Of a stretch of DNA of 64,000 nucleotides, positions 1-64,000 are shown one piece after another; position 1 is the stretch's first letter, and each line of letters opens with the position of its first letter. The position numbers and the translations under genes are program-made. Under the pieces are notes generated by a model. The model had not been told where the DNA came from, ran no database searches, and saw only the letters and a list, made by a program, of their open reading frames with translations. The stretch is taken from the NCBI GenBank assembly GCA_049517415.1, contig JBEKSC010000005.1, positions 1-64,000 on the forward strand. The letters run 5' to 3'. The stretch comes from Candidatus Bathyarchaeia archaeon (lineage in GTDB: Archaea; Thermoproteota; Bathyarchaeia; 40CM-2-53-6).

Positions 1-69
1 GCACCGGCGCCAGCACAGAGCTTGCCGTACTTTTTCCCTGGATAGAATAAGGCGGAGTTCGACCTCTAG

Positions 70-684
70 CTACTTTGGAGTTCTGCGAACGGTAACCTCG
101 CCGTTTGCAGTCAGGTCTTGAAGTTTAATTCTCTTCGCTCCCATAGCAACCATCTCCTGCAAGGCACGTTCAGAGTCGCCAAGGTTCACGTTCACCCCTT
201 TTGAAGCGTCGTCGAGGTGGAAGACTTCGAAACCGTACTTCAGCCCATCCGACACGGTTTCTTTCACGCAATAATCAGTGGCTAGGCCACCTACGAGTAG
301 CCGCCTGATCCCGCGTTCCTTAAGTTTCCGGGCCAAGTCGGTACCTTCGAAGAACGAGTACGCCTCATCCTTCTTGTCCGCTTTCGAAATAACCTCACCC
401 TCAGTCGGGATGTGGAGGTCGGCGTGGAATCTTGCGCCGTCGCTGTTTTGGACGCAATGTGGAGGCCATGGTCCTCCCTGAGCCTTGAAGGAGCTGTGGT
501 CCGGCGGGTGCCAATCCCTAGTGAAAAGTATCGGCGCGCCAATCTTCCTAAACCTTTCAATGTACTTGTTCAAGATCGGGATCACCTTATTGCCATCCTT
601 TACGGGCAAGGCTCCGCCTGGGCAGAAATCATTTTGAACATCCACGACCACCAACGCGGTTTGCTTGTCGATTTCTACTTCCAA
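70..684 (-). CDS. pncA: Nicotinamidase/pyrazinamidase (isochorismatase family)
   Basis: VVDVQNDFCPGGAL, DWHP, WPPHCV, YSFF and GLATDYCV catalytic motifs. Confidence 0.93.
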   Translation of the reverse strand: MEVEIDKQTALVVVDVQNDFCPGGALPVKDGNKVIPILNKYIERFRKIGAPILFTRDWHPPDHSSFKAQGGPWPPHCVQNSDGARFHADLHIPTEGEVISKADKKDEAYSFFEGTDLARKLKERGIRRLLVGGLATDYCVKETVSDGLKYGFEVFHLDDASKGVNVNLGDSERALQEMVAMGAKRIKLQDLTANGEVTVRRTPK

Positions 685-874
685 TGTTTCGATCGGAGTT
701 TTGTGGAAAAGGCCGTCGAAATTAAGCGTTGCTTCGAAGTTTTCTCATCGAATCCCAAGCTCGGTTCTGATTTTGTAAACTAAATGCTGTAACCGGAATC
801 CTAATCTACTGTTAGACGAGAAACCGACCGAACCCAAAGAATTGGCAATACCGTTTCGCTGAGGTGCGCTGGGA

Positions 875-1642
875 ATGGATTACCTGACCGCTATCATATT
901 GGCCGTTGTCGAAGGAATTACAGAGTTCCTGCCAGTTTCCTCAACGGGTCACACAATCTTGGCGGCCGCGCTTCTCCACGTAGCGCAATCACCGTTTGTG
1001 AAGAGTTTCGAGTTGGTACTGGAGTTCGGTTCAATTTTAGCGGTTGTCGCGTTGTACTGGAGATTATTCCTGAACATGGATATTCTCAAACGACTAGCAG
1101 TGGCTTTCATTCCGACTGGAATCGTGGGGCTCATCATCTACCGATTCTTCAAGGACGTGTTGTTCGGAAATGTGCAGATTGTTTTGTGGGCTCTGCTCTT
1201 TGGGGGAATCTTCATCATCTTGTTCGAATGGCGTTACAAAGAGCGGACGCATATTGATGAGATTGCGAAGATGCCCTACAGGCATTGCCTGCTGATCGGC
1301 CTCTTTCAGACGGTTTCAGTGATTCCCGGTGTCTCGAGGTCAACAGCAACGATCTCTGGCGGACTGTTTTTGGGCATGAAGAGGGAGACGATTGCTCTCT
1401 TCTCCTTCTTGCTTGCTGTTCCGACCATGATTGCAGCTTCAGGATTCGACCTCCTAAACTCATACAATGCCTTTTCACCAGGAGAAATCAACCTACTCGT
1501 GGTCGGATTCGTAACCTCCTTCCTTGTTGCCCTGGTCGTGATTAGGCTGTTCCTGAATTTCATAAGGAAACATAGCTTCATGCCATTCGGAATCTACAGA
1601 ATTATCATAGTCCTATTGTTTTTCTTCCTCGTGATTGCTTAG
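875..1642 (+). CDS. uppP: Undecaprenyl-diphosphate phosphatase (BacA/UppP)
   Basis: VEGITEFLPVSSTGH and PGVSRS motifs, multiple TM helices. Confidence 0.93.
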   Translation: MDYLTAIILAVVEGITEFLPVSSTGHTILAAALLHVAQSPFVKSFELVLEFGSILAVVALYWRLFLNMDILKRLAVAFIPTGIVGLIIYRFFKDVLFGNVQIVLWALLFGGIFIILFEWRYKERTHIDEIAKMPYRHCLLIGLFQTVSVIPGVSRSTATISGGLFLGMKRETIALFSFLLAVPTMIAASGFDLLNSYNAFSPGEINLLVVGFVTSFLVALVVIRLFLNFIRKHSFMPFGIYRIIIVLLFFFLVIA

Positions 1643-1718
1643 GCGACCAGAGCCTGTTCGCGAGGGTTACTAACCTATATGATGGCAAGCCGCATGGCGC
1701 GGGCCAGCTAGGTGGAGT

Positions 1719-2174
1719 CTGACGGTCGCGAAGCCAACTGTTCGAACGTATCACGTTTCCAAGGTGCTCAATGCGCCGCTTTCTTTTGCGTTCAAATGGT
1801 GCACGGACTACCGAGAGAACGATCCTAGAATGACTGGTTCGAAGAACAAGAGGTCAATCTTAGAGAAAACCATGGAGAGAGTGATTTACACTATTCGTTA
1901 CAGTAGCGGTGAGAAGACGATGAACGCGGTGAACATTGTCACCCTGAAACCGCCGAAGGCTTGGTACCTTGACTCCAGAGGAGACGAAGACGACACGATC
2001 GGTGAGTATCACCTAACAAGCCTAGGCCCTCGAAAGACCAGGTTGGAGATGACGTTTGTGGAATCTTGGAAGATTCGAAATTACCCGGGAAAAGCAGAAT
2101 ACCTCAGTGACGTCCACAGAATTTGGGACAAGTACGCTGCCGCACTTGAAAGAGACTACAAGAGGCATAGGTGA
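1719..2174 (+). CDS. SRPBCC/START-like (polyketide cyclase-like) domain protein; probable CTG start at 1719, track start GTG 1764
   Basis: Frame is open upstream of 1764 back to a TGA at 1680; HVSKVLNAP...WCTDY N-terminus and T.LEMTF strand resemble SRPBCC; GGTGG just before the CTG. Confidence 0.55.
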   Translation: MTVAKPTVRTYHVSKVLNAPLSFAFKWCTDYRENDPRMTGSKNKRSILEKTMERVIYTIRYSSGEKTMNAVNIVTLKPPKAWYLDSRGDEDDTIGEYHLTSLGPRKTRLEMTFVESWKIRNYPGKAEYLSDVHRIWDKYAAALERDYKRHR

Positions 2175-2258
2175 ACTTTGGGTTGCCCAGACTCGTAGTT
2201 CGCCTGCTCTGAGGTTGGGATACTCTAATCTATTTGCTTTAGTATTGATGCTTGCCTC

Positions 2259-2456
<198 letters not shown>

Positions 2457-2642
2457 CCGCAACCATCCTAGAGCACTCCCTATGGATGAGCCGCCAAGGA
2501 TCCCCCCAGCACCATCAAAGCCAGCGTCAAAACCCAAGCTCTACCAAAGCGCTATCAAAGCGCTGCAACTTCCTCATCCCCAGCGGGTTCAAAAGCTACC
2601 TAGCCAGCGCAAGCTACTCTGAGAACAGCAAAGACAAGATCA

Positions 2643-4253
2643 TCAGTGACGTTGACCGCGTTTCCTCATTCTTCTTAAGCTCAAGACAACTGCAAATACG
2701 ATGACTATCAATGAGAAAACTATCGCGTATCCTAGCTGCTGTTCGTTCGCTGTAAAACTCGAATTGGCTGGCGACGTTTCATTCAGTCCTATCCCAATAA
2801 GCATCTTGTGAGGGATCTCCTCAATTCCAGCATTATCTACGCTCCAGTACTCCAGAGTGTTGTTGCCGCCGGGCATAGTGATCCGTGGCTGTCCGTTCTT
2901 GTCTACGTTCAGAATTGAGCCGTCATTTATTTTGTAATAAATATCCGTTGCCCCGCCAATGGCGTTGATTGTTGCGAGGTTGACGTTGAAGTCATTTGAA
3001 TGCCATTTACCATCATAGTCGTTGAGGGTTTGCAGATTTATTTCTTCGACGCGATATATTCCCCACCCGTATGGAAACGTATACGATCTCACCAGTTCGC
3101 CTTTTGGGTTCACCTCAACTAATACTGCTCCTGAACTATTGGGAACGTAGTGGCTTTGGGAGCCGAAGGTTCCTAGTCTGTCTCCGTTGGTGAGCCTGTC
3201 CTCCTTACCCCAATATGGAGTCCAATACGCACTTGGAGCCGTCCAGCTCCAGCTTACTCGAGCAGTCATGTTCTGCTCGTTCACGGCGACTTCCAGCATC
3301 CGGCTATGCGATATCGTTCCATTGAGGGTTTGCTGGCAGGGCCTAGTTGTGTTGTGATAATCATTATCGAACATCGAGAAGATGCCGGGTTGTACTTCCT
3401 CCACATCATGGGAATGATACCATAGGCTGGGGACTCTTTTCCCGTTCGCGTCGTAGAGAGTGAAGTTGCCGTGTTCGCCCAGACACCAGATCGTCTGACT
3501 CGTTGTCTTGTTGATCTTGCAGAAAGTGTTCAATGCTCGCATATTGACGTAAATCACGTTCTCATCGAAGATCCATTGAAGGCTATTCGAATGGGTTAGG
3601 TCTATCAAGGTTTGGCCTGGAAGATACCCGGACGATGCACCAGTAGTGTCGTTGCATGGGCACTCGTCATTGAGACTGAAATGACCGTCCGAATAGGTGT
3701 CCCAGGTCCACAGGACGTCTCCGGCCGCGTTAAGCTCTACTATCTTATCCATCAGAACATTCCTTCCGTCAATCACCCTCACGTAGTCTCTGAGTGTAAG
3801 GAAGGTCCCCGTGGACGGGTTGAAGATGATATCATGATGCCCCCAGACGTTTGGGAAATCAGTTGTCTTGTTCGTCTTCATATTCCAGAAATGCGTAGCC
3901 AGCGAATCTGGTTCTCCCATGAACATTAAGGTGTCCGATGAAATGTATTTGACAGGCCAATAACTTGGGATTTCATTAGACCTCCGGATATCGAGCAGTT
4001 GGCCTTTAGTGTTCATCACGACCAAGTAACTATGCAGCACGCTTAAGTCCGTTGAATTAAACTGCCACAATCCAAATGCGAGATACCCACTCCATGCGTC
4101 ACCGTAAGTGTCAATTTTGACGGGAACAACAAAAGGGCTGTCGTTTTGATTGTCGGCGACAACAGAAGGATGGTACACGGAAGGACTAGCGACTTGGGAG
4201 ACTGCTGTGAGGATCGCAAGTGAAACCAACAAAAACGCCAAGGATATTCTCAT
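2643..4253 (-). CDS. Secreted, C-terminally membrane-anchored aryl-sulfate sulfotransferase-family beta-propeller with an Ig-like (OmpL47-type) domain
   Basis: Signal peptide; GHHD, DLTHSNSL, YHSHD, MFDN motifs; IYYKIND...NTLEYWSVDNAG domain; terminal TM helix and basic tail. Confidence 0.8.
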   Translation of the reverse strand: MRISLAFLLVSLAILTAVSQVASPSVYHPSVVADNQNDSPFVVPVKIDTYGDAWSGYLAFGLWQFNSTDLSVLHSYLVVMNTKGQLLDIRRSNEIPSYWPVKYISSDTLMFMGEPDSLATHFWNMKTNKTTDFPNVWGHHDIIFNPSTGTFLTLRDYVRVIDGRNVLMDKIVELNAAGDVLWTWDTYSDGHFSLNDECPCNDTTGASSGYLPGQTLIDLTHSNSLQWIFDENVIYVNMRALNTFCKINKTTSQTIWCLGEHGNFTLYDANGKRVPSLWYHSHDVEEVQPGIFSMFDNDYHNTTRPCQQTLNGTISHSRMLEVAVNEQNMTARVSWSWTAPSAYWTPYWGKEDRLTNGDRLGTFGSQSHYVPNSSGAVLVEVNPKGELVRSYTFPYGWGIYRVEEINLQTLNDYDGKWHSNDFNVNLATINAIGGATDIYYKINDGSILNVDKNGQPRITMPGGNNTLEYWSVDNAGIEEIPHKMLIGIGLNETSPANSSFTANEQQLGYAIVFSLIVIVFAVVLSLRRMRKRGQRH

Positions 4254-4427
4254 TCAGGTCGCTCCCGTCGAAAAGACGTAGATACATAACGCTTTGGGTC
4301 GCGCTAGGCTGAAACGATGGTTTTTTGAAGAGCATCGTTGAAGCTTAGGAATTTGGAGAACAATTCTTTTCTGGAGTTTATCGCGCCTCTTAGTCTTCTA
4401 GCAATGGGTCTACATTGCGTTGGGACG

Positions 4428-5549
4428 TTAGTAGAACCTGTACCAGTTTACAAACAAGGCGGTCCCTATGACCAACAGAATGAGAAAGAGAGTGCAAATC
4501 AGAACTCTTGCAGCGGAGTGCTCCGACCATCTCGAAAAACTCCAGTACATCGGCAATAGTGTGATCGAGTAGCGAGGAAAGGAATCTAAGGGGGAGATCA
4601 GATAAGCTGCAAGGAGGCAAACAGCGTATAGACCGATCGCGGTTTCATCTCTGTTTTTCACTCTCTGAATATATGTCACTACAGCACTGAGGCTCAGTAC
4701 CAAGTATGGCAGTATTATCGGGTTAGCGAGTATCTCACGCAGATCTCCCATGAGCCGATCATATGGGTTGAAGTAGACCAACCAGAATGAGCGTTCAGCT
4801 ATCGAGCTAGCGAACATAGTTCCAGTCATAAGTTGACTGTACGCAACAAAACTCAGAAAACCGAGCATGATTCCTACTATGGGTAAATAGGAGCGAACAG
4901 CGTTCCGGCGAGATGAGTCTTGCAGAAGTCTATACACGATTGGCGCTACGAGAAGAACTCCCACCGGTCTAGTCAAGGAAGCAAGAAAACCAAGCACTGC
5001 ACTCCTGCCAAGATTATCCCTCCAGCAGTAGTACAGTGAACTAATTGTGAGTAGCAGAAACAACGAGTCAGAATAGACGGCGGAAAGAAAAACTCCTGCC
5101 GGGTAAAAAGCAAGAAGAGCCGCAGATATGTATGCTAATCTCCTATTATTCAGAGTCATAACGGAAAATCTGCTCAGATAATAGACTGCTCCGAAGAATG
5201 TGACGTTACTTACCAGAAAACCGGCCAGGTAGACTGCAGGAATGAGCCTCAGTTGGACCGTGATTGTGAGAAATCGTCCGAGCAATCCTATTAGAATCGG
5301 GTAACCCGGAAAAAAGGCCCATCTGGCGGTGATTTGATGTGGGTATCCAAACATTGCAATGTTGGCGTAGTAGGCACTATCCCAACGCGAGAAGAGGTCT
5401 AAAAATGGAACACCAATATCCCAACAATGCGTGCAGGGACGCATGGGCAACGTGTTCCTTGCAGCTACGGCGATGCCGAATACGAGAACACGAGAGGACA
5501 GAGCAAGGGCGGCAAGTTTCATATTAAGACGGGCGGCGGTTGGCGCCAA
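4428..5549 (-). CDS. GT-C membrane glycosyltransferase, PIG-V/GPI mannosyltransferase-2 like
   Basis: RWDSAYY, AFFPGYP, VFLSAVYSDSLF, TRPVG motifs; polytopic membrane protein. Confidence 0.85.
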   Translation of the reverse strand: MAPTAARLNMKLAALALSSRVLVFGIAVAARNTLPMRPCTHCWDIGVPFLDLFSRWDSAYYANIAMFGYPHQITARWAFFPGYPILIGLLGRFLTITVQLRLIPAVYLAGFLVSNVTFFGAVYYLSRFSVMTLNNRRLAYISAALLAFYPAGVFLSAVYSDSLFLLLTISSLYYCWRDNLGRSAVLGFLASLTRPVGVLLVAPIVYRLLQDSSRRNAVRSYLPIVGIMLGFLSFVAYSQLMTGTMFASSIAERSFWLVYFNPYDRLMGDLREILANPIILPYLVLSLSAVVTYIQRVKNRDETAIGLYAVCLLAAYLISPLDSFPRYSITLLPMYWSFSRWSEHSAARVLICTLFLILLVIGTALFVNWYRFY

Positions 5550-5820
5550 TTATCCATTCACCAGGGTTAGGGATCTTGCTCTGAGTGATGAAGCCCTCTT
5601 AGCAATTACACATTTTACTCTTCCAGCCTTCTAAGCGACCAGCCCGCCTCTTCAGGAACTGTCTCTTGGCCCAACTGATGATAATTCATTGAGGCGCTAT
5701 TTTCTAGGCTACTGCATAGCAAGGTTTGATGGAGATGAGAGGATTAAGCTAAGTCGGCCTTCGAGAGAAAACCTTAAGCATACTCCGCGAAATGCGTACT
5801 CACACATAGGAGAAGAAAAC

Positions 5821-6459
5821 TTGAGCCGTCCCACAGCGAAGGAAAACCGAAAGGGTGACCGTATGCACCTGAGTAGGGCTGAGAAAATCGCCATACCTAT
5901 CATACTAATTGTCGCCGTTTGGGTAGTCTATTCTGTTGTACAACCCTCCGCACCGGCCCCTCAGCCCACTGCGACTACTGCGTCGTCTAGTGGTTCATTA
6001 GCCCCAGATTTCACCCTCCCCGTAGTTAGTCCTAATGGCCCGAATTATCTAACCGGCCAGATTAGCCTCTCATCCTTCCGAGGTAAAGTTGTGTTCCTCG
6101 AGTTCATGGAACCTTGGTGCCCACACTGCCAACATATGGCTCCGATGCTGGAGGATATGTACACCAAATATCAAAACAACCCAAATGTTGTCTTCTTATC
6201 AGTTGCCGGACCATGGAATGGTCCGAATGGGACTCCAGCATCGGCCAAAGACGCTGCAGGATTCATTAGCACCTATGGGTCAGGGTGGACGTATGTCTAC
6301 GATTCCTCGGGCACTGTGATGAATACTGAGTATGGAGTTAATTCGACTCCAACCTTCTTCATCATCGCCAAGAGCGGTGCAGTTTTCTCATCTTTTCAGG
6401 GCGAACAAACCGAAGACACCTTAACGGCCGCCATCAACAACGCTATCAACGCCAGCTGA
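5821..6459 (+). CDS. Membrane-anchored TlpA/ResA-like thioredoxin
   Basis: N-terminal TM, APDFTL, WCPHC, YGVNSTPT; start uncertain (TTG 5821 or ATG 5863). Confidence 0.85.
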   Translation: MSRPTAKENRKGDRMHLSRAEKIAIPIILIVAVWVVYSVVQPSAPAPQPTATTASSSGSLAPDFTLPVVSPNGPNYLTGQISLSSFRGKVVFLEFMEPWCPHCQHMAPMLEDMYTKYQNNPNVVFLSVAGPWNGPNGTPASAKDAAGFISTYGSGWTYVYDSSGTVMNTEYGVNSTPTFFIIAKSGAVFSSFQGEQTEDTLTAAINNAINAS

Positions 6460-6508
6460 GCAACTCAACACAAAAGGAATCTCAGTTGGCAAACGATCAG
6501 TTACTCTA

Positions 6509-6949
6509 GTGAGCAAAATGTTGAAACATGCTGTGATTGGAGCCATTGTGGTAGGGGTAATTGGCGCATATTGGAGTTGGTACTTGCTTCAATGGTACAT
6601 ATCCGCCAATGCGCTAACAGCATGCATCCTAGGTTCGCAATGTCCAGCTGTATTTCAAACGTCCTTCTCCTATTTCTACAGCATCCCAATTCACCTCCTT
6701 GCGGTTGGATGGTTTTCGCTGTTAACCTTGCTAGCTGGAATGAGGGCATACGGCTTTCGAAGGGCGTCAACGGTCGGCTTCGCCGTGGGAGCGCTATGCG
6801 TCCCCGCGATTATCTACTTGGACTACATTCAACTTGCCATAATACACGCCATATGCTCAGACTGTGAATTAGCCCATCTACTTGGCCTGATATTGTTCGT
6901 GCTGTTCATAGCTATCTACAGGTCCGACAGAAGAAGCAAGAAACGCTAA
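6509..6949 (+). CDS. Vitamin K epoxide reductase (VKOR) family protein
   Basis: Loop Cys pair (C-x5-C), about four TM helices, CSDC redox motif; adjacent to a thioredoxin. Confidence 0.8.
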   Translation: MSKMLKHAVIGAIVVGVIGAYWSWYLLQWYISANALTACILGSQCPAVFQTSFSYFYSIPIHLLAVGWFSLLTLLAGMRAYGFRRASTVGFAVGALCVPAIIYLDYIQLAIIHAICSDCELAHLLGLILFVLFIAIYRSDRRSKKR

Positions 6950-7207
6950 GCGCAGAGAAAACTTCGGCGTATGCGGCGGTTTTTTCGATCGTAAAGGAGC
7001 ATGTGTTCAAGGTTTCCGGCAGGGGACGCGGACTTTCAGAATTTAGGTTTCCTGCCTACCGTCACTATTGTAACGGCTGTACCAGGTGACCGTGCCCTTG
7101 GTCCAATAGGCTGGCGGTTTTGGTTTGGGTTTCGATCGCATGTATGGCAATGATAAAGCTCCATTATAGCTTAGGCGCTTGCTCACTCTTAAGGAAACAG
7201 CCCTAGT

Positions 7208-7480
7208 TTACCGGCCGAATTTTGAGGGGGCTTTCCCACTTTTGGGAGCGGGTGGTGGGGTCATCGTTACTTCGCCCCGGGACGTAACGGCAGCAGTAAA
7301 ATCTTCTTTCTCGCCCTCTTCCGTAACGAAAGTCCCTTTCACAATCCATACGCCCTTGTCATCTGGGCCTTTGGGTTCCTCTTCAATAGTTATGGAAGCA
7401 ATTTTTCCGTGCCTAGACCTAGTTCCAATTATGTACTTCCTCACGACGCTTTTCGCGTCATCCACACTTCCGATTCGCAA
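7208..7480 (-). CDS. Small hypothetical protein, PepSY-like alpha/beta pattern
   Basis: DAKSVVRKY helix followed by WIVKG and FTAAVTSRGEV strands; TTG start. Confidence 0.55.
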   Translation of the reverse strand: MRIGSVDDAKSVVRKYIIGTRSRHGKIASITIEEEPKGPDDKGVWIVKGTFVTEEGEKEDFTAAVTSRGEVTMTPPPAPKSGKAPSKFGR

Positions 7481-7542
7481 TCTAAATCAGCCCCCCATTA
7501 CCAAAGAGGTTGTTATTAGAATTTGGAGTAGGGGTGACCGGT

Positions 7543-8379
7543 ATGGATTTCAAGCAACTCGGGAAGAGCAGCGTCAAAATCCCAGTGTTAGGGTTGGGAA
7601 CTTGGGGTATGGGAGGTCTCAGCAACAAACTCTTCGGAGGGGAAGAGGAGTCGGTGCGGGCGTTGCGTCTGGGTTTGGAACTGGAAATGCGATTCATAGA
7701 TACCGCAGAGGTGTATGCCGCGGGGCATTCTGAAGAGATTGTAGCCCAAGCCAGTACGGACGAACGAGAGAGCGTTTTCATCGCGACTAAAGTTTCAGCC
7801 GAGAACCTCTCGTATGAGCACGTGCTACGTTCTTGTGAGTCCAGCCTAAAACGCCTCCAGACAAGTTACATAGACCTGTACCAAGTGCATTGGCCAAATC
7901 CGAGCATCCCTATAGCGGAAACCATGAGGGCGATGGAACGCCTCGTTGCGAAAGGTAAAGTGCGCCATGTCGGGGTGAGTAACTTCTCTGTGCAACAAAC
8001 CCGTGAAGCCGAAGCAGCACTTTCCAAAATAGAGCTTGCTTCTAATCAGGTCGAATACAGTTTGCTGGATAGGTCGGTCGAGGAAGATTTGCTTGCCTTC
8101 GCCGCAAAAGAGCGCATTACCATAATCGCCTATTCCCCAGTCGGACGCGGGGAGATTTCAAGAGGAGGAGCTGGTGAACGCTGGCAGGAGCTCGAGAGGA
8201 TTGCAACCAAATATGGGAAGACAAGATCACAGGTTGCATTGAACTGGCTCATAATGAAAGACCCTGTCGTAGCCATACCTAAAGCAGGTCGATTGGATCA
8301 CGTTAGAGAAAACGCTGGAGCTGCGGGGTGGAAACTAAACAAAGCGGACCTGGCTGCGCTCGATTCCGCATTCGCATGA
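7543..8379 (+). CDS. Aldo/keto reductase
   Basis: LGLGTWG, IDTAEVY, IATK, DLYQVHWP, GVSNF, AYSP, IPKA motifs; GGTGA before ATG 7543. Confidence 0.93.
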   Translation: MDFKQLGKSSVKIPVLGLGTWGMGGLSNKLFGGEEESVRALRLGLELEMRFIDTAEVYAAGHSEEIVAQASTDERESVFIATKVSAENLSYEHVLRSCESSLKRLQTSYIDLYQVHWPNPSIPIAETMRAMERLVAKGKVRHVGVSNFSVQQTREAEAALSKIELASNQVEYSLLDRSVEEDLLAFAAKERITIIAYSPVGRGEISRGGAGERWQELERIATKYGKTRSQVALNWLIMKDPVVAIPKAGRLDHVRENAGAAGWKLNKADLAALDSAFA

Positions 8380-8660
8380 GCCAGTATACCGCGCAACCTA
8401 AGATGTGCGCCCGATTGCCAATACCTGATTCCGAGTACCTTGCCCGAGTAAGCTCACGAATAGTACGAATGTTTGAACGGTACATTTGTAATATCGACCC
8501 GGAAGAGGAGCGGTTCCAAGCCTTCCTTTCAAATTACATCGCCGAAAAAGGCGTAAAGGACATACAGGCTCTTCCATACTCAGAACTTTACAAGGTCATC
8601 AAAGAAGGAATTCGGAAATATTTACCTAAACAGGAGCCGAGGCCACGGTCAGAAAAATGA
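8376..8660 (+). CDS. Hypothetical protein
   Basis: ATGA overlaps with both neighbours (8376-8379 and 8657-8660), suggesting translational coupling. Confidence 0.6.
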   Translation: MSQYTAQPKMCARLPIPDSEYLARVSSRIVRMFERYICNIDPEEERFQAFLSNYIAEKGVKDIQALPYSELYKVIKEGIRKYLPKQEPRPRSEK

Positions 8661-9253
8661 AAGTGCCTAGAAAGACGCGCAGAGCAATCATAGTCACCGG
8701 AACTCCGGGAACAGGGAAAACAACTTTCGCTAAGAAGCTCGCAAAAGAAATTGGCGCAGACTGCGTTGCACTCACACAATTTGTCTCGGATAAGAAACTG
8801 TACACAGGCTTTGATCGGGAAAGAGAGTCGAGAGTGATCAACTTAGCTCGTGTATACGCAAACTTGAACCGTCTCTTATTGAAGACAAGGCGCGCGACAA
8901 TCGTCGATACGCACATAACTGAATGGATAATCCCGAAGGATTTAGTGAAACTCGTCTTCGTGCTTCGGTGTCACCCGAGAATTCTTGAGAGGCGTCTAAG
9001 TAAGAAGAAGTGGAAGCAGAGTAAAGTTCGAGAAAACGTGTTGGCAGAAATGCTGGACGTGTGTCTTATCAATGCAGTAAAGTGGTTTGGGTCAAATCGA
9101 GTAGTTCAACTGGATACGTCTCACATTAACGCTAGCAAGTGCGTGGCTACTGCAAAGCGAATTCTCATTCAGCCGGCGCAAAAAAGGGTAAAAATTGATT
9201 GGATTGCGACATTGGACAAAGAACATTCGTTGGCCCGATACTTGGAGTGGTAG
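8657..9253 (+). CDS. Adenylate kinase 6 / Fap7-like NMP kinase
   Basis: TGTPGTGKTT P-loop, hhhDTH, LRCHP, KVREN..AE. Confidence 0.9.
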   Translation: MKVPRKTRRAIIVTGTPGTGKTTFAKKLAKEIGADCVALTQFVSDKKLYTGFDRERESRVINLARVYANLNRLLLKTRRATIVDTHITEWIIPKDLVKLVFVLRCHPRILERRLSKKKWKQSKVRENVLAEMLDVCLINAVKWFGSNRVVQLDTSHINASKCVATAKRILIQPAQKRVKIDWIATLDKEHSLARYLEW

Positions 9254-9257
9254 ATCG

Positions 9258-9494
9258 ATGTCCAAGCCGAAGAAAAATTACCTCGTGGTCGCCTGTACGA
9301 ACTGCGGCCGCCTTCTTCTCGCTGTTTCGGATAAGAAAACTCGCTCCTGTCCATACTGTGGGCGACGAGTCAACCTAGAGGACGCGAGACTCATCGCTCG
9401 CTCCGAGAAACCCAAGGAAGCAAGACGAGTCCTACAGGAAGCGAAAACACAAGCCCAACACCCGAATGCTAACAATAACGCCGAACGCCGATAA
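9258..9494 (+). CDS. DUF1922-like Zn-ribbon protein
   Basis: CTNCG...KTRSCPYCG; usual archaeal neighbour of Sm and tgtA genes. Confidence 0.8.
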   Translation: MSKPKKNYLVVACTNCGRLLLAVSDKKTRSCPYCGRRVNLEDARLIARSEKPKEARRVLQEAKTQAQHPNANNNAERR

Positions 9495-9534
9495 CGTTAC
9501 TAACCTGACGCGCCATGAGTGGGGGCGAAATTCA

Positions 9535-9963
9535 ATGTCATCTTTACCGGATCGCAGGTTTATGGAGGAAATTACAGCCCAGCTCCAAAAGATGATTACC
9601 GTCGTAACGTCGGACGGAAAGACCTACACGGGTGTTCTTTCAGGAGTTGACTCCCACTCCCTCAACATCTGCCTAAGTGGTGCCAGAGATGACTCGGGCC
9701 GAATTCTCAACAAACTCTTCGTCAACGGCAATTCTGTGTTGCAGATTTTCAGCACCGAGAAGCCTTTCAACTTACCAGCCTTAGCGGATAGGTTAGAACG
9801 AGTTTTTCCCAGAATGGTAAGAGTGAACGAAGGGGCCGGAATAATAGTCGTAATGGATCGAATTCGAGTCTCCGAAAAAGGAATAGTTGAGGGCACTGGA
9901 CCAGCAGCCGAAAGGGTCCAAAAGGTTTACGATGAGTTCATTAAAGCCCAAACCCAACCCTAA
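9535..9963 (+). CDS. Sm-like archaeal protein SmAP3 (Lsm plus C-terminal domain)
   Basis: Sm1 motif GKTYTGVL.GVD...NICL, Sm2 FVNG, C-terminal IVVMDRIRVSEKG.VEG.GP.AER. Confidence 0.88.
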   Translation: MSSLPDRRFMEEITAQLQKMITVVTSDGKTYTGVLSGVDSHSLNICLSGARDDSGRILNKLFVNGNSVLQIFSTEKPFNLPALADRLERVFPRMVRVNEGAGIIVVMDRIRVSEKGIVEGTGPAAERVQKVYDEFIKAQTQP

Positions 9964-10019
9964 GCAGCCGAACCCCAAGAAAATCGATAGTCAACTGAAT
10001 GAGCGAAGCTCGACTCTGA

Positions 10020-11606
10020 ATGGCCTTTGAGATTCGTAGCAAGGATCTTCTAGGCCGAATCGGGCTACTGCGAACGAAAAGAGGTACACTGCAGACACCG
10101 TTACTTCTGCCTGTTGTAAACCCAAATTCTCAGATAATTCCAGCAAAAGCCTTGCAGGACACTTTCGGATATGACGCCCTAATCACAAACTCCTACCTTG
10201 TGTGGCGTAAATTTCGTGGAGAAAAGGACGTTCCGAAGATACATCAACTCCTGAACTTCGAAGGTGTGGTCGAGACAGATTCCGGAGCTTACCAGATTCT
10301 TCAGTACGGCGATGTGGAAGTTCGACCGAACGAGATCATCCGCTTTCAGGAACGTTTGGACAGTGATATGGCGGTCATACTCGACGTGCCAACTGGGCAA
10401 GATGCATCCAAGGACCGAGCCAAGTGGACGGTTGAGGAGACCTTGCGCAGGGCAGACCAATCATTGAAGGTGATCGAGCGGCGGGACATACTCTGGGTAG
10501 GCCCCGTCCAGGGAGGCGTTTTTCCGGACCTTGTAGCCTACTCCGCCAAGGAAATGGCGAAGCGGGATTTTCAGATTTACGCCCTCGGAAGCCCAACTCC
10601 GGTTATGCAACAATATCGGTACGACGTCTTGGTCGATATGGTAATGGCCGCAAAGATGAATTTGCCACCAGACAGGCCATTTCACTTGTTCGGGGCGGGC
10701 CATCCCATGATGTTTTCATTGGCGGTGGCGTTAGGTTGTGACATCTTCGATTCCGCCTCCTATGCGCTCTTTGCTCGGAACGGGCGTTACATGACCACGC
10801 AAGGTACAGCAAAGATTGAGGATTTGGAATATTTCCCCTGCAGCTGTCCCGCCTGCCATAAGAAAACTCCTGATCAGGTCAAGAAGTTTCTCCTGATGGA
10901 TCGGGATCGTTTCCTGGCATCCCATAACCTACACACGTGCTTGGGCGAGCTGCAAACCATCAAGCAGGCCATAGTTGACGGAAGGCTCTGGGAACTCGTT
11001 GAAACAAGGTCGCGAACTCATCCCGCCCTCCACACCGCATTCAACAGGCTACTAACTTACGCTGAGAATCTGGAGGAAGGTACGCCAGTAAGAAAGAAGA
11101 AGGGCCCCTTCATCTTCACTGAGACCTCCCTACGCCGCCCAGAAATTCTTCGCTACCAAAAGCGGCTACTTGAGAGATACCGTCCACCGACTCGCGCCAC
11201 GAAACTGATTCTTTTCCCCGAATCCCAACTGGAGCCATTCCAAGAGGATTCTACCCTTCAAAACTCGCTACGAAGGTTCGAGAGGCGAAGCGATGTTCAC
11301 ATTTGCGCATACGGGCTCACATTTGCAGTAGTCCCTCAAGAACTACTCGATGTCTACCCTCTTTCCCAAACGGAGAGCGCCCTCTCACCAACCAACATGG
11401 CGATCAACAACGCCCTGAAACGGATCACGGAATACCTGAAAGCAGCAGCATACGCACGTTGTTTAATCTTTGTAGAGGAACCATGGCAAGTGAGAGTTGG
11501 GCGAGCAATAAGAACCAAGTTTAGGAGGAAAATGAAAGTTACGATCATCGAAGCCAAGAGCTACGACAAACAACTGTTTTCGAAAGCCATGGAAGCGCTG
11601 AAATAA
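10020..11606 (+). CDS. tgtA: Archaeosine tRNA-guanine(15) transglycosylase
   Basis: TDSGAYQ, ILDVP, VQGG, HLFGAGHP, FDSASY, CSCPAC...H Zn site. Confidence 0.95.
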   Translation: MAFEIRSKDLLGRIGLLRTKRGTLQTPLLLPVVNPNSQIIPAKALQDTFGYDALITNSYLVWRKFRGEKDVPKIHQLLNFEGVVETDSGAYQILQYGDVEVRPNEIIRFQERLDSDMAVILDVPTGQDASKDRAKWTVEETLRRADQSLKVIERRDILWVGPVQGGVFPDLVAYSAKEMAKRDFQIYALGSPTPVMQQYRYDVLVDMVMAAKMNLPPDRPFHLFGAGHPMMFSLAVALGCDIFDSASYALFARNGRYMTTQGTAKIEDLEYFPCSCPACHKKTPDQVKKFLLMDRDRFLASHNLHTCLGELQTIKQAIVDGRLWELVETRSRTHPALHTAFNRLLTYAENLEEGTPVRKKKGPFIFTETSLRRPEILRYQKRLLERYRPPTRATKLILFPESQLEPFQEDSTLQNSLRRFERRSDVHICAYGLTFAVVPQELLDVYPLSQTESALSPTNMAINNALKRITEYLKAAAYARCLIFVEEPWQVRVGRAIRTKFRRKMKVTIIEAKSYDKQLFSKAMEALK

Positions 11607-11677
11607 CGAATCTTTCCACTATTAGAATAAGCTAAAATGTAATTCTCGAAGCATATGGGGGTTCGGATAGCGAACCT

Positions 11678-11887
11678 ATGAACTTGGAACAAGTGAAGCG
11701 TGAGGTCAAGGCGCTGGGGAAATCTCCGATAACGGAGAAGGCTTACCCGATAACTTCTGATTGGGTGCCCTTACCCGACGTGCTCGCAATATTAAACCGG
11801 TTCGAGAAGCATTGGAAGAAATATGAAGATAGCAAAAAAGGTGCGAGCGAGGCAAAGCTGATTACTGAAATTATAGGAGAATCATAA
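11678..11887 (+). CDS. Small hypothetical protein
   Basis: 69-aa ORF with ATG start filling an intergenic gap. Confidence 0.55.
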   Translation: MNLEQVKREVKALGKSPITEKAYPITSDWVPLPDVLAILNRFEKHWKKYEDSKKGASEAKLITEIIGES

Positions 11888-11941
11888 ATCGCACGCGAAT
11901 TTCCTAATTCGTAGACTTTAATTGAATTAAATATAGATTAG

Positions 11942-13015
11942 TTGGCGGAAACATTGCAGCGAGAAAAAGTTCTAAGGCATCCTACCCGACCTGTCGAAGT
12001 TCAACCGGAGAAAACAATCAGTGAATTACTTGGGGATATGGCGCTCACAGGGTTTCAAGGTCGGAAACTAGGTGAAGCCGCGGACGCTTGGACGGCGGTC
12101 CTCAAGAAACGTGAGGTGGTGATATGGTTAGGCCTTGCTGGGGCCATGGTTCCCGCAGGGATGCGTGGACTAATCACCTACCTAGTACGGCGGCGAATGG
12201 TCGACGTGCTCGTAACGACAGGTGCAACACTCTATCATGATGCTTACGAAACTATCGGTGGCAAACACTTCCAGGGAACAGATCAAATAGATAACGTAAT
12301 GCTCAGGCGAAACAGAATCGACCGGATGTACGATGTGTATGCCGACGAGCTAAAATTCTACCACTTAGACGTAATGATCGAGAAGGAATTCTCTTCACGC
12401 CTCCAATCCGGACGGCCATATTCCTCGCGTGAGATTATGCATGAGTTTGGCAAATGGATTTCACGAATGGCAAAAGGTAGGGACGGAATATGTGTAGCTG
12501 CGTACGAAATGGGCGTCCCCATATTCGTCCCGGCATTTTGCGACAGCGGGTTAGGTTTTTCGCTCATGTTCGCTAACAGGAGAAGGAAACGCCGTATCAT
12601 TGTAGACCACATGCGGGATGTTGACGAGAGTTCTAAGATTACAGAGAAGTCAAGCCACACGGCCGTGATTATTGTCGGTGGCGGTGTTCCGAAGAATTTC
12701 ATACAACAAACGGCCGTGATAGCGAGTTACCAAACCCGCCACGACCGAACGCACGACTTTGCGATCCAGTTTACTACTGATGTCCCCCAATGGGGAGGGT
12801 TGAGCGGGTCGACCTTCGAAGAGGCCCAAAGCTGGGGTAAGTACCACCGTCATTCTCGGATGGTTCAGTGTTTCACCGACGCGACAATTGCTCTCCCAAT
12901 AGTTACCCACGCGCTTAGTCAACGGTTTAAGAGATTCAGGCGGCACGTGCCGAGGTTTCACTGGAGCAACCAAACCGAGATGTTACAGGTAACTTACGAA
13001 TCGGTCAAGCTATAG
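11942..13015 (+). CDS. Deoxyhypusine synthase family protein
   Basis: TGFQG, GAMVPAG, VTTGA..HD, GGGVPKNF, GGLSG.TFEEAQSWGK with the catalytic Lys. Confidence 0.92.
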   Translation: MAETLQREKVLRHPTRPVEVQPEKTISELLGDMALTGFQGRKLGEAADAWTAVLKKREVVIWLGLAGAMVPAGMRGLITYLVRRRMVDVLVTTGATLYHDAYETIGGKHFQGTDQIDNVMLRRNRIDRMYDVYADELKFYHLDVMIEKEFSSRLQSGRPYSSREIMHEFGKWISRMAKGRDGICVAAYEMGVPIFVPAFCDSGLGFSLMFANRRRKRRIIVDHMRDVDESSKITEKSSHTAVIIVGGGVPKNFIQQTAVIASYQTRHDRTHDFAIQFTTDVPQWGGLSGSTFEEAQSWGKYHRHSRMVQCFTDATIALPIVTHALSQRFKRFRRHVPRFHWSNQTEMLQVTYESVKL

Positions 13016-13026
13016 CGGGATGGATT

Positions 13027-13311
13027 TCACCCGTACTTGTAAGAAATTCCAAACCCGCCCTTCGGGTTCTTCCAACCTATGTCATAGCAAGCAATCCTGC
13101 AGGCCCCGCATTCCACGCAGGCATCGTAGGTAATCGTGATTTTGTTTTCTTCCCATTTGTATACATCCGTGGGGCAGACCCTGATGCATGCAAAGTCGAA
13201 AGGGCATCGCAGGCACATTTTGGGATCTTTAATCCATAGGTGTGATTCTTCGTCGACTTTGTAGCGGTTCCGGTACAGCTTGTCCTCGATAGACAGAACA
13301 CGCTGTGTCAT
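13027..13311 (-). CDS. fixX: FixX/EtfX ferredoxin
   Basis: CLRC...C...CP, CVECGAC and W..PKGGFGISYKYG. Confidence 0.92.
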   Translation of the reverse strand: MTQRVLSIEDKLYRNRYKVDEESHLWIKDPKMCLRCPFDFACIRVCPTDVYKWEENKITITYDACVECGACRIACYDIGWKNPKGGFGISYKYG

Positions 13312-14588
13312 CAGAACAGCCTCCAGACATGGTAGAAATCACGGATTAGACTAATTCGTGAGCGCCGTTTGAAAAGCGTAGCCTTCATACGCTTAATCCT
13401 GTCACCCTTGAACTCATCGTCCACGACATGCCACATGTAGAAGAGCTCGTTAAGAGCTTCAGGGTAAACTGTGAAGAAGTCAGGGTTTGATGAGAAGAAT
13501 TCTGGGATGCCCCTATACTTCTTCAAATCCTTCAGAACGAAGCTTTCTTCCAATCTCTCCCTGTACTTCTTTAGTGTTCTCGATGAGAAGTCATTCTTCT
13601 TCTTGGCCTCGATGACGGTTTCACCTGCTATAATTCCCGAAGTCATAGCCAAGTTTGTGCCCTCCCAGTTCACAGCGTTGACCAACATCGCAGCATCTCC
13701 GACGACGAGCATGCCATCCGTGTAAATGTTGGCTACGTAATCGTAGCCGCCTTCGGGGATTAAGTGGGCAGAGTATTCTTTGAGTTCCCCATCCTTGATT
13801 AGCGGGGCTATTGACGGGTGGTTCTTGAATTGTTCAAACAAAACGTTTGGGCGTTGCTTGCTCTTGTCTAGGTCACGCATGCTGACGGCTATGCCGATGG
13901 AAATCGTATCTCGGTTAGTGTACATGAACCCAGCGTGCATTCCAGGTCCCCAACCAACCAGTAAGGCGGCTACTCCCTCATCCGTGCCGAGGTTGAAGCG
14001 CTCTTCAATTCTTTGTTTTGGAATCGCGATGACTTCTTTCACGGCTAGTACGACGGCTTCTTGCGGTAGCTCTTCCCTTATTCCCGCTTGTTTGGCAAGC
14101 ATTGAGTTGACGCCGTCGGCAGCTATTACAACATCCGCCCGAATGTCGCCCCGTTCAGTTTTGACGCCGGCAATTTTTCCATCTTGAACCAGAACATCAT
14201 CTACAGTGGTTCGGTTGATGATAACTGCTCCCGCATCCTCCGCCAGCTTGGCGAACCAGGGGTCAAACTTTGCACGGTGGACTGTGAAGGCGTTGTATTG
14301 GCCGTTGAATTTTTGATTTCTATGACTCAACAGTAGGTGTGAGTCTTTTGAGAGAAACCAATATTGATATTCGATCACGTGCCGTTCGACTGGCGCTGTT
14401 TTCCAGAATTCGGGCGCAAGTTTCTCAGTGTGGTGCCTGAAGATGATTCCGCCGAACATGTTCTTGGCGCCAGGTTTCTCCCCTTTTTCGAGAACGAGAA
14501 CCTTCAGTCCGGCTTTAGCCATCGTATAGGCCGCTGCGATTCCAGCGGGGCCGGCACCCACGACTACTGAGTCGAACTTCTCGGTCAT
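13311..14588 (-). CDS. fixC: FixC/EtfC flavoprotein (ETF-quinone oxidoreductase)
   Basis: GAGPAG, GAKNMFGG, ADGVNS, EYSAHLIPEGG, VGDAA. Confidence 0.93.
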   Translation of the reverse strand: MTEKFDSVVVGAGPAGIAAAYTMAKAGLKVLVLEKGEKPGAKNMFGGIIFRHHTEKLAPEFWKTAPVERHVIEYQYWFLSKDSHLLLSHRNQKFNGQYNAFTVHRAKFDPWFAKLAEDAGAVIINRTTVDDVLVQDGKIAGVKTERGDIRADVVIAADGVNSMLAKQAGIREELPQEAVVLAVKEVIAIPKQRIEERFNLGTDEGVAALLVGWGPGMHAGFMYTNRDTISIGIAVSMRDLDKSKQRPNVLFEQFKNHPSIAPLIKDGELKEYSAHLIPEGGYDYVANIYTDGMLVVGDAAMLVNAVNWEGTNLAMTSGIIAGETVIEAKKKNDFSSRTLKKYRERLEESFVLKDLKKYRGIPEFFSSNPDFFTVYPEALNELFYMWHVVDDEFKGDRIKRMKATLFKRRSRISLIRDFYHVWRLF

Positions 14589-16471
14589 GGTGCCAACTCA
14601 GCTGAGTGGACGTTCTTGAGCTCCTCAATTAGGGCTGGGACGACTTTGAACAGGTCGCCAACGATGCCGAAGTCCGCCATTTTGAAGATGGGCGCTTCGG
14701 GGTCTCGGTTTATCGCAACGATGTAGTCGACGTTCATGATGCCGACAATGTGTTGGATCGCTCCGGAAATGCCAATGGCGATGTAGAGGCGCGGCCTGAC
14801 CGTGAACCCTGTTTGGCCAACTTGGTGTTCGGGGCTTATCCATCCGGCTCGGACTGCTGCCCTAGAGGCACCTACTTGTGCTTGGAGAGTTTTCGCGAGT
14901 TCCTCGATTAGTTGGAAGTTCTTGGCTGCTCCTAGCCCTCTTCCTCCGGAAACGATAGCCTGAGCATCTTCCAGGCGAACGTTTCCCTTCTCGATCGGGG
15001 CGAAATCCATCACTTCGGTGTTTAAGTCGGTGGGTTTGAGCGAGATGTCCACGTTGATTATCTCCCCGTCTCTTCCCGCCTCTGGAGGCAGGCTCTTCAT
15101 CACGCGGGGGCGGACGCTGGCCATAGTCGGCCTTTCCTTGGGGCAGATTATGGTGGACATGAGGTTGCCGCCGTAATCGGGCCTCGTGCCCATGAAAGTT
15201 CCAGTCTCCGTATCCACATCCAACCCAGTGCAATCCGCAATAAGACCTGTGCCCAAGAAGGTGGCTGCTGAGCCCGCTAGGTCCCTTCCCCTAATAGTTC
15301 CGCCGACCAAGAGAGCCTCCGGTTTGAATTTCCTAACGGCCTCCTCCATGGCAACGGCGTAAGGCTGCGTCCGGTAATTCTCGAGGTGCTCATCCTCGAC
15401 CAAATAGGCCTTGTCCGCGCCGTGAACAAACGACTCCTTCGCAAGATGTCCAATATCGTTGCCGATGATTATCGCACCGAGTTTAGTTCTGTAAATCTCT
15501 GCGAGCCGTTTTCCTTCGCCTAGAAGTTCCCATGAAACTTGGGAGGGTTTCCCATGAAGGTGTTCAACGAAGACCCAAACCTCGCCGTACTTCCCGGAAT
15601 TCTCAACTTTTCCCCTCTCTTTTGGAAGCTCGGGCACGGTTTCGGCGGGTTTTGGTGGTGGGGGTCCGAGTGCGTGAACTCGGATGAGGTTTTGAAGCAG
15701 CCATTTTGCGGCGGTTTTCGGATCCGTATTCCCGTCAAAGACTTCCCCTTGTTTCCTTCCGGGGGGAGGAAACACTTTCTTGACGATTGTCGGGGAACCC
15801 TTGAGGCCTAGAAGATTTGAGTCGGCGTTTATCGCTTTTTTGTCCCACACTTCGATGTTTGTTCTCTTTGCGTTTAGCATGCCTTCGATCGTGAATTTTC
15901 TCGGTTTGTTTGCTTCCTCAGTAATAGTTAGAACCGCTGGGAGGCTCGCCTTAACCGTCTCAATGCCGTCGTCGAATCTATGCTTCGCCACTATGGCTCG
16001 TGATTTCAGGTCGACTTGCTCTATTTTCGTGACGTTCGAAATGATGGGAATGTTAAATCTCACAGCAAGGCCGGGTGGCACTTGGCCTGTTTCACCATCG
16101 ATTGCAACCTTTCCAGTTAGGATCAGGTCGAACGGGTCGGCCTGCTTTATTGTTGCTATGCTCCTCCAAAGTGTGTAGGACGTCGCTAGGGTATCTGCTC
16201 CCGCCATTTCCCGATCGGAGACCATCACGGCCCTATCGCCGCCCATAGCGAGGGCTTCGCGCAAGCCCTCCTGAGCTTGCAGCGGACCCATTGCTACCGC
16301 AGTTATTTTCCCGCCAAGCTTCTCCTTCAGCCGAATCGCTTCTTCGAGGGCGTTGAGGCAGAAGGGGTTGACTATCGAGGGGACGCCTTCCCGGATCAGA
16401 TTGAGCGTAATTGGGTCAAAACGAATGTCCGTGGCATCAGGAACATGCTTAACACAGACAACGGTGTGCAA
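14585..16471 (-). CDS. Fused electron transfer flavoprotein beta-alpha (FixA-FixB)
   Basis: N-half VCVKHVPD, GADTLATS, DGETGQV, GSPT (EtfB); Pro-rich linker; C-half TGL.ADCT, SGGRG, QVGQTG, GISGAIQH (EtfA). Confidence 0.92.
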   Translation of the reverse strand: MHTVVCVKHVPDATDIRFDPITLNLIREGVPSIVNPFCLNALEEAIRLKEKLGGKITAVAMGPLQAQEGLREALAMGGDRAVMVSDREMAGADTLATSYTLWRSIATIKQADPFDLILTGKVAIDGETGQVPPGLAVRFNIPIISNVTKIEQVDLKSRAIVAKHRFDDGIETVKASLPAVLTITEEANKPRKFTIEGMLNAKRTNIEVWDKKAINADSNLLGLKGSPTIVKKVFPPPGRKQGEVFDGNTDPKTAAKWLLQNLIRVHALGPPPPKPAETVPELPKERGKVENSGKYGEVWVFVEHLHGKPSQVSWELLGEGKRLAEIYRTKLGAIIIGNDIGHLAKESFVHGADKAYLVEDEHLENYRTQPYAVAMEEAVRKFKPEALLVGGTIRGRDLAGSAATFLGTGLIADCTGLDVDTETGTFMGTRPDYGGNLMSTIICPKERPTMASVRPRVMKSLPPEAGRDGEIINVDISLKPTDLNTEVMDFAPIEKGNVRLEDAQAIVSGGRGLGAAKNFQLIEELAKTLQAQVGASRAAVRAGWISPEHQVGQTGFTVRPRLYIAIGISGAIQHIVGIMNVDYIVAINRDPEAPIFKMADFGIVGDLFKVVPALIEELKNVHSAELAP

Positions 16472-16605
16472 TACGTCTCAACCTTATCCAGCGGAATTTG
16501 TTCCCTGCGCCCATTGCGGCCCGATTCGAATTTTTGTTCGGGAGAGCATAGACTGCCCTTTTAGTGTTTCCCGCAACGAAAAATATTGGGGATAAGGCTA
16601 TTGTT

Positions 16606-16857
16606 TCATTCTTCGTCTGGTCCCGCTTCTTCGGGTGCCTCAACGGCAACCTCAGTTGCGGCCGCGCGTTCCGCTTCGACAACCTTCAGCCTCGTCACGT
16701 ACCCTGCTATCCTATTACGCAAGCGCTTAGACTGCGTAGACACCAAATCATTAACGGCTTGCTTATCGGATTCAAAGTCTCCAGTGAAACGTTCAGGGAA
16801 TCTTCTAAGTACCTCTCTAGAGGTTCGCTTCACTGTATCAGTCCGAACTTTCCCCAA
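16606..16857 (-). CDS. rps17e: 30S ribosomal protein eS17
   Basis: MGKVRT...F..DF..K...SKRLRNRIAGYVT; TTG start at 16857. Confidence 0.95.
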   Translation of the reverse strand: MGKVRTDTVKRTSREVLRRFPERFTGDFESDKQAVNDLVSTQSKRLRNRIAGYVTRLKVVEAERAAATEVAVEAPEEAGPDEE

Positions 16858-17042
16858 ACGCAACAGCTCTGAATCGAACCATGAGCAAGGCGCACTCAAC
16901 ATAAACTTTGCTAATGCGGGCCTTGTCAAGTCTCCGTCGGTTCAGCGGATTTCAATCCGTTGTCAAAGTTCGTCGGGTACAAAACTCCAAATCTGTCTTG
17001 TTACGTCCTTGACGTGCGCGTTCAAGGCTGGTGTGAAGTAGG

Positions 17043-17894
17043 TTGGGCTTCGAATCTGAATTCAGGAATACGCTCATCTTCGCCATTGTCTATGTCTTTG
17101 TGGAGAAGGGGCTAACATACTTGCTTACCCTCCCAGTGGTCCCCTCTCAACTGTTGTTCGCCCTAACGGGGTTCTATGATGTTGGAACCTTCGCGGTATC
17201 TTTTGTATTGGCTCTTGGCCTGTTTTCTCTACTTACGATTAGGAGAACGCCCAAAGGACTGAGGGCTTACTTATTCTTCCCAAAGGGGACGACACCAAAC
17301 AACAAGAATCTTGATTTTCATGGGCAGAACTTCAATCACAGGCTGATAGTCAACTTCAAGACGACACCACCAGCCGCTTTCGTACTTACTCCCGATTCAT
17401 ACGCGTGGAAGCTAGTTAAGAAACAGGGAGAAGCGGTGTTATCTAAGGAGATTGATACCGCTCCGAACGACCCAAACTTCTTGGAGAGATGGTGCAAGAA
17501 AAGGGGGTACGTTCTGAGTCCAGAAGTTCCCGACCGTACGCCACTACTTGGGAATGGGCGAATCACTAAGCCGCATCGTTTGGACATTCACTACGAGCAC
17601 ATGCGATACGAGGGCTTCTTTCCATTCTATTGTTACCTGCTTCCAATGATGATTAAGAATACACCACATAGGCGCGTGATGCTGAATCTTTCAAGCATGA
17701 AGGCATTCCCGATGGATTCCGAACAATGGTATTGGGCAACTTGCGGTAGGATTAAGGGACATGTGGGAATCGCGAGTCCGAGGCTTCAGCACGCAAAGAA
17801 GTGGGCAACAGAACATGAGTTCGAATGGGTTCAATTTCCAAAGAAAGGTGAAATGTTCGAGAAGAATGACGAGGAAAGACAAGCCAACAAATGA
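17043..17894 (+). CDS. Hypothetical membrane protein with two N-terminal TM helices and an apparently duplicated soluble domain
   Basis: 283-aa ORF; internal similarity between about aa 100-160 and aa 210-265. Confidence 0.65.
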   Translation: MGFESEFRNTLIFAIVYVFVEKGLTYLLTLPVVPSQLLFALTGFYDVGTFAVSFVLALGLFSLLTIRRTPKGLRAYLFFPKGTTPNNKNLDFHGQNFNHRLIVNFKTTPPAAFVLTPDSYAWKLVKKQGEAVLSKEIDTAPNDPNFLERWCKKRGYVLSPEVPDRTPLLGNGRITKPHRLDIHYEHMRYEGFFPFYCYLLPMMIKNTPHRRVMLNLSSMKAFPMDSEQWYWATCGRIKGHVGIASPRLQHAKKWATEHEFEWVQFPKKGEMFEKNDEERQANK

Positions 17895-18039
17895 GAGGTT
17901 GTCCCTTAGACTTGAAGTACTCTCCGAGTACGGCTCTTACGGCTTCTGGAATGGTTTCTAGTTTTCTAGCCCTCCGTTCTCCTTCTAATGCTTTGAGCAT
18001 GTCGTCGGATACGGAGAGCATCATTTTCTTCATAGCCAT
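17752..18039 (-). CDS. Ribbon-helix-helix (CopG/MetJ-like) DNA-binding protein; 3' end overlaps the convergent ORF
   Basis: KKMMLSVSDDMLKALE....R.LETIPEAVRAVL pattern. Confidence 0.7.
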   Translation of the reverse strand: MAMKKMMLSVSDDMLKALEGERRARKLETIPEAVRAVLGEYFKSKGQPLICWLVFPRHSSRTFHLSLEIEPIRTHVLLPTSLRAEASDSRFPHVP

Positions 18040-18080
18040 ATTCAAATCGACTTTACAGAACCGTATTGCCTGTTCAAATC

Positions 18081-18850
18081 CTAATGCGGAATGAGTTTCC
18101 GGAAATTGCTCCAGACCGCTTCCCGCACTTCGTCAATGTGAAGGCCCTTAAGCTCAGCCACTCTCCGTACCACCTCTATTACGAATGAAGGTTGCGTAAG
18201 CCGGCCTTCGAAAGGTCCGCGGTATTTCACCGGACCGTCGGTTTCGCTCAATATGATGTCCAATGCTCCGTTACTTGCAACTTCATTTATCGCCCGAGAG
18301 TAGAATACTGCTGGCCCGATCGAGATCAGGTAACCTCTTTCTGTGATCACCTCAAGTTTGTCTAATGGTCCATCATACCAATGTAACAGGACTTTGGGCA
18401 GGTGGAATTCTTGCAAGGCTCCCAGTACTTCATCAACTGCCAACCTTGAATGGACTACCACTGGCAATCCATTACGCTCGGCCAGGCCCAGGAAGAACCT
18501 GAAAACCTCCAACTGACGTTTTCTAACCTGCTCATCTTGGGTGTACTTTCCGTCAAGCCCTACCTCTCCGATTGCGGCAACGTACTCTGCATCTTCCTCA
18601 ATTAGCTGCTGAAACTCGTCCAGACGTTGGTCCTTTGTGTTCATCACCGTCGATGGATGAACTCCTATGGCCGCGAGAACCCTTGAAGAGTATCGTTTCG
18701 CCAGGGCTATAGTTTGGGTTGACGTCTCATAATCCACGAGTTTGAGAGAAGGCACATCACCTTATTCTTGATCGCATCATCAAGGGCCTGTTCTATCCGG
18801 CCAGCAAAGCCAGGTTCCGCTAGATGTAGGTGGGCGTCTACGTAGCTCAA
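18081..18850 (-). pseudogene. tatD: TatD-family nuclease with a 1-nt frameshift near 18737 (pseudogene or sequence error)
   Basis: N-terminal MSYVDAHLHL (TTG 18850) is in a different frame from GVHP, IGEVGLD, VHSR, LHW and ETDGP. Confidence 0.85.
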
Positions 18851-19044
18851 GGCAGTTCTCCTGGTTTCATACTTTCAATGTGTGAGTTTCGCATGTCGAA
18901 GGGAGGCATTTTTTGCAATAAAAAAGTTAGTTTCGCTCAATGTAAGCCAAGAGAATACAAAACGCCCATCTATCAAGCCGTGTTAGGCCTACGGGGCAAG
19001 TTTTAATAGCCCCGAACCGCACGCGTTAAAAATCGTGTTCTTTC

Positions 19045-19275
19045 ATGGCTCCTGAAGAACTATCGACGGCCGCAGTCCGTCGCCTGATAGAAATGGCCGG
19101 TGCTGATAGGGTCGGAGATGATGCCGTAGAGGAGCTGGGTAAGATATTGGAGGATTATGCTGTTAAGGTTGGGACGGAAGCAACTGGCCTAGCTCGCCAT
19201 GCGGGAAGGAAGACTGTGAAAGCTCAGGACATACAACTGGCCGTCAAGCGAGTGTCCTCGCCGCAGGGCCCTTAG
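19045..19275 (+). CDS. Archaeal histone (HMf family)
   Basis: AAVRRLI..AGA.RV..DA and ARHAGRKTVKA.DI.LA. Confidence 0.95.
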   Translation: MAPEELSTAAVRRLIEMAGADRVGDDAVEELGKILEDYAVKVGTEATGLARHAGRKTVKAQDIQLAVKRVSSPQGP

Positions 19276-19344
19276 GCGAAGGGCGTAGGGCAGCCTCTAA
19301 AAGCTGTCTAGCGTAGGTTATACACGGTTAGGCGTCTTCTTCGT

Positions 19345-19725
19345 TCAGTGGCAGGGTTTAGGTTGTGCCATTTCGGTCTTCTGCGCTGTTTTGAATGATA
19401 GGCCGCAACCGCAACTTGCAATAGCGTTCGGGTTGTTGAACTTGAACCCCGATGATTGAATGCTTTCGTAATAGTCGATCTGCATTCCCTTCAATAGTTC
19501 CATGCTCTTCGGGTCGACAACGATCTTGCAGCTATCACTCTCGAGGACGTAATCGTCAGCCTTAACGAAACCAATGGCCATACCATAGTTGAGGCCCGCG
19601 CAACCGCCCCCGAAAACAAAAACTCGCAGGGCTTTCCCAACGTTCTCAGGCTTCTGCAGCACTGCCTTCGCCCTATCCAATGCCTTCTCCGTGAAATTGA
19701 GCTGTGGTTGCGAAACTGTTTCCAT
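19345..19725 (-). CDS. A-type Fe-S carrier (HesB/IscA/ErpA)
   Basis: GGGCAG...F.NPNA..SCGCG.SF. Confidence 0.93.
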   Translation of the reverse strand: METVSQPQLNFTEKALDRAKAVLQKPENVGKALRVFVFGGGCAGLNYGMAIGFVKADDYVLESDSCKIVVDPKSMELLKGMQIDYYESIQSSGFKFNNPNAIASCGCGLSFKTAQKTEMAQPKPCH

Positions 19726-19830
19726 TTTTCTGACCCGTTTATGCCATATGGATTAACTAATCGAGAACCTGCAAGCTTGGCTAATAAAAATCCTTTGCTT
19801 CCAACAGAGCAGGCACATTCCAAGGTCTGC

Positions 19831-20640
19831 CTAGGCGGGAATCCAGTATGTCGTGATTCTCGTTCTGAGAACTATCGCAAGGATGAGTAGTGAGAACAGA
19901 GTGATCGTTGAGACATAGTCTCTTGGCTTGAAGGAGACGGTTCGGTACCACGTGCGGTTCTTTTCGGCTCCGAAGGCCCGAAGCTCCATGGCGTCGGCCA
20001 CATCGTAAATGGAGAGCATTGCGTTGATTGCAACCGGGACGAGCAGCGGAACTGTATTGAGGATACGTGCGAATAGCCCGCCTCTGGTTTTCACCTTGAA
20101 GCCTCGTGCCATCTGAGCGTTCATCGTAGTTTCCAATTCATCAACGTAAACTGGCAAGTATCGTAAGGCAAGGTCGACGACGAATGCACCTTTGTAGGGC
20201 ATTCTGAGTTTCGACAGAGCTGGGGCGTAAAGGCCTGGGTCAGTCGTCATGATCACGCAAAGCGAAATTATGGCCAAGGAGAGGAAACGCATGATTGACG
20301 CTAGGGCGAAGAAAATTCCTTCAACTGTGAACTTGAAGACCCAGAATGCCGCGATGATGTGGGGGTGTGGGACGGAGGCTCCGAGGAACGTGAAGAAGGC
20401 GTTTATCGAAGAAATGATGACTATGATCGTAAGTAGGGTCTGCCATGTTCCTTTCACTTCTTTGAAAGGTATTCTTGCTGATAGGTAGAGAAGTATGGAG
20501 GCGGTGAAGGGGAACAGCAAGATTCTGATGTCGAGGAAGGCGACTTCTGAGAAGATGAATAGAATAAGAAGTAGGAACTTTGTTCTCGGGTCCATCCTGT
20601 GCAGGAAGGTTGTCCCGGGAAAGTACTTGATCCGAATCAT
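19831..20640 (-). CDS. ecfT: ECF transporter transmembrane T component
   Basis: HRMDPRTK, AQMARG and AMELRAF motifs. Confidence 0.92.
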   Translation of the reverse strand: MIRIKYFPGTTFLHRMDPRTKFLLLILFIFSEVAFLDIRILLFPFTASILLYLSARIPFKEVKGTWQTLLTIIVIISSINAFFTFLGASVPHPHIIAAFWVFKFTVEGIFFALASIMRFLSLAIISLCVIMTTDPGLYAPALSKLRMPYKGAFVVDLALRYLPVYVDELETTMNAQMARGFKVKTRGGLFARILNTVPLLVPVAINAMLSIYDVADAMELRAFGAEKNRTWYRTVSFKPRDYVSTITLFSLLILAIVLRTRITTYWIPA

Positions 20641-20650
20641 TTAGTTTCTG

Positions 20651-21220
20651 CTAGACCCGTCGTGCGCGCCCAGCTGAAGCTGTTGCGTAGGCGTACAGAA
20701 GAATCGGCGTCAGAATAGCTCCGTTCACTGCGTCGGTTGCTCCTGCAGAATAGAATTCAGCAAGCGCGGCGTCCATCGTGCTAAGGCCGATTTGCAAGGC
20801 GAAATCTGTCATCGCTGCAAATCCCATCCCGACTATTGCCCCGATTATTGCGAGTACAGACGCGGTGACTAGAGTTCGCGCCTTGGTCCAGTTGGTGCGT
20901 TTGACTATGAAGTACCCGATTCCAGGGATAGCGCCTAGTAGGCCGTTTCCGATGTCCCAGTTCCAGAAGAATCCGCCGAATGAGACTGCGTCGGACAGTA
21001 TGTTGCCAAGAAAGCCTGAAACGAACCCTGCTAACGGTCCGAAGACGAAGCCGAAGAGCATCGGGATCGCGACTGTCGGCCTAACGGCCACCAAGCCCAC
21101 GCCCGGAATTTGCAGTGTATTGAAGGGAATCGTTAGTGCTGCGTAGAGCGCTGTGCCAACTGCCATTGCGACGATTTGTTTGGCTGAGAACATCGATTCT
21201 TTCATTTCTTTCATACCCAA
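20651..21220 (-). CDS. ECF transporter substrate-binding S component
   Basis: FGPLAGFVSGFLGNILSD motif, about six TM helices. Confidence 0.88.
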   Translation of the reverse strand: MGMKEMKESMFSAKQIVAMAVGTALYAALTIPFNTLQIPGVGLVAVRPTVAIPMLFGFVFGPLAGFVSGFLGNILSDAVSFGGFFWNWDIGNGLLGAIPGIGYFIVKRTNWTKARTLVTASVLAIIGAIVGMGFAAMTDFALQIGLSTMDAALAEFYSAGATDAVNGAILTPILLYAYATASAGRARRV

Positions 21221-21263
21221 TTTTCTTCACTGGCAACGATTCCGTGTTTTATCTATTTAAGAG

Positions 21264-22886
21264 CTAGCTCTTGCGAGCGGCCCGTGCGAGTTCGGTCAGA
21301 GTCAACACCGATTTGCCGCCCGTGATTTTGCGGGAGATTTCGATTAGGGAAGTTTCTCGAATAGCCCCTGCCGCGAGGATGGAAGGGTCAGCTAGAATAT
21401 TGTGAGTTGGGCCGTCTGCTATGACGCAGCCAGCGTTTAGGACAATCGAACGGTCCGTATACTCAATCGCTAGGTCCGGGTCGTGAGTGATTACCACGAA
21501 GGACTTTACTCGTTCGCTTAGTGAACAGATGAAGTTCATGAAATTGGAGTAGCTCTTGAAATCTTGACCTGCGGTCGGTTCGTCTAATATTATGCACTTC
21601 GGTTCCATGGTTAGTACAGAACCCACGCAGATTCGCTTCTTTTCCCCAAAACTTGAGGCGAATGGAGAGTTTTCAAGCAAATGGCTTATCGAGCATTGTT
21701 TTGCAGTTTCAGGGACGATCTTTGAAATTGCATCGGGTGGAACGCCTATGTTCTTTGGGCCAAAGCTGAGTTCGTCGCGGACTGTTTTTGCGAAGAGCAT
21801 CGAGAAGGGGCTTTGAAAGACGAGGCATATTGCACGTGCGATCTCGGCAGTCGTTTGGTTGCGTGTATCTTGACCCGTTACTAGAACTCGGCCTGATGTT
21901 GGTTTCAGTAACCCAACAAGGCTTAGGGCAAGTGTCGATTTTCCCGCGCCGTTGTTACCAAGAAGTGCTATTCTTTCGCCCTCGCGAATGGTTAGGTTTA
22001 GGCCCTTAAGCGCCATTATTCCTCCGGGATATTCGAAGTTGAGGTTCTCAACTCGAATCAGCTCCTGGCCTAACTGTTCATTCTGTGGAGGAGTGGTTTC
22101 CGTGGTGGGGGCTGCGAGTTCATACTCGCTCGTGAGAATCCTACGCAGAACATACTCGGCAGGAATCTTGATGACGTCGCCGAATTCGATTAGGACCTCG
22201 GGGTCTTTCTCGTCGGCCATAACGCGGCCTTTGTTGATTACTACAATCCGAGTTGGGTTGGCGCGTAGGACTTCCTCTGTTCGATGTTCAGCTACGATTA
22301 TGGTTTTGCCCGAGTTGTGAAACTCGCGGAAAATGCCTTGCATGAGCTTAACGCCATTCGAGTCGAGGTTGGCCAATGGTTCGTCGAACAACAAGATGTC
22401 CGGCTCCATTGCCAGAACATCAGCGATAGCTAGCCTTTGCTTTTGGCCGCCCGAGATTTCAAAGATAGACCTTCTCTGTAGCTGAGTAATGTCCATGGAT
22501 TCGAGGCTGTGCCCAACGCGGCGCTCAATCTCATCCCTTGGTAGCGCCAAATTTCCGGGCCCAAAAGCTACGTCATCTTCGACTATTGATGATACGAGTT
22601 GCTTGTCGGCCTCTTGCAATACCGTACCCACGGTCAAGGAAAGTTTGAGGAAGGGAGATTTCGGTACAGGCTGGTTTCTTACTTTCACTTCGCCCGAGTA
22701 TTGGCCGAGGTACCGGTGGGGAATCAGCCCATTGATGCATTTTAGCAGGGTGGATTTCCCGGAGCCACTGGCGCCTGCAAGGAGAACAAAGTCGTGATTA
22801 TCAATTGCGATGTCGACTTTGTCTAGGGCTGGGTCAGTACGATTCTCGTAGGTGAATGACAGGTTATTGATTTCGACCTCGTGCAA
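21264..22886 (-). CDS. ECF transporter fused double ATPase (EcfA-A')
   Basis: Two Walker A motifs (GASGSGKS, GNNGAGKS), SGGQKQR, DEP twice. Confidence 0.93.
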   Translation of the reverse strand: MHEVEINNLSFTYENRTDPALDKVDIAIDNHDFVLLAGASGSGKSTLLKCINGLIPHRYLGQYSGEVKVRNQPVPKSPFLKLSLTVGTVLQEADKQLVSSIVEDDVAFGPGNLALPRDEIERRVGHSLESMDITQLQRRSIFEISGGQKQRLAIADVLAMEPDILLFDEPLANLDSNGVKLMQGIFREFHNSGKTIIVAEHRTEEVLRANPTRIVVINKGRVMADEKDPEVLIEFGDVIKIPAEYVLRRILTSEYELAAPTTETTPPQNEQLGQELIRVENLNFEYPGGIMALKGLNLTIREGERIALLGNNGAGKSTLALSLVGLLKPTSGRVLVTGQDTRNQTTAEIARAICLVFQSPFSMLFAKTVRDELSFGPKNIGVPPDAISKIVPETAKQCSISHLLENSPFASSFGEKKRICVGSVLTMEPKCIILDEPTAGQDFKSYSNFMNFICSLSERVKSFVVITHDPDLAIEYTDRSIVLNAGCVIADGPTHNILADPSILAAGAIRETSLIEISRKITGGKSVLTLTELARAARKS

Positions 22887-22967
22887 CTGTCTTCAGACCC
22901 AGATGCTTACTTAACCCACCTATTTCATTACCCTTTTAACCAGACTCGGATAGGAGGGCAAATTGCA

Positions 22968-23942
22968 ATGTCAACGAGTATTATGTTAAGCGGCAACGGA
23001 GAACTTTCCTCCTTGCGGATACCCGAGATTAGTAAAGAAGCTGAAGCGAAGGGCTTCGGCGGGATATGGTTTGGTGAGACGACATTGCGCGATGCTTCAG
23101 TGCTCGCGACGATTGCGGCATGTTCAACCAAAAAAGTCCCGCTTGGGACATCTATTGTGAACGTTTTTACTAGGTCGGCGAGTCAGTTGGCTCTCTTCGG
23201 GGCCACTCTAAATGAGTTCAGCGGAGGAAGGTTCACACTCGGTCTTGGTGTGAGCACAGCGGCAATCGTGGAGAGCTGGCACGGCCAACGCTTCAGGAAC
23301 CCAATGCGGAGGCTGGAGGAAACCGTAAAGCTAGTTGACCAATATTTCTCCGGGGAAAAATTCAGTCACCAGGGCCCATATTATTCACCCGTTAACGCGA
23401 GATTGAGAACTAGGCCACCGCCCAAGGTCGCCCTGGCAGCCTTGAATGACCAGATGATCAAGAAGGCGGCCAAGCTCGCAGACAGGGTGATTTTGAATCT
23501 ATACCCAACAGACCGAATCAAACACGCGCTTTCACTCATGAATGAAGGATGCCGAGAGGTCGGGGGAAAAGAGCGTCCGACATTGTCAGTGATGCTCTAC
23601 TCCTACGTTCTGGGGGACGATAGCAAAGGCTTGGACGCTGCTAAGGATTTGATCAGTTTCTATGCTAGCGCACCGCCCTACTCTGCGCTCTTCTCAAGCC
23701 TAGGGTTCGCGACCGAGGCAAATGCAATGATGGCTGCTTGGAAAGCGAAAGATCGAGACGCTGTCAAACGAAGCGTGAGCCGTCAGATGATTGACAAACT
23801 AGCGGTTCTTGGCACCGTCCGTGAACTAAGAGAAAGGGTGAAGGAATATCACGAGAATGGTGTGGATGATGTTTTCATTTCGCCGTCGCCCTTCGGAGAC
23901 TATGAAGCCAACGTAAATGAGATCCTTCACCACTACTTTTAG
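22968..23942 (+). CDS. LLM-class flavin/F420-dependent oxidoreductase
   Basis: AEAKGFGGIWFGE, LGTSIVN, GRFTLGLG. Confidence 0.88.
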   Translation: MSTSIMLSGNGELSSLRIPEISKEAEAKGFGGIWFGETTLRDASVLATIAACSTKKVPLGTSIVNVFTRSASQLALFGATLNEFSGGRFTLGLGVSTAAIVESWHGQRFRNPMRRLEETVKLVDQYFSGEKFSHQGPYYSPVNARLRTRPPPKVALAALNDQMIKKAAKLADRVILNLYPTDRIKHALSLMNEGCREVGGKERPTLSVMLYSYVLGDDSKGLDAAKDLISFYASAPPYSALFSSLGFATEANAMMAAWKAKDRDAVKRSVSRQMIDKLAVLGTVRELRERVKEYHENGVDDVFISPSPFGDYEANVNEILHHYF

Positions 23943-23963
23943 CATGTTCTTGTCCCGCTTGAT

Positions 23964-24191
23964 GTGCACCCGGTGCTACCGAGCATTTTCTTGAAACTTG
24001 TGGGCGTCTCACTATTGATTTTCGGCGTATACGACGCCAAAGTCTACTGGTATGCATTAACCAAAGGAGAAGGGGCCTTCGACTTCTTCGGGAGGGAGTT
24101 GCCAGCAAGGCATAGGGGCGTCAAGATAGGGTTCACCTCAGTCCTCGTATTCTATTTTGCAGTGGGAACCGTCATGTTGATCTTTGGTTAG
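23964..24191 (+). CDS. Small two-TM membrane protein
   Basis: Two hydrophobic segments. Confidence 0.55.
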   Translation: MHPVLPSIFLKLVGVSLLIFGVYDAKVYWYALTKGEGAFDFFGRELPARHRGVKIGFTSVLVFYFAVGTVMLIFG

Positions 24192-24271
24192 CCTACGCTC
24201 AGCGAATATCCGGCGGTCTCTGTGTGTAATCTCGGATGGCTCCAGCAACGGCATCTCCCTGGAGGGACGAG

Positions 24272-25198
24272 TTAGTGTTTATGCGTGGCGAGGGCTGTTC
24301 CTGCGAGCAGAAAACATGCCCCCAACGCTGTGAAGGCGGAGAAGTTCTCGCCGAGCAATAGTATTCCGCCTGCTAGACTTACTAAGGGAACCAAGTAGAG
24401 TTGAACTGAAAGTCTGGAGACAGCACGATCGCTGATGAGCGTGTAGAGTATCATGTTGGCAACCACTGTGCTCAGAACCGCGAGATAGAGCACAGAGAGC
24501 CATCCCCAGACTGAGAGAGTGGAAACCTGATCGAGGAAGTTCCACGAGAGCAAGGGCAAAGTGAAAACCGTACCGATTGCTGCAACCCATATTGCTATGG
24601 GCAAAGCACCATACTCCTTCACAAGCGGCTTGGAACCCACCGAGTATATGCTGTACATGAATGCCGCTAATACGACCGCAGACGGGCCCGTAATCTGTAG
24701 AAAGCTTAGATCCGTATTAATCGAGAGTATCACCGCGCCAGCTACTGCTAACGCGAGCATCAACCTGTTTCCAATCTTTTCCTTCAAGAAGACCGCGGAA
24801 AGCAATACGATGAAGATGGGGCCAAAGGAAATTAGAAGTCCTGCAAGACCGGATGACACAATGGTCTCAGCGTAGTTCAGGGAAAGATGGTATCCGACCA
24901 CACTCGCAAATGAAACTAAAAGTATCCTCGGGATGTGCCGTCTCTTGATTGGGTTCTTAGGCCTACCAAAGACCGGAGCCAAGACCAAGAAGCCCCCAGA
25001 CGCGATCAGCCATCTGAGTATGGTCAAGTTGGCCGGACTTAACTCGAACTCCGCTCTTTTGATTGCAACAAAAGCCAAACCCCAGATTATGCTGAGAGCT
25101 ATTACAAGGTTGTAATTGAAAATTCGTGCTCCGGCATTGGCTGTGGTTGGATTCTGCAGTGTCCCCTTCGTAGGGAATTTCGTTTTCATGAGAGCCAC
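24272..25198 (-). CDS. EamA/DMT family transporter
   Basis: IWG.AF..IK, PIF..LLS..FLKE and LLGE; duplicated EamA halves; start uncertain. Confidence 0.9.
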   Translation of the reverse strand: MALMKTKFPTKGTLQNPTTANAGARIFNYNLVIALSIIWGLAFVAIKRAEFELSPANLTILRWLIASGGFLVLAPVFGRPKNPIKRRHIPRILLVSFASVVGYHLSLNYAETIVSSGLAGLLISFGPIFIVLLSAVFLKEKIGNRLMLALAVAGAVILSINTDLSFLQITGPSAVVLAAFMYSIYSVGSKPLVKEYGALPIAIWVAAIGTVFTLPLLSWNFLDQVSTLSVWGWLSVLYLAVLSTVVANMILYTLISDRAVSRLSVQLYLVPLVSLAGGILLLGENFSAFTALGACFLLAGTALATHKH

Positions 25199-25209
25199 AA
25201 ATGCCTGCG

Positions 25210-26340
25210 TTAGACAACTTTGACAGTTTCACGGTGAGCCGTCTGTTCGAGGGCAAGTAGAGCGTGTTTTCTCTTCTTGCCCCAGCGATATCCATGCAGC
25301 CCACCATCTTCACCAATGACTCGGTGGCATGGGATCAAAATCGATACTGGATTCGTAGCACAAGCCCTGGCCACGGCACGGGCTGAGTCTGGCTCGTTTA
25401 GGGCGTTTGCAATCTTGCTGTAGGTGGTCGTGTTGCCATATGGGACAGATTGAATTTCCCTCCAGACCTTCCATTGAAATGCGGTGGCCCGAACGTCCAC
25501 AGGCAAGTTGAGATCGAATTCTTCACCACTGAAATATTTCGTAAGCGTACAAACCCAACTCCCCAATGCCTCATCGTTTCGGTGGATATCTGCTGAAGGG
25601 TAGTCGTTGGTGAGCGCCGCCTCGACCACTTCATCCGAATCGCCCATGCAAACAGCACATATCCCACGCTCCGTGGCCCCCACGAGTAAACGACCTAGAG
25701 GGCAGTCCACGATTGCGTATTCAATTCTTAGTCCAAGCCCGCCCCGGCGAAGCGTTCCCGGATTCACGCCAAATTGATTGGAGGGCTTTTCATAGATTCG
25801 GCTCCTGGAGCTGAAGCCAGCTCCGTAAAGCGCCTTCGCGACCGTTTGCCCATCCCTTAGCGAACGCTTCATCTTTGATAATCGACGAGCTTTAACATAC
25901 TCGCGTGGGGAAATACCGACGACCTGCTTGAAGGTTCTTTGAAGATGATATGGGCTAATTCCCGCTTGAGCGCTAAGGTTTGAAAGACTGAGTTTTCTGT
26001 CTAGGTTGGATTCTATATATTTGCAGACGCGCGCAATCAATTCCGTTTTCGGGGAGGGTCCAACATCCCGAGGTCGACAACGTAGGCATGGTCGAAAACC
26101 AGAAAGTTCAGCCATATCGGGCCCAGCAAAGAAGACCGCTTGCTCCCTGCGGGGGCGCCTAGCAGCACACGATGGCTTACAATAGATTCCCGTTGACCGC
26201 ACGGCAAATACGAACGCCCCATCAAACTTCCCATTTCTAGCTAACACCGCGTTCCATTTCTCATCCTCTGTCTGCAGATTCTCCGTAGACTCTCCCCTCC
26301 TTCTTTGCAACTCGGTGCTGCTAGGTTCCATGGTAAACAT
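25210..26340 (-). CDS. ada: Bifunctional Ada: Zn methylphosphotriester-repair domain, AraC HTH and O6-methylguanine-DNA methyltransferase
   Basis: GIYCKPSCAARRP and GFRPCLRC; AraC-type SPYHLQRTFK...AGFSS; C-terminal PCHRV. Confidence 0.95.
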   Translation of the reverse strand: MFTMEPSSTELQRRRGESTENLQTEDEKWNAVLARNGKFDGAFVFAVRSTGIYCKPSCAARRPRREQAVFFAGPDMAELSGFRPCLRCRPRDVGPSPKTELIARVCKYIESNLDRKLSLSNLSAQAGISPYHLQRTFKQVVGISPREYVKARRLSKMKRSLRDGQTVAKALYGAGFSSRSRIYEKPSNQFGVNPGTLRRGGLGLRIEYAIVDCPLGRLLVGATERGICAVCMGDSDEVVEAALTNDYPSADIHRNDEALGSWVCTLTKYFSGEEFDLNLPVDVRATAFQWKVWREIQSVPYGNTTTYSKIANALNEPDSARAVARACATNPVSILIPCHRVIGEDGGLHGYRWGKKRKHALLALEQTAHRETVKVV

Positions 26341-26381
26341 GTCGGAATGTTGTTCGCAACAAAATAAGTAGTTTGACTCCG

Positions 26382-26398
26382 AATCTTGCTATCAAATT
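26382..26398 (-). promoter_or_regulatory. Putative Ada box (AAT-N6-GCAA) upstream of ada
   Basis: Minus strand reads AAT-TTGATA-GCAAGATT, 42-58 nt upstream of the ada ATG; same layout as E. coli Pada AAT-TAAAGC-GCAAGATT. Confidence 0.7.
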
Positions 26399-26505
26399 CA
26401 GAATTAACCGTCTGCAGAGTTTGAGCTTGAAATTCAGAGTCGTCCTTCATATACACGTTTCTTGATTTCGGTAGTTTTGCGTTGAATTCTTTCGTAGCTT
26501 AGTTG

Positions 26506-27978
26506 CTAGTTTCCTTCTTCGACTTGCCAGGCTATGTCAATATGCTTTGCTCGGTAGATTCGCCATTTGATGTGGCGCACAACATTAGCTAAGAACACTT
26601 CTCCTTGATGGTAGGTTCTCTCCAGAATCGCGTCTCTAGACAGGAAGGCCTCTTTCAGTTCATGTTGCTCTTTCTTTGGCGCAAAGAACACATACACAGG
26701 GACACCGACAGCGAGCAGTACAGCCGAGACCAAGATTTGTTGTGGACTGACTTGGGTCATCAAGAAGAGGGAAAAGATCGCACCCAACCCTGGCACTAGT
26801 GCTCTTTCCCAGACCCCGACTGGTTTCTTTGCGTACTTTCTCTCCAAGAGGACCGCTGAGACACAGGTTGCGAGGTAGGCGAAGGAGAGCAGGAATACCG
26901 AGCTGTTGATCAAGGCTGACAGGCTGTCTGTGATGCTCGCAACAAAGGCCGTTGAGCAGAGGACGATTATGCCGATGTATGGTGTATGAGACGACTTCTG
27001 CAATTTGCTGAAGACTTTCGGTAGCATGCCGTCGATCGACATGGCTAGGGCCAACCTGGATGTGCCAATAGTTCCAGACTCATCAGCACCCAAAATCGAG
27101 ACCAGCGCACCTACAGCGAGAATCAAGCCTCCCATAATCGAAAGAGTGGGTGAAAAACTGAGTACGTTAGAGGCGGCAACAGTCAAAGGTGCGGTCGAAG
27201 ACACCAAGGTCCGCTGATCTACAACCCCTATCACAACAAAATTCGTTATGATGTAGAAGGCCCCCACGATCAGCATTCCGAAAAGCAGGGCTTTTGGCAA
27301 CGTCTTCTTTGGATGTTCAATTTCATCAGCTGGCAAGCTGGAGAGTTCAAAACCAGCGTAGGCCCAAAAGATCAGCACTAAGGCTTGCCCTATGTTCGAT
27401 ACGCCCCCGACAAAGAACGGTTGGAAATGAGAGGATGCTAGATGGGGTTGAAATGCGATGAATACAAAACCTAGGCATATGAGCAGGAATAGAGGACCTA
27501 ACTTGAGTACGGTCAAGAGGTCGTTGATCTTTCCCGCCGTTTTGACCCCGTAAATGTTCGTCAGTATGATGGCGACGATGAATACGGCTTTGAGTAGTAG
27601 CTGAGATGGTTGGTTCAGGTTTGGTACTAACGCGACGAAGTATTGTGTGAAGGCGACGGGAAATACGGCGAGGGAAAACCATTCCGCTATCAGTAGAGCC
27701 CAACCCACCATGAAACCGGCGTATGGCCCAGCTACGTCTTTCGCATAAGCATAGGAGCCGCCGACCCTGGGCAGAAAGGTGGCACAATAAGCAAAGGATA
27801 GGGCTATGACAATTGCGATTACTGCGCCAGCAAGCCAAATCAAGAGGGAGGCTGGCCCAAGGAGCTTCGCGCTAAGAGCTGGCACCACAAAAATGTCAGC
27901 TCCAATAGCTGATCCGACCACGAGGCTTGTTGTATCAAAGGTGTTCAGCTGTCTTCTGAGAGTAACTTTCCGACTCAA
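26506..27978 (-). CDS. APC-family amino acid permease
   Basis: GSAIGADIF, GGSYAY, WAYAGFE, SRLALAMS.DGMLP; about 12 TM helices. Confidence 0.92.
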   Translation of the reverse strand: MSRKVTLRRQLNTFDTTSLVVGSAIGADIFVVPALSAKLLGPASLLIWLAGAVIAIVIALSFAYCATFLPRVGGSYAYAKDVAGPYAGFMVGWALLIAEWFSLAVFPVAFTQYFVALVPNLNQPSQLLLKAVFIVAIILTNIYGVKTAGKINDLLTVLKLGPLFLLICLGFVFIAFQPHLASSHFQPFFVGGVSNIGQALVLIFWAYAGFELSSLPADEIEHPKKTLPKALLFGMLIVGAFYIITNFVVIGVVDQRTLVSSTAPLTVAASNVLSFSPTLSIMGGLILAVGALVSILGADESGTIGTSRLALAMSIDGMLPKVFSKLQKSSHTPYIGIIVLCSTAFVASITDSLSALINSSVFLLSFAYLATCVSAVLLERKYAKKPVGVWERALVPGLGAIFSLFLMTQVSPQQILVSAVLLAVGVPVYVFFAPKKEQHELKEAFLSRDAILERTYHQGEVFLANVVRHIKWRIYRAKHIDIAWQVEEGN

Positions 27979-28133
27979 ACCAGTCAGCTCGACGAGCCCC
28001 GCTGAGTCATATGGTTTGCGTCTTCAATAATTCCCTTACTTATCACAACAAAATCTCTCACATGCGCAATGCGCATCGCTTGCTTTGGCAAATTGCTCTT
28101 GTTGACGTCGACTTCGCGCAACATCTTTTAGCT

Positions 28134-29501
28134 ATGAATGAAAGTAACCGTTCAGCGGGTAACTTCTTGGAAAAACGTTTGAGTATTGAGGATTTGAAAC
28201 GTTTCTCACTAGCCTTCAACAAGGATCCGAAAAACACACTCGCCTTGAACGCCGTCACAGAGAATGGCGTAGCCGCAGTTGCCCTAAGCAGAAAAGAGGT
28301 GGACAGAGAGAACTTCACCTTTAGTCATCTTATCGAATCTCCAGAAGCCACTAATCAGGAAAGATCAGGAAGATGCTGGTTATTCTCTGGACTCAGCGTA
28401 CTGACTCTTGAAGCCATGAAAAAACTGAACCTAAAGACTTTCGAGCTCTCTGAAATATATCAGATGTTTTGGGACAAACTCGAGAAAGCGAACTACTTCC
28501 TGGAAAACATAATTGAAACACGAGAAGAGCCACTAGATGGCAGACTGGTCAGTTCGCTTCTTTCAGACCCAATATCCGACGGTGGTCAGTGGAACATGTT
28601 CGTGAACATTGTAGAGAAATACGGAGTAATTCCCAAAACGTTCATGCCGGAAACAGCCAACAGCAGCAATTCCGACCCAATGAATACTCTACTTGCATCG
28701 AAATTGAGAGAATATGCCAAGTTACTGCGAGACACGAATAGGAAGGGGGCCTCCATGACTGAACTGAGAGAGAGGAAAAGGGAATTCATGGAGGAATTCT
28801 ATAGGTTGCTTTGCATCAACCTCGGCGTTCCACCGGAAACTTTCTACTGGGAGTGGCGCGATAAGGACGGTGTTTTCCACAGAAAGGGGAACACGGACCC
28901 GGTGCAGTTCTACAAGGAATACATCGGTACGCAACTGAATGATTTCGTGAGCCTCATCAACGCTCCAAACAAGGCGTTCAACAAATTATACACGGTGAAG
29001 TATCTCAGCAACGTGGTAGGGGGCCGGGAGGTTCGCTTCCTAAACGTCGATTTGAAAACGATGAAGACGGCAACGATAGAAATGATCAAACACAATCACG
29101 CAGTATGGTTCGGCTGCGATGTAGGCAAGATGCTTCAAACGGACATGGGCGCGATGGATCTGAACATCTACGATTACGAATCAGTCTATGGCACGAAATT
29201 CCAACTTGACAAAGCGGCTAGGTTGGATTACGAGGATAGCGATATGACCCACGCGATGGTGATTACCGGTGTAGATCTTGATGAATACGACAAACCGATG
29301 AAATGGCGAGTTGAAAATAGTTGGGGAGCGGCCATCGGAGACCAGGGGTACATGTTCATGCTGGATGAATGGTTCGATGAATACCTGTACGAGATCGTTG
29401 TCAGGAAGGAGTACCTGGCTCCAGATCTTCTAAAAATTCTTGACACCGAGCCCGTTGTTTTACCTCTCTGGGACTCCATGTGCTCATTAGGATCTTGCTA
29501 A
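28134..29501 (+). CDS. pepC: Cysteine aminopeptidase C / bleomycin hydrolase (peptidase C1B)
   Basis: NQERSGRCW, DGGQW, THAM and VENSWG catalytic motifs. Confidence 0.95.
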   Translation: MNESNRSAGNFLEKRLSIEDLKRFSLAFNKDPKNTLALNAVTENGVAAVALSRKEVDRENFTFSHLIESPEATNQERSGRCWLFSGLSVLTLEAMKKLNLKTFELSEIYQMFWDKLEKANYFLENIIETREEPLDGRLVSSLLSDPISDGGQWNMFVNIVEKYGVIPKTFMPETANSSNSDPMNTLLASKLREYAKLLRDTNRKGASMTELRERKREFMEEFYRLLCINLGVPPETFYWEWRDKDGVFHRKGNTDPVQFYKEYIGTQLNDFVSLINAPNKAFNKLYTVKYLSNVVGGREVRFLNVDLKTMKTATIEMIKHNHAVWFGCDVGKMLQTDMGAMDLNIYDYESVYGTKFQLDKAARLDYEDSDMTHAMVITGVDLDEYDKPMKWRVENSWGAAIGDQGYMFMLDEWFDEYLYEIVVRKEYLAPDLLKILDTEPVVLPLWDSMCSLGSC

Positions 29502-29572
29502 CTCATCGACGCGATCGTGAGAGTTGTTTGGGTGAAGACAGTCAGCAAGAAGTAATGCCTGCATAAGAATGT

Positions 29573-29704
29573 TGGCGCCGGGGGTGGGATTTGAACCCAC
29601 GAGACTCAGAGAGTCATCGGCTTACGGCACTCGTTTTGCGAGTTTAGCAAGCCGACGCCATACCAGGTTGCCCGACCGGATACCGGTCTCTTGGCTACCC
29701 CGGC
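29573..29704 (-). tRNA. tRNA-Ser(GCT) with two introns: 29668-29689 (15/16) and 29623-29644 (37/38); CCA encoded
   Basis: Spliced sequence GCCGGGGTAGCCAAGCCTGGTATGGCGTCGGCTTGCTAAGCCGATGACTCTCTGAGTCTCGTGGGTTCAAATCCCACCCCCGGCGCCA folds as a class II tRNA; both inserts are hairpins in relaxed BHB context. Confidence 0.92.
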
Positions 29705-29924
29705 AAACCGGCCGTAATGCTCAGTGGCCTACTTCTAGAATAGCATGTCGGAAGTAACGGCCTGCCCCGCTAGGACTCTTGCAGCTCGCCTCTTCGCATC
29801 ACCCAAACTTCAAAGCCTCTACTTCATCGCAAGGATCTCTTTTCACACTCTCTCGACGCTGATGAAGACGTATACTTCATGTCAAGCCGAAGAAGGTTGA
29901 TTCGCTTCTACTAACCTAATTCGG

Positions 29925-30581
29925 TCAACTCGTGGGCTGTGTAGTCGGCTCTTTCTTAGGTTGGATTAATGCGTCCGTCGTAGCTTTAGCGCCGGCTCCG
30001 GGTGGCTTTGGAGGAGCGGATTGCGCAGGTGTTGGCTGTGATGGTTGTCCAGCGGGCGGAGGCTTAACTGGGGCAGCGGGCGTGGCCGGTCTAGGGACAA
30101 CGGGCGCTGGTTTTCCAGTAGCGGGCAGGGGCGGTTTGGCTGGGGTAACGGGTGGAGGCGGAGCTGGTGTAACATATTTCACTCCGAGATATTCGTACAA
30201 TAATTCGACGCCTTCTTCGGTCGTAGCAATGAAGATCTGGTATTGGCCGTGTAGGTCGCGTGCGATTTTCGCAATTCCTTCTGGTTCAAGGCCTAGGGAT
30301 GAAGTGAACTTTGACCATCCGCTCATCTTCCTAGCAATAACGTGAGTGACGCCATTCCATAGCATCTCGGAGAGGCCGCGGGGTAGCTTCGACGGCAGTT
30401 TCGCGAATCCGACAATGATGTAACCGTGCTTCTTGACCAAGTCCTTGAGGTGCGCGAAATCCAACGGGCGGTTAAAGCGAACCCAGAACTGGTCACCCGT
30501 AGGGTAGGGTACGTGCTCAACTTTCTCGATGCCTTCAATAAACCTCAGCTCAACCACTCTGCGTCCAAGGTCTCCAACCAC
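29925..30581 (-). CDS. Hypothetical protein with Pro/Ala-rich C-terminal tail
   Basis: About 135-aa globular region followed by a low-complexity P/A/T tail. Confidence 0.7.
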   Translation of the reverse strand: MVGDLGRRVVELRFIEGIEKVEHVPYPTGDQFWVRFNRPLDFAHLKDLVKKHGYIIVGFAKLPSKLPRGLSEMLWNGVTHVIARKMSGWSKFTSSLGLEPEGIAKIARDLHGQYQIFIATTEEGVELLYEYLGVKYVTPAPPPPVTPAKPPLPATGKPAPVVPRPATPAAPVKPPPAGQPSQPTPAQSAPPKPPGAGAKATTDALIQPKKEPTTQPTS

Positions 30582-30882
30582 AAGGCATCGCCCGAATTTG
30601 TTTGGGCTGAGCAGCCTAGCGCTTAAAAATCGAGCGTTTTCACGCCTACCAGCGCATCAGCGTCCAGAGTGCATTCTGGCCGATAATCGTTTCATGTAAA
30701 CGGCCTTTCACAACCCACAGAAGACACAACTCATAATGCCCAAAGGCATGGCGTGAGGAAATCGTGTCGGTGTAAATGGTACATCCCAATCACTGAAGAA
30801 ATGCTTCGCCGAATGGGTAAGTTAACGTGACTTGGAACACTTAGAGCAGGGTTAGAAAAAGGAAAATGTTCCACCTTTCTAC

Positions 30883-33738
30883 CTAAGCCCTATCCCAAAA
30901 TGGCCTTGTCGTTATGAACTTGAGTTTCGCTTCCAAGAGATCCTTGTAAAACAACTTGTCATCGTCGTGCATCTTCGCGAGGATTCGGCTGGCTGTTTGC
31001 GGCCCGATGCCGTAAACGCACTGAGCTATTATGGCCCGTTGTCCGTATGATAGGACCAGGTCGGCTGAGCGTCTGGCTCGGGCGAGCGTATCTCTTTCCG
31101 CGTCCTCCAGAGTCTTAGCTTTGAGTTTCTTCTCCAATAAGCGGGAGAGATAGTCTGTGGACCACGTAGAAACAGCCAAGAGGCCTGAGCGGCAGGACGA
31201 GCACTTTGGCTTGTTTGGGAGAGCCTTGACAACTTGGGCTTGCATCAATTCTCCACATTCGAAGCAGAGCAAATCAACAGTCATATTTCCCAAGCTGTAC
31301 TGGAGCCTCGCAATCGTATCCCTCTCCACAGTCTCTGGAGCGATTAATTCCGGTACGTCGACGTGTTTGTTGAGAAGGTGAAACCCTAACGGGGTCGGCT
31401 TCTCTCCGGCCCTATAAAGTGCAACCTCCATCTCGCCTTCTCTTATCATCCGGTAGATTTCTCGCACGCGAGGGTAATCCACATGAAGCATTAACGCTTC
31501 GCGAATTGTTTCATCGTAAATTGGTGTCATCCGGAAACGTAAGCCAAGTTCCCTGAGGTTGTCACCTGAGAACATTAGCCCGCGCCGCATGGCCCCGAAA
31601 CGTTCGGCGATGAATTTCATGTAGTAACCAAACGGAAAGTGTCTGTGCAAAACGCCTTTGAATACGCCTTCAAGAACGCCCGCATCAAGATCGAAGATTG
31701 TTGCGCGCATTTCCTCCAAGGAAAGGTCGTCGGTGGGGCTGGTTAATTCTAGTAGGATACGGTAGGCATCAGCCCACCACTGCCTTACCAGGCCCTTCCT
31801 GGAGAGCAGTTCCTCGTAGACTTCACCAAGGGTATTGTTCACGGTTTCGCCGAACGAGGCGTGGATTATCAGGAACCTATCAAACGCCTCAAGTACAATC
31901 CGTCTGTCGGTTGGAACCGGTGCACCCATTTTTCTATGGCCGTCAATCTCCTCGACGATCTTGCGTATACCGAAACGTTCTGTCGGCCACTTACCGCTGA
32001 GGAGTGTGACCGCGGATGTCGGTGCGTTGGTTTCAAGTGATTGCACGACTTCTAACCGTAGGTGGCCGACTCTTTGAGCTAGCTCAAAAGGGATAGGCAG
32101 CATCTCTCCGTCCCATCCAGGGACGGCGGCAGTTGGGTCTTCAACCGGAGTCACGTAGACACGTGCATCATCAGAGATCTGCTCGATCTGCCAAACCTTC
32201 CCTTTTATGATGAAATGCAGGCCTAACCTAGCCTTGGTCATCATGAATTCCTCGCCTAGAATTCCGACAGACTGCTGAGTTGAAACATCGATGACTTGGT
32301 ACCTTCGTTCGTCGGGGATCATAGAGAGATTTTCGAAGTAGTATTGACGGGTTCTGCTCCCGCGAAATAGCAAGCCCCCTTCCTCTCTGAGGTAACGCAT
32401 CGTCTCCATGTAGGAGGCCACTCGGTCGAATTCTTCCCTAGACAACTCTCGATACGCGTGGGCTCGTCGTATCAGTGCAAACGCTTCGTCAGCCTTGATC
32501 CCATTTTCCGATTCCAAGACGGTGCCTGTTATTTGGTGCGCGAGCACGTCGAGTGCTTTCTCATGGATTTGCACTGGTTCAATTGATTTCTCCTGTGCTT
32601 TTTGAACCGCGGCGACAGATTCTAGGATGTCTTCCGTTGACACAGCCAAAATTGAGCCTTGGGACACTCGGTCCAGTCTGTGTCCTGACCGTCCCACACG
32701 TTGGATAAGGCTCGAAACCTGGCGAGGTGACATGTATTGGATTGTCAAATCCACATTTCCAATATCAATTCCGAGTTCAAGCGTTGAAGTGCAGACTAAG
32801 GCTTTGATTCTGCCATTCTTGAAATCATCCTCAACTCGCACTCTTTCTTCCTTGGGTAGAGAGCCGTGGTGAACGCCTACGTTCCGTTTAAGTTGATGAA
32901 ACTTCGAGCCCAAGGTTTCCGCGTTGGTGCGGCTGTTGACGAAGATTAAGGTCGATTCATGGTCCTCGACTAATTCCCATATCCTATTCAGTCGGGCGGC
33001 TGCCTCAGGGGCGGTGTACAGACTCTGTGCTACTATGTTGTCCTCGTCGGTTGGGTGCGGAAATTCAACGAAGTACTTTGCCTCTTTCGGAGGTAGAACC
33101 TGGATTACTTCATATGGCCTGTTTCCAGCTATGAATGCCCCGATTTGATCCGGATTCCCAACAGTGGCTGATAGGCCGATCCTCTGGAATTCATGGCCCG
33201 TTACTTTTCTGAGTCTCTCAAGCCCAATCATCAACTGGACGCCACGTCTGTCGCCCGCAAGTTCATGAACTTCGTCGATGACAACCCACCGAACGTGCTG
33301 CAGGTGGGAACGCATCAGTCTGCCGGGAAGGATTGCTTGTAGCGTTTCAGGCGTTGTAACCAGGAAATCTGGTGGCTTGAGTGCCTGTCTGCGTCTCTCC
33401 TTCTGCGGCGTATCGCCGTGTCTCACCTCAACTGTGAAGCCAAGTTTTGTTCGCCAGAAATCGAGGCGTTTCATAAGGTCCCGGTTCAATGCTCGCAACG
33501 GCGTTACGTATATTACCGAAATTCCTTGTCGCTTTTCCAGTTTCGTGAGCTGGTCTAGGATTGGGAGTAGAACTGCTTCAGTTTTTCCCGAACCAGTCGT
33601 GGCAATCAGCAGAATATTCGTACCACTCATGATCTTCGGAATAGCGACCAGTTGTGGGGGCGTTGGCTTCCTTAAGCCGGATTCGGCTAGGGCTTCCTGA
33701 ATCGCTTTTGAGAGGTTTGAAAAAACTTGTTCAGTCAG
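30883..33738 (-). CDS. lhr: Lhr-type ATP-dependent SF2 helicase with C-terminal Zn finger; probable CTG start (track starts at ATG 33630)
   Basis: Q motif KPTPPQ upstream of the ATG, TGSGKT, TPLRALNRD, DEVH, SAT, QRVGRSGH, C-terminal CFECG...CSSC. Confidence 0.92.
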   Translation of the reverse strand: MTEQVFSNLSKAIQEALAESGLRKPTPPQLVAIPKIMSGTNILLIATTGSGKTEAVLLPILDQLTKLEKRQGISVIYVTPLRALNRDLMKRLDFWRTKLGFTVEVRHGDTPQKERRRQALKPPDFLVTTPETLQAILPGRLMRSHLQHVRWVVIDEVHELAGDRRGVQLMIGLERLRKVTGHEFQRIGLSATVGNPDQIGAFIAGNRPYEVIQVLPPKEAKYFVEFPHPTDEDNIVAQSLYTAPEAAARLNRIWELVEDHESTLIFVNSRTNAETLGSKFHQLKRNVGVHHGSLPKEERVRVEDDFKNGRIKALVCTSTLELGIDIGNVDLTIQYMSPRQVSSLIQRVGRSGHRLDRVSQGSILAVSTEDILESVAAVQKAQEKSIEPVQIHEKALDVLAHQITGTVLESENGIKADEAFALIRRAHAYRELSREEFDRVASYMETMRYLREEGGLLFRGSRTRQYYFENLSMIPDERRYQVIDVSTQQSVGILGEEFMMTKARLGLHFIIKGKVWQIEQISDDARVYVTPVEDPTAAVPGWDGEMLPIPFELAQRVGHLRLEVVQSLETNAPTSAVTLLSGKWPTERFGIRKIVEEIDGHRKMGAPVPTDRRIVLEAFDRFLIIHASFGETVNNTLGEVYEELLSRKGLVRQWWADAYRILLELTSPTDDLSLEEMRATIFDLDAGVLEGVFKGVLHRHFPFGYYMKFIAERFGAMRRGLMFSGDNLRELGLRFRMTPIYDETIREALMLHVDYPRVREIYRMIREGEMEVALYRAGEKPTPLGFHLLNKHVDVPELIAPETVERDTIARLQYSLGNMTVDLLCFECGELMQAQVVKALPNKPKCSSCRSGLLAVSTWSTDYLSRLLEKKLKAKTLEDAERDTLARARRSADLVLSYGQRAIIAQCVYGIGPQTASRILAKMHDDDKLFYKDLLEAKLKFITTRPFWDRA

Positions 33739-33887
33739 CTTGCCAACCAGCCCTCACGTAGTTGCCTATTTTATAGAATCTGAAACAAAAAAACATTGAA
33801 GGGAATCAGTAGGATTGGGGCGTCTCGGTCACAGAACTGTGTCCTTTTATAATGAAAGGAATGCCTACTATCTTGGCGGTCTCAGAG

Positions 33888-34541
33888 ATGTACGAGTACC
33901 AAAATGTCAAACTGACCTGGTTAGGACACGACGGCTTCAGAATTCAGGACGGGCAAGTCCTATACATTGACCCGTATCAAATCGAAGGCGGGCCCAAAGC
34001 AGATCTTATTCTCGTCAGCCACGAGCATGATGACCATTGCAGCGTCGATGACTTGAAGAAGATCATCACTCCCAACACAACGATCGTCGCGCACGCCCAA
34101 TCCAAGAACGAATTATCTAAGCTGAAAGTGAAAGAGATCAAGATCATAAAACCGGGCGACAAGGTCAAGTTCGGTGATATTGAGGTTGAAGCCGTCCCGG
34201 CTTATAATCTGAACAAGTTCCGTGAACCAGGAAGAGTCTTCCACCCGAAAGAGGATGGGAAATTAGGGTTCATCGTAACCGTGAAGGGAGTTCGCATTTA
34301 CCACGCGGGTGACGCGGATCATATTCCTGAAATGAAGAACATACGGGCTGACGTCGCTCTCATCCCGGTGTCAGGCACTTATGTAATGACTGCGCAAGAA
34401 GCGGCTGAAGCGGTAGGGTCAATTAATCCAAAAGTCGCCATTCCCATGCATTACGGCGCAATAGTAGGCAGCAGAAAGGACGCTGAAACCTTTCAAACGC
34501 TCGTTAAGTGTGACGTCAAGATCCTGGAAAAAGAACGCTAA
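33888..34541 (+). CDS. MBL-fold metallo-hydrolase (UPF0173/UlaG-like)
   Basis: WLGH, IDP, SHEHDDH, YHAGD, IPMHY; TTTTATAA at 33845-33852. Confidence 0.9.
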   Translation: MYEYQNVKLTWLGHDGFRIQDGQVLYIDPYQIEGGPKADLILVSHEHDDHCSVDDLKKIITPNTTIVAHAQSKNELSKLKVKEIKIIKPGDKVKFGDIEVEAVPAYNLNKFREPGRVFHPKEDGKLGFIVTVKGVRIYHAGDADHIPEMKNIRADVALIPVSGTYVMTAQEAAEAVGSINPKVAIPMHYGAIVGSRKDAETFQTLVKCDVKILEKER

Positions 34542-34569
34542 CCTATCCGCGTCGGAAGTCATTCCATAA

Positions 34570-35352
34570 TTATTTTGGCAGTTGCCGCTCAGGTGGCCCT
34601 GTGTATACGATCTCATTCCATCGGGCAGACTTGTACGGTTTCTCACTATACATCTGCTCATAGGCGTGTGCAATCAGGCCTGGTGTTCGACTTACAATGA
34701 AGAAAGCCTTTCCCAACCTCCAATCAAATCTCATATCTGATATTATGGCAGCGATGCAACCATCTACATTCAATATGAGGTGTTTACCGAAGAACTTCTC
34801 AGTCAACGACTCGATGGCCTGAGCAAGTTCAACGTGTCGCCCAAGGAGCTGAGTCTCTTTCGCAATCTCCAGAAGCCTCATGGTTCTGGGGTCTTTAGTG
34901 TGGGTCGGATGCCCAAACCCAGGAATTCGCTCCTTGCGGCTTGTAACTTTCCGTAGAATTTTCTCAGCGCATTCTTTCGGTGAGAGCTTTGTGTCCTTCA
35001 TGTCGGCGATCCCTTCCTGGAGTATTTTCGCCGCCTGCTCTATAGCGCCGCCGTGCCAATCTCCAATCGCGGTGACCCCGGCAGATACGGCAGATTGCAA
35101 CGGGACGCCGCATGATGCCACGAAACGTGTCGCGTCGACTGAAGGCGAGTTCAGGCTATGTTCGAGGCAGACTGTGAGCAAAGCGTCCATCATGCGGGAG
35201 TGGTTAGATGATGGAAGTTCCCCTTGCCAGAGAAGATATGTCAAGTCAGAGTAGCTGTATCTTCCAACAAGATCCGTGAGGTTGTAGCCGCGGACCACGA
35301 TCTTGTTTGGTTCCACTTTTGAGATTGAGGTTTTCCAAAAGGGTTCAGGCAT
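34570..35352 (-). CDS. Citryl-CoA lyase / citrate synthase-family protein
   Basis: VRGY, EH, HGGAIE, IPGFGH..H..DPR, LNVDG. Confidence 0.85.
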   Translation of the reverse strand: MPEPFWKTSISKVEPNKIVVRGYNLTDLVGRYSYSDLTYLLWQGELPSSNHSRMMDALLTVCLEHSLNSPSVDATRFVASCGVPLQSAVSAGVTAIGDWHGGAIEQAAKILQEGIADMKDTKLSPKECAEKILRKVTSRKERIPGFGHPTHTKDPRTMRLLEIAKETQLLGRHVELAQAIESLTEKFFGKHLILNVDGCIAAIISDMRFDWRLGKAFFIVSRTPGLIAHAYEQMYSEKPYKSARWNEIVYTGPPERQLPK

Positions 35353-35382
35353 GTCTTTTGACCTGATTGGTGGTGTAGATTT

Positions 35383-36168
35383 CTACACTTTTGAAAACTT
35401 CGGCAGATACTGGAAGGTGTTGTCAGGAAGTTTCGTCTTTGAAAAGTCCGAGTATAGGAGCGGGTAATCCCGGATGCAAATTTCTGCTACCTGACCGAAA
35501 ACCTTACGGATTTCCACCTCTGCGCTAGGGTCTGTTCGCATTTCTATTATCCACCTCAAGGTTCTATGGTTCGCAGTCCAAATAATGTTGGTCGCAATGC
35601 CGTCTGGCAGGATACGGCGCAGGGCCGACGTTACTCGCTTCTTCTGTTCGAAGCTCATCTTGTCCCAGTCAAACCCCGATTCCAACTCACGATAATGCTT
35701 CTCAATATCCTCAACCGTTTCGACAAACCTCTTAGCGACCGGTTCGATATCAGGCGGAACCCAGACATTGACTTCTTTGGGGCGCACGTAGCGCAAGCTC
35801 TCCTGACTCATTGCTGTCCCGGCGCGATGCCTAACCAACTCATGGGTGAAAATCCTACTCACATTAAGAAAGGCAAAGGTTACTGTCGCGTGTTCGAGGA
35901 TGCTTCCATCCCCCTTTTCCAAAACGTTTGCGATGTAATCCTCGGGATTATCGCGAATCTTAGTCACATTAGGGTTGAGACCAACACCGAAACTCTTGTA
36001 GCAAGCACGGCCCGAGAGTTCAATGAGAAACTCGGATTCGTTTGGTTGAAGTTTCTTTGCTTTTTCCAACCACTCCGTTGCGCCGTAGTGCTTCGCTAAT
36101 CGTTCGACACCCTTTGGGTCGAGCCGCGTTTCAGCGAGTTTAATGACCGTAGGCTCAATACGAGTCAA
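35383..36168 (-). CDS. thyX: Flavin-dependent thymidylate synthase
   Basis: SILEH, SRIFTHELVRHR...SQESLRY. Confidence 0.95.
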   Translation of the reverse strand: MTRIEPTVIKLAETRLDPKGVERLAKHYGATEWLEKAKKLQPNESEFLIELSGRACYKSFGVGLNPNVTKIRDNPEDYIANVLEKGDGSILEHATVTFAFLNVSRIFTHELVRHRAGTAMSQESLRYVRPKEVNVWVPPDIEPVAKRFVETVEDIEKHYRELESGFDWDKMSFEQKKRVTSALRRILPDGIATNIIWTANHRTLRWIIEMRTDPSAEVEIRKVFGQVAEICIRDYPLLYSDFSKTKLPDNTFQYLPKFSKV

Positions 36169-36391
36169 ACGAAGGTCACCATGTCGAGCCCCTTTCTAGG
36201 GGGGATGAAGGGCTTCGCTCTTGAATTAGGTTTCGCAAGAACATGGGTCGTTCGAGCGGTGAGGACTACGGGAGATGCAAACATTAGTCATGTATGGGAG
36301 CGACGAATCATGCTGAGCCCATTTCATATCGGGAATAAGGCTAAATTACGGCTAGGCGAGTGGAAGTGAATTAGAAGGTGCCTCGAAGAGT

Positions 36392-36721
36392 TTGTCATGG
36401 AGTGAAGAACGAACAAAGGCTCTCGACGACATTAAGAAGCTTGAGCCTGCCGACCGCTTGGGACTCTACGCTTGTCTAATTCGGATGAATTCAGCGCTTT
36501 TTGAGAGCGTTCGCGGCTGGGACAGCTGGCTGAGAAACCCATCTTTCATTGACACGTTCACCGAGGAGGAATTGAAAGACATTTTCAAACAATTCAAGGA
36601 CGTTTGCCTTCGCTTCTTGGAAGAAGATGTAAAGTGGACTGGAAAGAAAGAGAAGAGCATACCAATGGCCTCCAAAACACCTAAGGTTGAACGTTCTGAA
36701 AGCGAGAGACGATACGCATAA
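36392..36721 (+). CDS. DUF2153-like conserved archaeal protein
   Basis: ADRL...S..GW..WL.NP.....F..EEL pattern. Confidence 0.75.
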   Translation: MSWSEERTKALDDIKKLEPADRLGLYACLIRMNSALFESVRGWDSWLRNPSFIDTFTEEELKDIFKQFKDVCLRFLEEDVKWTGKKEKSIPMASKTPKVERSESERRYA

Positions 36722-36759
36722 ATCACCCAGTCAAGGCGAGGTTCGGGAAGGTTGAATTC

Positions 36760-37224
36760 ATGAGCATCGCACCTTTTGTTCAAACTCCCCTCGAAGTTGC
36801 GAAGAAAATGTTGGACCTATCGCAAATCAAACAGGGAGAAGTTCTTTACGACCTTGGTTGTGGTGACGGTCGACTGATCATCCTAGCTGCGAAAGATGTT
36901 GGGGCGAAATCCACTGGCATTGAGTTGAGGGAAGATCTTGTCGAACGAGCCAGAACGGAGATCAAAAGATTGAACTTGGAAGACAAAGTGAAAGTGATTC
37001 AGGGAAACTTTTTCGACGTGAACATTTCGGATGCGAATGTGATCACGCTGTACCTTACTTCAAGTGCGAACGAGCGTCTTCGGCCAAAGTTAGAGGCAGA
37101 ATTGAAGCCTGGCGCGCGCGTAGTGTCCCATGACTTCAAAGTCCCCGGTTGGAAACCTGTCGGGGTTTATGATGAATTGCTCGGGCACACGATATACACA
37201 TACAAAATCGGCGAGCAGCTCTAA
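36760..37224 (+). CDS. Class I SAM-dependent methyltransferase, archaeal protein-lysine methyltransferase-like
   Basis: APFVQTP, YDLGCGDGR, LYL, ELKPGARVVSHDF. Confidence 0.88.
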   Translation: MSIAPFVQTPLEVAKKMLDLSQIKQGEVLYDLGCGDGRLIILAAKDVGAKSTGIELREDLVERARTEIKRLNLEDKVKVIQGNFFDVNISDANVITLYLTSSANERLRPKLEAELKPGARVVSHDFKVPGWKPVGVYDELLGHTIYTYKIGEQL

Positions 37225-37305
37225 GAGACTCCCGCGCTAATTTCATTGATGCCTTAAGTGTTTTATAGGAATGCGAAGGACTACGCAAACCCGCCGGTGT
37301 TAGAA

Positions 37306-38004
37306 ATGAAGATGGGAAGGCAAGCGTACATAGCTGAATTCATCGGAACATTCGTGCTAGTATTTTTCGGCTCCGTTTCAGTAACCATCTTCTTTCCAAT
37401 TACGGGGCTGGCATCGCCTGCTGCCACGTTCATAGGAATTGCCCTGGCCACCGGTCTAATACTAATGGTGATGGTCTACGCGATCGGCTCCATCTCAGGT
37501 TGCCACATTAACCCAGCCGTCACGATTACAGCTGTTGCGCTTGGAAAATTGGAACTTGACGACGGCATCGCATATGTTATTGCGCAAGTTCTAGGCGCAA
37601 CTTTCGCTGGCTTAACTCATAAGCTAATTTTGCCCGGTAATGGGGCCTTAACGGGTTTTGGTTCACCATACCCCTCAGCCTACATAGGACAAAGCGATGC
37701 TGTGGCGGTGGTCGTGGAGTTGATTATCACTTTCTTCCTAATGTTCTCCATGTACGCAGTGTTGTATACGAATAATGTCCCTGTTGGTGCGTCAGGGCTG
37801 TTAATCGGCATGACTTTGACTGCAGACATTCTGATTGCGGGACCTTTGACGGGTGGCGCAGCGAACCCTGCCCGAGCACTCGGGCCCGCAATAGCATCTG
37901 GCTCATTCGGGAGTTTGTGGGTGTATTGGGTTGGGCCCATTGTCGGAGCCCTACTCGCGGGCTTCGTCTACCAATCCCTACTGACCCCGAAAAAGCGAAG
38001 ATAG
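37306..38004 (+). CDS. Aquaporin/MIP channel
   Basis: AEFIGTF, SGCHINPAVT, NPARALG, WVYWVGP. Confidence 0.95.
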   Translation: MKMGRQAYIAEFIGTFVLVFFGSVSVTIFFPITGLASPAATFIGIALATGLILMVMVYAIGSISGCHINPAVTITAVALGKLELDDGIAYVIAQVLGATFAGLTHKLILPGNGALTGFGSPYPSAYIGQSDAVAVVVELIITFFLMFSMYAVLYTNNVPVGASGLLIGMTLTADILIAGPLTGGAANPARALGPAIASGSFGSLWVYWVGPIVGALLAGFVYQSLLTPKKRR

Positions 38005-38028
38005 AGCGACAACTTGTGGCTGTCGTGG

Positions 38029-38808
38029 CTACTTTCCATAGGCCTCATTGACATCTAGGTTCCGGTAGACGATATTGACGGTTATCCCTTCTCGTTCGAG
38101 GAGTGCCGGTAATCGTCCAGTGGCTGGCCGTCGAATTTCGGTAAGCATTTTCATTATTGCAGATTTCGGCGGAATTACGTGCTCGGCGCCTGCGCGAATT
38201 AGGGCGGTCTCGTAATCGTTCAACGTGGCCTTGATGCTCTTAGCCCAGTGCTCTTCCCTACCTTTCTGGGCTTTTTCACGCGGGATTTTTCCTTCCAATA
38301 GCAGCTTGTAGGGTTCGAAGCCTTCATCCAAAAAGACCGTGCGCTTGACGCTGGGTGGGTTTATGTCAGGGGGGCGAACGCCAACGAACCTGAAGGATTG
38401 TTGAAGTTCGTTCGTTTCGAATGGCACGCCTTCTAGGAAGAGTATCTCAGGAGCGAGTGATTCTGCGTGGCGTTGGCCGTTATATGCATTGTACACTGCG
38501 TTCGCAATCACGCGGAAGCTATCACTCATTGTGCGCACCATCTCCTCATCCCCTTCTGAGTAGACTTGAATTGTCCGCATTGCTTCGCGGTAGTTTTTCT
38601 CGGAAGGTGAAAATTCGAACATGAGCTCCAATGCTTGCTTGATGACATCCAAAGCCGAGTACTTAGCAAGGGACTTCTGGGGGACCCTGAACCTTTTCAG
38701 GTTGAGTTGCATCAGGGAGTTTACGGCTCTTCTCATATCTCTGACGAGTAATGCGTCGAAAGGGCAACTCTCAGCTATCGCGTAGATCACCTTTGGCTGA
38801 TTCGCCAA
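38029..38808 (-). CDS. Hypothetical protein, possible TraB/TIKI/EreA/ChaN-like fold
   Basis: hhLEG, RE..W...I and GAEH motifs in the expected order. Confidence 0.5.
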   Translation of the reverse strand: MANQPKVIYAIAESCPFDALLVRDMRRAVNSLMQLNLKRFRVPQKSLAKYSALDVIKQALELMFEFSPSEKNYREAMRTIQVYSEGDEEMVRTMSDSFRVIANAVYNAYNGQRHAESLAPEILFLEGVPFETNELQQSFRFVGVRPPDINPPSVKRTVFLDEGFEPYKLLLEGKIPREKAQKGREEHWAKSIKATLNDYETALIRAGAEHVIPPKSAIMKMLTEIRRPATGRLPALLEREGITVNIVYRNLDVNEAYGK

Positions 38809-39016
38809 TCACGTATCCCCCCTCCCATACCGTTGTCCAAAATCTGAATTCGGGTGGCAATTTAAGTAGCCGGATTTTCCGAAGATGCAAGATCAGATGT
38901 TTCGAGACTCGCAAAGGTCCCGTTCTCTTGCGATTGGCGGAGTTACGCAGAAGGCATAAAGAACTGGCTTGCGAATAGCAAGCGCAGTTGAGTGCAGCTT
39001 GGCGACAATAACTCAG

Positions 39017-40021
39017 GTGAACGAAATATCGGAGAATGACTATTCGAAGCATGGCTTGACGAAGGAAATGCTTCACGAAATGCTCCGCAAGATGCTTCTA
39101 CTGAGGAAGTTCGAGGAGAAAGTTGAGGAACTCTTCATGGTAAAAGGCCTCTTAATCGGCCCATCACACCTCTATCTTGGCCAAGAAGCAATCGCGGTAG
39201 GCGCTATGTCAGCTCTAAGGCCAGACGACTTGACGATAACAACGTACCGTGGGCATGGACACGCCCTCGCGAAGGATGTTCCTGCAAAGCTCTGTATGGC
39301 CGAGTTGTTCGGAAAATCTACAGGCAACTGCAAAGGCCTAGGGGGCTCAATGCATGTAGCAATCTACCCCAAGACCGGTTCTTTGTATGCCACGGCGATT
39401 GTCGGGAGCGGAATACCCATAGCCGCCGGCGTCGGTCTCGGCCTAAAGCAACAGAAGAGCGGGAAAATAGCAGCCACGTTCTTCGGGGATGGCGCCTGTA
39501 ACACAGGCTCGTTTCATGAAGGCGTAAACCTAATCGCGCTTTGGCATTTACCCGTCCTCCTCTTCTGTGAGAACAACAAGTACGCTATGTCAACCCCGGT
39601 GGAGAAGGCGGTTTCCAGCCCAAGCATAGCCGAGAGAGCCCATGCTTATGGAATGGAGACCACGGTCGTAAATGGAAACGATGTAGTCTCAGTTTATGTA
39701 GCCGCAAAGAACGCTGCTGAAAGGGCGAGGAAACTTTCTGATCCCACTTTCATCGAGTGTGTCACCTACAAAATGAAGGGCCACGGCGTATACGACAAAG
39801 GCGACTACCGCCCGAAGGAAGAAGTAGCCAAATGGTTAGACCGAGACCCAATTCTCACATTCAAGAGTCGAATGCTCCAACTGGGCCTGTTAACGGATAA
39901 TGAAGTTGTGAAAATGGAGACGGCGGTGAAGCAGGAAATTGAGGAAGCCGTAGTCTTTGCAATGCAGAGTCCCGTTCTGCCGTTCGAGGAAATCAACCAG
40001 TACGTATACGCGGAGAAGTGA
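39017..40021 (+). CDS. 2-oxoacid/acetoin dehydrogenase E1 alpha
   Basis: HLYLGQEA, YRGHGH, GGSMH, FGDG...N.Y TPP motif. Confidence 0.93.
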   Translation: MNEISENDYSKHGLTKEMLHEMLRKMLLLRKFEEKVEELFMVKGLLIGPSHLYLGQEAIAVGAMSALRPDDLTITTYRGHGHALAKDVPAKLCMAELFGKSTGNCKGLGGSMHVAIYPKTGSLYATAIVGSGIPIAAGVGLGLKQQKSGKIAATFFGDGACNTGSFHEGVNLIALWHLPVLLFCENNKYAMSTPVEKAVSSPSIAERAHAYGMETTVVNGNDVVSVYVAAKNAAERARKLSDPTFIECVTYKMKGHGVYDKGDYRPKEEVAKWLDRDPILTFKSRMLQLGLLTDNEVVKMETAVKQEIEEAVVFAMQSPVLPFEEINQYVYAEK

Positions 40022-40027
40022 TTTGAG

Positions 40028-41005
40028 TTGCGAGAGCTAAGCTACGCCGACGCTCTTCGAGAAGCATTGCGCGAAGAAATGATACGTGATCCGAACGTAA
40101 TATTGTTGGGAGAGGAGATTGGCGTTTTTAACGGCGTCTATAAAGTCACGCGCGGTTTGCTTGACGAATTTGGCCCTGAACGTGTAAGAGACACCCCGAT
40201 CTCTGAAGCAGCCATCGCCGGTGCAGCGGTCGGACTTGCACTGGCCGGCCTTAAGCCGGTCGCCGAAATCATGTATATGGATTTTCTTCCAATCTGCATG
40301 GATCAATTATCCACGCAAGCAGCCAAAATGCGGTTCATGAGTGGAGGACAACTCAACGTTCCAATGGTCCTGAGAACGCAGTACAGCCTGGGGCGACAAC
40401 ATGGCTCGCAGCACTCCCAATTTACACCTGCATGGTTCTTGCAGGTCCCAGGGTTGAAAGTAGTTCTTCCTTCAGACCCGAACGATGCCAAAGGCCTTCT
40501 GAAGTCGGCAATCCGTGATCCCAACCCAGTCCTGTTCGTGGAGGGCGGGCTACTCTACCGAACGAAAGGCCCAGTTCCCGAAGAGGAGTACACCACCCCA
40601 CTCGGAAAAGCAGCCGTGAAGAAGAAGGGCGATGACATAACGATTGTTGCTGTCTCAAGAATGGTTGGTGAATCTCTGAGCGCAGCTAGGAAACTTGAAG
40701 ACAGGAATGTCTCAGCTGAAGTCATAGACGTGAGAACCCTTCAACCCCTCGACCTCGATGCAATCGTCGAGTCGGTAAAGCGAACTTCTAGGCTTGTTAT
40801 CGCATCCGACGATGTCAAGAGGGGCGGCGTGGGCGCTGAAATCTCCGCCTCCGTCACCGAGACCGTCTTCGACTATCTAGATGCCCCAATAATGCGAGTC
40901 GCTTGCCCAGATACACCCATACCCTTCTCACCTCAACTTGAACAACTGTATATGCCGAGCGCCGAAAGCGTGGTTAAAGCGGTTGATACGGTGCTTGGTC
41001 GGTGA
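40028..41005 (+). CDS. 2-oxoacid/acetoin dehydrogenase E1 beta
   Basis: DTPISE, QHSQ, DAKGLL, LDAPI.RV. Confidence 0.93.
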   Translation: MRELSYADALREALREEMIRDPNVILLGEEIGVFNGVYKVTRGLLDEFGPERVRDTPISEAAIAGAAVGLALAGLKPVAEIMYMDFLPICMDQLSTQAAKMRFMSGGQLNVPMVLRTQYSLGRQHGSQHSQFTPAWFLQVPGLKVVLPSDPNDAKGLLKSAIRDPNPVLFVEGGLLYRTKGPVPEEEYTTPLGKAAVKKKGDDITIVAVSRMVGESLSAARKLEDRNVSAEVIDVRTLQPLDLDAIVESVKRTSRLVIASDDVKRGGVGAEISASVTETVFDYLDAPIMRVACPDTPIPFSPQLEQLYMPSAESVVKAVDTVLGR

Positions 41006-41011
41006 TCTGCC

Positions 41012-42208
41012 ATGACTGATGTTGTGATGCCCCGTCTCGATCCTGGGATGCAGAGCGGAAAAATCGTTGAATGGCTCAAGAAGGAGGGTGATCAGGTGCG
41101 CAAAGGCGAGGCGATACTAGTTGTCGAAGGGGAGAAGACAACCTTCGAGATAGAAGCACCCGATAGCGGCGTGTTAAGCAAGATTCTTGCACAGGTCGGA
41201 AACGATGTACAGGTTGCAGAACCTGTTGCGGTTATCGGCGAATTCGGCAGAACATCGCAGTCAGAAGGGTCATCAAAAATGATTCGACAGGAAGGCGCCA
41301 ATCAAGGTAGCATGGCTTCCACACAGAGCTACGTTCCCCCAGTATCTTCCTCTGCAAAGGCTCCCACTACTGCTGACCGAATAGTAGCGTCCCCAGCAGC
41401 CCGGAGACTAGCACAGGAGCATCATGTTGAACTCGCAACTCTTAGCGGCACGGGGCCCGGCGGCCGCATATCACGAGAAGACGTTATCGCCGCAATCGAG
41501 CAGGCTCCAAAGGCTGCGGCCGTAGCCTCCAAGATGGTTCAGCCGTCGGTTCTAAGACGGGTGAAACTTGAGGGAATCAGAAAAGCAGTTGCTGAAAGGT
41601 TGTCTTTCAGCGCGAGAACGTGTGTTCCCGTTACTATTACGATGGAGGCTGACGCAACGAAACTTGTCGCCATGAAGGAGAAAGAAAGCCATGTCTCCTT
41701 CACAGCTTTCGCGGTGAAAGCAGCCGCAAAAGCACTCGAGAAACACGCCGCGATTAACTCAACGATAGAGGGAGATGAGATCACAACTTACGCTCAAGTG
41801 AACGTCGCTGTCGCAATCCACACTGAAGAAGGGCTCGTTGCGCCTGTCGTTTCGAAAGCGAACGAGAAACCCCTTAAAGAAATCAACTTAGTGATTGATG
41901 AGCTATCGCGCAAGGCTAAGGAAAAAAGGTTGTCAATAGAAGAGTTGACTGGAGGAACTTTCACAATAACAAACCTCGGCGCCTACGACATTGAATCCTT
42001 CGCACCCGTCATCAACCCGCCCCAATGTGCGATTCTCGGGCTAGGGCGAATTGTTTACAAACCATTTGCGCTGGGCGGCCGAGTGTCAGCAAGGCCTTCC
42101 ACCATGTTGACCTTGGTCTTCGACCACCGCATCGTGGATGGCGTGCCAGCAGCGAGATTCCTGCAGGATTTGAAACGCAACCTAGAAGACCCCGAGTCTC
42201 TGCTCTAA
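41012..42208 (+). CDS. Dihydrolipoamide acyltransferase E2
   Basis: Lipoyl EGEKT, PSBD ASPAARRLA...GTGPGGRI, catalytic DHRIVDG. Confidence 0.95.
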   Translation: MTDVVMPRLDPGMQSGKIVEWLKKEGDQVRKGEAILVVEGEKTTFEIEAPDSGVLSKILAQVGNDVQVAEPVAVIGEFGRTSQSEGSSKMIRQEGANQGSMASTQSYVPPVSSSAKAPTTADRIVASPAARRLAQEHHVELATLSGTGPGGRISREDVIAAIEQAPKAAAVASKMVQPSVLRRVKLEGIRKAVAERLSFSARTCVPVTITMEADATKLVAMKEKESHVSFTAFAVKAAAKALEKHAAINSTIEGDEITTYAQVNVAVAIHTEEGLVAPVVSKANEKPLKEINLVIDELSRKAKEKRLSIEELTGGTFTITNLGAYDIESFAPVINPPQCAILGLGRIVYKPFALGGRVSARPSTMLTLVFDHRIVDGVPAARFLQDLKRNLEDPESLL

Positions 42209-43275
42209 GAAACGCTCTTCCAACCAGGTGGGCGAAGCGCAATCTTCAACGCTTTCCCCTCCCCCATCAAACGCAAAGCCTCCTCCGCCTTCTCCAGAGG
42301 CATTTCATGGGAAATTAACGGTTCAATCGAAACCTGCCCAGAGACTATAAGGCGAAAGCCGCGTTCGACGGCAGCTGGCGTATGGTGGAATGCTCCCTGA
42401 ATATGCATCTCACCATAGTGGATTTTCTCAGCGTTGAAGGATACCATTGTTCCCGAAGCGCAACCGCCAAAGAGAAGAATCTTCCCGCCTTTCCTGACTA
42501 AGCCGATAGTTGACTCCCAAGTTTCACGGCGCCCAACAGCCTCAACCACAATATCAGCGCCTCTGCCATCCGTGAGCCTCAACACCCGCTCGACTAGGTT
42601 CTCGTTTGCAGAATTAATCGCCGCGTCGACCCCGATTTTCTCAGCTTCCCGTAGCCTTTCCGGAATCACATCGCACATTGCTACCTGCTTCGCACCATTA
42701 AGACGTGCGAGTTGCGCGTGAAGTAACCCAATGGGTCCACCGCCAATGATGACCGCCGTACCGCCCGGGACTTGGCCAACCAAATCCCAACCATGAACGA
42801 CGCACGCCAGCGGCTCCAGGCTTGCGGCACTTTCCAACCGCACACCGTCAGGCACTTGGAAAGCGTTCTGCCGCACGATTCTTTCGGGAATCCTAACGTA
42901 TTCTGCATATGAGCCTGGCCAAGTGAAGCCTACAATGCTCTCATCCAAATGCTCACAGAGGTTCGGTTGATGCATTAAGCAGTAGAAACATTTGTTGCAG
43001 GGCGCAGAATTAGCCGCAACAACCCTCATGCCCACCTTAAAATTCCCAACGCTTGATCCAACCTCCGATATGATCCCCGCAAATTCATGCCCCATGATTT
43101 GAGGTGGCTTGGCCAACGGGTGGCCGCGTTTGAACATCTTCACGTCCGTTCCACATGTCAAGGCAACGTGGCTCTTGACAATCAGTTCCCCCGGGCCAGC
43201 TTTTGGGATGGGAACTTGCTCTGCTTTCAATTCCCCGGGTTTGTAAAAGCGCACTGCGAGCATTGAGTTTGGCAT
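42205..43275 (-). CDS. Zn-dependent MDR alcohol/polyol dehydrogenase
   Basis: CGTD, GHEFAG, CNKCFYC...C, GGGPIG. Confidence 0.92.
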   Translation of the reverse strand: MPNSMLAVRFYKPGELKAEQVPIPKAGPGELIVKSHVALTCGTDVKMFKRGHPLAKPPQIMGHEFAGIISEVGSSVGNFKVGMRVVAANSAPCNKCFYCLMHQPNLCEHLDESIVGFTWPGSYAEYVRIPERIVRQNAFQVPDGVRLESAASLEPLACVVHGWDLVGQVPGGTAVIIGGGPIGLLHAQLARLNGAKQVAMCDVIPERLREAEKIGVDAAINSANENLVERVLRLTDGRGADIVVEAVGRRETWESTIGLVRKGGKILLFGGCASGTMVSFNAEKIHYGEMHIQGAFHHTPAAVERGFRLIVSGQVSIEPLISHEMPLEKAEEALRLMGEGKALKIALRPPGWKSVS

Positions 43276-43334
43276 GAGGAATCAGAGCTTACGTAAGGCT
43301 ATTAAATTGACTTCTGTGACGGCCCGTCACATGC

Positions 43335-44372
43335 TTACTTGTTCTCAATAACAACCTTGACAACGTTCACGCCTTTCTGAGCTAGGCTGAAAGCCTCTAA
43401 TGCTTTCGCTAGTGGCAACCGATGCGTGATAAGTTTCGACGGATCGACCCGCTTTTTCTCGATCAAGTCAATCGCCATTTTCATTTCGGTTTCGGAGGTT
43501 GAGTAACTTGATTCGACCTTTATTTCATGTAGAAATAGGCGACTGATGTCAATGGAAAGTTGTGCACCTTTTGCTGGGGCTCCAAATAAAACAACTTTTC
43601 CGCCTTTGCGAATGGAGCTGAAAGCTTGTTCCGTAGCCCTCAAGCTCCCAGTTGCAACGATGGCGTAGTCGACACCAAGACTTTGAGTCATCGAAGAAAC
43701 TGTCTTTGGAACATCGTCAGTTGTGGGATTGAGTGTTCTGTCCGCCCCAAGCCTAGCCGCAAGCTCTCTGCGGTTCTCAAGGATATCGATTGCGATAATC
43801 GGGGCAGCCCCATACAATTTTGTTAACTGCAAATGCATTAGGCCGACGGGGCCGACACCGAATATAGCTACGCTGTTTCCGGCTTTGACTCCCGTCTTGC
43901 TTAGCGCCCTGATGCAGCAAGCGGTTGGTTCCACTTGCGAACCCTCTTCGTAGGTCATCGATTCGGGCAGTCGGTATACCGTACCCCCTGCGACTAGTGT
44001 TGAGGGTACTCGAAAATAATCTGCGAAACCGCACGGGTCGAGGTTACTCTTAGGGTAAGCCTCGCAGAGTGTCTCGAGCCCATTCTTACAGTAGAAACAA
44101 CTTCTACACGACACGTGATGATGAACTAATACTCTGTCTCCTTTCTTGATTTCCTGCACCTGTTCCCCTGTTTGTTCAACCTCTCCAGCTACCTCATGTC
44201 CCAGGATAGGGGGTGTAATGTTTTCACCATGAATTTTCTCCAGGTCTGTTCCACATACGCCACAGGCTCGCATGCGAACGAGAACTTCGCCAGGGCCAAT
44301 GTTGGGTGTGGGTAATTCTTTGAGTTCGACGATTCCCCTGCCAGAAATTACAACTGCCTTCATCCCACACAT
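43335..44372 (-). CDS. Zn-dependent MDR alcohol/polyol dehydrogenase
   Basis: CGTD, GHEVAG, CRSCFYC...C, GVGPVG. Confidence 0.92.
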   Translation of the reverse strand: MCGMKAVVISGRGIVELKELPTPNIGPGEVLVRMRACGVCGTDLEKIHGENITPPILGHEVAGEVEQTGEQVQEIKKGDRVLVHHHVSCRSCFYCKNGLETLCEAYPKSNLDPCGFADYFRVPSTLVAGGTVYRLPESMTYEEGSQVEPTACCIRALSKTGVKAGNSVAIFGVGPVGLMHLQLTKLYGAAPIIAIDILENRRELAARLGADRTLNPTTDDVPKTVSSMTQSLGVDYAIVATGSLRATEQAFSSIRKGGKVVLFGAPAKGAQLSIDISRLFLHEIKVESSYSTSETEMKMAIDLIEKKRVDPSKLITHRLPLAKALEAFSLAQKGVNVVKVVIENK

Positions 44373-44446
44373 CCCTGTTTATTCAAAAACCTATAGCCCT
44401 GTCTTATCAACTAACGCCATCCGTTCAAAAGGAAGCTGCCTAGTCG

Positions 44447-45187
44447 TTGGCGTCGAAAGTCCGAGTCTACATTGAGAACGCACCGAAACTTCGCAAGCCG
44501 ATAATGGTTTGCGGGCTTCCCGATAGTGGAAACGTTGCGAAGTTGGTCATCGAACACTTGGTGAAGCAGCTGAACGCGGAGAAATTCGCTGAGATCTATT
44601 CAAACTCGTTGCCACCGCGGGTTAGAATTCACGAAGACGGAACTGTTGACGTCATGAAACATTCAATGTTCTTCTGGAAAGATGGAGGCGGAAAGGAGAT
44701 TGTTTTCTACACGGGGGACGCTCAACCTTCTAATCCAGAAGCTGCCTATGCCTTAGCCGACAAGGCTCTCGAGATAGGCCAAAACCTTGGAGCGGACACT
44801 GTTCTCACAGTTGGAGCCTACATAACGGGTGAATTATCAAAAGAACCTAGAGTGTTCGGAGCCGCAACTGACAAGGAATTGCTCAGAGAGTTTGAGGCAA
44901 TAGGCGTATCTCAGATCAACGAGGGGAGTGTAACGTGGATGAATGGATTGCTAGTGGGCCTATCGAAACTGCGCAACATGAAGGCTATCTTCATTTCAGG
45001 CGAAACGTCAGGGTACATCGTTGATAATAGGGCAGCACGTGCCGTCTTGCAAGTGTTGAGCAAAATACTCGCAATCCCTATAGACCTTACAGAACTTGAT
45101 TTGAAGGCAGCGGAATCTGACCACCTGAAGTCAATGGGAGCAAAGAAAGAGCGCGTTGAGCAGGACAAGAGGGGTTACATAGGCTAG
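44447..45187 (+). CDS. PAC2-family proteasome assembly chaperone
   Basis: GLPDSGNVAKL, GDAQP, GETSGY.VD. Confidence 0.88.
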   Translation: MASKVRVYIENAPKLRKPIMVCGLPDSGNVAKLVIEHLVKQLNAEKFAEIYSNSLPPRVRIHEDGTVDVMKHSMFFWKDGGGKEIVFYTGDAQPSNPEAAYALADKALEIGQNLGADTVLTVGAYITGELSKEPRVFGAATDKELLREFEAIGVSQINEGSVTWMNGLLVGLSKLRNMKAIFISGETSGYIVDNRAARAVLQVLSKILAIPIDLTELDLKAAESDHLKSMGAKKERVEQDKRGYIG

Positions 45188-45251
45188 CTTGAACTTAGTA
45201 GCCTTCGCAAACGAATTTAGGCAGCTAACCTGATGAGATGAAGCATCCCTT

Positions 45252-45346
45252 GGGCCCGTAGTCCAGCTGGTTAAGACGTCGCCCTCACATTATCGATGAT
45301 ATGGGAACGGCGGAGATCCCCGGTTCGAACCCGGGCGGGCCCACCA
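45252..45346 (+). tRNA. tRNA-Val(CAC) with canonical 37/38 intron (45290-45307); CCA encoded
   Basis: GGGCCCG acceptor stem, TCGCC-CTCACA[18-nt intron]C-GGCGG, GGTTCGAACCC T arm. Confidence 0.95.
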
Positions 45347-45391
45347 CCCTAACTGTCATGATGGTCCCGTCTCAAGTAGGCAAGAGTCTCA

Positions 45392-48058
45392 TTATCTGAG
45401 CTTGAGTTCTACGAGCACGTCTTCGTGTTCTCTCTTTGTTGTGAATCCAAGTTTTTCGCAGAGGCGTATCATCTTCAAGTTCTCCCCCATGATTATTCCG
45501 TAAATGCTCTCCACACCTTTCTCTTTGGCAACTTCAATTAGCATGTCAACTAACTTAATTCCAAGGCCCTTCGCTTGATAATTATCAGATACGACAACGG
45601 CAAACTCCCCTTTCTTTTTGTTGGGCTCCAGAATCAGGCGGCTTACGCCTACCTCCACCTTGCGATCTCCCTCTCGTGTCTCTGCTATGAACGCCATCTC
45701 TCTGTCGTAGTCAATATTGCAGAAACGTACCAGTGCCTCGTGAGGGAGGTCTTTGATGATTTGAAAGAATCTGAAGCGACTTGTCTCCGACGACAGGCCT
45801 CGAATGAACTCTAGTTCCATGGGTTCATCCTCGGGCCTAATAGGGCGAAGGGTCACCTCGGTCCCGTCCTTTGTCCTCCAAAGCGTAACCCACTTCGTCG
45901 GGTAGGGCATTATTACGAGGTTGGGATATGCCTCAGTACGATCGAGGGCATTCTTATCCAGTATAATCCTCGCATCTAGAACGCACAGTCTTCCTTCCGA
46001 GACAACTAGCGGGTTAAGGTCCATTTCCCCAATTTCAGGGAAATCGACGATCAAGTTTGAGAAGCGTACCATTATTTCTTCTAGCAAGCGGAGGTCTAGT
46101 GGCGGTTTATTTCTGAGGCCTTTTGAGAGCGCCTGGTAGATTTTTGTTTCCTCAAGGACCCGCCTAGCTAGGACTTGGTTTAATGGAGGAAGGCCGATTG
46201 AAACATCGTGTAGTAATTCCACGCCTATTCCTCCCATCCCAAATAAGATGACTGAACCGAAATCTCTGTCCTTCTTTGCCCCGAGTATCAATTCGTAATC
46301 GATATTACTCATCATATTTTGGACGTACACACCGTCTATCTTCGCATCAGGCTTGGCTTTCCGCGCTCGTTCAAGGAGCGTAACATATGCGTCCTTGACT
46401 GCGTGCGATGAGTCAATGCCCGTAATCACGCCCCCGATGTCTGTCTTGTGCAAGATATCTTCGGACGCGATTTTCATAACGATCGGATAGCCGATGTTCG
46501 AGGCAACCATTGCAGCCTGTTCCACGCTTTTGGCTAACGAACCTTTCGCTCGTGGAATATTGTAGGCATCTAGGAACCTATCAACTTCGGGCTGGGTTAA
46601 CGCTGTTCTATCCTTGGCGGCTTTGCGGATCAAGACTTTCAGGTGGCTCTTCGGAGGCGCAAAATCGACTGGAAGTTCCTCCGGGGTCTCGTAAAGAAGT
46701 TCAAGGTTTCGTTTGTAGCGATACATGTACATGTAGCTCTTGATGGCTGCTTCTGGGGTTGCGTAAGTGGGTATGTTATTCTTGTAGAACACCTGTCTAG
46801 CTTCGAGGACGCTCTTCTGTCCCATCCAAACGGTGAGCATTGGCTTACGGCGGTCGGCGGCTATCTTCGCCACTGCTTCTGCTACAAGAGTAGGTTGCGT
46901 CGTTCCTTGGGGAGTGTAGATGACTAGGAGGCCGTCCACGTTGGGGTCGGCGATGCAGGTTCTCACGGCCTGCTCGTATCGTTTGGTGTCCGCGTCCCCT
47001 AGTATGTCCATGGGGTCTCCATGGCTCCAGTACGGTGGGAGGACAGCGTCCATTGCGCGAATGGTACTGTCCGAAAACTTTGCCAGTTCGCCCCCATTTG
47101 TAATAATCGAGTCTGCCGCTAGCACTGCTGGTCCTCCAGCATTCGTAACTATTGCGAGCTGAGGGTCCTGGGGTAGAAATCTGGAGTCCAAGACGGTCGC
47201 ACAATCGAAGAGGTCTGCTATTTCGTCAACCATCACGACACCTGCTCGTTTGAATGCTGCGTCGTAAACGGCGTAGTCTCCCGCCAATGCGCCAGTGTGG
47301 GATGAAGCTGCATTGGCACCTGCTGCATACTTTCCCGCTTTGATGACGATAATTGGTTTGGTTCGGGCGAAACCACGAGCAGCGCTCATGAATTTCTTGG
47401 CGTTTCCAACGCCTTCCATGTAGATAATTATGCTTCTGGTGTGGGGGTCTTCACCTAAGTAGTCAATCATATCTCCGTAGTCGATGTCCAAAGTCGAACC
47501 AAGGGAGGCGAACATGCTAAAGCCGATTTCAGCACTGACAGCCCAATTGAGCATCGCGGAACCCAGAGCGCCGCTCTGAGAAACAAAAGCTATCTGGCCA
47601 GGCTGTGGATTATCCCTCAGAAACGTCGCATTCAGTCCGACCTGCGGCCTTATGAGGCCGACGCAGTTAGGTCCCAGCACTCGAATGCCATGTTTTGCCT
47701 GAATGCTCTTGATTTCATCCTCTAGTTTAGCTCCCTCTGGGCCAACCTCCCGAAATCCAGCTGAGATTATCACTATTCCCTCAACTCCGGCCTTGGCGCA
47801 ATCTTCTACCAAGGCGGGGACCGTTTTGGCTGGTGTAGCGATAATGGCTAGGTCAATGTGCTCTGGGACTTCAGCAATGCTGGCGTAACATTTCAGGCCC
47901 ATAATGCTGCTTCGTTTAATGTTGACAGGATAGATCTTTCTTCGATCCTTCCCTAAGAGGAGATTCTTCATTAACGATTGACCGACGGACCCCTCCTCTT
48001 CAGAGGCACCAATTGCAGCAACAGCCTTCGGGTTGAGCATTCGCTCAATGTTAGTCAA
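45392..48058 (-). CDS. Bifunctional NDP-forming acyl-CoA synthetase-like / GNAT acetyltransferase (Pat/PatZ type)
   Basis: GPNC.G, SQSGA, SHTGALAG, ATP-grasp HKTD.GGV, DLNP; C-terminal GNAT LRPIRPED, IDYDRE, Q.KGLG. Confidence 0.92.
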   Translation of the reverse strand: MTNIERMLNPKAVAAIGASEEEGSVGQSLMKNLLLGKDRRKIYPVNIKRSSIMGLKCYASIAEVPEHIDLAIIATPAKTVPALVEDCAKAGVEGIVIISAGFREVGPEGAKLEDEIKSIQAKHGIRVLGPNCVGLIRPQVGLNATFLRDNPQPGQIAFVSQSGALGSAMLNWAVSAEIGFSMFASLGSTLDIDYGDMIDYLGEDPHTRSIIIYMEGVGNAKKFMSAARGFARTKPIIVIKAGKYAAGANAASSHTGALAGDYAVYDAAFKRAGVVMVDEIADLFDCATVLDSRFLPQDPQLAIVTNAGGPAVLAADSIITNGGELAKFSDSTIRAMDAVLPPYWSHGDPMDILGDADTKRYEQAVRTCIADPNVDGLLVIYTPQGTTQPTLVAEAVAKIAADRRKPMLTVWMGQKSVLEARQVFYKNNIPTYATPEAAIKSYMYMYRYKRNLELLYETPEELPVDFAPPKSHLKVLIRKAAKDRTALTQPEVDRFLDAYNIPRAKGSLAKSVEQAAMVASNIGYPIVMKIASEDILHKTDIGGVITGIDSSHAVKDAYVTLLERARKAKPDAKIDGVYVQNMMSNIDYELILGAKKDRDFGSVILFGMGGIGVELLHDVSIGLPPLNQVLARRVLEETKIYQALSKGLRNKPPLDLRLLEEIMVRFSNLIVDFPEIGEMDLNPLVVSEGRLCVLDARIILDKNALDRTEAYPNLVIMPYPTKWVTLWRTKDGTEVTLRPIRPEDEPMELEFIRGLSSETSRFRFFQIIKDLPHEALVRFCNIDYDREMAFIAETREGDRKVEVGVSRLILEPNKKKGEFAVVVSDNYQAKGLGIKLVDMLIEVAKEKGVESIYGIIMGENLKMIRLCEKLGFTTKREHEDVLVELKLR

Positions 48059-48187
48059 TTTTCATTCGACCTGTTGAAGCATGACGGTCAGATAAGCGAA
48101 TTCGCTGGTTCTTGTGAGCGGCAATGTGTGGAACAGAGGAGCTTCGGTTCCCAAAGATAGGAATAAATTCGTTGACGGTCAGTAGGC

Positions 48188-49186
48188 ATGGACCGTGCTT
48201 TGGACAGAATCGCAATAGGTTTCAACCCGACTATTTCGGGAAATGAGGCTGCAAAGTACGCGCAAACTGCGGAGTTGCATGGTTACGAATCCTTTTGGGT
48301 TCATGAAAATCCCTTCATAAAAGACGCAGTTTCCCTCCTCTCAAGCGCGATATCCGCAACCAGTAGAATCAAACTAGGTTCTGGTTGCGTAAGTGTGGTC
48401 ACTCGTCATCCTCTACTCGCAACTACCACGTTCTTGTCCCTGAACGATATTTCAGAGGGAAGGGCAATCATGGGTATTGGCCTAGGGGGGTTCCCTTGGC
48501 TTCCCAAACTTGGCGTTAACGTTTTCCCCGTGCAGGAAACTCAGCCTCTGAAGAGAATCAGAGAATTTCTGAGCATAACCAATGGACTGCTCAACGGCGA
48601 CACGGTCTCGCTTAACGGGGAATTCTTCAGGGTTCAAGATATCAAGCTTGAGCCAAAACCTTCTAGAAAATTTCCAATTTACCTCGCAGCGTTCGGGCCA
48701 CTATCCCTCAAAATGGCCGCCAAGTTTGTCAGCGGAGTAATCATCTCCCCGGCCTTGATGACGCCTGAAGTCACTGGTGAGAAAGTTAAGTTTGTCAGGC
48801 AAGGAGAAGTAGGAGGTAAGAAAGTTGATGTTGCCTCATACATTCTATCCGCGGTCTCAAATGATGCTCAGCAGGCCCGCAAGCTGATGAAGTCATACTA
48901 CTTCCTACAATACCAAGTCGCAGAGGTTCTCAAACCGGAGATATTCGAAATCTACGGGCTCAAAGAGAAAGATCTTGAACCCATAAAAGAGGCTTGGCGC
49001 AAGAGGGACTTTGCCGCGGCTGCTAAGGTCATGCCTGATGCGGTCGTCGATGCCCTGACGCTGGCTGGGAGTGCAGAGCATTGCGTTGGGCGGTTAAAGG
49101 ACTACAGGAAAGCTGGAGTGGAGTTGCCGATAATAATGCCAATCGGAGACATCAACGCAGCGGTACGAGCATTCGCCTCAAAATAA
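48188..49186 (+). CDS. LLM-class (Mer-like) flavin/F420-dependent oxidoreductase
   Basis: AELHGYESFWVHE, TRHP, GRAIMGIG, IYLAAFGP. Confidence 0.88.
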   Translation: MDRALDRIAIGFNPTISGNEAAKYAQTAELHGYESFWVHENPFIKDAVSLLSSAISATSRIKLGSGCVSVVTRHPLLATTTFLSLNDISEGRAIMGIGLGGFPWLPKLGVNVFPVQETQPLKRIREFLSITNGLLNGDTVSLNGEFFRVQDIKLEPKPSRKFPIYLAAFGPLSLKMAAKFVSGVIISPALMTPEVTGEKVKFVRQGEVGGKKVDVASYILSAVSNDAQQARKLMKSYYFLQYQVAEVLKPEIFEIYGLKEKDLEPIKEAWRKRDFAAAAKVMPDAVVDALTLAGSAEHCVGRLKDYRKAGVELPIIMPIGDINAAVRAFASK

Positions 49187-49211
49187 GTCAGAACTCAGCC
49201 GCCGAGTAATT

Positions 49212-49835
49212 GTGGGTCAAGCCTTGCGTGCCACCTCGTTCGAATGGGCCGTTCTCTCGCTTGCTTTAGCCGCCAGCTTGTGGGTTCTGGTATTCATTGT
49301 CCGCCCCCTCCAATTCTGGATGATGTTAAGCCTCTCTACGCTCGTTCTCCTAGTTGTTGCGCTCGCCATCAATCGCGGCAAGAAGACAGTTCGCATAAAC
49401 AGCAGGCTGGTGCTTCTGGGCGTTGTAAGTGGTTTACTATTGTATTTTCTATTCTACTTTGGTTTTCAAGCGACTAAGTCAAACCCGATCTTCAGTGAAG
49501 GCGTGGGCCGAGTCTACGAACTCCGAACTGTACCAACCTACCTTATCGCGTTAGCTTTAGTTTTCCCAATCGGACCTGGTGAGGAAATCTATTGGCGGGG
49601 ATTGATTCAGCGCAGATTCTCGGAGCGACTGGGATCCAGCGCTGGACTCCTAGCTGCAACTTGCGCTTATGCTTTGGTTCATCTTCCTACGCTGGACTTG
49701 CCCCTGATCATGACCGCATTTATCGGAGGCCTTGTGTGGGGATATATTTACGAAAGGACAGGGAGTTTGCTTGCGGTTATAGTTTCACATGTCTTGTTCG
49801 ATTTGCTAATCTTCGTGATCGTTCCATTAGCCTAA
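49212..49835 (+). CDS. CPBP (CAAX/Abi) intramembrane metalloprotease
   Basis: EEIYWRG, ALVH, SHVLFD. Confidence 0.9.
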   Translation: MGQALRATSFEWAVLSLALAASLWVLVFIVRPLQFWMMLSLSTLVLLVVALAINRGKKTVRINSRLVLLGVVSGLLLYFLFYFGFQATKSNPIFSEGVGRVYELRTVPTYLIALALVFPIGPGEEIYWRGLIQRRFSERLGSSAGLLAATCAYALVHLPTLDLPLIMTAFIGGLVWGYIYERTGSLLAVIVSHVLFDLLIFVIVPLA

Positions 49836-50788
49836 CCGATCAGAAGGCCTAACGTGAGCAGCAGGCCGAAGACTACCGAGAGCGCGAAGGTCGTCTGGGT
49901 TAATTTCACGTAGTGCAGAGGGGAATTCGCGGGGGTTTGGTACAATCGGATTTGAATCAAGTAGAGGGGGAGGGTTAAGAGAACCAAACCCGTAGACGCG
50001 GGGAGGAACCGCCAGAGAATAGCTCCAAGTATTATTGCATATGCGATTAGAGTTAGCGCAAAGGAGGTGACAACTGCCTTCTTGCGCCCCACGGTAACCG
50101 TGTAACTTTTCTTGGCACTCTTCTTGTAAGCTTCGAAGAAGATTTGGTCATGGTTGATGAGGACCGTCGTGGTCAGGCACCCTAACGGTAACCCTGCGAG
50201 CGCGGGCAGTGGAGATACGTATCCAGCCTGCACATAGAAACATCCGATTACGGGTAGGACGCCGAACGATAGAAGAACTCCAAGCTCACTCAAACCTAAC
50301 CCTCGGTACCCTAGTCTAAGAGGCGGAGCGACATGAAAGTATGCAAAGAACAGACCAATTGCACCAAGCAACAGGATAAACGGACCTGTCAGAAGAGTCA
50401 AATAGAGACCCACAATTATGGTCAAGATGAAAAACATATAAGCGGTAAACTTCGCTTGGCCGTAACTCATCAATCCTCGCGGCAAGACCTTCCATCCGCC
50501 AAAATCGGGTGGGAACATATTGTTTGACACAACATCCACTTGGCTCTCAAAATCGTAAACATCATCAACCGTGTTTGCGGCCAGATGGATCGAAATGCTT
50601 CCTAACACAACTAACCCAAACAGGTACGGGCTGAAAGTGCGGTTGGTCCACCATGCGAGTGCAGTGCCAACAAGAACTGGCGAGAGAATCACCGGCAGGA
50701 ATTGGGCGCGGCTTAACCTGAGTATTATTGATGCTGTGGTCACGATCGAGTTCCTCAAACTCAAGAAACGTGCGCTGTCGAGAGTCAA
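49832..50788 (-). CDS. UbiA-family prenyltransferase (MenA-like)
   Basis: AANTVDDVYDF...VD, PPLRLGYRG..E, LINHD; polytopic membrane protein. Confidence 0.85.
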   Translation of the reverse strand: MTLDSARFLSLRNSIVTTASIILRLSRAQFLPVILSPVLVGTALAWWTNRTFSPYLFGLVVLGSISIHLAANTVDDVYDFESQVDVVSNNMFPPDFGGWKVLPRGLMSYGQAKFTAYMFFILTIIVGLYLTLLTGPFILLLGAIGLFFAYFHVAPPLRLGYRGLGLSELGVLLSFGVLPVIGCFYVQAGYVSPLPALAGLPLGCLTTTVLINHDQIFFEAYKKSAKKSYTVTVGRKKAVVTSFALTLIAYAIILGAILWRFLPASTGLVLLTLPLYLIQIRLYQTPANSPLHYVKLTQTTFALSVVFGLLLTLGLLIG

Positions 50789-50789
50789 A

Positions 50790-51044
50790 TTATAACTGAG
50801 AGGGAGTTATCTGACCGTTCCTCGGGAGTTTAAGTTGCAGGATCCCAGAGTAATTAACAGCCACACCATTATCTACCTTGACGTAATCGCCTTTCTGAAC
50901 AGGCTTTACCAGGTTTCTGTAGTTGTACCTGACGAAAGTTCGGCCTGACTCGTCGTCAAGAACGAGCATGAATTGGTTCATGTCGACGATCTTGCCCTCG
51001 ATGTGTATGTTCCTCATACCGTTGCGGATGTCTTCAATTCTCAC
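50790..51044 (-). CDS. Single OB-fold nucleic-acid-binding protein (SSB-like)
   Basis: I.DIR.GM.NI.I.GKI, L.DESG, G..V.V.NG....Y.G.LQL. Confidence 0.8.
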   Translation of the reverse strand: MRIEDIRNGMRNIHIEGKIVDMNQFMLVLDDESGRTFVRYNYRNLVKPVQKGDYVKVDNGVAVNYSGILQLKLPRNGQITPSQL

Positions 51045-51470
51045 GTAACCGAGCCCCCAGGGTAATGCCGACTTTAGACCGCCATAGGCGGGCTAGCAAC
51101 ATTAAGGCCTAATCCTTCCGTTCTTTCCGGTCCTCCTTGGATGGGTTACCTTCCCGACGCCAATACCAATAACTGCTTTTCAAATCATTCACCACCGCAA
51201 GCCCGCTTCAGGATTGAATGCCATACAAGCTGAGGGTAGATGTAATCTTCACGGTTTTTCCTTAGGAATTGCCCTGTTTAAGGGTCCCTTACAGCAGAAA
51301 ACAGCCCTTTTGCGTGGAAAAACGTCAATTTCACTAAGCAAGGGCTCAGGATGGGTTTCTGCTATAGCTTTAATTACGGTTAGGTGCTTCCTAGGGTTCG
51401 GTACGCTGCGGATTCTACTTTTGAGTATTATCTTGGGCGTAACTAACCTGTAAAGTGGTGTAAGTGGATT

Positions 51471-51614
51471 ATGAGTCAAGAAGGATACGGCGGCCGAACC
51501 ATGTACAAAGTTACGTGTTCTGATTGCGGCGCTGAAACTGAAGTGCCGTTCAAGCCAACACAAGGCCGACCAGTATATTGTAGGGCATGCTACCAGAAGC
51601 ACAGACGATACTAG
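51471..51614 (+). CDS. CxxC-x17-CxxC domain microprotein (47 aa; not in ORF track)
   Basis: MSQEGYGGRTMYKVTCSDCGAETEVPFKPTQGRPVYCRACYQKHRRY. Confidence 0.92.
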   Translation: MSQEGYGGRTMYKVTCSDCGAETEVPFKPTQGRPVYCRACYQKHRRY

Positions 51615-51718
51615 GTTCTAAACCTGCAGTTATCGTCGTCCTCTTTCCTTTCTAATTTTTCATTGCATTTTTTGCAATAGTTCAAATCCGAATGTGAACA
51701 GTAACTTAACGATTCCAA

Positions 51719-52312
51719 TTGGAATTTGAGAAGCTAGTTCGAAAACGCAGAATGGTGCGCAATTTTCGACCAGACCCAATCCGCGCTGATTTGATCAACA
51801 GCCTATTTGAGTTGGCTCTTCATGCGCCAAGTGCCGGTTTTAGCCAAGGCTGGGCCTTTGTAGTAGTAACCGAACATGAACTGAAGAAGAAGATTGGTGA
51901 GCTTCAGGGAGAGCTTGATTATTACGCGTCCAGTCGTTTTCATAAGTTCGTTTCAGAGGCGCCAGTGCTGGTCGTTGCCTGCATCAGCGAGAAGATCTAT
52001 CACGACCGTTATCGAGAACCAGACAAGCTGAATGAAGATGGAACCGAAATTGAATGGCCAACTCCTTACTGGTTTTTCGACATCGGATGCGCTTGCATGT
52101 TGATCTTCCTCGCAGCCGTCAACAAAGGGTTGGCCGCAGCCTTTACAGGCGTCTTTCGCGTCGACCAGATGAAACAGCTTCTCGGGATCCCAAACCACTT
52201 CCACCCAGTCGGAGTCCTCTCTTTAGGCTACGCCGCAGCGGATGTGAAATCCTCGTCCCTTAAGCGGGGTCGAAGGCCCATCAAAGAAGTCGTTCACTAT
52301 GAACATTGGTGA
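51719..52312 (+). CDS. Nitroreductase family protein
   Basis: RRMVRNF, APSAGFSQGW.F, GLAA. Confidence 0.9.
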   Translation: MEFEKLVRKRRMVRNFRPDPIRADLINSLFELALHAPSAGFSQGWAFVVVTEHELKKKIGELQGELDYYASSRFHKFVSEAPVLVVACISEKIYHDRYREPDKLNEDGTEIEWPTPYWFFDIGCACMLIFLAAVNKGLAAAFTGVFRVDQMKQLLGIPNHFHPVGVLSLGYAAADVKSSSLKRGRRPIKEVVHYEHW

Positions 52313-52339
52313 CGGGCGTACATACGATCCACAGCCTGA

Positions 52340-53149
52340 TTAGAAGAGTTCAAAGACTGGTGAGCTGAGGCAAGTCACGCCACCATCACCCTTCTCAAAC
52401 TCTGAGACATCGATTTCGATGGGCCTGTAACCCGCATCTTCCAGTTTTGCTACGGTGGTAGGAAAACCGACGGGTATGATGACCTTGCCTCCACCGATGT
52501 ATAATGCATCGGCAGCATAAGCTTCATGCTCAGGTATTCTGATGAACCTGAAACCCGGGAATGAATCAGGATCTACTAAGTCAGGCGCTATTATCATCGT
52601 TCCATTGTTTAGGTATGAGCATCCGCATAAGAGGTGCATAAGCTCCGTCCTTACCCCGGTTACAAGTTGATTGGCAAGGAAGTTCTTGAACTGCTTAATG
52701 CCGTCTGAGTTAGTTCGTTTGGAGTCACCCACAAAAATGCCCTTGTCAGTAACCACCACGTCGCCCCCTTCCAAAGTACCGGGAGCGTTCACGAAATTCA
52801 GCACGCCAACTTGGGCTCTTTGGCTTGCTAGCTCGTCGGTGAGAGCTTTCGCCTCACCCCTGCGAGTATCTTCTCCGAACCGGCCCATTACGGAGCGAGA
52901 GGTACCTAATATGGCTGGGTCTTGCATGAAAACCGAATCTGGGTACGCTTCTAATGGCTGAAGCGAGATTACTTCAACGCCCGCTTCTTTCAGGATTGAG
53001 CTATACGTTCGGTGTTGTTCTCTCGCTAGCGTTACGTCGATATCGCTTTTGCTTGGGTTCGTAGAGACGCAGTTAATGTAACTGTCGGACGGAGGGCGAA
53101 CGAAGGCAACATCGAATAATCTATCAGACTCGCTCATAGCGTTCCCCAT
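52340..53149 (-). CDS. Dimethylarginine dimethylaminohydrolase / amidinotransferase family
   Basis: PDSVFMQD, LEGGD, HL, GGVTCLS. Confidence 0.9.
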   Translation of the reverse strand: MGNAMSESDRLFDVAFVRPPSDSYINCVSTNPSKSDIDVTLAREQHRTYSSILKEAGVEVISLQPLEAYPDSVFMQDPAILGTSRSVMGRFGEDTRRGEAKALTDELASQRAQVGVLNFVNAPGTLEGGDVVVTDKGIFVGDSKRTNSDGIKQFKNFLANQLVTGVRTELMHLLCGCSYLNNGTMIIAPDLVDPDSFPGFRFIRIPEHEAYAADALYIGGGKVIIPVGFPTTVAKLEDAGYRPIEIDVSEFEKGDGGVTCLSSPVFELF

Positions 53150-53183
53150 CGCTTAGTATTTTCCCGGTGACAATTCGTGTATG

Positions 53184-54362
53184 CTACTCTTGGATTCTAG
53201 GGAAGTTCGATAGATATTCGGTGCCCTTTTCCGTATCTAGTATATCATCTTCTATTCTGATTCCGCCAATCTTTGGGCCGTAAACTCCAGGTTCAACACT
53301 GTGTACCATTCCAGGTTTGAGGAAGTCACTTGACTCGACGTGTAATGCGGGGATCGGTTCGTGAACTCCCACGCCAATTCCGTGCCCAAGCCGATGCACC
53401 AAATACTCTCCAAGTCCGTGGCGCCGTATGACATCTATCGATACTCGTGCAATCTTCGCTGCGCTGACTCCAGGTTTTATTGACGCTATCGCTGTGCTTT
53501 CCGAATCGAGAACCGCTTCAAGAAGTGATGTCTGTTTTTTGTTAGGTTTTCCGACAACGAAAGTTCTTGTGGTGTCAGAACTATAGCCGTCCGCCACCAC
53601 ATCAAGTTCCAATAGTGCGAGGTCGCCGTGCTTCAACTTGCGCCGCGTATTCCCAACAACGTACTTGTAGGCTTCCGAGGTCGACGGCCCTGATACTACG
53701 AAAGCGCACGCGACGACACGATTAGCCCGGTGCTCCATCACACCTCGCGTGACTATCTCGTGCTCAATCTTGGTTGATAACTCAATTTCGGTGAGGCCCG
53801 GTTTTAAGTATCGTTCGAATGTTTCCAGTCCGATGCGTGCGATTCGATTCGCTTTTTTGAGGGCTTTCACTTCTTTCACAGTCTTTATTGAACGTGCTTG
53901 GGTCAGAAGCCCAGAAGCGTCCTTCAACTCATACTCTTTGAGTTTCGCCCTAAGAGCCGTCAGCGTCTTTTGGCCAATCACGTTCAGTTCATACCTTAAC
54001 GGTGAGGATAGGATGAATTCCCAGGCCTCCTCAACTCCAATGGCGCCGGAACCTATTCCGATGTCGGTTAGTGCCTTGAGAACCTGTTCCGGCCCCACGT
54101 TAAGAGCGCTCCCTAGATGTTCGAATGTCTCCCACTTGTACAACCTAACATCCGAAACCCAAGTAGGTGGCAGCGTCTCTCCTACAGGGTGTATTAGGAC
54201 TGGATCTCTTTCGAGCGGGAAAACTAGGTAACTTAGGCCCCTGCCGCTCCAAGCATCCGATAAGTACGTGACGTTTTCAGGCAGGCGCAAGACTAAAGCC
54301 GCGAGGCCTTCCGTGCGCATCATTTCCCAGACACGTTTGAGTTTCACTTCGTCGCGAACCAA
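53184..54362 (-). CDS. Xaa-Pro peptidase (M24B)
   Basis: D...GY.SD.TRT, H.LGHGIG..VHE, EPG, RIED. Confidence 0.92.
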   Translation of the reverse strand: MVRDEVKLKRVWEMMRTEGLAALVLRLPENVTYLSDAWSGRGLSYLVFPLERDPVLIHPVGETLPPTWVSDVRLYKWETFEHLGSALNVGPEQVLKALTDIGIGSGAIGVEEAWEFILSSPLRYELNVIGQKTLTALRAKLKEYELKDASGLLTQARSIKTVKEVKALKKANRIARIGLETFERYLKPGLTEIELSTKIEHEIVTRGVMEHRANRVVACAFVVSGPSTSEAYKYVVGNTRRKLKHGDLALLELDVVADGYSSDTTRTFVVGKPNKKQTSLLEAVLDSESTAIASIKPGVSAAKIARVSIDVIRRHGLGEYLVHRLGHGIGVGVHEPIPALHVESSDFLKPGMVHSVEPGVYGPKIGGIRIEDDILDTEKGTEYLSNFPRIQE

Positions 54363-54470
54363 ACCTGCACCACCGAAACGGGTTGTGATTGTTTTAGAGT
54401 TAATAGGTTTCCCGTAAACGGAAAAGAAAAATTCACGCGACCTCGAAGATAGCAGTGTTGGAATGATTTC

Positions 54471-55334
54471 TTGGAAGATCGAAAAGTCGAGATGCCACAG
54501 GAATGGGCAGGCGTCGTCCCTACCCAGGTCTTTATCGATGAAGGCAAGCGTTTAGTCGACGAAGCTGCGAGACGAGAAATACCACTTAGGCTTCTCGGAG
54601 GCGTAGCAATTCGCATCCACTGTTTAGAATTCCTAGATTTCGCTGGAAAACTTATGCGACTAGGAGAGGGTCAGCAGGAGTATACCGACCTGGACTTTAT
54701 GTCTTACATGAGATTCCGAAAAAGTAAGATGAAAGAATTCTTTGGAGAGATGGGTTATGAGAAAAGGCCTACAACAATGTCGACCGCCGCTACCCAGAGG
54801 CACATTTACTTCCACCCCAAAGGTTGGTTTTACGTCGACGTCTTTTTCGACAAATTGCTTGCCGCTAACCATCCGTTGGATTTCAGAGGACGATTGGAGC
54901 TAGATTCGCCAACCATAACGCCCGCAGATTTGCTACTCGAAAAGTTACAGATCGTATTCCCCGCTGAGAAGGACATCAAGGATCTACTCTTAGTTCTCAG
55001 GGCGCATGACATTTTTCGGGCGGAAGAGAAGAATAAGATAAACACGAAATTCATCGCCTCCAAACTTGCTTCAGATTGGGGTTTCTGGTATACCGTAACG
55101 TCAAACTTGACCGGTCTGCTGCAATACGTCGAAGAAGCTCAGAGTCTCACAGTTGAGAAGCAGGACCTCACCTCGAAGATAGACCGCCTTCTCCGAGCTA
55201 TCGAGACCGAGCCCAAGAGCACAGGTTGGAAGATGCGCTCAATCGTCGGTAACAGGAGGAAATGGTACAACCCTGTAGAAACCTCTCAAACGGTTGGCGA
55301 ATTCGGAATCTGGAGACTGCGGGAACGGAAATGA
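54471..55334 (+). CDS. Uncharacterised Pol-beta-superfamily nucleotidyltransferase
   Basis: LLGGVA...TDLDF...VDVF...LLLEKL...KD..D motifs. Confidence 0.7.
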   Translation: MEDRKVEMPQEWAGVVPTQVFIDEGKRLVDEAARREIPLRLLGGVAIRIHCLEFLDFAGKLMRLGEGQQEYTDLDFMSYMRFRKSKMKEFFGEMGYEKRPTTMSTAATQRHIYFHPKGWFYVDVFFDKLLAANHPLDFRGRLELDSPTITPADLLLEKLQIVFPAEKDIKDLLLVLRAHDIFRAEEKNKINTKFIASKLASDWGFWYTVTSNLTGLLQYVEEAQSLTVEKQDLTSKIDRLLRAIETEPKSTGWKMRSIVGNRRKWYNPVETSQTVGEFGIWRLRERK

Positions 55335-55409
55335 TCGCGCCAGCCTCTTGACAGGAGTATATATTGCCGTCCAAATGCGATAGCTGCTTCGAACCGGAAG
55401 CCTCACGAC

Positions 55410-56810
55410 ATGGATGACCTATTGAAATACTCAGTCGCCCGAGCAAGTGACTTGGGCGCTCAATATGCCGACGCCCGCTTTCAAGACCTGAGGCAGACAC
55501 TCATCATCGCGGAGAATGGTTCTCTACGGACCTACGAGTCGGACCGTTCGACTGGGATCGGGATCAGGGTTCTCGCAGGAGGGGCATGGGGCCTCGCATC
55601 ATCAACCCTTCTAGAGAAAAGGAATCTGCGGCAGATGGCGTCGGAAGCCGTCAGGCTGGCGAAAGCCACTAAGAAGTTATCCGCTCGCGTACAGCTCGCC
55701 AAAATTAAGCCCATGGAATCAACGGTAAAGATTCCCGTGAGAAATGACCCAGACAATGTACCGCCTGAAGCAAAAGTTAGGCTCCTTTTGGAGGCTAACA
55801 AAGCAGCTCTCACAATAGCAGGCATCAAGAACTCAACTTCGCGATTAGGATTTATGCACGACGTCCGAGTTTTCGTTTCATCTGAAGGGACAAATGTAAA
55901 GACGGATGTTACGACGTCTGGGTTCAGCCAACTTAGCGTCGCCGCTGCCAACGGCTCTATGGAACGCGTACCCGAGCAACGGTCCCAATGTGCCGGATAC
56001 GAATTCATTGAGAGTACGGATTGGAATACATTCGCAGCCGATGTCTCTCAACTTGCATCCAAGGTCGTTGCGGCACCTATGCCCCCATCTGGAACCTACC
56101 CAGCGATACTCGACCCTGAACTCATAGGGCTATTCCTACACGAAGCCTTGGGACATGCGTCGGAGGGAGACCTCGTCGCCACCAAGGAATCAGTCCTAGA
56201 AGGAAAGCTTGGCGCCCCAATTGCAAGTGAAGCCGTGACGGTCTATGATGACGGTGGAATCGCAGGCGGGTACATGGTTCCATTCGATGATGAAGGAGTA
56301 CCAAAGGGCAAAACAACTGTGGTACAGAAAGGTAAGCTGCAAGGTTTCCTTCTATCGAGAGACACGGCAACCGAATTAGGGCTTAAACCAACGGGAAACG
56401 CCAGAGCACAGAACTTTGAACATAAACCCATAGTTCGCATGACGAACGTCTACATGGAGCCCGGTGACCTATCCTTCGAAGAACTTGTGAAAGGCATTGA
56501 CCACGGATTCTACATTCGTGGAAGAGGCAGCCTCGGCGGCCAGGTTGATGTCGGCGGTGGGACGTTCACATTCCGAGCCGGCCCATCATATCTAATCGAG
56601 AAAGGAGAAGTGAAGCACATGGTTCGAGCGGTGAACTTCGCGGGGAAAGTTCTGGAAACCTTGAAAACCATCAATGCCGTCGGAAAGGACTTCTCCATTT
56701 CAACCAGCGTATTCGGCGGGTGCGGGAAAGACGGCCAAATGGCGAAGGTCGGCGACGGCGGCCCACACGTACGCCTCGGGAAGATCACAATAGGCGGAAG
56801 GGCTGAATGA
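55410..56810 (+). CDS. tldD: TldD metalloprotease
   Basis: HEALGH..EGD, DDEG, TGNAR, RMTN, CGKDGQ...GGP. Confidence 0.93.
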   Translation: MDDLLKYSVARASDLGAQYADARFQDLRQTLIIAENGSLRTYESDRSTGIGIRVLAGGAWGLASSTLLEKRNLRQMASEAVRLAKATKKLSARVQLAKIKPMESTVKIPVRNDPDNVPPEAKVRLLLEANKAALTIAGIKNSTSRLGFMHDVRVFVSSEGTNVKTDVTTSGFSQLSVAAANGSMERVPEQRSQCAGYEFIESTDWNTFAADVSQLASKVVAAPMPPSGTYPAILDPELIGLFLHEALGHASEGDLVATKESVLEGKLGAPIASEAVTVYDDGGIAGGYMVPFDDEGVPKGKTTVVQKGKLQGFLLSRDTATELGLKPTGNARAQNFEHKPIVRMTNVYMEPGDLSFEELVKGIDHGFYIRGRGSLGGQVDVGGGTFTFRAGPSYLIEKGEVKHMVRAVNFAGKVLETLKTINAVGKDFSISTSVFGGCGKDGQMAKVGDGGPHVRLGKITIGGRAE

Positions 56811-58174
56811 CAGAAATTCTATCAGCCGCAGAGCGCGCAGTAAGGCTTGCAGTGAACAAAGGGTTCGACGAAGCAGAAGCCTTCGCGACCAAGATTACTC
56901 GGCGTGATATCATCTTCCGCAACACTATCGAAGCAACAAGGCGCAGCACAGTTGCGGGGCTGAGCGTCAGAGGCATCGTTGGCCGGAGAATAGGGTTCTT
57001 CTCAACATCCTCACTCGAACGCTCGGACGTCGAGACAGCGGTTGACGAATCTCTTAAGATCGCAAGAGCGAACAACGAGGATCCAGCATGGAGGTCACTT
57101 CCGCGAAAATACGGAAAGGCCAGCGTTCAGAAAATTCGGGACAAGAACATCGAGCATGCCACCGCAAAGGACCTTGTTGACGAAGTGCGTCTTGCAATCA
57201 ATACCGTACATGAGGTAGGTTCAGCCGACATTACGCGAGGGTTCCTCCTAACTAACGTCATGTCGAACGCTATCGCAAACTCCCATGGATGCAGACTGGA
57301 AAGAAAGGAGACATTCGCCGCAATGTCACTTGCCGCAAAAGCGGGCACAGCGGACAAGAAGGGAGTTAGCAACGAATTCAGCGTGACACGCCTATGGAAG
57401 GGACTCAAAACAAAACAGCTCGCACACGCAGCCGCCGAAAGGGCAGTCAAAATGGTGGACGCGGTTCAGATTCCGAATGGAAAATTGAACACTGTTTGGC
57501 GAAACGACGCATTCTCAAGCATAATTGACGCTATGCTCACCCGCACAATCACAGCAGACGCCATTCAGAAGAACAGGTCACCATGGACTGGGAAAATTGG
57601 CCAACACGTAGCTAGCGAAGGCGTCACGATTGTCGACGAAGGCAGAATGGAAGCTGGAAACGGAACACGACCGTTCGACGACGATGGGATCCCACAGACA
57701 CGCACGCCAGTTATAGAGAAAGGAGTTCTGAGGGGATTCCTATACGATAACTATACCGCGAGCAAGGAAAGCCGACTCTCCACGGGAAATGCCCACCGAG
57801 ACGTTGGAACCTTCGGCTCCCAAGCAAATTACATGAGAACTCCGGCCCCGTACCCGAACAACCTAGTACTTGAACCCGGAGATGCCACTGCCGAGGAACT
57901 AATCAAGGAAACTAAGAATGGTCTCTATGTTGTGGAAACCATAGGGGAATGGCTGTCAAACCCCATTAGCGGAGAGCTAAGCGCGACCCTCAGCAGCGGT
58001 TTCCTAATTGAGAACGGGGAACTCACGAGGGCCGTCAAAGGTGTGATAATTGCGTCGAACTTCTTTGATATTCTCAAAGGAAAGATGGACTTGCGCGCAA
58101 ATGACCTTCACAGCGCAGGAGCAGTGTACGCACCGACCACGCAAGTCAATGACATGACTGTTGCTGGAGAATGA
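56807..58174 (+). CDS. pmbA: TldE/PmbA
   Basis: PFDDDG, STGNA, N..SG; lacks HExxH; overlaps tldD by ATGA. Confidence 0.9.
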   Translation: MTEILSAAERAVRLAVNKGFDEAEAFATKITRRDIIFRNTIEATRRSTVAGLSVRGIVGRRIGFFSTSSLERSDVETAVDESLKIARANNEDPAWRSLPRKYGKASVQKIRDKNIEHATAKDLVDEVRLAINTVHEVGSADITRGFLLTNVMSNAIANSHGCRLERKETFAAMSLAAKAGTADKKGVSNEFSVTRLWKGLKTKQLAHAAAERAVKMVDAVQIPNGKLNTVWRNDAFSSIIDAMLTRTITADAIQKNRSPWTGKIGQHVASEGVTIVDEGRMEAGNGTRPFDDDGIPQTRTPVIEKGVLRGFLYDNYTASKESRLSTGNAHRDVGTFGSQANYMRTPAPYPNNLVLEPGDATAEELIKETKNGLYVVETIGEWLSNPISGELSATLSSGFLIENGELTRAVKGVIIASNFFDILKGKMDLRANDLHSAGAVYAPTTQVNDMTVAGE

Positions 58175-58345
58175 ACCCGCCTGACAAACCGGACCTGAGC
58201 TTCAGATATTTGGTGGACGTTCACACTCTGCGATGTTGAAGCCAAGATCCTTCGCACGCAGTCAGGATTGCTGCGGGTTCTCCCGGTTCATGTGCGCGAG
58301 TTAAAATAACTAAACAAGCTGGCACAATGTGGGGGAAGCCTAGAT

Positions 58346-58501
58346 TTGGTGGAATGGGTCACCCTTTATTGTGAAAAGTGCAAGGCCGAGACTAAACACA
58401 ATTTAAGTTGGGAAAGGAAAAAACCGATGGTGGGCAAACCTTACCGGGAGGCAACATGCGCGCGTTGCCGGAATCGCACCAAATACTACAAGAGATGGTG
58501 A
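58346..58501 (+). CDS. Basic Zn-ribbon microprotein (51 aa; not in ORF track)
   Basis: MVEWVTLYCEKCKAETKHNLSWERKKPMVGKPYREATCARCRNRTKYYKRW; TTAAAATA at 58301. Confidence 0.7.
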   Translation: MVEWVTLYCEKCKAETKHNLSWERKKPMVGKPYREATCARCRNRTKYYKRW

Positions 58502-58726
58502 GCCAAGGTTCGCAAGTTGCTAGGTATCACCTTTGGCTATAACGAGGCTTTCTTTAGCGGTTGGTAACCTAGTTGAGATCGCTGGTATTCTCTTCGCCCT
58601 AATACCTAATTGTGTTGGCTCCTGCGATTGCCCTCGTTCCCCTGAAGCTGATTATGTACTTGGTTGCAGCTCAGATTGGTACCGCTTTAATATGGCCGCC
58701 TCAATCTGGGGGATCGTGAACAAGTT

Positions 58727-59704
58727 ATGAACTATAGGCGTCTTGGTAGCGCAGGGCTGAAGATTAGCGAGCTTTCTTTGGGAGCTTGGGTTACGTACGG
58801 AGGCCAAGTCGGCGAAGATGCCGCGCTGAAATGCATGTCTGCCGCCTACGATGCTGGAGTGAATTTCTTCGACAACGCTGAAACTTATGCACAGGGAAAC
58901 GCCGAGAAGGTCATGGGAAACGTACTCAAGAAGATGGGTTGGCCACGTGAGAGTTTCATCGTGTCTAGCAAAGTCTTCTGGGGTGGAGAAGGCCCTAACG
59001 ATAGGGGGCTCTCCCGCAAACACGTCTACGAAGCTTGCCGGAAGTCCCTGAAACGCCTCCAGCTCGATTACCTAGACCTATTCTTCTGCCACCGTCCCGA
59101 TCCGACTACTCCAATTGAGGAAACAGTTCGGGCGATGGACGATTTGGTCCATCAGGGTTTGATCCTATACTGGGGTACCTCAGAGTGGAGTGCAGCTGAC
59201 ATAATGCGAGCCTACGGCATTGCAAGAGAACAGCACCTGACCACGCCGCAAATGGAACAGCCGCAGTACAATATGTTGCATCGGGACCGAGTGGAGAAAG
59301 AGTACATTCCCTTATACCGTGAAATTGGTTTGGGCACAACGATCTGGAGCCCGTTGGCGTCTGGGTTGCTATCAGGCAAATACAACAAAGGCATTCCAGC
59401 AGGCACTCGAGGATCGCTTCAAGGCTACGAGTGGATGCGTGAATTCATTCTCACACCGCAGAACATTGACAAAGTGAAACAGTTGCAACCCATTGCCTCT
59501 GAACTGGGTTGTACGATGGCGCAATTGGCTTTGGCATGGTGCCTGAAGAACCCGAATGTGAGCACGGTAATTACGGGCGCAACCCGACCGGAACAAGTCG
59601 TAGAGAACATGAAAGCCCCAGGGATAGTTTCAAAGCTGGATTCCGAGGTTACGGAGCGAATCGATAAGGTCCTGGGAAACAAACCGGTTATCGAAGAAGA
59701 CTAG
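58727..59704 (+). CDS. Aldo/keto reductase, Kv-beta/AKR6-like
   Basis: [40 protein letters not shown]. Confidence 0.92.
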
Positions 59705-60276
59705 CCCGCTGCAGAGTCGAGAAGTGCACGCAACTTCCTGAAATCCTCCAGCATCACCTCCCTCAAACTGAAGGTGTAGAGGGCAGCAGCGGGGTGGTAC
59801 ATAGGAAAGTACGTCTTTCCACCGACCTCGAAGGGTATACCGTGAACTTCCGTTACGGGGTCATCTGACTTGACTAGTGCATGTATTGCTGAGTTGCCCA
59901 TCGGACAGATTACGCTTGGTTGAATGAGGGCGATCTGTCGTTCAAGGTATGGTCTGCAAGCTGCCGCTTCATCCTTTCTGGGCGGCCTGTTGTTCGGGGG
60001 CCTACACTTCGCAAGGTTCGTGATGTAAACTTCTTCTCGCTTCAGATCTACGGACGCAAGGAGTTCGGTGAGAAGTTTACCAGCAGCCCCAACAAATGGG
60101 CGACCTTGAAGATCCTCTTGCTCTCCTGGGGCTTCCCCGACAAACACCAGCCTCGTCTTTGATGACCCCTCACCGGGAACTGCTTTCTTCCTAGTCTCAC
60201 AAAGCCGGCACTTCCTGCAGGAGACCACTTCGCTTGAGATCTTATCCAGGGAATCTTCGGTTTCCGTCGAAATCAC
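59701..60276 (-). CDS. udg: Family 4 uracil-DNA glycosylase
   Basis: C..C.LC, GEAPG, PFVG.AG, KCRPP.NR, HPAA. Confidence 0.95.
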
Positions 60277-60383
60277 ATCCGGGTGAGTTGGATTGCGCTT
60301 ACCGGAATTTTGTTAACGCACGGTATATATTCCTCTTTTTAACTTATCGGTACGGTGTATAATAGCGCAGACTACTATGCGGC

Positions 60384-60545
60384 CTACCATTCGAACGGAC
60401 ATACCGGATTCTCGCATTGATGTAGCCCCGCATGTCCCTTTTCTCGCCCGCAAATATGCTCCTTGTGTAGGCCAGCAATGGCTCCGCATTTCTCCGCTTT
60501 CTCACGCCACGAAGTTATAGTTCCTGCTGCTGGGATATCTGACAA
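60384..60545 (-). CDS. Cys/His-rich microprotein (53 aa; not in ORF track)
   Basis: MSDIPAAGTITSWREKAEKCGAIAGLHKEHICGREKGHAGLHQCENPVCPFEW; GGTGA upstream of TTG. Confidence 0.65.
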   Translation of the reverse strand: MSDIPAAGTITSWREKAEKCGAIAGLHKEHICGREKGHAGLHQCENPVCPFEW

Positions 60546-60550
60546 ATTCC

Positions 60551-60697
60551 CTACTCACCCTCATGGAGTGGCAGACCGCATTTAGGACAAATCGCAATAT
60601 ACACAGGCCCTTGTCTCCCATCAGGTAGCCTGACATATTCCCCGAACCACGCCGGATAATCGAATTCCTTTTGGCATCCAAATACACAAAGCACCAT
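60551..60697 (-). CDS. CPxCG Zn-finger microprotein (48 aa; not in ORF track)
   Basis: MVLCVFGCQKEFDYPAWFGEYVRLPDGRQGPVYIAICPKCGLPLHEGE; GGTGA six nt upstream of ATG. Confidence 0.7.
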   Translation of the reverse strand: MVLCVFGCQKEFDYPAWFGEYVRLPDGRQGPVYIAICPKCGLPLHEGE

Positions 60698-61055
60698 CTT
60701 CTATCACCACAAAGAGAACCCCAACGGGATTGGGTATAAGTCTTGTCACCTAACTATCGACCTAAATTAGCCTTATTTTGCTATAGAGATACGTGAAAGC
60801 TATTTTGTTTGCCAAAAGAAGGTAAGTTTGGCCTATATATGACTAAAGGAACAAGAAAAGCATACGAGAAAAAAATGAGTTACTACTACTGTATATGTAT
60901 TCGTATATAATATAATATAGGTATTGTACTTGGATGGTAGCAAGTAGCTAATGGAATATGGCGAGCAAGATGTTGCGAGCATATCAGTATATCAGATTGC
61001 AGTGATATATGATATTATATATTATTGTTTCTTAATTGATTAGATGTATTCCGCC

Positions 61056-61114
61056 GCCCCCCCTTCGGGGCCTCCAAAAATGGGGGGGCAGTATAATGAG
61101 GATTTGGGGGGGCA
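61056..61114. repeat. GC7 / G7C inverted repeat plus a TGGGGGGGCA direct repeat
   Basis: C7 at 61057-61063; TGGGGGGGCA at 61081-61090 and 61105-61114, inside AT-rich non-coding DNA. Confidence 0.8.
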
Positions 61115-61380
61115 TAACCGAATAACCAATTTAGAAAGGCATAAAGCTATAATTTTCTATACTATTCTGTCTAAAACTATTAAAGTGCACTACATGGTAT
61201 AGCGACAGCCTCCATATATAGAGAGTAGAAGGATATAATCATAATTAGGCCAAAATTCGACGATATTAATAAATGCGGCAATCTGCACGCAAATAAGAAT
61301 CATATAATGATAATCTGAGACATATAGAGTAAATAGAGACTAATATGAGATGATTACATATATTAGTAGGGGGCCATAAG

Positions 61381-61728
61381 TTGGAACAATACATATTCAA
61401 GCAACTGAATGATAAATTAGATATCATAGACCTATTGCTCTACGATAATTGGAGTATAGGAAGATTTTATGCTTGCCCCAAATGCGGGGCCAGAGGCAGA
61501 CTAGGCATGGGAAAAACCCCTCGCTATGGTGTGTACTGTGTATACATGCTTCATCATAACTCAGAGGAATGTCACTTAGGAAGATTTGACTTGAGAGCAT
61601 TGGGCCCTGAGAAGTTAAGGGACAATGCGAGGAAAATAACCACTATCATAAAGACTAGAAGAGCAGAGCGACTAAATAAGAAAAATAATATCGAGAGATT
61701 GATAAATGGAAATAAAGATGAAACTTAG
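61381..61728 (+). CDS. CPKCG-type Zn-finger protein of the kind seen in archaeal viruses and plasmids
   Basis: CPKCG..G.L...Y.Y..H....C.LG pattern and basic C-terminus. Confidence 0.7.
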   Translation: MEQYIFKQLNDKLDIIDLLLYDNWSIGRFYACPKCGARGRLGMGKTPRYGVYCVYMLHHNSEECHLGRFDLRALGPEKLRDNARKITTIIKTRRAERLNKKNNIERLINGNKDET

Positions 61729-61798
61729 ATATAGAGCACATAAAAGAGGTATATTATATCATATATTACATAGAGGCAAGCATAAACATGAAAGATAA
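61718..61798 (+). CDS. 26-aa basic His-rich micro-ORF
   Basis: MKLRYRAHKRGILYHILHRGKHKHER; overlaps both neighbours by 11 nt. Confidence 0.4.
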   Translation: MKLRYRAHKRGILYHILHRGKHKHER

Positions 61799-61934
61799 GC
61801 CATTAATAACAAAGGCTGAAAGAGAACTTCTAGCTAAACTTAAGGATAAAATGTATAGCCCTAAAGATAAGAAAAAGTTGGAAAAGTTAGAGGATATATA
61901 TGAAGAAAGCAGTACGGAAGAAGAAGCCCGATAA
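61788..61934 (+). CDS. 48-aa charged helical microprotein
   Basis: MKDKPLITKAERELLAKLKDKMYSPKDKKKLEKLEDIYEESSTEEEAR. Confidence 0.6.
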   Translation: MKDKPLITKAERELLAKLKDKMYSPKDKKKLEKLEDIYEESSTEEEAR

Positions 61935-62019
61935 AGCAAAAATGAGTAATTCAACTATTGACCACTTCTATAATAGCGTAATATATACCGATGATAATGA
62001 GTATAGTAATAAAGATTAA
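61900..62019 (+). CDS. 39-aa micro-ORF
   Basis: MKKAVRKKKPDKAKMSNSTIDHFYNSVIYTDDNEYSNKD; GAGGATATAT before ATG. Confidence 0.45.
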   Translation: MKKAVRKKKPDKAKMSNSTIDHFYNSVIYTDDNEYSNKD

Positions 62020-62032
62020 GAGATAATATAAT

Positions 62033-62278
62033 ATGAATCCTTTAAACTACTCCCAAACGGCAACACTAGCTAATTCGCAAGCAAGAGCATCTGTTGCCAG
62101 TGCCACATCTAGCGCCGCAAATAGCCCCAATGCTTCGGTCAATCAAGGGACGAGCAAAACTACAGCCGCATTGTCCGGTGCAAGTGTTACCAATAAGAAT
62201 CCGAGCACAGGTACAACCTCAAGCAAATCGCTCAGTGCCGCTAGTGGCTTCACACAAGGCGGTTTCTACGGAGAATAA
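62033..62278 (+). CDS. Ser/Ala/Thr/Asn-rich low-complexity hypothetical protein
   Basis: 81-aa ORF preceded by AAGAGATAATATAAT. Confidence 0.65.
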   Translation: MNPLNYSQTATLANSQARASVASATSSAANSPNASVNQGTSKTTAALSGASVTNKNPSTGTTSSKSLSAASGFTQGGFYGE

Positions 62279-62313
62279 AACGAATACAATTAGCATATAA
62301 GGAGTGATATATA

Positions 62314-62463
62314 ATGACAACATATTATACTGATACAACATATACAAGCGCAAGAGAAATGCAAGCGGCCATAAATGCTATGGATACATCAGTAACAACC
62401 ATAGTATTTATTTTCAAAGGCGGATTGGCGGATTTTCACCTAATAACAATGCCAGCAGCATAA
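62314..62463 (+). CDS. 49-aa microprotein
   Basis: MTTYYTDTTYTSAREMQAAINAMDTSVTTIVFIFKGGLADFHLITMPAA; AAGGAGTGA RBS. Confidence 0.65.
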   Translation: MTTYYTDTTYTSAREMQAAINAMDTSVTTIVFIFKGGLADFHLITMPAA

Positions 62464-62497
62464 CCTATGATATATTAATAATATAAGGAGATGATAT

Positions 62498-62599
62498 ATG
62501 ATGGCACATCCAGATACAGCAACCGTTGACCGTGTTGTTCCTGAAAGACGTAGACGAAGGCAATATGCACCTGTCAACAGTTATAATCTAACGAGTTAA
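62498..62599 (+). CDS. 33-aa microprotein with an Arg5 run
   Basis: MMAHPDTATVDRVVPERRRRRQYAPVNSYNLTS; AAGGAGATGA RBS. Confidence 0.55.
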   Translation: MMAHPDTATVDRVVPERRRRRQYAPVNSYNLTS

Positions 62600-62651
62600 T
62601 TATTATAGTTTTATACTATAAATATATAATATAAAAGGAGATGAATATCAT

Positions 62652-63338
62652 ATGAATGATATAAAAGAACAAATGCAAAAAGATAAGAAAGACAGACTAT
62701 TAAGACAGACTAAGAGTGAATACCACCTCGACCAAGGTTTAGACCAAACTAAATTTGCTGGTCAGCCAAATGGTTATATTAGCGAATCTACCAACAACCC
62801 CAATCCCGTATTAGTAAGCCATAGCATTATCGAAGCTAAAGAGGATAGAGTTAAAGACATGTTGGCAAAAGAGGCTATGAATAAGAAAATAGCAATACAA
62901 GAAGCATATAATGACTATAGTACACCTAATACCATTATGGACACGGGACAGCATGTAGATTTGGCTTATGGACGGTCTAAAGCTCCAAATGATAGGGGAT
63001 TTAAACATATTTCAGACAGTACACGTAGATATGCACAACCTAAACTTATAAAGAACATACTACAAGGCCATGCATCTATATACTATTGCACAAGCCATGA
63101 TGAGATATTAGGATATAACAATAGGTCAGTATTTGATAATAGACTACATACAAAAGAAACGCATTGTGAAGTAATGAAACTATCTGATGCACAAATACTA
63201 TCAGAGTTCCCAGAAATTCGAACCCTCTTGGCAAACATTAACAGCCTGAGTACGAATTTGAGTGTAGCGCAGCCAAGCTCCAATTCCGACATATCGGAGT
63301 CAGGATGCTATAATCCCCTTAAGCGGAAAAGAGCATAA
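62652..63338 (+). CDS. Hypothetical protein (228 aa)
   Basis: Long ORF with AAGGAGATGA RBS; no recognisable motif. Confidence 0.75.
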   Translation: MNDIKEQMQKDKKDRLLRQTKSEYHLDQGLDQTKFAGQPNGYISESTNNPNPVLVSHSIIEAKEDRVKDMLAKEAMNKKIAIQEAYNDYSTPNTIMDTGQHVDLAYGRSKAPNDRGFKHISDSTRRYAQPKLIKNILQGHASIYYCTSHDEILGYNNRSVFDNRLHTKETHCEVMKLSDAQILSEFPEIRTLLANINSLSTNLSVAQPSSNSDISESGCYNPLKRKRA

Positions 63339-63365
63339 ATTCCCTATATTTTTTAATATATAGGT

Positions 63366-63395
63366 AAAATAACGCAAAATAATGCGAAATAAGGT
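63366..63395 (+). repeat. Three imperfect 10-bp tandem repeats
   Basis: AAAATAACGC / AAAATAATGC / GAAATAAGGT, directly before TATATAAAA. Confidence 0.6.
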
Positions 63396-63417
63396 GAGTA
63401 TATAAAATAAAAGTTGC

Positions 63418-63459
63418 GGTATGGAGCCTTATGCATCCCACGGCATAAGACTCTGTACC
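63418..63459 (+). other. 16-bp stem-loop upstream of the nuclease gene
   Basis: GGTATGGAG/CTCTGTACC (two G-U pairs), C.A mismatch, CTTATGC/GCATAAG, 8-nt loop. Confidence 0.7.
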
Positions 63460-63488
63460 AATACATTAATCCATATAGGTGTGTCTAT

Positions 63489-64000
63489 ATGAACAGTAGT
63501 ATATATAGTAAGAACGGATATATAAATATATCGGACAGACATAATAGACGTTCCAAAGGAGCATACTTTGAACGTATAGTATATGACTTTTTATATGATT
63601 TAGATAATAAAGAATTAATACATAATCAATTTAATGATAAGATAGCTGATATTATATATAAAGATAATTATATTGAATGTAAGAATTGGGAGAATACGAC
63701 TAACTTAACTGGCTTGCTCATAGCTACTCAGATAACGCCCAAATTTAATGACAGCAAAAACAAGCACCGGATAGCCCTATTCAAGAATAAGATGAACCTA
63801 ACCCGTAAGGCTAAAGACTTGCTCGCCAAGCACAACATAGCGTACATGGCTTGGGACACATTCAAAGCATGGATTAGAGCTAAGATTAAACCAAAAACAG
63901 CCAGTTTAAGGCAGGTCATTTACCGTAGCTATAATGATAGATACAGTAGATGTAATAGCAATGATGGACAGCCTGCGTATGGTATGGCTAACTGTGATAG
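63489..64000 (+). CDS. PD-(D/E)xK nuclease (Hjc/restriction-endonuclease-like), truncated by the window end; not in ORF track
   Basis: MNSSIY...RRSKGAYFERIVYDFL...IADIIYKDNYIECKNW; no stop before 64000; AGGTG upstream. Confidence 0.8.
   Translation, partial: MNSSIYSKNGYINISDRHNRRSKGAYFERIVYDFLYDLDNKELIHNQFNDKIADIIYKDNYIECKNWENTTNLTGLLIATQITPKFNDSKNKHRIALFKNKMNLTRKAKDLLAKHNIAYMAWDTFKAWIRAKIKPKTASLRQVIYRSYNDRYSRCNSNDGQPAYGMANCD

Follow-up and report, generated by a model that had tools for sequence, protein, structure and literature searches.

A bacterial-type Ada and its operator in front of a predicted archaeal promoter in Bathyarchaeia suggest a methylation-triggered alkylation response

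The window analysed here, the whole 64,000-nucleotide stretch of Bathyarchaeia DNA, holds a bacterial-type ada gene preceded by a bacterial-type operator that lies in front of a predicted archaeal BRE and a weak TATA-like box. We regard it as probable that this Ada acts as a methylation-triggered activator of itself and of a small regulon. Judged by sequence, the protein would likely switch on repair and transporter genes via the archaeal transcription machinery. The host carries archaeal markers, namely a 16S gene in the genome and TgtA and deoxyhypusine synthase above cut-off in the window, and orthologous ada genes adjoin thermosome and archaeal-type uL16.

The ada gene (25210-26340, minus strand) is an open reading frame of 376 residues in which Pfam recognises, in a single chain, a zinc methylphosphotriester sensor, an AraC-type double helix-turn-helix (HTH) and an O6-methylguanine methyltransferase, the last by both of its Pfam domains. 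The zinc domain (PF02805, 26071-26262) contains CKPSC (residues 54-58) and CLRC (85-88), the double HTH (25744-26046, residues about 99-199) has SPYHLQR in HTH1 and GFSSRSRIYE (25789-25818) as the second HTH helix, and the methyltransferase domain (25243-25719) carries PCHRV (residues 337-341) at 25332-25318, all on the minus strand. Alignment to E. coli Ada places counterparts of C38, C42, C69, C72 and C321 at C54, C58, C85, C88 and C338, and those of R45, R71, F114, H115 and R118 at R61, R87, Y131, H132 and R135; the roles of these residues in E. coli (DNA contacts, zinc cysteines) are taken from excerpts of PMC4437013. With the NCBIfam Ada model NF011964 at 355.1 bits against a cut-off of 345, the full three-domain Ada reported by the first-pass annotation, with its four zinc cysteines, AraC HTH and PCHRV, is borne out. 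Across the family, the whole set of key residues is kept in 42 of 45 Ada proteins when conservative changes are allowed, and C54 in 44 of 45. The clusters nearest to the window Ada in the ESM Atlas are bacterial, and a structure prediction, with a pTM of 0.36, gave no information beyond that of the sequence.

On the coding strand of ada, AAT-TTGATA-GCAAGATT is read at 26398-26382, where the first-pass annotation had placed an Ada box. That position holds, but not the extent, since the box covers only the left half of a conserved element of 37 bp, RNT-TTGRNN-GCAA-GATT-CGGA-GTCAA-nn-TACTTATT, that reaches about 26363. We number the element so that CGG occupies positions 9-11 and the archaeal ATG position 50. 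Its parts, all on the minus strand, are the left part AAT-TTGATA (26390-26398, consensus RNT-TTGRNN), which from the E. coli protein is the predicted zinc-domain contact; the B box GCAA (26386-26389), whose G lies 49 nt before the ATG; 4 nt further on, an X-type box CGGA (26378-26381), common to the bacterial relatives and absent from the E. coli ada site; and GTCAA (26373-26377), which is specific to the archaea, stands for the bacterial TAGRNN hexamer and holds in its AA, at -34/-33, the predicted BRE core.

The minimal box AAT-N6-GCAA was dropped as evidence because its frequency is at chance level (15 in the window against 10.97 expected, 467 in the genome). The 11-base form AAT-N6-GCAAGATT, in turn, occurs twice in the 2.65-Mb genome, and a matrix derived from the sites of 15 relatives, with the window site itself left out, gives the latter 61.7 bits against 12.8 for the next genomic site, leaving the genome with one strong site only, at ada. 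Just upstream, on the opposite strand, a weak match to the operator matrix (26418, plus strand, 12.8 bits) is not conserved in relatives. Among 58 dereplicated archaeal sites, chosen by a pattern spanning positions -6 to 17 so that conservation there is partly by construction and only positions outside that span are free evidence, RNT is found in 45 and AAT in just 9, while GCAA and the TT after the A box are conserved. The conserved parts are GCAA and the Cada2-type CGG box; AAT, which the first-pass annotation named as the A box, is not among them.

Of 36 family genomes, 17 yielded a full-length Ada, as against none of 24 from other families of the same order. All 18 family loci, the window's included, have the 37-bp element upstream of ada, and the distance from the G of GCAA to the ATG is 48-50 nt in 15 of the 16 loci aligned first, and usually 49 nt. 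The Ada zinc domain is present in 34 of 59 family genomes, and the element accompanies it in 34/34 (33 by a first pattern, G062 by a second) and is found in 0/25 genomes without the domain; these genomes are kin, many of them are incomplete and many sites come from close genomes, so that the counts are not independent tests. A reversed-pattern control gave 1 match in the 59 genomes, and all 16 genomes unused in pattern building have the site just before ada. Flanking DNA and upstream genes differ between family loci, the proteins are only 44-62% identical, and the element is near-invariant.

The element also extends beyond the family. In a second order, with Ada in 19 of 79 genomes, a matrix that stopped at position 12 found the operator before ada in 16/16 loci with upstream DNA, a count that leaves out the 3 loci without it; all 16 have TCAA at positions 14-17, and behind it lie near-canonical TATA boxes, among them TATAAATT, ATTAAATC and CATTAAAA. 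Conservation in archaeal orthologues, which had been proposed as a check on the box, was thereby looked at in two orders and did not refute it. A class-wide pattern search matched 23 of 43 family genomes, 2 of 71 in family f73 and none of 186 others. A phylum sample of 400 genomes yielded no further full Ada, but this sample had not picked up the second order either and is no proof of absence. Quick trees without bootstrap group the family and g190 Ada in one branch among bacterial sequences (SH-aLRT 96-97), with g188 apart; a single origin of all archaeal Ada (support 22) and more than one would both be compatible with these trees. In genus g27 of the same class (L205-L208, L211, L212), weak zinc-domain matches lie inside unrelated frames of 345-392 residues, which are not full Ada and have no operator.

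A GTDB-wide scan with the 17-mer returned at least 120 stretches, most of them by chance, and among the matches listed no non-archaeal one lies before ada in the DNA examined. One exact archaeal-type 17-mer stands 60 nt before an EamA gene in a Streptomyces record (L099:1501-1517), where full Ada was not found; the match is possibly due to chance. A plasmid search gave distant Ada only, at most 45% identical.

With the ATG taken as +1, the window locus has AA at -34/-33, TACTTATT at -30 to -23 and AA at -11/-10. All three match the places of BRE, TATA box and WW element given in excerpts of PMC4247193 and PMC2151090. The TATA-like run named by the first-pass annotation, CTTATTTT, is found at its given place (26368-26361, 21-28 nt before the ATG). 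The weak box TACTTATTTT (26361-26370, minus strand) can be read as CTTATTTT from 26368 or, 2 nt earlier, as TACTTATT at 26370-26363. The earlier register is favoured by the homologous, near-canonical boxes of the second order (TATAAATT, TATATAAC, ATTAAATC). The genome's own promoter model gives CTTATTTT at 26368 2.6 bits and the start at 26370 under -2, and two unconserved upstream sites outscore the TATA-like box in it. One tRNA gene in the genome has CTTATTTG upstream. The genome-wide TATA profile against predicted ATGs is too diffuse to settle the register, showing only a fall-off past about -28. In either register the box appears weak, and it seems to be conserved as weak in the window's family; in the second order it is near-canonical.

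The AA at -11/-10 (26350-26351, minus strand) fits an archaeal WW element if the transcript is leaderless, and WW is found there in 35 of the 58 archaeal sites against a local expectation of 24%. For the 28 sites that lack an ATG where one is expected, a pyrimidine-purine step occurs at offset 49 in 9 and at offset 51 in 14, an unclear signal. The operator lies directly upstream of the predicted BRE/TATA, at a spacing fixed within 1-2 nt in both orders. The genome (G000) has four TFB loci (C4, C15, C34, C52) and four TBP loci (C6, C8, C12, C50). The TFB on C15 is an orthologue conserved across the family, and the other TFBs form a second group about 45% identical. The genome's Sigma70_r4 matches amount to one open frame of 137 residues and two TFB genes, and no sigma70-like site was found at window positions 23900-26700.

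For comparison we used 69 bacterial ada loci, made up of 10 metagenome contigs, samples of the Acidobacteriota group (the phylum of Pyrinomonadaceae) and the Dehalococcoidia group, and a few others; locus G771 was excluded from all analyses and counted only in the tally 36/251. Upstream of ada, 40 of the 69 have GCAA-N4-YGGR with the same RNT-T left part, and many of the 29 without the strict operator keep CGGA-TAG with an altered B box. After the operator, TAG follows in 32 of the 40, and YAnnnT in all 40 at a spacer of 17 (27 loci) or 18 (13 loci). We take TAGRNN to be a -35-like hexamer and YAnnnT to be the -10. The archaeal sites, on the other hand, have no TAG (0/58), a -10 at the bacterial place in 2/58, and an A+T content at positions 20-27 of 78% against 38% in the bacterial ones. 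The bacterial -10 occupies positions 36-42, from which a start at about 48-49 follows, close to the archaeal ATG at 50. It thus appears that the operator stayed while the basal promoter was exchanged, at an unchanged distance to the start, since an AA at the BRE position and an AT-rich box lie where the bacteria have -35 and -10.

The Ada of the Acidobacteriota and Dehalococcoidia groups shares with the window's the 21-bp operator at about equal distance from the predicted start, and its nearest proteins are 49-58% identical. It differs in having TAGRNN, 17-18 nt and YAnnnT, mostly a Shine-Dalgarno leader, and G177/S179 in HTH2. The earlier view that the operator had been retained is supported, with the change that it belongs to the widespread GCAA-N4-CGGA type of these two groups and not to the E. 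coli type.

The second helix of HTH2 reads GYGSSSRLYE in the bacteria against GFSSRSRIYE in the window Ada. Position 179 is R or K in 45/45 family proteins, basic in 0/40 bacterial ones and S in 36/40, and an acidic residue at 173 (30/40 bacterial proteins) is mostly gone from the archaeal family. In an alignment with 6 Cada2-like bacterial proteins, RIYE falls opposite RLHD in 3 of them and opposite RIYD and RIHN in two more; RLHD is the motif that Cada2 needs for its GCAA-CGG site according to excerpts of PMC10957082. The g188 proteins have the helix STSWLY and the site CAGA-CTCAA. The first base of GTCAA tracks HTH2: S179 goes with T, R/K179 with G, and T179/W181 with C and CAGA. This correlation between residue and base, drawn from three lineages, is a lead only. 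A second ada copy in G006 (L496:1894-3054, G006:C8) is frameshifted, with the g188-type helix TAWLY and the site CAGA-CACAA; transfer or contamination is possible for this copy, the genome being 7% contaminated.

Mechanistically, Cys54 of Ada would accept the methyl group of a DNA phosphotriester; this would lift charge repulsion as in E. coli, and the zinc domain, HTH1 and HTH2 would bind RNT-TT, GCAA and CGGA(G). Bound Ada would then touch and stabilise TFB-TBP on the adjacent weak promoter. The contact would most likely be made via the BRE-binding domain of TFB at positions 13-19, which would take the place of sigma region 4 on the bacterial -35 hexamer, and a likely leaderless ada-eamA transcript would close a positive feedback. 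Excerpts of PMC5937170 describe archaeal activators that occupy a site immediately upstream of BRE/TATA and bring TFB or TBP to weak promoters. To a longer history we give slightly less than even weight: an AraC activator working on sigma region 4 would have entered archaea with its operator, once or twice, and joined TFB, yielding a covalent methylation-triggered response with a new regulon (EamA, Ogt, Cys-rich proteins) and with S179 to R/K as part of the interface. In this history, the shared location of BRE and the former -35 would be the reason why Ada was plugged into TFB. The case for activation of some kind is much stronger than that for TFB as the contact partner.

Methylated Ada might instead activate without touching TFB, by recruiting TBP or RNA polymerase, by clearing histones or by bending DNA. 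In the family it is the TATA box that is the weak conserved element, with AA at -34/-33 intact, a deviant TATA box goes with TBP rather than TFB recruitment in passages of PMC5937170, and the genome offers four TBP loci. Yet the operator edge abuts the BRE position at nearly fixed spacing, which fits direct contact with the nearest factor, and the second order keeps the same spacing despite its near-canonical TATA boxes; we rate activation of this other kind as unlikely. The trigger itself could be read otherwise, with methylation of the C-terminal Cys338 as the switch, or with an Ada active regardless of methylation. The PCHR cysteine is the switch of Caulobacter Cada2 in passages of PMC10957082, and the window protein has the RLHD-equivalent helix as its operator has the CGG box. 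Such a switch is quite improbable all the same, given the retention of the four zinc cysteines and R61/R87, the near-universal C54, and bases left of GCAA that are as strongly conserved in the archaeal sites as in bacteria.

Repression is a further reading, in which HTH2 on GTCAA would keep TFB off BRE until damage relieved the block. GTCAA is invariant except that its first base varies with HTH2, so that Ada may read into BRE, and excerpts of PMC4437013 state that unmethylated E. coli Ada at high level can repress its own promoter. The same excerpts report that methylation raises the DNA affinity of E. coli Ada, however, and a repressor would be expected to face a strong promoter, not a TATA box conserved in weak form; moreover, the same operator abuts an equally weak -35 in bacteria, a layout of activation. 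We see only a slim chance for repression. Very slim indeed is the chance that another, native dimeric regulator controls ada from the inverted repeat TTTGA-N15-TCAAA (26396-26372), an exact repeat in 21 of the 58 sites: GCAA and CGGA, where conservation is highest, are asymmetric, genomes without Ada lack the element, and over its left 21 bp the element agrees with the operator of bacterial ada genes. The dimer reading was dropped as the two arms do not covary. Finally, the box could be a functionless relic of recent transfer, in keeping with the patchy presence of Ada (10 of 22 genomes of the genus) and the frameshifted copies in G013 and G028. The conservation data already contradict this, with an element near-invariant between diverged proteins, flanks and neighbours that differ, new archaeal-type parts and spread to unlinked genes, and we give it almost no credence. 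Our preferred reading remains methylation-triggered activation by Ada.

Compared with E. coli Ada, the archaeal system has the same three-domain protein, zinc cysteines, DNA-contact residues, PCHR, GCAA box and autoregulatory site; the DNA upstream of E. coli ada reads AAT-TAAAGC-GCAAGATT. It differs by CGGA after GCAA, a variable A box, a RIYE-type HTH2, the lack of a sigma promoter after the operator, and the targets (EamA, Ogt, Cys-rich proteins). With Caulobacter Cada2, as described in excerpts of PMC10957082, it shares the GCAA and CGG boxes and the RLHD-equivalent helix; Cada2, however, has no zinc domain (PF02805 in the window Ada), is switched by its PCHR cysteine and contacts RpoA, and its GCAA-CGG spacer is given there as 3 bp against 4 here. 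The closest precedent is the Mpt response of Aspergillus fumigatus, for which part of PMC3439912 describes a bacterial-derived Ada-type sensor and Ada boxes before its targets in the absence of sigma factors. That host is a eukaryote, Mpt and Agt are split, the boxes lie within about 300 bp, and no fixed abutment to a basal element is described in that part. Pyrococcus TFB-RF1, in passages of PMC5937170, likewise has a site at conserved distance just upstream of a weak BRE/TATA, autoregulation and transporter targets; its site is palindromic, the protein family is another, and those passages describe no covalent damage switch.

Bacterial-type regulators on archaeal promoters are well known, as excerpts of PMC7408454 attest. 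In the literature searched, mainly papers with open access, no report of an archaeal Ada response or inducible alkylation response was found. The distribution section of a 2023 review (PMC10779285) names no archaeal Ada response, and a term search of the main text of a survey of archaeal regulators (PMC2872624) gave neither AraC nor Ada. If true, the system would be an inducible alkylation response in archaea, and it would let a single activator with a single operator be compared, in nature, on two unrelated basal machineries. Both the bacterial and the archaeal state are available, along with the residues that changed, so that it would become testable how regulators of bacterial type come to act as activators at TBP/TFB-dependent promoters.

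The first-pass annotation had also suggested co-regulation of the EamA/DMT transporter gene (24272-25198, minus strand, PF00892) 11 nt past the ada stop. From this arrangement ada and EamA likely form one transcript, and together they make up the predicted regulon of the window's genome. Co-regulation gains support beyond adjacency, as an unlinked copy of the window's own EamA subfamily has its own element (G004, L082) and a second subfamily, about 25% identical to the window's, stands behind 14 sites. In all, 57 distinct sites at family genome loci lead to ada (32, one via a small ORF), EamA (15), an Ogt-like methyltransferase (5), an ORF of 74-76 residues (2) and other genes (3). Of 18 family loci, 11 have EamA next after ada; among the 69 bacterial loci, 8 have a distant EamA near ada. 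Neither alkB nor aidB was among the genes behind the operator sites found. Within the window, a TatD nuclease (18081-18755), an Lhr-type helicase (30883-33630) and a uracil-DNA glycosylase (59701-60276) have no operator.

In the second order, three genomes carry extra sites ahead of a CCG-domain protein, and one ahead of a CGGC-domain protein (L472, L476, L492, L494). A thiol or Fe-S role of these Cys-rich proteins in alkylation defence is possible, and the repeated recruitment of EamA and Cys-rich proteins would point to unstudied parts of that defence. Three further pattern matches in this order look degenerate or unexplained, and behind one no ORF was found. A gene convergent to ada in G1094 (L454:2980-3600, minus strand) resembles, we presume, a 3-methyladenine glycosylase.

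Basic ORFs of 74-84 residues also stand under the operator (L015:1237-1482, plus strand, L006, L241 and L258; L081:628-855, plus strand, and L083). In one subclade, a GTG-started small ORF at offset 49 precedes ada, intervening in L006 and L015, and a small ORF with its own site in G004 and G013 is possibly related to it. The small ORFs had no Pfam match, and the ESM Atlas gave nothing reliable for them. Back-to-back operators with divergent promoters occur at G004:C14:4504-4589, at G013:C1:152519-152588 and in L080. In G013 and G019 ada lies elsewhere and one arm of the paired operators faces another gene, presumably for a PPOX-class protein. At the end of the window, positions 60300-64000 have a G+C of 0.36-0.41 against 0.50 and few long ORFs, one of them of 228 residues without a Pfam match, and are possibly an inserted element.

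Follow-up and report, generated by a model that had tools for sequence, protein, structure and literature searches.

The window analysed here, a 64,000-nucleotide stretch of contig JBEKSC010000005.1 (C5) from the 2.65-Mb genome of a peat archaeon, Candidatus Bathyarchaeia archaeon, ends in AT-rich DNA that forms the left half (60,329-64,000) of a complete 7,282-bp integrated element; the element occupies contig positions 60,329-67,621, its remainder lying past the window on the same contig with numbering unchanged. When G+C content was computed in 2-kb windows, this stretch was the sole place in the genome below 41%. An inspection of the letters alone (the sequence-only reading) had put the fall at about 30% G+C. 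The drop is real, but values near 30% occur only in single 200-bp windows; positions 60,330-64,000 average 37.2% (35-38% per kb), and the first 350 bp of the element reach 45-51%. The element has 36-38% G+C, against 46-52% in seven mapped sister elements.

The ends of the element are marked by an 11-bp direct repeat, ATTCCTCTTTT, present identically as the attL core (60,329-60,339) and the attR core (67,611-67,621), 7,282 bp apart. The left boundary had previously been placed at 60,330, almost exactly, and the suggestion to look for a direct repeat matching the DNA at 60,280-60,750 is borne out by this 11-mer. Immediately inside attL lies the left inner arm (60,340-60,368), which matches the arm at the right end as an imperfect inverted repeat and has one 8-mer in common with it; the arms are likely binding sites for the recombinase or an accessory protein. 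Outside the element, the host uracil-DNA glycosylase gene udg (59,701-60,276, minus strand; Pfam UDG, E=8e-37) flanks the left end, and rpl40e (67,656-67,820, plus strand; identified by Pfam) lies beyond attR. The attL core overlaps the end of a host TATA-like box common to udg and rpl40e, and the insertion point is beside the TATA box of this divergent promoter, which serves a ribosomal protein gene. Comparison of the udg locus in relatives, proposed earlier, revealed the empty site: in 17 of 18 congeneric loci udg and rpl40e lie head-to-head, and the contig of the eighteenth ends 126 bp upstream. In two relatives, G014 and G018, the alignments of the left and right flanks overlap by 11 bp, with nothing between. 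The ends, the target and the empty site are in this way seen directly. No integrase match was found in the 29 foreign rpl40e loci fetched.

The abrupt composition change, together with a contamination estimate of 6.9% for the genome, might be taken as the signature of an assembly chimera or contamination, and the sequence-only reading had raised a chimeric contig as one explanation. Its probability is close to nil. The flanks are adjacent in relatives with the 11-bp duplication, and both junctions are crossed in other assemblies: a 17.4-kb contig of run X2 spans them, and a continuous 7,481-bp piece showing 0 differences is present in each of runs X15, X17 and X20, where it bridges attL by 166 nt and passes attR by 22 nt; X2 and X15 may be source runs of the assembly itself. 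Proteins identical to those of the element are encoded on as many as 47 public contigs, of which the longest measures 1.58 Mb. Together, the flank alignments in relatives, the spanning assemblies and the 1.58-Mb contig refute a chimeric contig.

The left end carries two leftward Cys/His micro-ORFs, which had been read as zinc-finger micro-genes: a 53-aa ORF with a TTG start and no family (60,384-60,545, minus strand) and a 48-aa zinc-ribbon-like ORF with a CxxxC...CxxC pattern (60,551-60,697, minus strand) and a sub-threshold Zn-ribbon match (E=0.09), each preceded by a GGTG(A)-type ribosome-binding site. The gap that follows, described before as a roughly 680-bp non-coding region, measures 683 bp between 60,698 and 61,380. 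The spacing is as described, but the gap is not featureless. It contains a G/C-tract cluster (61,055-61,113; a C7...G7 stem plus a T-rich G7 tract, repeat family D3) that is a candidate origin or operator, as well as a copy of a host promoter discussed below; of the genome's 18 occurrences of TTTG6+, three fall in the element.

Seven credible rightward ORFs follow within the window, and the nine or more counted previously are reached only with the doubtful ORFs at 61,044-61,202 and 61,900-62,019. The first (61,381-61,728, plus strand) encodes a 115-aa basic CxxC protein, an ORFan with a Lar-like zinc-finger lead (E=0.07) that matches only its own cluster in a search of 5.8 billion proteins; the region being AT-rich, other TATA boxes could drive this ORF. 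It is followed, all on the plus strand, by a 48-aa charged micro-protein (61,788-61,934) called on 44 public contigs and forming a single-member cluster; an 81-aa Ser/Ala/Thr/Asn-rich low-complexity protein (62,033-62,278) with no family, whose exact sequence is absent from the protein collection; a 49-aa protein (62,314-62,463), the most hydrophobic of the element (KD19 maximum 1.38); a 33-aa Arg-rich micro-protein (62,498-62,599); a 228-aa ORFan (62,652-63,338); and a 290-aa PD-(D/E)xK-like nuclease with an ECKNW motif, the 5' part of which lies in the window (63,489-64,000, gene end at contig position 64,361). Starts were said to be mostly ATG behind AAGGAG-type sites; ATG indeed opens six of the seven ORFs, but strong AAGGAG sites precede only three, those of the 49-, 33- and 228-aa proteins. 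For the 228-aa ORFan no homologue was found at E<=0.1 among 193 candidates, and its single-sequence fold is uninformative (pLDDT 46). The zinc finger and the nuclease that the sequence-only reading recognised among these ORFs are present as weak leads: for the nuclease, Atlas leads to Mrr/PD-DExK (score 0.87, TM<=0.44), a RusA-like PHROG (E=0.02) and a weak pairwise match (E=0.005) to a nuclease-like ORF of a sister element on contig C2.

Past the window lie a 135-aa ORFan (64,701-65,108, plus strand) and, on the minus strand, a 106-aa basic protein (65,763-66,083) that is a candidate directionality factor, a tyrosine recombinase of 398/405 aa (66,142-67,359) and an approximately 85-aa CxC..C..CxCxC..H protein (67,325-67,582), homologues of which occur in 17 of 47 family loci, in 15 of them directly upstream of the integrase. 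The earlier statement that neither tRNA nor integrase lies at the boundary holds for the tRNA, none having been found at the element boundary; the integrase exists 2 kb past the window end. For none of the cargo proteins was a clear relative found anywhere searched, and their functions are therefore guesses.

The earlier reading of this DNA as the left end of a foreign integrated element with its regulatory region in view is supported. Its insertion had been called possibly non-canonical, which fits the target, a promoter instead of a tRNA gene (the available part of PMC8371274 gives tRNA genes as most archaeal integration sites), but not the anatomy, which is ordinary: a tyrosine recombinase, an 11-bp repeat and an empty site. 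By class, the element is a cryptic integrated element (CIE). It has an att repeat with an empty site in relatives, encodes an integrase, and yielded no recognisable virion, conjugation or casposase gene in Pfam, PHROGs, NCBIfam and PADLOC scans of its ORFs, some micro-ORFs having entered only part of these libraries. In the part of Krupovic et al. (2019, PMC6563490) at hand, thaumarchaeal CIEs span 2.6-98 kb, have att sites as short as 8 bp (median 17) and use 15 intergenic sites and 14 gene 3' ends among 68 targets. The present element resembles them, as far as that text goes, in its size, its short att, an integrase as the sole conserved gene, the lack of virion and conjugation genes, a non-tRNA target, and primpol and Cdc6 among its relatives. 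It differs in its Bathyarchaeia host and in its family's use of core promoters and first codons as targets, CIE coding targets being 3'-distal, and the same part of that paper makes no mention of missing catalytic arginines or a captured host promoter (PMC6563490). The Atabeyarchaeia elements such as Yucahu-i (10.9 kb and 7.8 kb), as far as the consulted portion of PMC11529989 describes them, share a wetland archaeal host, small size, an 11-bp att (AT-rich in those elements) and a tyrosine integrase, the latter said to be closest to proteins of Bathyarchaeia among others, with a junction-resolving nuclease adjoining the integrase. By eye, nine bases of the motif published for Yucahu can also be found at our left end, a match that may be due to chance. 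Neither the SF3 helicase nor the abundant circular form of Yucahu was found for our element (PMC11529989).

The sequence-only reading had called the element a provirus. Some features would suit a small archaeal virus or virus satellite of novel type, in which the 81-, 49-, 33- and 228-aa genes would encode virion or helper-hijacking proteins and the nrdJ promoter would serve as an induction switch: the DNA is AT-rich and packed with ORFans, the leftward micro-genes face away from the rightward operon, three genes have strong AAGGAG sites, and CIEs themselves might be novel viruses or plasmids according to the part of PMC6563490 available. We regard this as unlikely in place of a plasmid-like element. 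No element protein scanned had a significant match in Pfam, PHROGs or NCBIfam, and among the known families of Caudoviricetes, DJR, spindle-shaped and pleomorphic viruses neither a capsid or membrane virion protein nor a terminase or packaging ATPase was found; no ATPase family at all was detected among the element ORFs. No segment exceeds KD19 1.38, a level without any strongly hydrophobic helix, whereas the capsid proteins of spindle viruses contain two hydrophobic helices (PMC10848311). The integrase, nuclease, 228-aa protein and promoter motif are without relatives in viral contigs, and no relative was found in phage records. Sister elements point the same way: plasmid-type primpol or Cdc6 replicases are present in L067, L069 and L070, and no virion family was found among the 66 and 42 proteins scanned. 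Inspection of the adjoining DNA, recommended for deciding the matter, thus produced the integrase but no recognisable capsid, terminase, packaging ATPase or Rep. Family scans of the element ORFs recognised no capsid, packaging, membrane or replication gene, no replication protein of the primpol, MCM, Cdc6 or rolling-circle Rep type, and no helicase or transfer gene. A Rep of novel type is possible among the ORFans; because no Rep, helicase or transfer gene is recognised, replication and spread would probably lean on host or helper functions.

The integrase is a tyrosine recombinase in fold. Its model (pLDDT 91.5) has core-binding and catalytic domains, and Foldseek returned 25 matches at E<=0.001, tyrosine recombinases throughout among the matches listed, with whole-chain TM of about 0.3-0.4; the fold is that of the SSV1-, pNOB8-, SNJ2- and pTN3-type integrases treated in the accessible part of PMC8371274. 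The catalytic K, H, H/W and Y are present as K192, H264, H290 and Y299. Both canonical arginines are missing: the box I position aligns to G in a profile comparison with XerA (5HXY), and the HxxR motif reads HVLV, unlike the SSV1 and pNOB8 types, which keep R...xXXR...Y (PMC8371274, same part). The enzyme is not a canonical RKHRHY recombinase. Nor is it an SSV-type suicidal integrase, whose gene is split on integration (PMC8371274, same part): the ORF is intact, with the att core about 250 bp upstream. In a table of 112 aligned family rows (110 distinct), the first catalytic arginine is found in none, R191 in 107, K192 in 107, H264 in 112, the second arginine in 108 and Y299 in 112. R288, which with G289 precedes H290 in our protein, occurs in three rows, all among the four that lack the second arginine. 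Fragment P0006 shows the same swap (second arginine lost, new arginine before GH), and the combination of M/V in place of R with a new R288 persists across about 50% divergence (P0001, P0006) and had a separate origin in P0005. That the four swapped proteins share one origin was rejected (AU p=0.0104), which means that the swap arose at least twice; a clade uniting our integrase with uL15-site integrases was supported in one analysis and unsupported in another.

The candidate substitutes, judged from the alignment, are R191 and R288. R191, the family-wide arginine adjoining the catalytic lysine, would take over the role of the absent first arginine, and R288 that of the HxxR arginine, giving an active integrase with a rebuilt catalytic pocket. 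There is a precedent in the CTnDOT integrase, whose first catalytic arginine is absent and functionally replaced by a downstream arginine, according to the part of PMC8138268 consulted. Our integrase resembles the IntCTnDOT subgroup in lacking the first arginine. In contrast to that system of Bacteroidetes conjugative elements, with its arm-binding domain, the loss here is family-wide (0/112), the candidate substitute immediately precedes the catalytic lysine, and in one subclade the second arginine has been relocated as well (PMC8138268, same part).

The missing arginines (HxxR read as HVLV) may instead signal a grounded remnant, in which a catalytically dead integrase would act at most as a DNA-binding repressor and the element would be fixed since loss of its right end silences rpl40e, or be moved only by a sister integrase. 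YopR, a catalytically altered repressor, is among the fold matches, far down at rank 44; no Rep is recognised; the main pieces of the element show no differences across four runs; and no excised circle, attP/attB joint or same-strain empty site was seen among the joints in these runs, a result of weak weight because contigs drop rare variants. We consider such grounding improbable, as the ORF is intact, both att cores are perfect, H264, H290, K192 and Y299 are all retained, and the swap was kept across about 50% divergence in P0001 and P0006 and arose separately in P0005. Precise excision would also restore the host promoter, and fixation is therefore not forced. We infer a working enzyme: a circular form would have recombined through the 11-bp core beside the bidirectional TATA box that separates udg from rpl40e. 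After insertion udg would retain its own promoter, and rpl40e, severed from its TATA box, would receive a substitute from the element's right end, much as pTN3-like elements supply the promoter of the gene they insert into (PMC8371274, same part). Read in the opposite direction, this AT-rich right-end box would drive the small metal-binding protein, the integrase and the 106-aa protein.

The 683-bp gap also holds a 42-bp copy (61,148-61,189, plus strand) of the promoter block of the host class II ribonucleotide reductase gene, nrdJ, facing the rightward genes; the gene behind the original block encodes NrdJ. The block comprises a conserved upstream 24 bp and a BRE/TATA-like 18 bp. The copy has 5 mismatches in 42, against at least 14 for the best of 500 dinucleotide shuffles, and only two sites in the genome have 12 or fewer. 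The matching stretch coincides exactly with the block that hardly varies from host to host, followed by a faint leader similarity to about 61,235 (z=3.5 against the host copy). Compared with the 13 host copies in its own clade it shows 4-7 mismatches, and compared with the nine copies in the next genus 13-16. The block resembles NrdR boxes, as presented in the part of PMC13584703 available, in being a conserved AT-rich stretch upstream of a ribonucleotide reductase gene. Unlike those, its host has no NrdR match (TIGR00244 found nothing in this genome; the control gave a match in 10 of 14 genomes), and by eye a single box-like stretch is visible, which lacks G13 and has no partner 16-bp box 15-16 bp away (PMC13584703, same part), because of which the regulator of the block is probably something other than NrdR.

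The copy might serve another purpose in a mobile element. It might be a decoy: with the circle present in many copies, it would titrate the host regulator of nrdJ and increase dNTP supply with no reductase gene on the element. Or it might be an att relic of an ancestor integrated at nrdJ. A decoy would agree with the upstream 24 bp, a possible operator, being kept alongside the TATA part (4/24 mismatches) and with the distance of about 190 nt to the first credible ORF; a relic would agree with the re-encoding of displaced host sequence by family members L060 and L063 (the N-terminus of an F420-dependent oxidoreductase) and with a second nrdJ-promoter copy in G014, located in a variable region together with its leader and its upstream flank. 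Both seem rather unlikely, since the copy points toward the operon and its BRE/TATA part is the best kept (1/20 mismatches). The copy also sits 800 bp inside the element, away from the ends; a family integrase match was found within 1.5 kb of none of 30 nrdJ loci; and a neutral relic should have decayed as its leader did. On the reading of the copy as a promoter, the rightward operon would be switched on from it and selection would have retained it. Driven from this promoter, the genes would be expressed when the host makes dNTPs, in replication or DNA damage. Such timing is plausible because Halobacterium nrdJ, in another archaeal group, was among four genes induced at every UV dose tested (PMC2556686).

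The data presented above have led us to regard the element as probably a complete, cryptic element of 7,282 bp that is non-viral and resembles an integrative plasmid, with promoter-adjacent insertion, an active integrase with a rebuilt pocket and an operon run from a captured nrdJ promoter. It belongs to a wider family: the same genome encodes three sister integrases, and the eight members whose two ends are mapped, 4.2-10.3 kb long, have no tRNA at their loci, seven of the eight targeting promoter regions or first codons. For L067 and L087 the att cores were assigned from direct repeats only and lack a clean alignment to an empty site. More tentatively, the lineage may exploit host core promoters twice, its arginine-relocated integrases inserting at TATA boxes or first codons and rebuilding the displaced parts, and this member using its captured nrdJ promoter as a dNTP sensor (and, when multicopy, a regulator-titrating decoy) without a reductase or replicase of its own. 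If this is true, the 42-bp block would be a ready bait for the nrdJ regulator of Bathyarchaeia.

The window takes in positions 1-64,000 of the 97.7-kb contig C5 in a 2.65-Mb genome, so both share one numbering, and the AT-rich stretch at its right end is almost certainly the left half of a complete integrated element of 7,282 bp (contig 60,329-67,621), situated between the host genes udg and rpl40e. An 11-bp direct repeat is present at 60,329 and at 67,611 (attR, 67,611-67,621); the low G+C content ends near 67.6 kb, and rpl40e (67,656-67,820, + strand) and further host genes start again there. The sequence-only reading had proposed the left end of a provirus or other foreign integrated element: the integrated element is confirmed, its ends having been mapped, but of a provirus there is no sign. 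A large provirus extending rightwards is ruled out because the G+C content is back to ~50% and host genes resume from contig 67.6 kb. The compositional drop at 60330-64000 is real (37.2% G+C vs ~50% in the host), and nowhere else in the genome do 2-kb windows fall below 41% G+C; the ~30% originally quoted is reached by single 200-bp windows but not by the stretch overall. Two leftward micro-genes, a 683-bp gap and a rightward run of ORFs are all present as described, although the run holds seven credible ORFs within the window and not the nine or more counted before. ATG starts predominate (6/7 of these ORFs), whereas AAGGAG-type sites, described before as lying ahead of most starts, precede only three of the seven. 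Gene callers of public data predict products of 115, 48, 49, 228 and 290 aa; neither the 81-aa product nor the leftward 48-aa one occurs as an exact sequence in the public protein collection searched.

A search of 41 genomes for rpl40e gave matches in 34, and 30 loci were fetched. Udg lies head-to-head with rpl40e in 17 of 18 congeneric loci, the contig of the eighteenth stopping 126 bp upstream, and no integrase match was found at any of the 29 foreign rpl40e loci. Two genomes, G014 and G018, match both flanks of the element in alignments that overlap by 11 bp. The att core is located immediately after a conserved TATA-like box of the udg-rpl40e intergenic region; after insertion udg retains this box, from which rpl40e is now separated. 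A similar box contributed by the element end lies 55 nt before the rpl40e ATG, compared with 50 originally, and would act as the rpl40e promoter. The earlier statement that no tRNA att site lies at this boundary holds, none having been found with ARAGORN, which can miss archaeal intron-bearing tRNAs. Elsewhere on the host side, a tRNA-Ser(CGA) unrelated to the element is called at window 45252-45346 in a search that permits introns, its own being 18 nt long; a 51-aa zinc-ribbon micro-gene with two CxxC motifs and a weak DUF7835 match lies at window 58346-58501, directly upstream of an aldo-keto reductase gene; and a 43-56-bp host repeat outside the island, with about ten more copies in the genome, follows rpl40e (C5 ~67,850-67,900; fetched locus L001:12857-12900) and looks like a REP- or MITE-type sequence.

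The possibility that the contig is chimeric was examined in metagenomes. In 20 runs, 15 of them flagged as possible sources, 96% or more of the sampled words are present; the runs with the element are peat, wetland and soil metagenomes. Contigs of four runs were compared (X2, X15, X17 and X20), of which X17 and X20 were not flagged as sources. In X2, a single 17.4-kb contig crosses both junctions, while X15, X17 and X20 each contain one 7,481-bp piece without differences, which extends 166 nt across attL and 22 nt beyond attR, below the 31-nt bar for junction bridging. Exact element proteins occur on up to 47 public contigs, the longest of 1.58 Mb. With both junctions spanned elsewhere, the flanks adjacent at the empty site in relatives and element proteins on a 1.58-Mb contig, an assembly chimera is excluded. 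Contig depth, which is not a copy number, is similar in magnitude for the element and for host pieces that match exactly. Neither a circle joint nor an empty-site joint occurs among the contigs of the four runs, a form of data that loses rare forms, so that excision may have escaped it. As an alternative, a grounded remnant seems unlikely to us.

The right half begins with the remainder of a nuclease-like gene, which ends at contig 64,361, and continues with a 135-aa ORFan (64,701-65,108, +), a 106-aa basic protein (65,763-66,083, -), the integrase (66,142-67,359, -) and an 85-aa Cys/His protein (67,325-67,582, -). The 106-aa protein, which has a weak AbiEi match only, is a candidate directionality factor from its position. 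The 290-aa nuclease may, on weak evidence, be PD-(D/E)xK-like; relatives were found in 0 of 300 other class genomes, and further cargo-nuclease searches including phage records were also empty. Homologue searches with the 228-aa and 115-aa proteins returned nothing, the single-sequence fold of the former was uninformative, BLASTP of the element ORFs against the genome and fetched loci gave no cargo homologues, and in no search made did a cargo protein have a clear relative. No Rep, helicase or transfer gene was recognised among the element ORFs, and an Rfam scan gave no credible RNA; a sigma-70 promoter scan, whose model is unsuited to archaea, stayed at chance level. The element has no 20-mer in common with other parts of the host genome, which hence contains no self-spacer. 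G7 tracts following T or A runs recur at 61055-61113 and at contig 64,076-64,086 and 65,310-65,320, perhaps as origin or operator repeats, and the element holds three of the genome's 18 TTTG6+ sites. The element does not pass as a provirus (compare PMC10848311). A small unknown virus or satellite is an alternative that we regard as unlikely.

Pfam, PHROGs and NCBIfam provided no family name for the 405-aa integrase ORF. Its structural model (pLDDT 91.5) matches XerH, integron integrase, XerA and Tn1549 Int, and an Atlas search ranked PF00589 clusters at 0.98, several of the nearby clusters being archaeal, most commonly Bathyarchaeota or Nitrososphaerota. PF00589 matches at E<=0.01 in 10 of 35 aligned family members; because Pfam misses most of these integrases, such elements are probably under-counted. 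Profile alignment places the box I arginine of XerA at a glycine of the family. Residues were tabulated for 112 rows of 280 aa or more, 110 of them distinct, with 18 shorter representatives and broken loci excluded: the first (box I) arginine is present in none, R191 and K192 in 107 each, H264 and Y299 in all 112, and the HxxR arginine in 108; the element integrase reads HVLV. Three of the four rows without the HxxR arginine, namely the element integrase and its relatives P0001 (52% identical to it) and P0005, carry an arginine just before GH, R288 in the element integrase, compared with 0 of the 108 others; the fourth, P0063, lacks this arginine also, and the fragment P0006 has the same swap. 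Quick trees group the element integrase with P0001 and P0006 in a clade that excludes P0005, and a single origin of the swap was rejected (AU test, p=0.0104) on a quick tree of 25 selected rows, the test being run after the first tree was seen. By this test the second arginine moved at least twice in the family. By analogy with the CTnDOT integrase, in which, according to PMC8138268, a downstream arginine substitutes for the canonical one, R191 and R288 would stand in for the canonical arginines. Neither a canonical RKHRHY enzyme nor an SSV-type integrase describes this protein.

Ninety integrase representatives were found. Relatives are present in 12 of 105 order genomes by single query, all within the host's family, and a profile search detects them in 35 of 301 genomes of the class; no close relative of the integrase locus was found in the viral contigs, genome contigs or phage records searched. 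The host genome itself (G000) has three sister integrases. Both ends could be mapped for eight family elements, and none of the eight loci has a tRNA. The cores of L056 (4,223 bp) and L069 (9,246 bp) are the BRE/TATA-like box of the uL15-secY promoter, a site used by six distinct elements across eight loci; this recurrent hotspot includes L056, L068/L069, L074/L082, L075, L080 and L081. Two elements, L060:1126-10832 (G000:C1; 9,699 bp) and L063:8836-17009 (G003:C2; 8,149 bp), have inserted into the opening codons of an F420-dependent oxidoreductase gene, whose N-terminus the far end of each element encodes anew in near-identical form. A further element of 6,901 bp, L062:8662-15572 (G000:C2), interrupts a Nudix gene at the 3' end and seemingly supplies it with a new C-terminus; it also has an ECKNW nuclease-like ORF. 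The ends of L067 (10,262 bp), upstream of a gene that is metK-like by its motif, and of L087 (8,279 bp), beside a TATA-like run, were placed from direct repeats only. The third sister in the host, L061 (G000:C18), is mapped at its right end only, near 36,525; over 300 bp at the Zn-protein end its DNA is 73% identical to that of the C2 element. At another recurrent site (L089, L091, L092, L094 and L095) the integrase start adjoins a membrane-protein gene behind an A/V-type ATPase operon; several integrases of the L089-L095 clade have Lys in place of R288, a possible intermediate. At L057:8679-11237 (G066:C30) the family match is inside an 852-aa open frame with a stretch matching a host gene, a possible fusion or read-through. 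A small CxC..CxCxC..H protein is ahead of the integrase in 15 of 47 loci. Sisters contain primpol or Cdc6 genes and no virion families; their G+C content is 46-52%, so AT-richness is peculiar to the present element.

Comparison of the cargo DNA with 58 family genomes gave a sole match, in 12 of 22 congeners: a 42-bp block between queC and the class II ribonucleotide reductase gene nrdJ, upstream of nrdJ. The block differs by 0-2 bases among 13 host copies with divergent flanks. The element copy (61148-61189, +) has five mismatches, compared with 14 for the best of 500 dinucleotide shuffles, and only it and the host nrdJ promoter lie within 12 mismatches of the block in the genome. Similarity ends at the upstream edge; downstream, a faint leader match is significant against the host copy (z=3.5, 0/500 shuffles) but not against 9 of the 14 rows compared, and the leader folds no better than shuffles (z=0.15). 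A core block kept beside a faint leader points to capture of a host promoter and to later selection for the core. Compared with the block of its own clade the copy has 4-7 mismatches, and compared with that of the next genus 13-16, indicating adaptation of the element to this host clade over some time. In eight congeners (L162-L164, L167, L168 and L170-L172) the nrdJ promoter is wholly different, with 21-23 mismatches, and mostly keeps its place between queC and nrdJ: a promoter replacement inside one genus. Among 105 order genomes, the only extra copies are that of the element and one in a variable region of G014 with few matches to G000 (L122; G014:C3 ~39,250-39,370), where a second, nearly perfect copy of the nrdJ promoter, which also has the leader and some of the upstream flank, precedes a 180-aa ORF. 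The motif is absent from the viral contigs searched; of 12 records with it, 11 are titled Bathyarchaeia and one (L149) bacterium, possibly a mislabelled archaeal bin. An integration hotspot at the nrdJ promoter was not seen among 30 loci. NrdR was rejected as the regulator: it was not found in the host, and by eye the block misfits paired NrdR boxes. The copy points to the rightward operon, ~190 nt ahead of the first credible gene; that it is instead a decoy or relic, a reading which overlaps the other alternatives, is improbable though not negligible.

We propose a model whereby a circle would integrate at the 11-bp core and replace the rpl40e TATA box with its own, the integrase operon would be expressed divergently from this substitute box, and the captured nrdJ promoter would activate the rightward genes at times of host dNTP demand. 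We consider this full mechanism, comprising integration, promoter substitution and the nrdJ-promoter switch, to be somewhat favoured. Halobacterium nrdJ is induced at every UV dose tested, according to PMC2556686, and by analogy only, the element genes may follow damage or dNTP demand. By the working definition in PMC6563490 this is a cryptic integrated element; it is similar to the small ones of Atabeyarchaeia (PMC11529989), and non-tRNA integration targets are already known in archaea (PMC8371274). Searches of main texts in the open-access literature gave no account of these integrases as a family, of their pattern of arginines or of a reductase promoter captured by an element; family membership could turn on the supplements of PMC11529989 and PMC6563490.

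The class of small cryptic integrated elements is known, and three details yield testable biology; the preserved reductase promoter and the integrase with an apparently rebuilt active site are the most unusual features. With no box I arginine, and with a second arginine that shifted at least twice, this large tyrosine-recombinase family lets one watch nature alter an active site generally considered fixed. Insertion at ribosomal-protein promoters provides defined att sites for archaea with few genetic tools. The promoter copy locates a cis-element for the reductase regulator of an archaeon whose genome gave no NrdR match, and an intact nrdJ promoter in a mobile element suggests that a minimal replicon could read the replication or damage state of its host.
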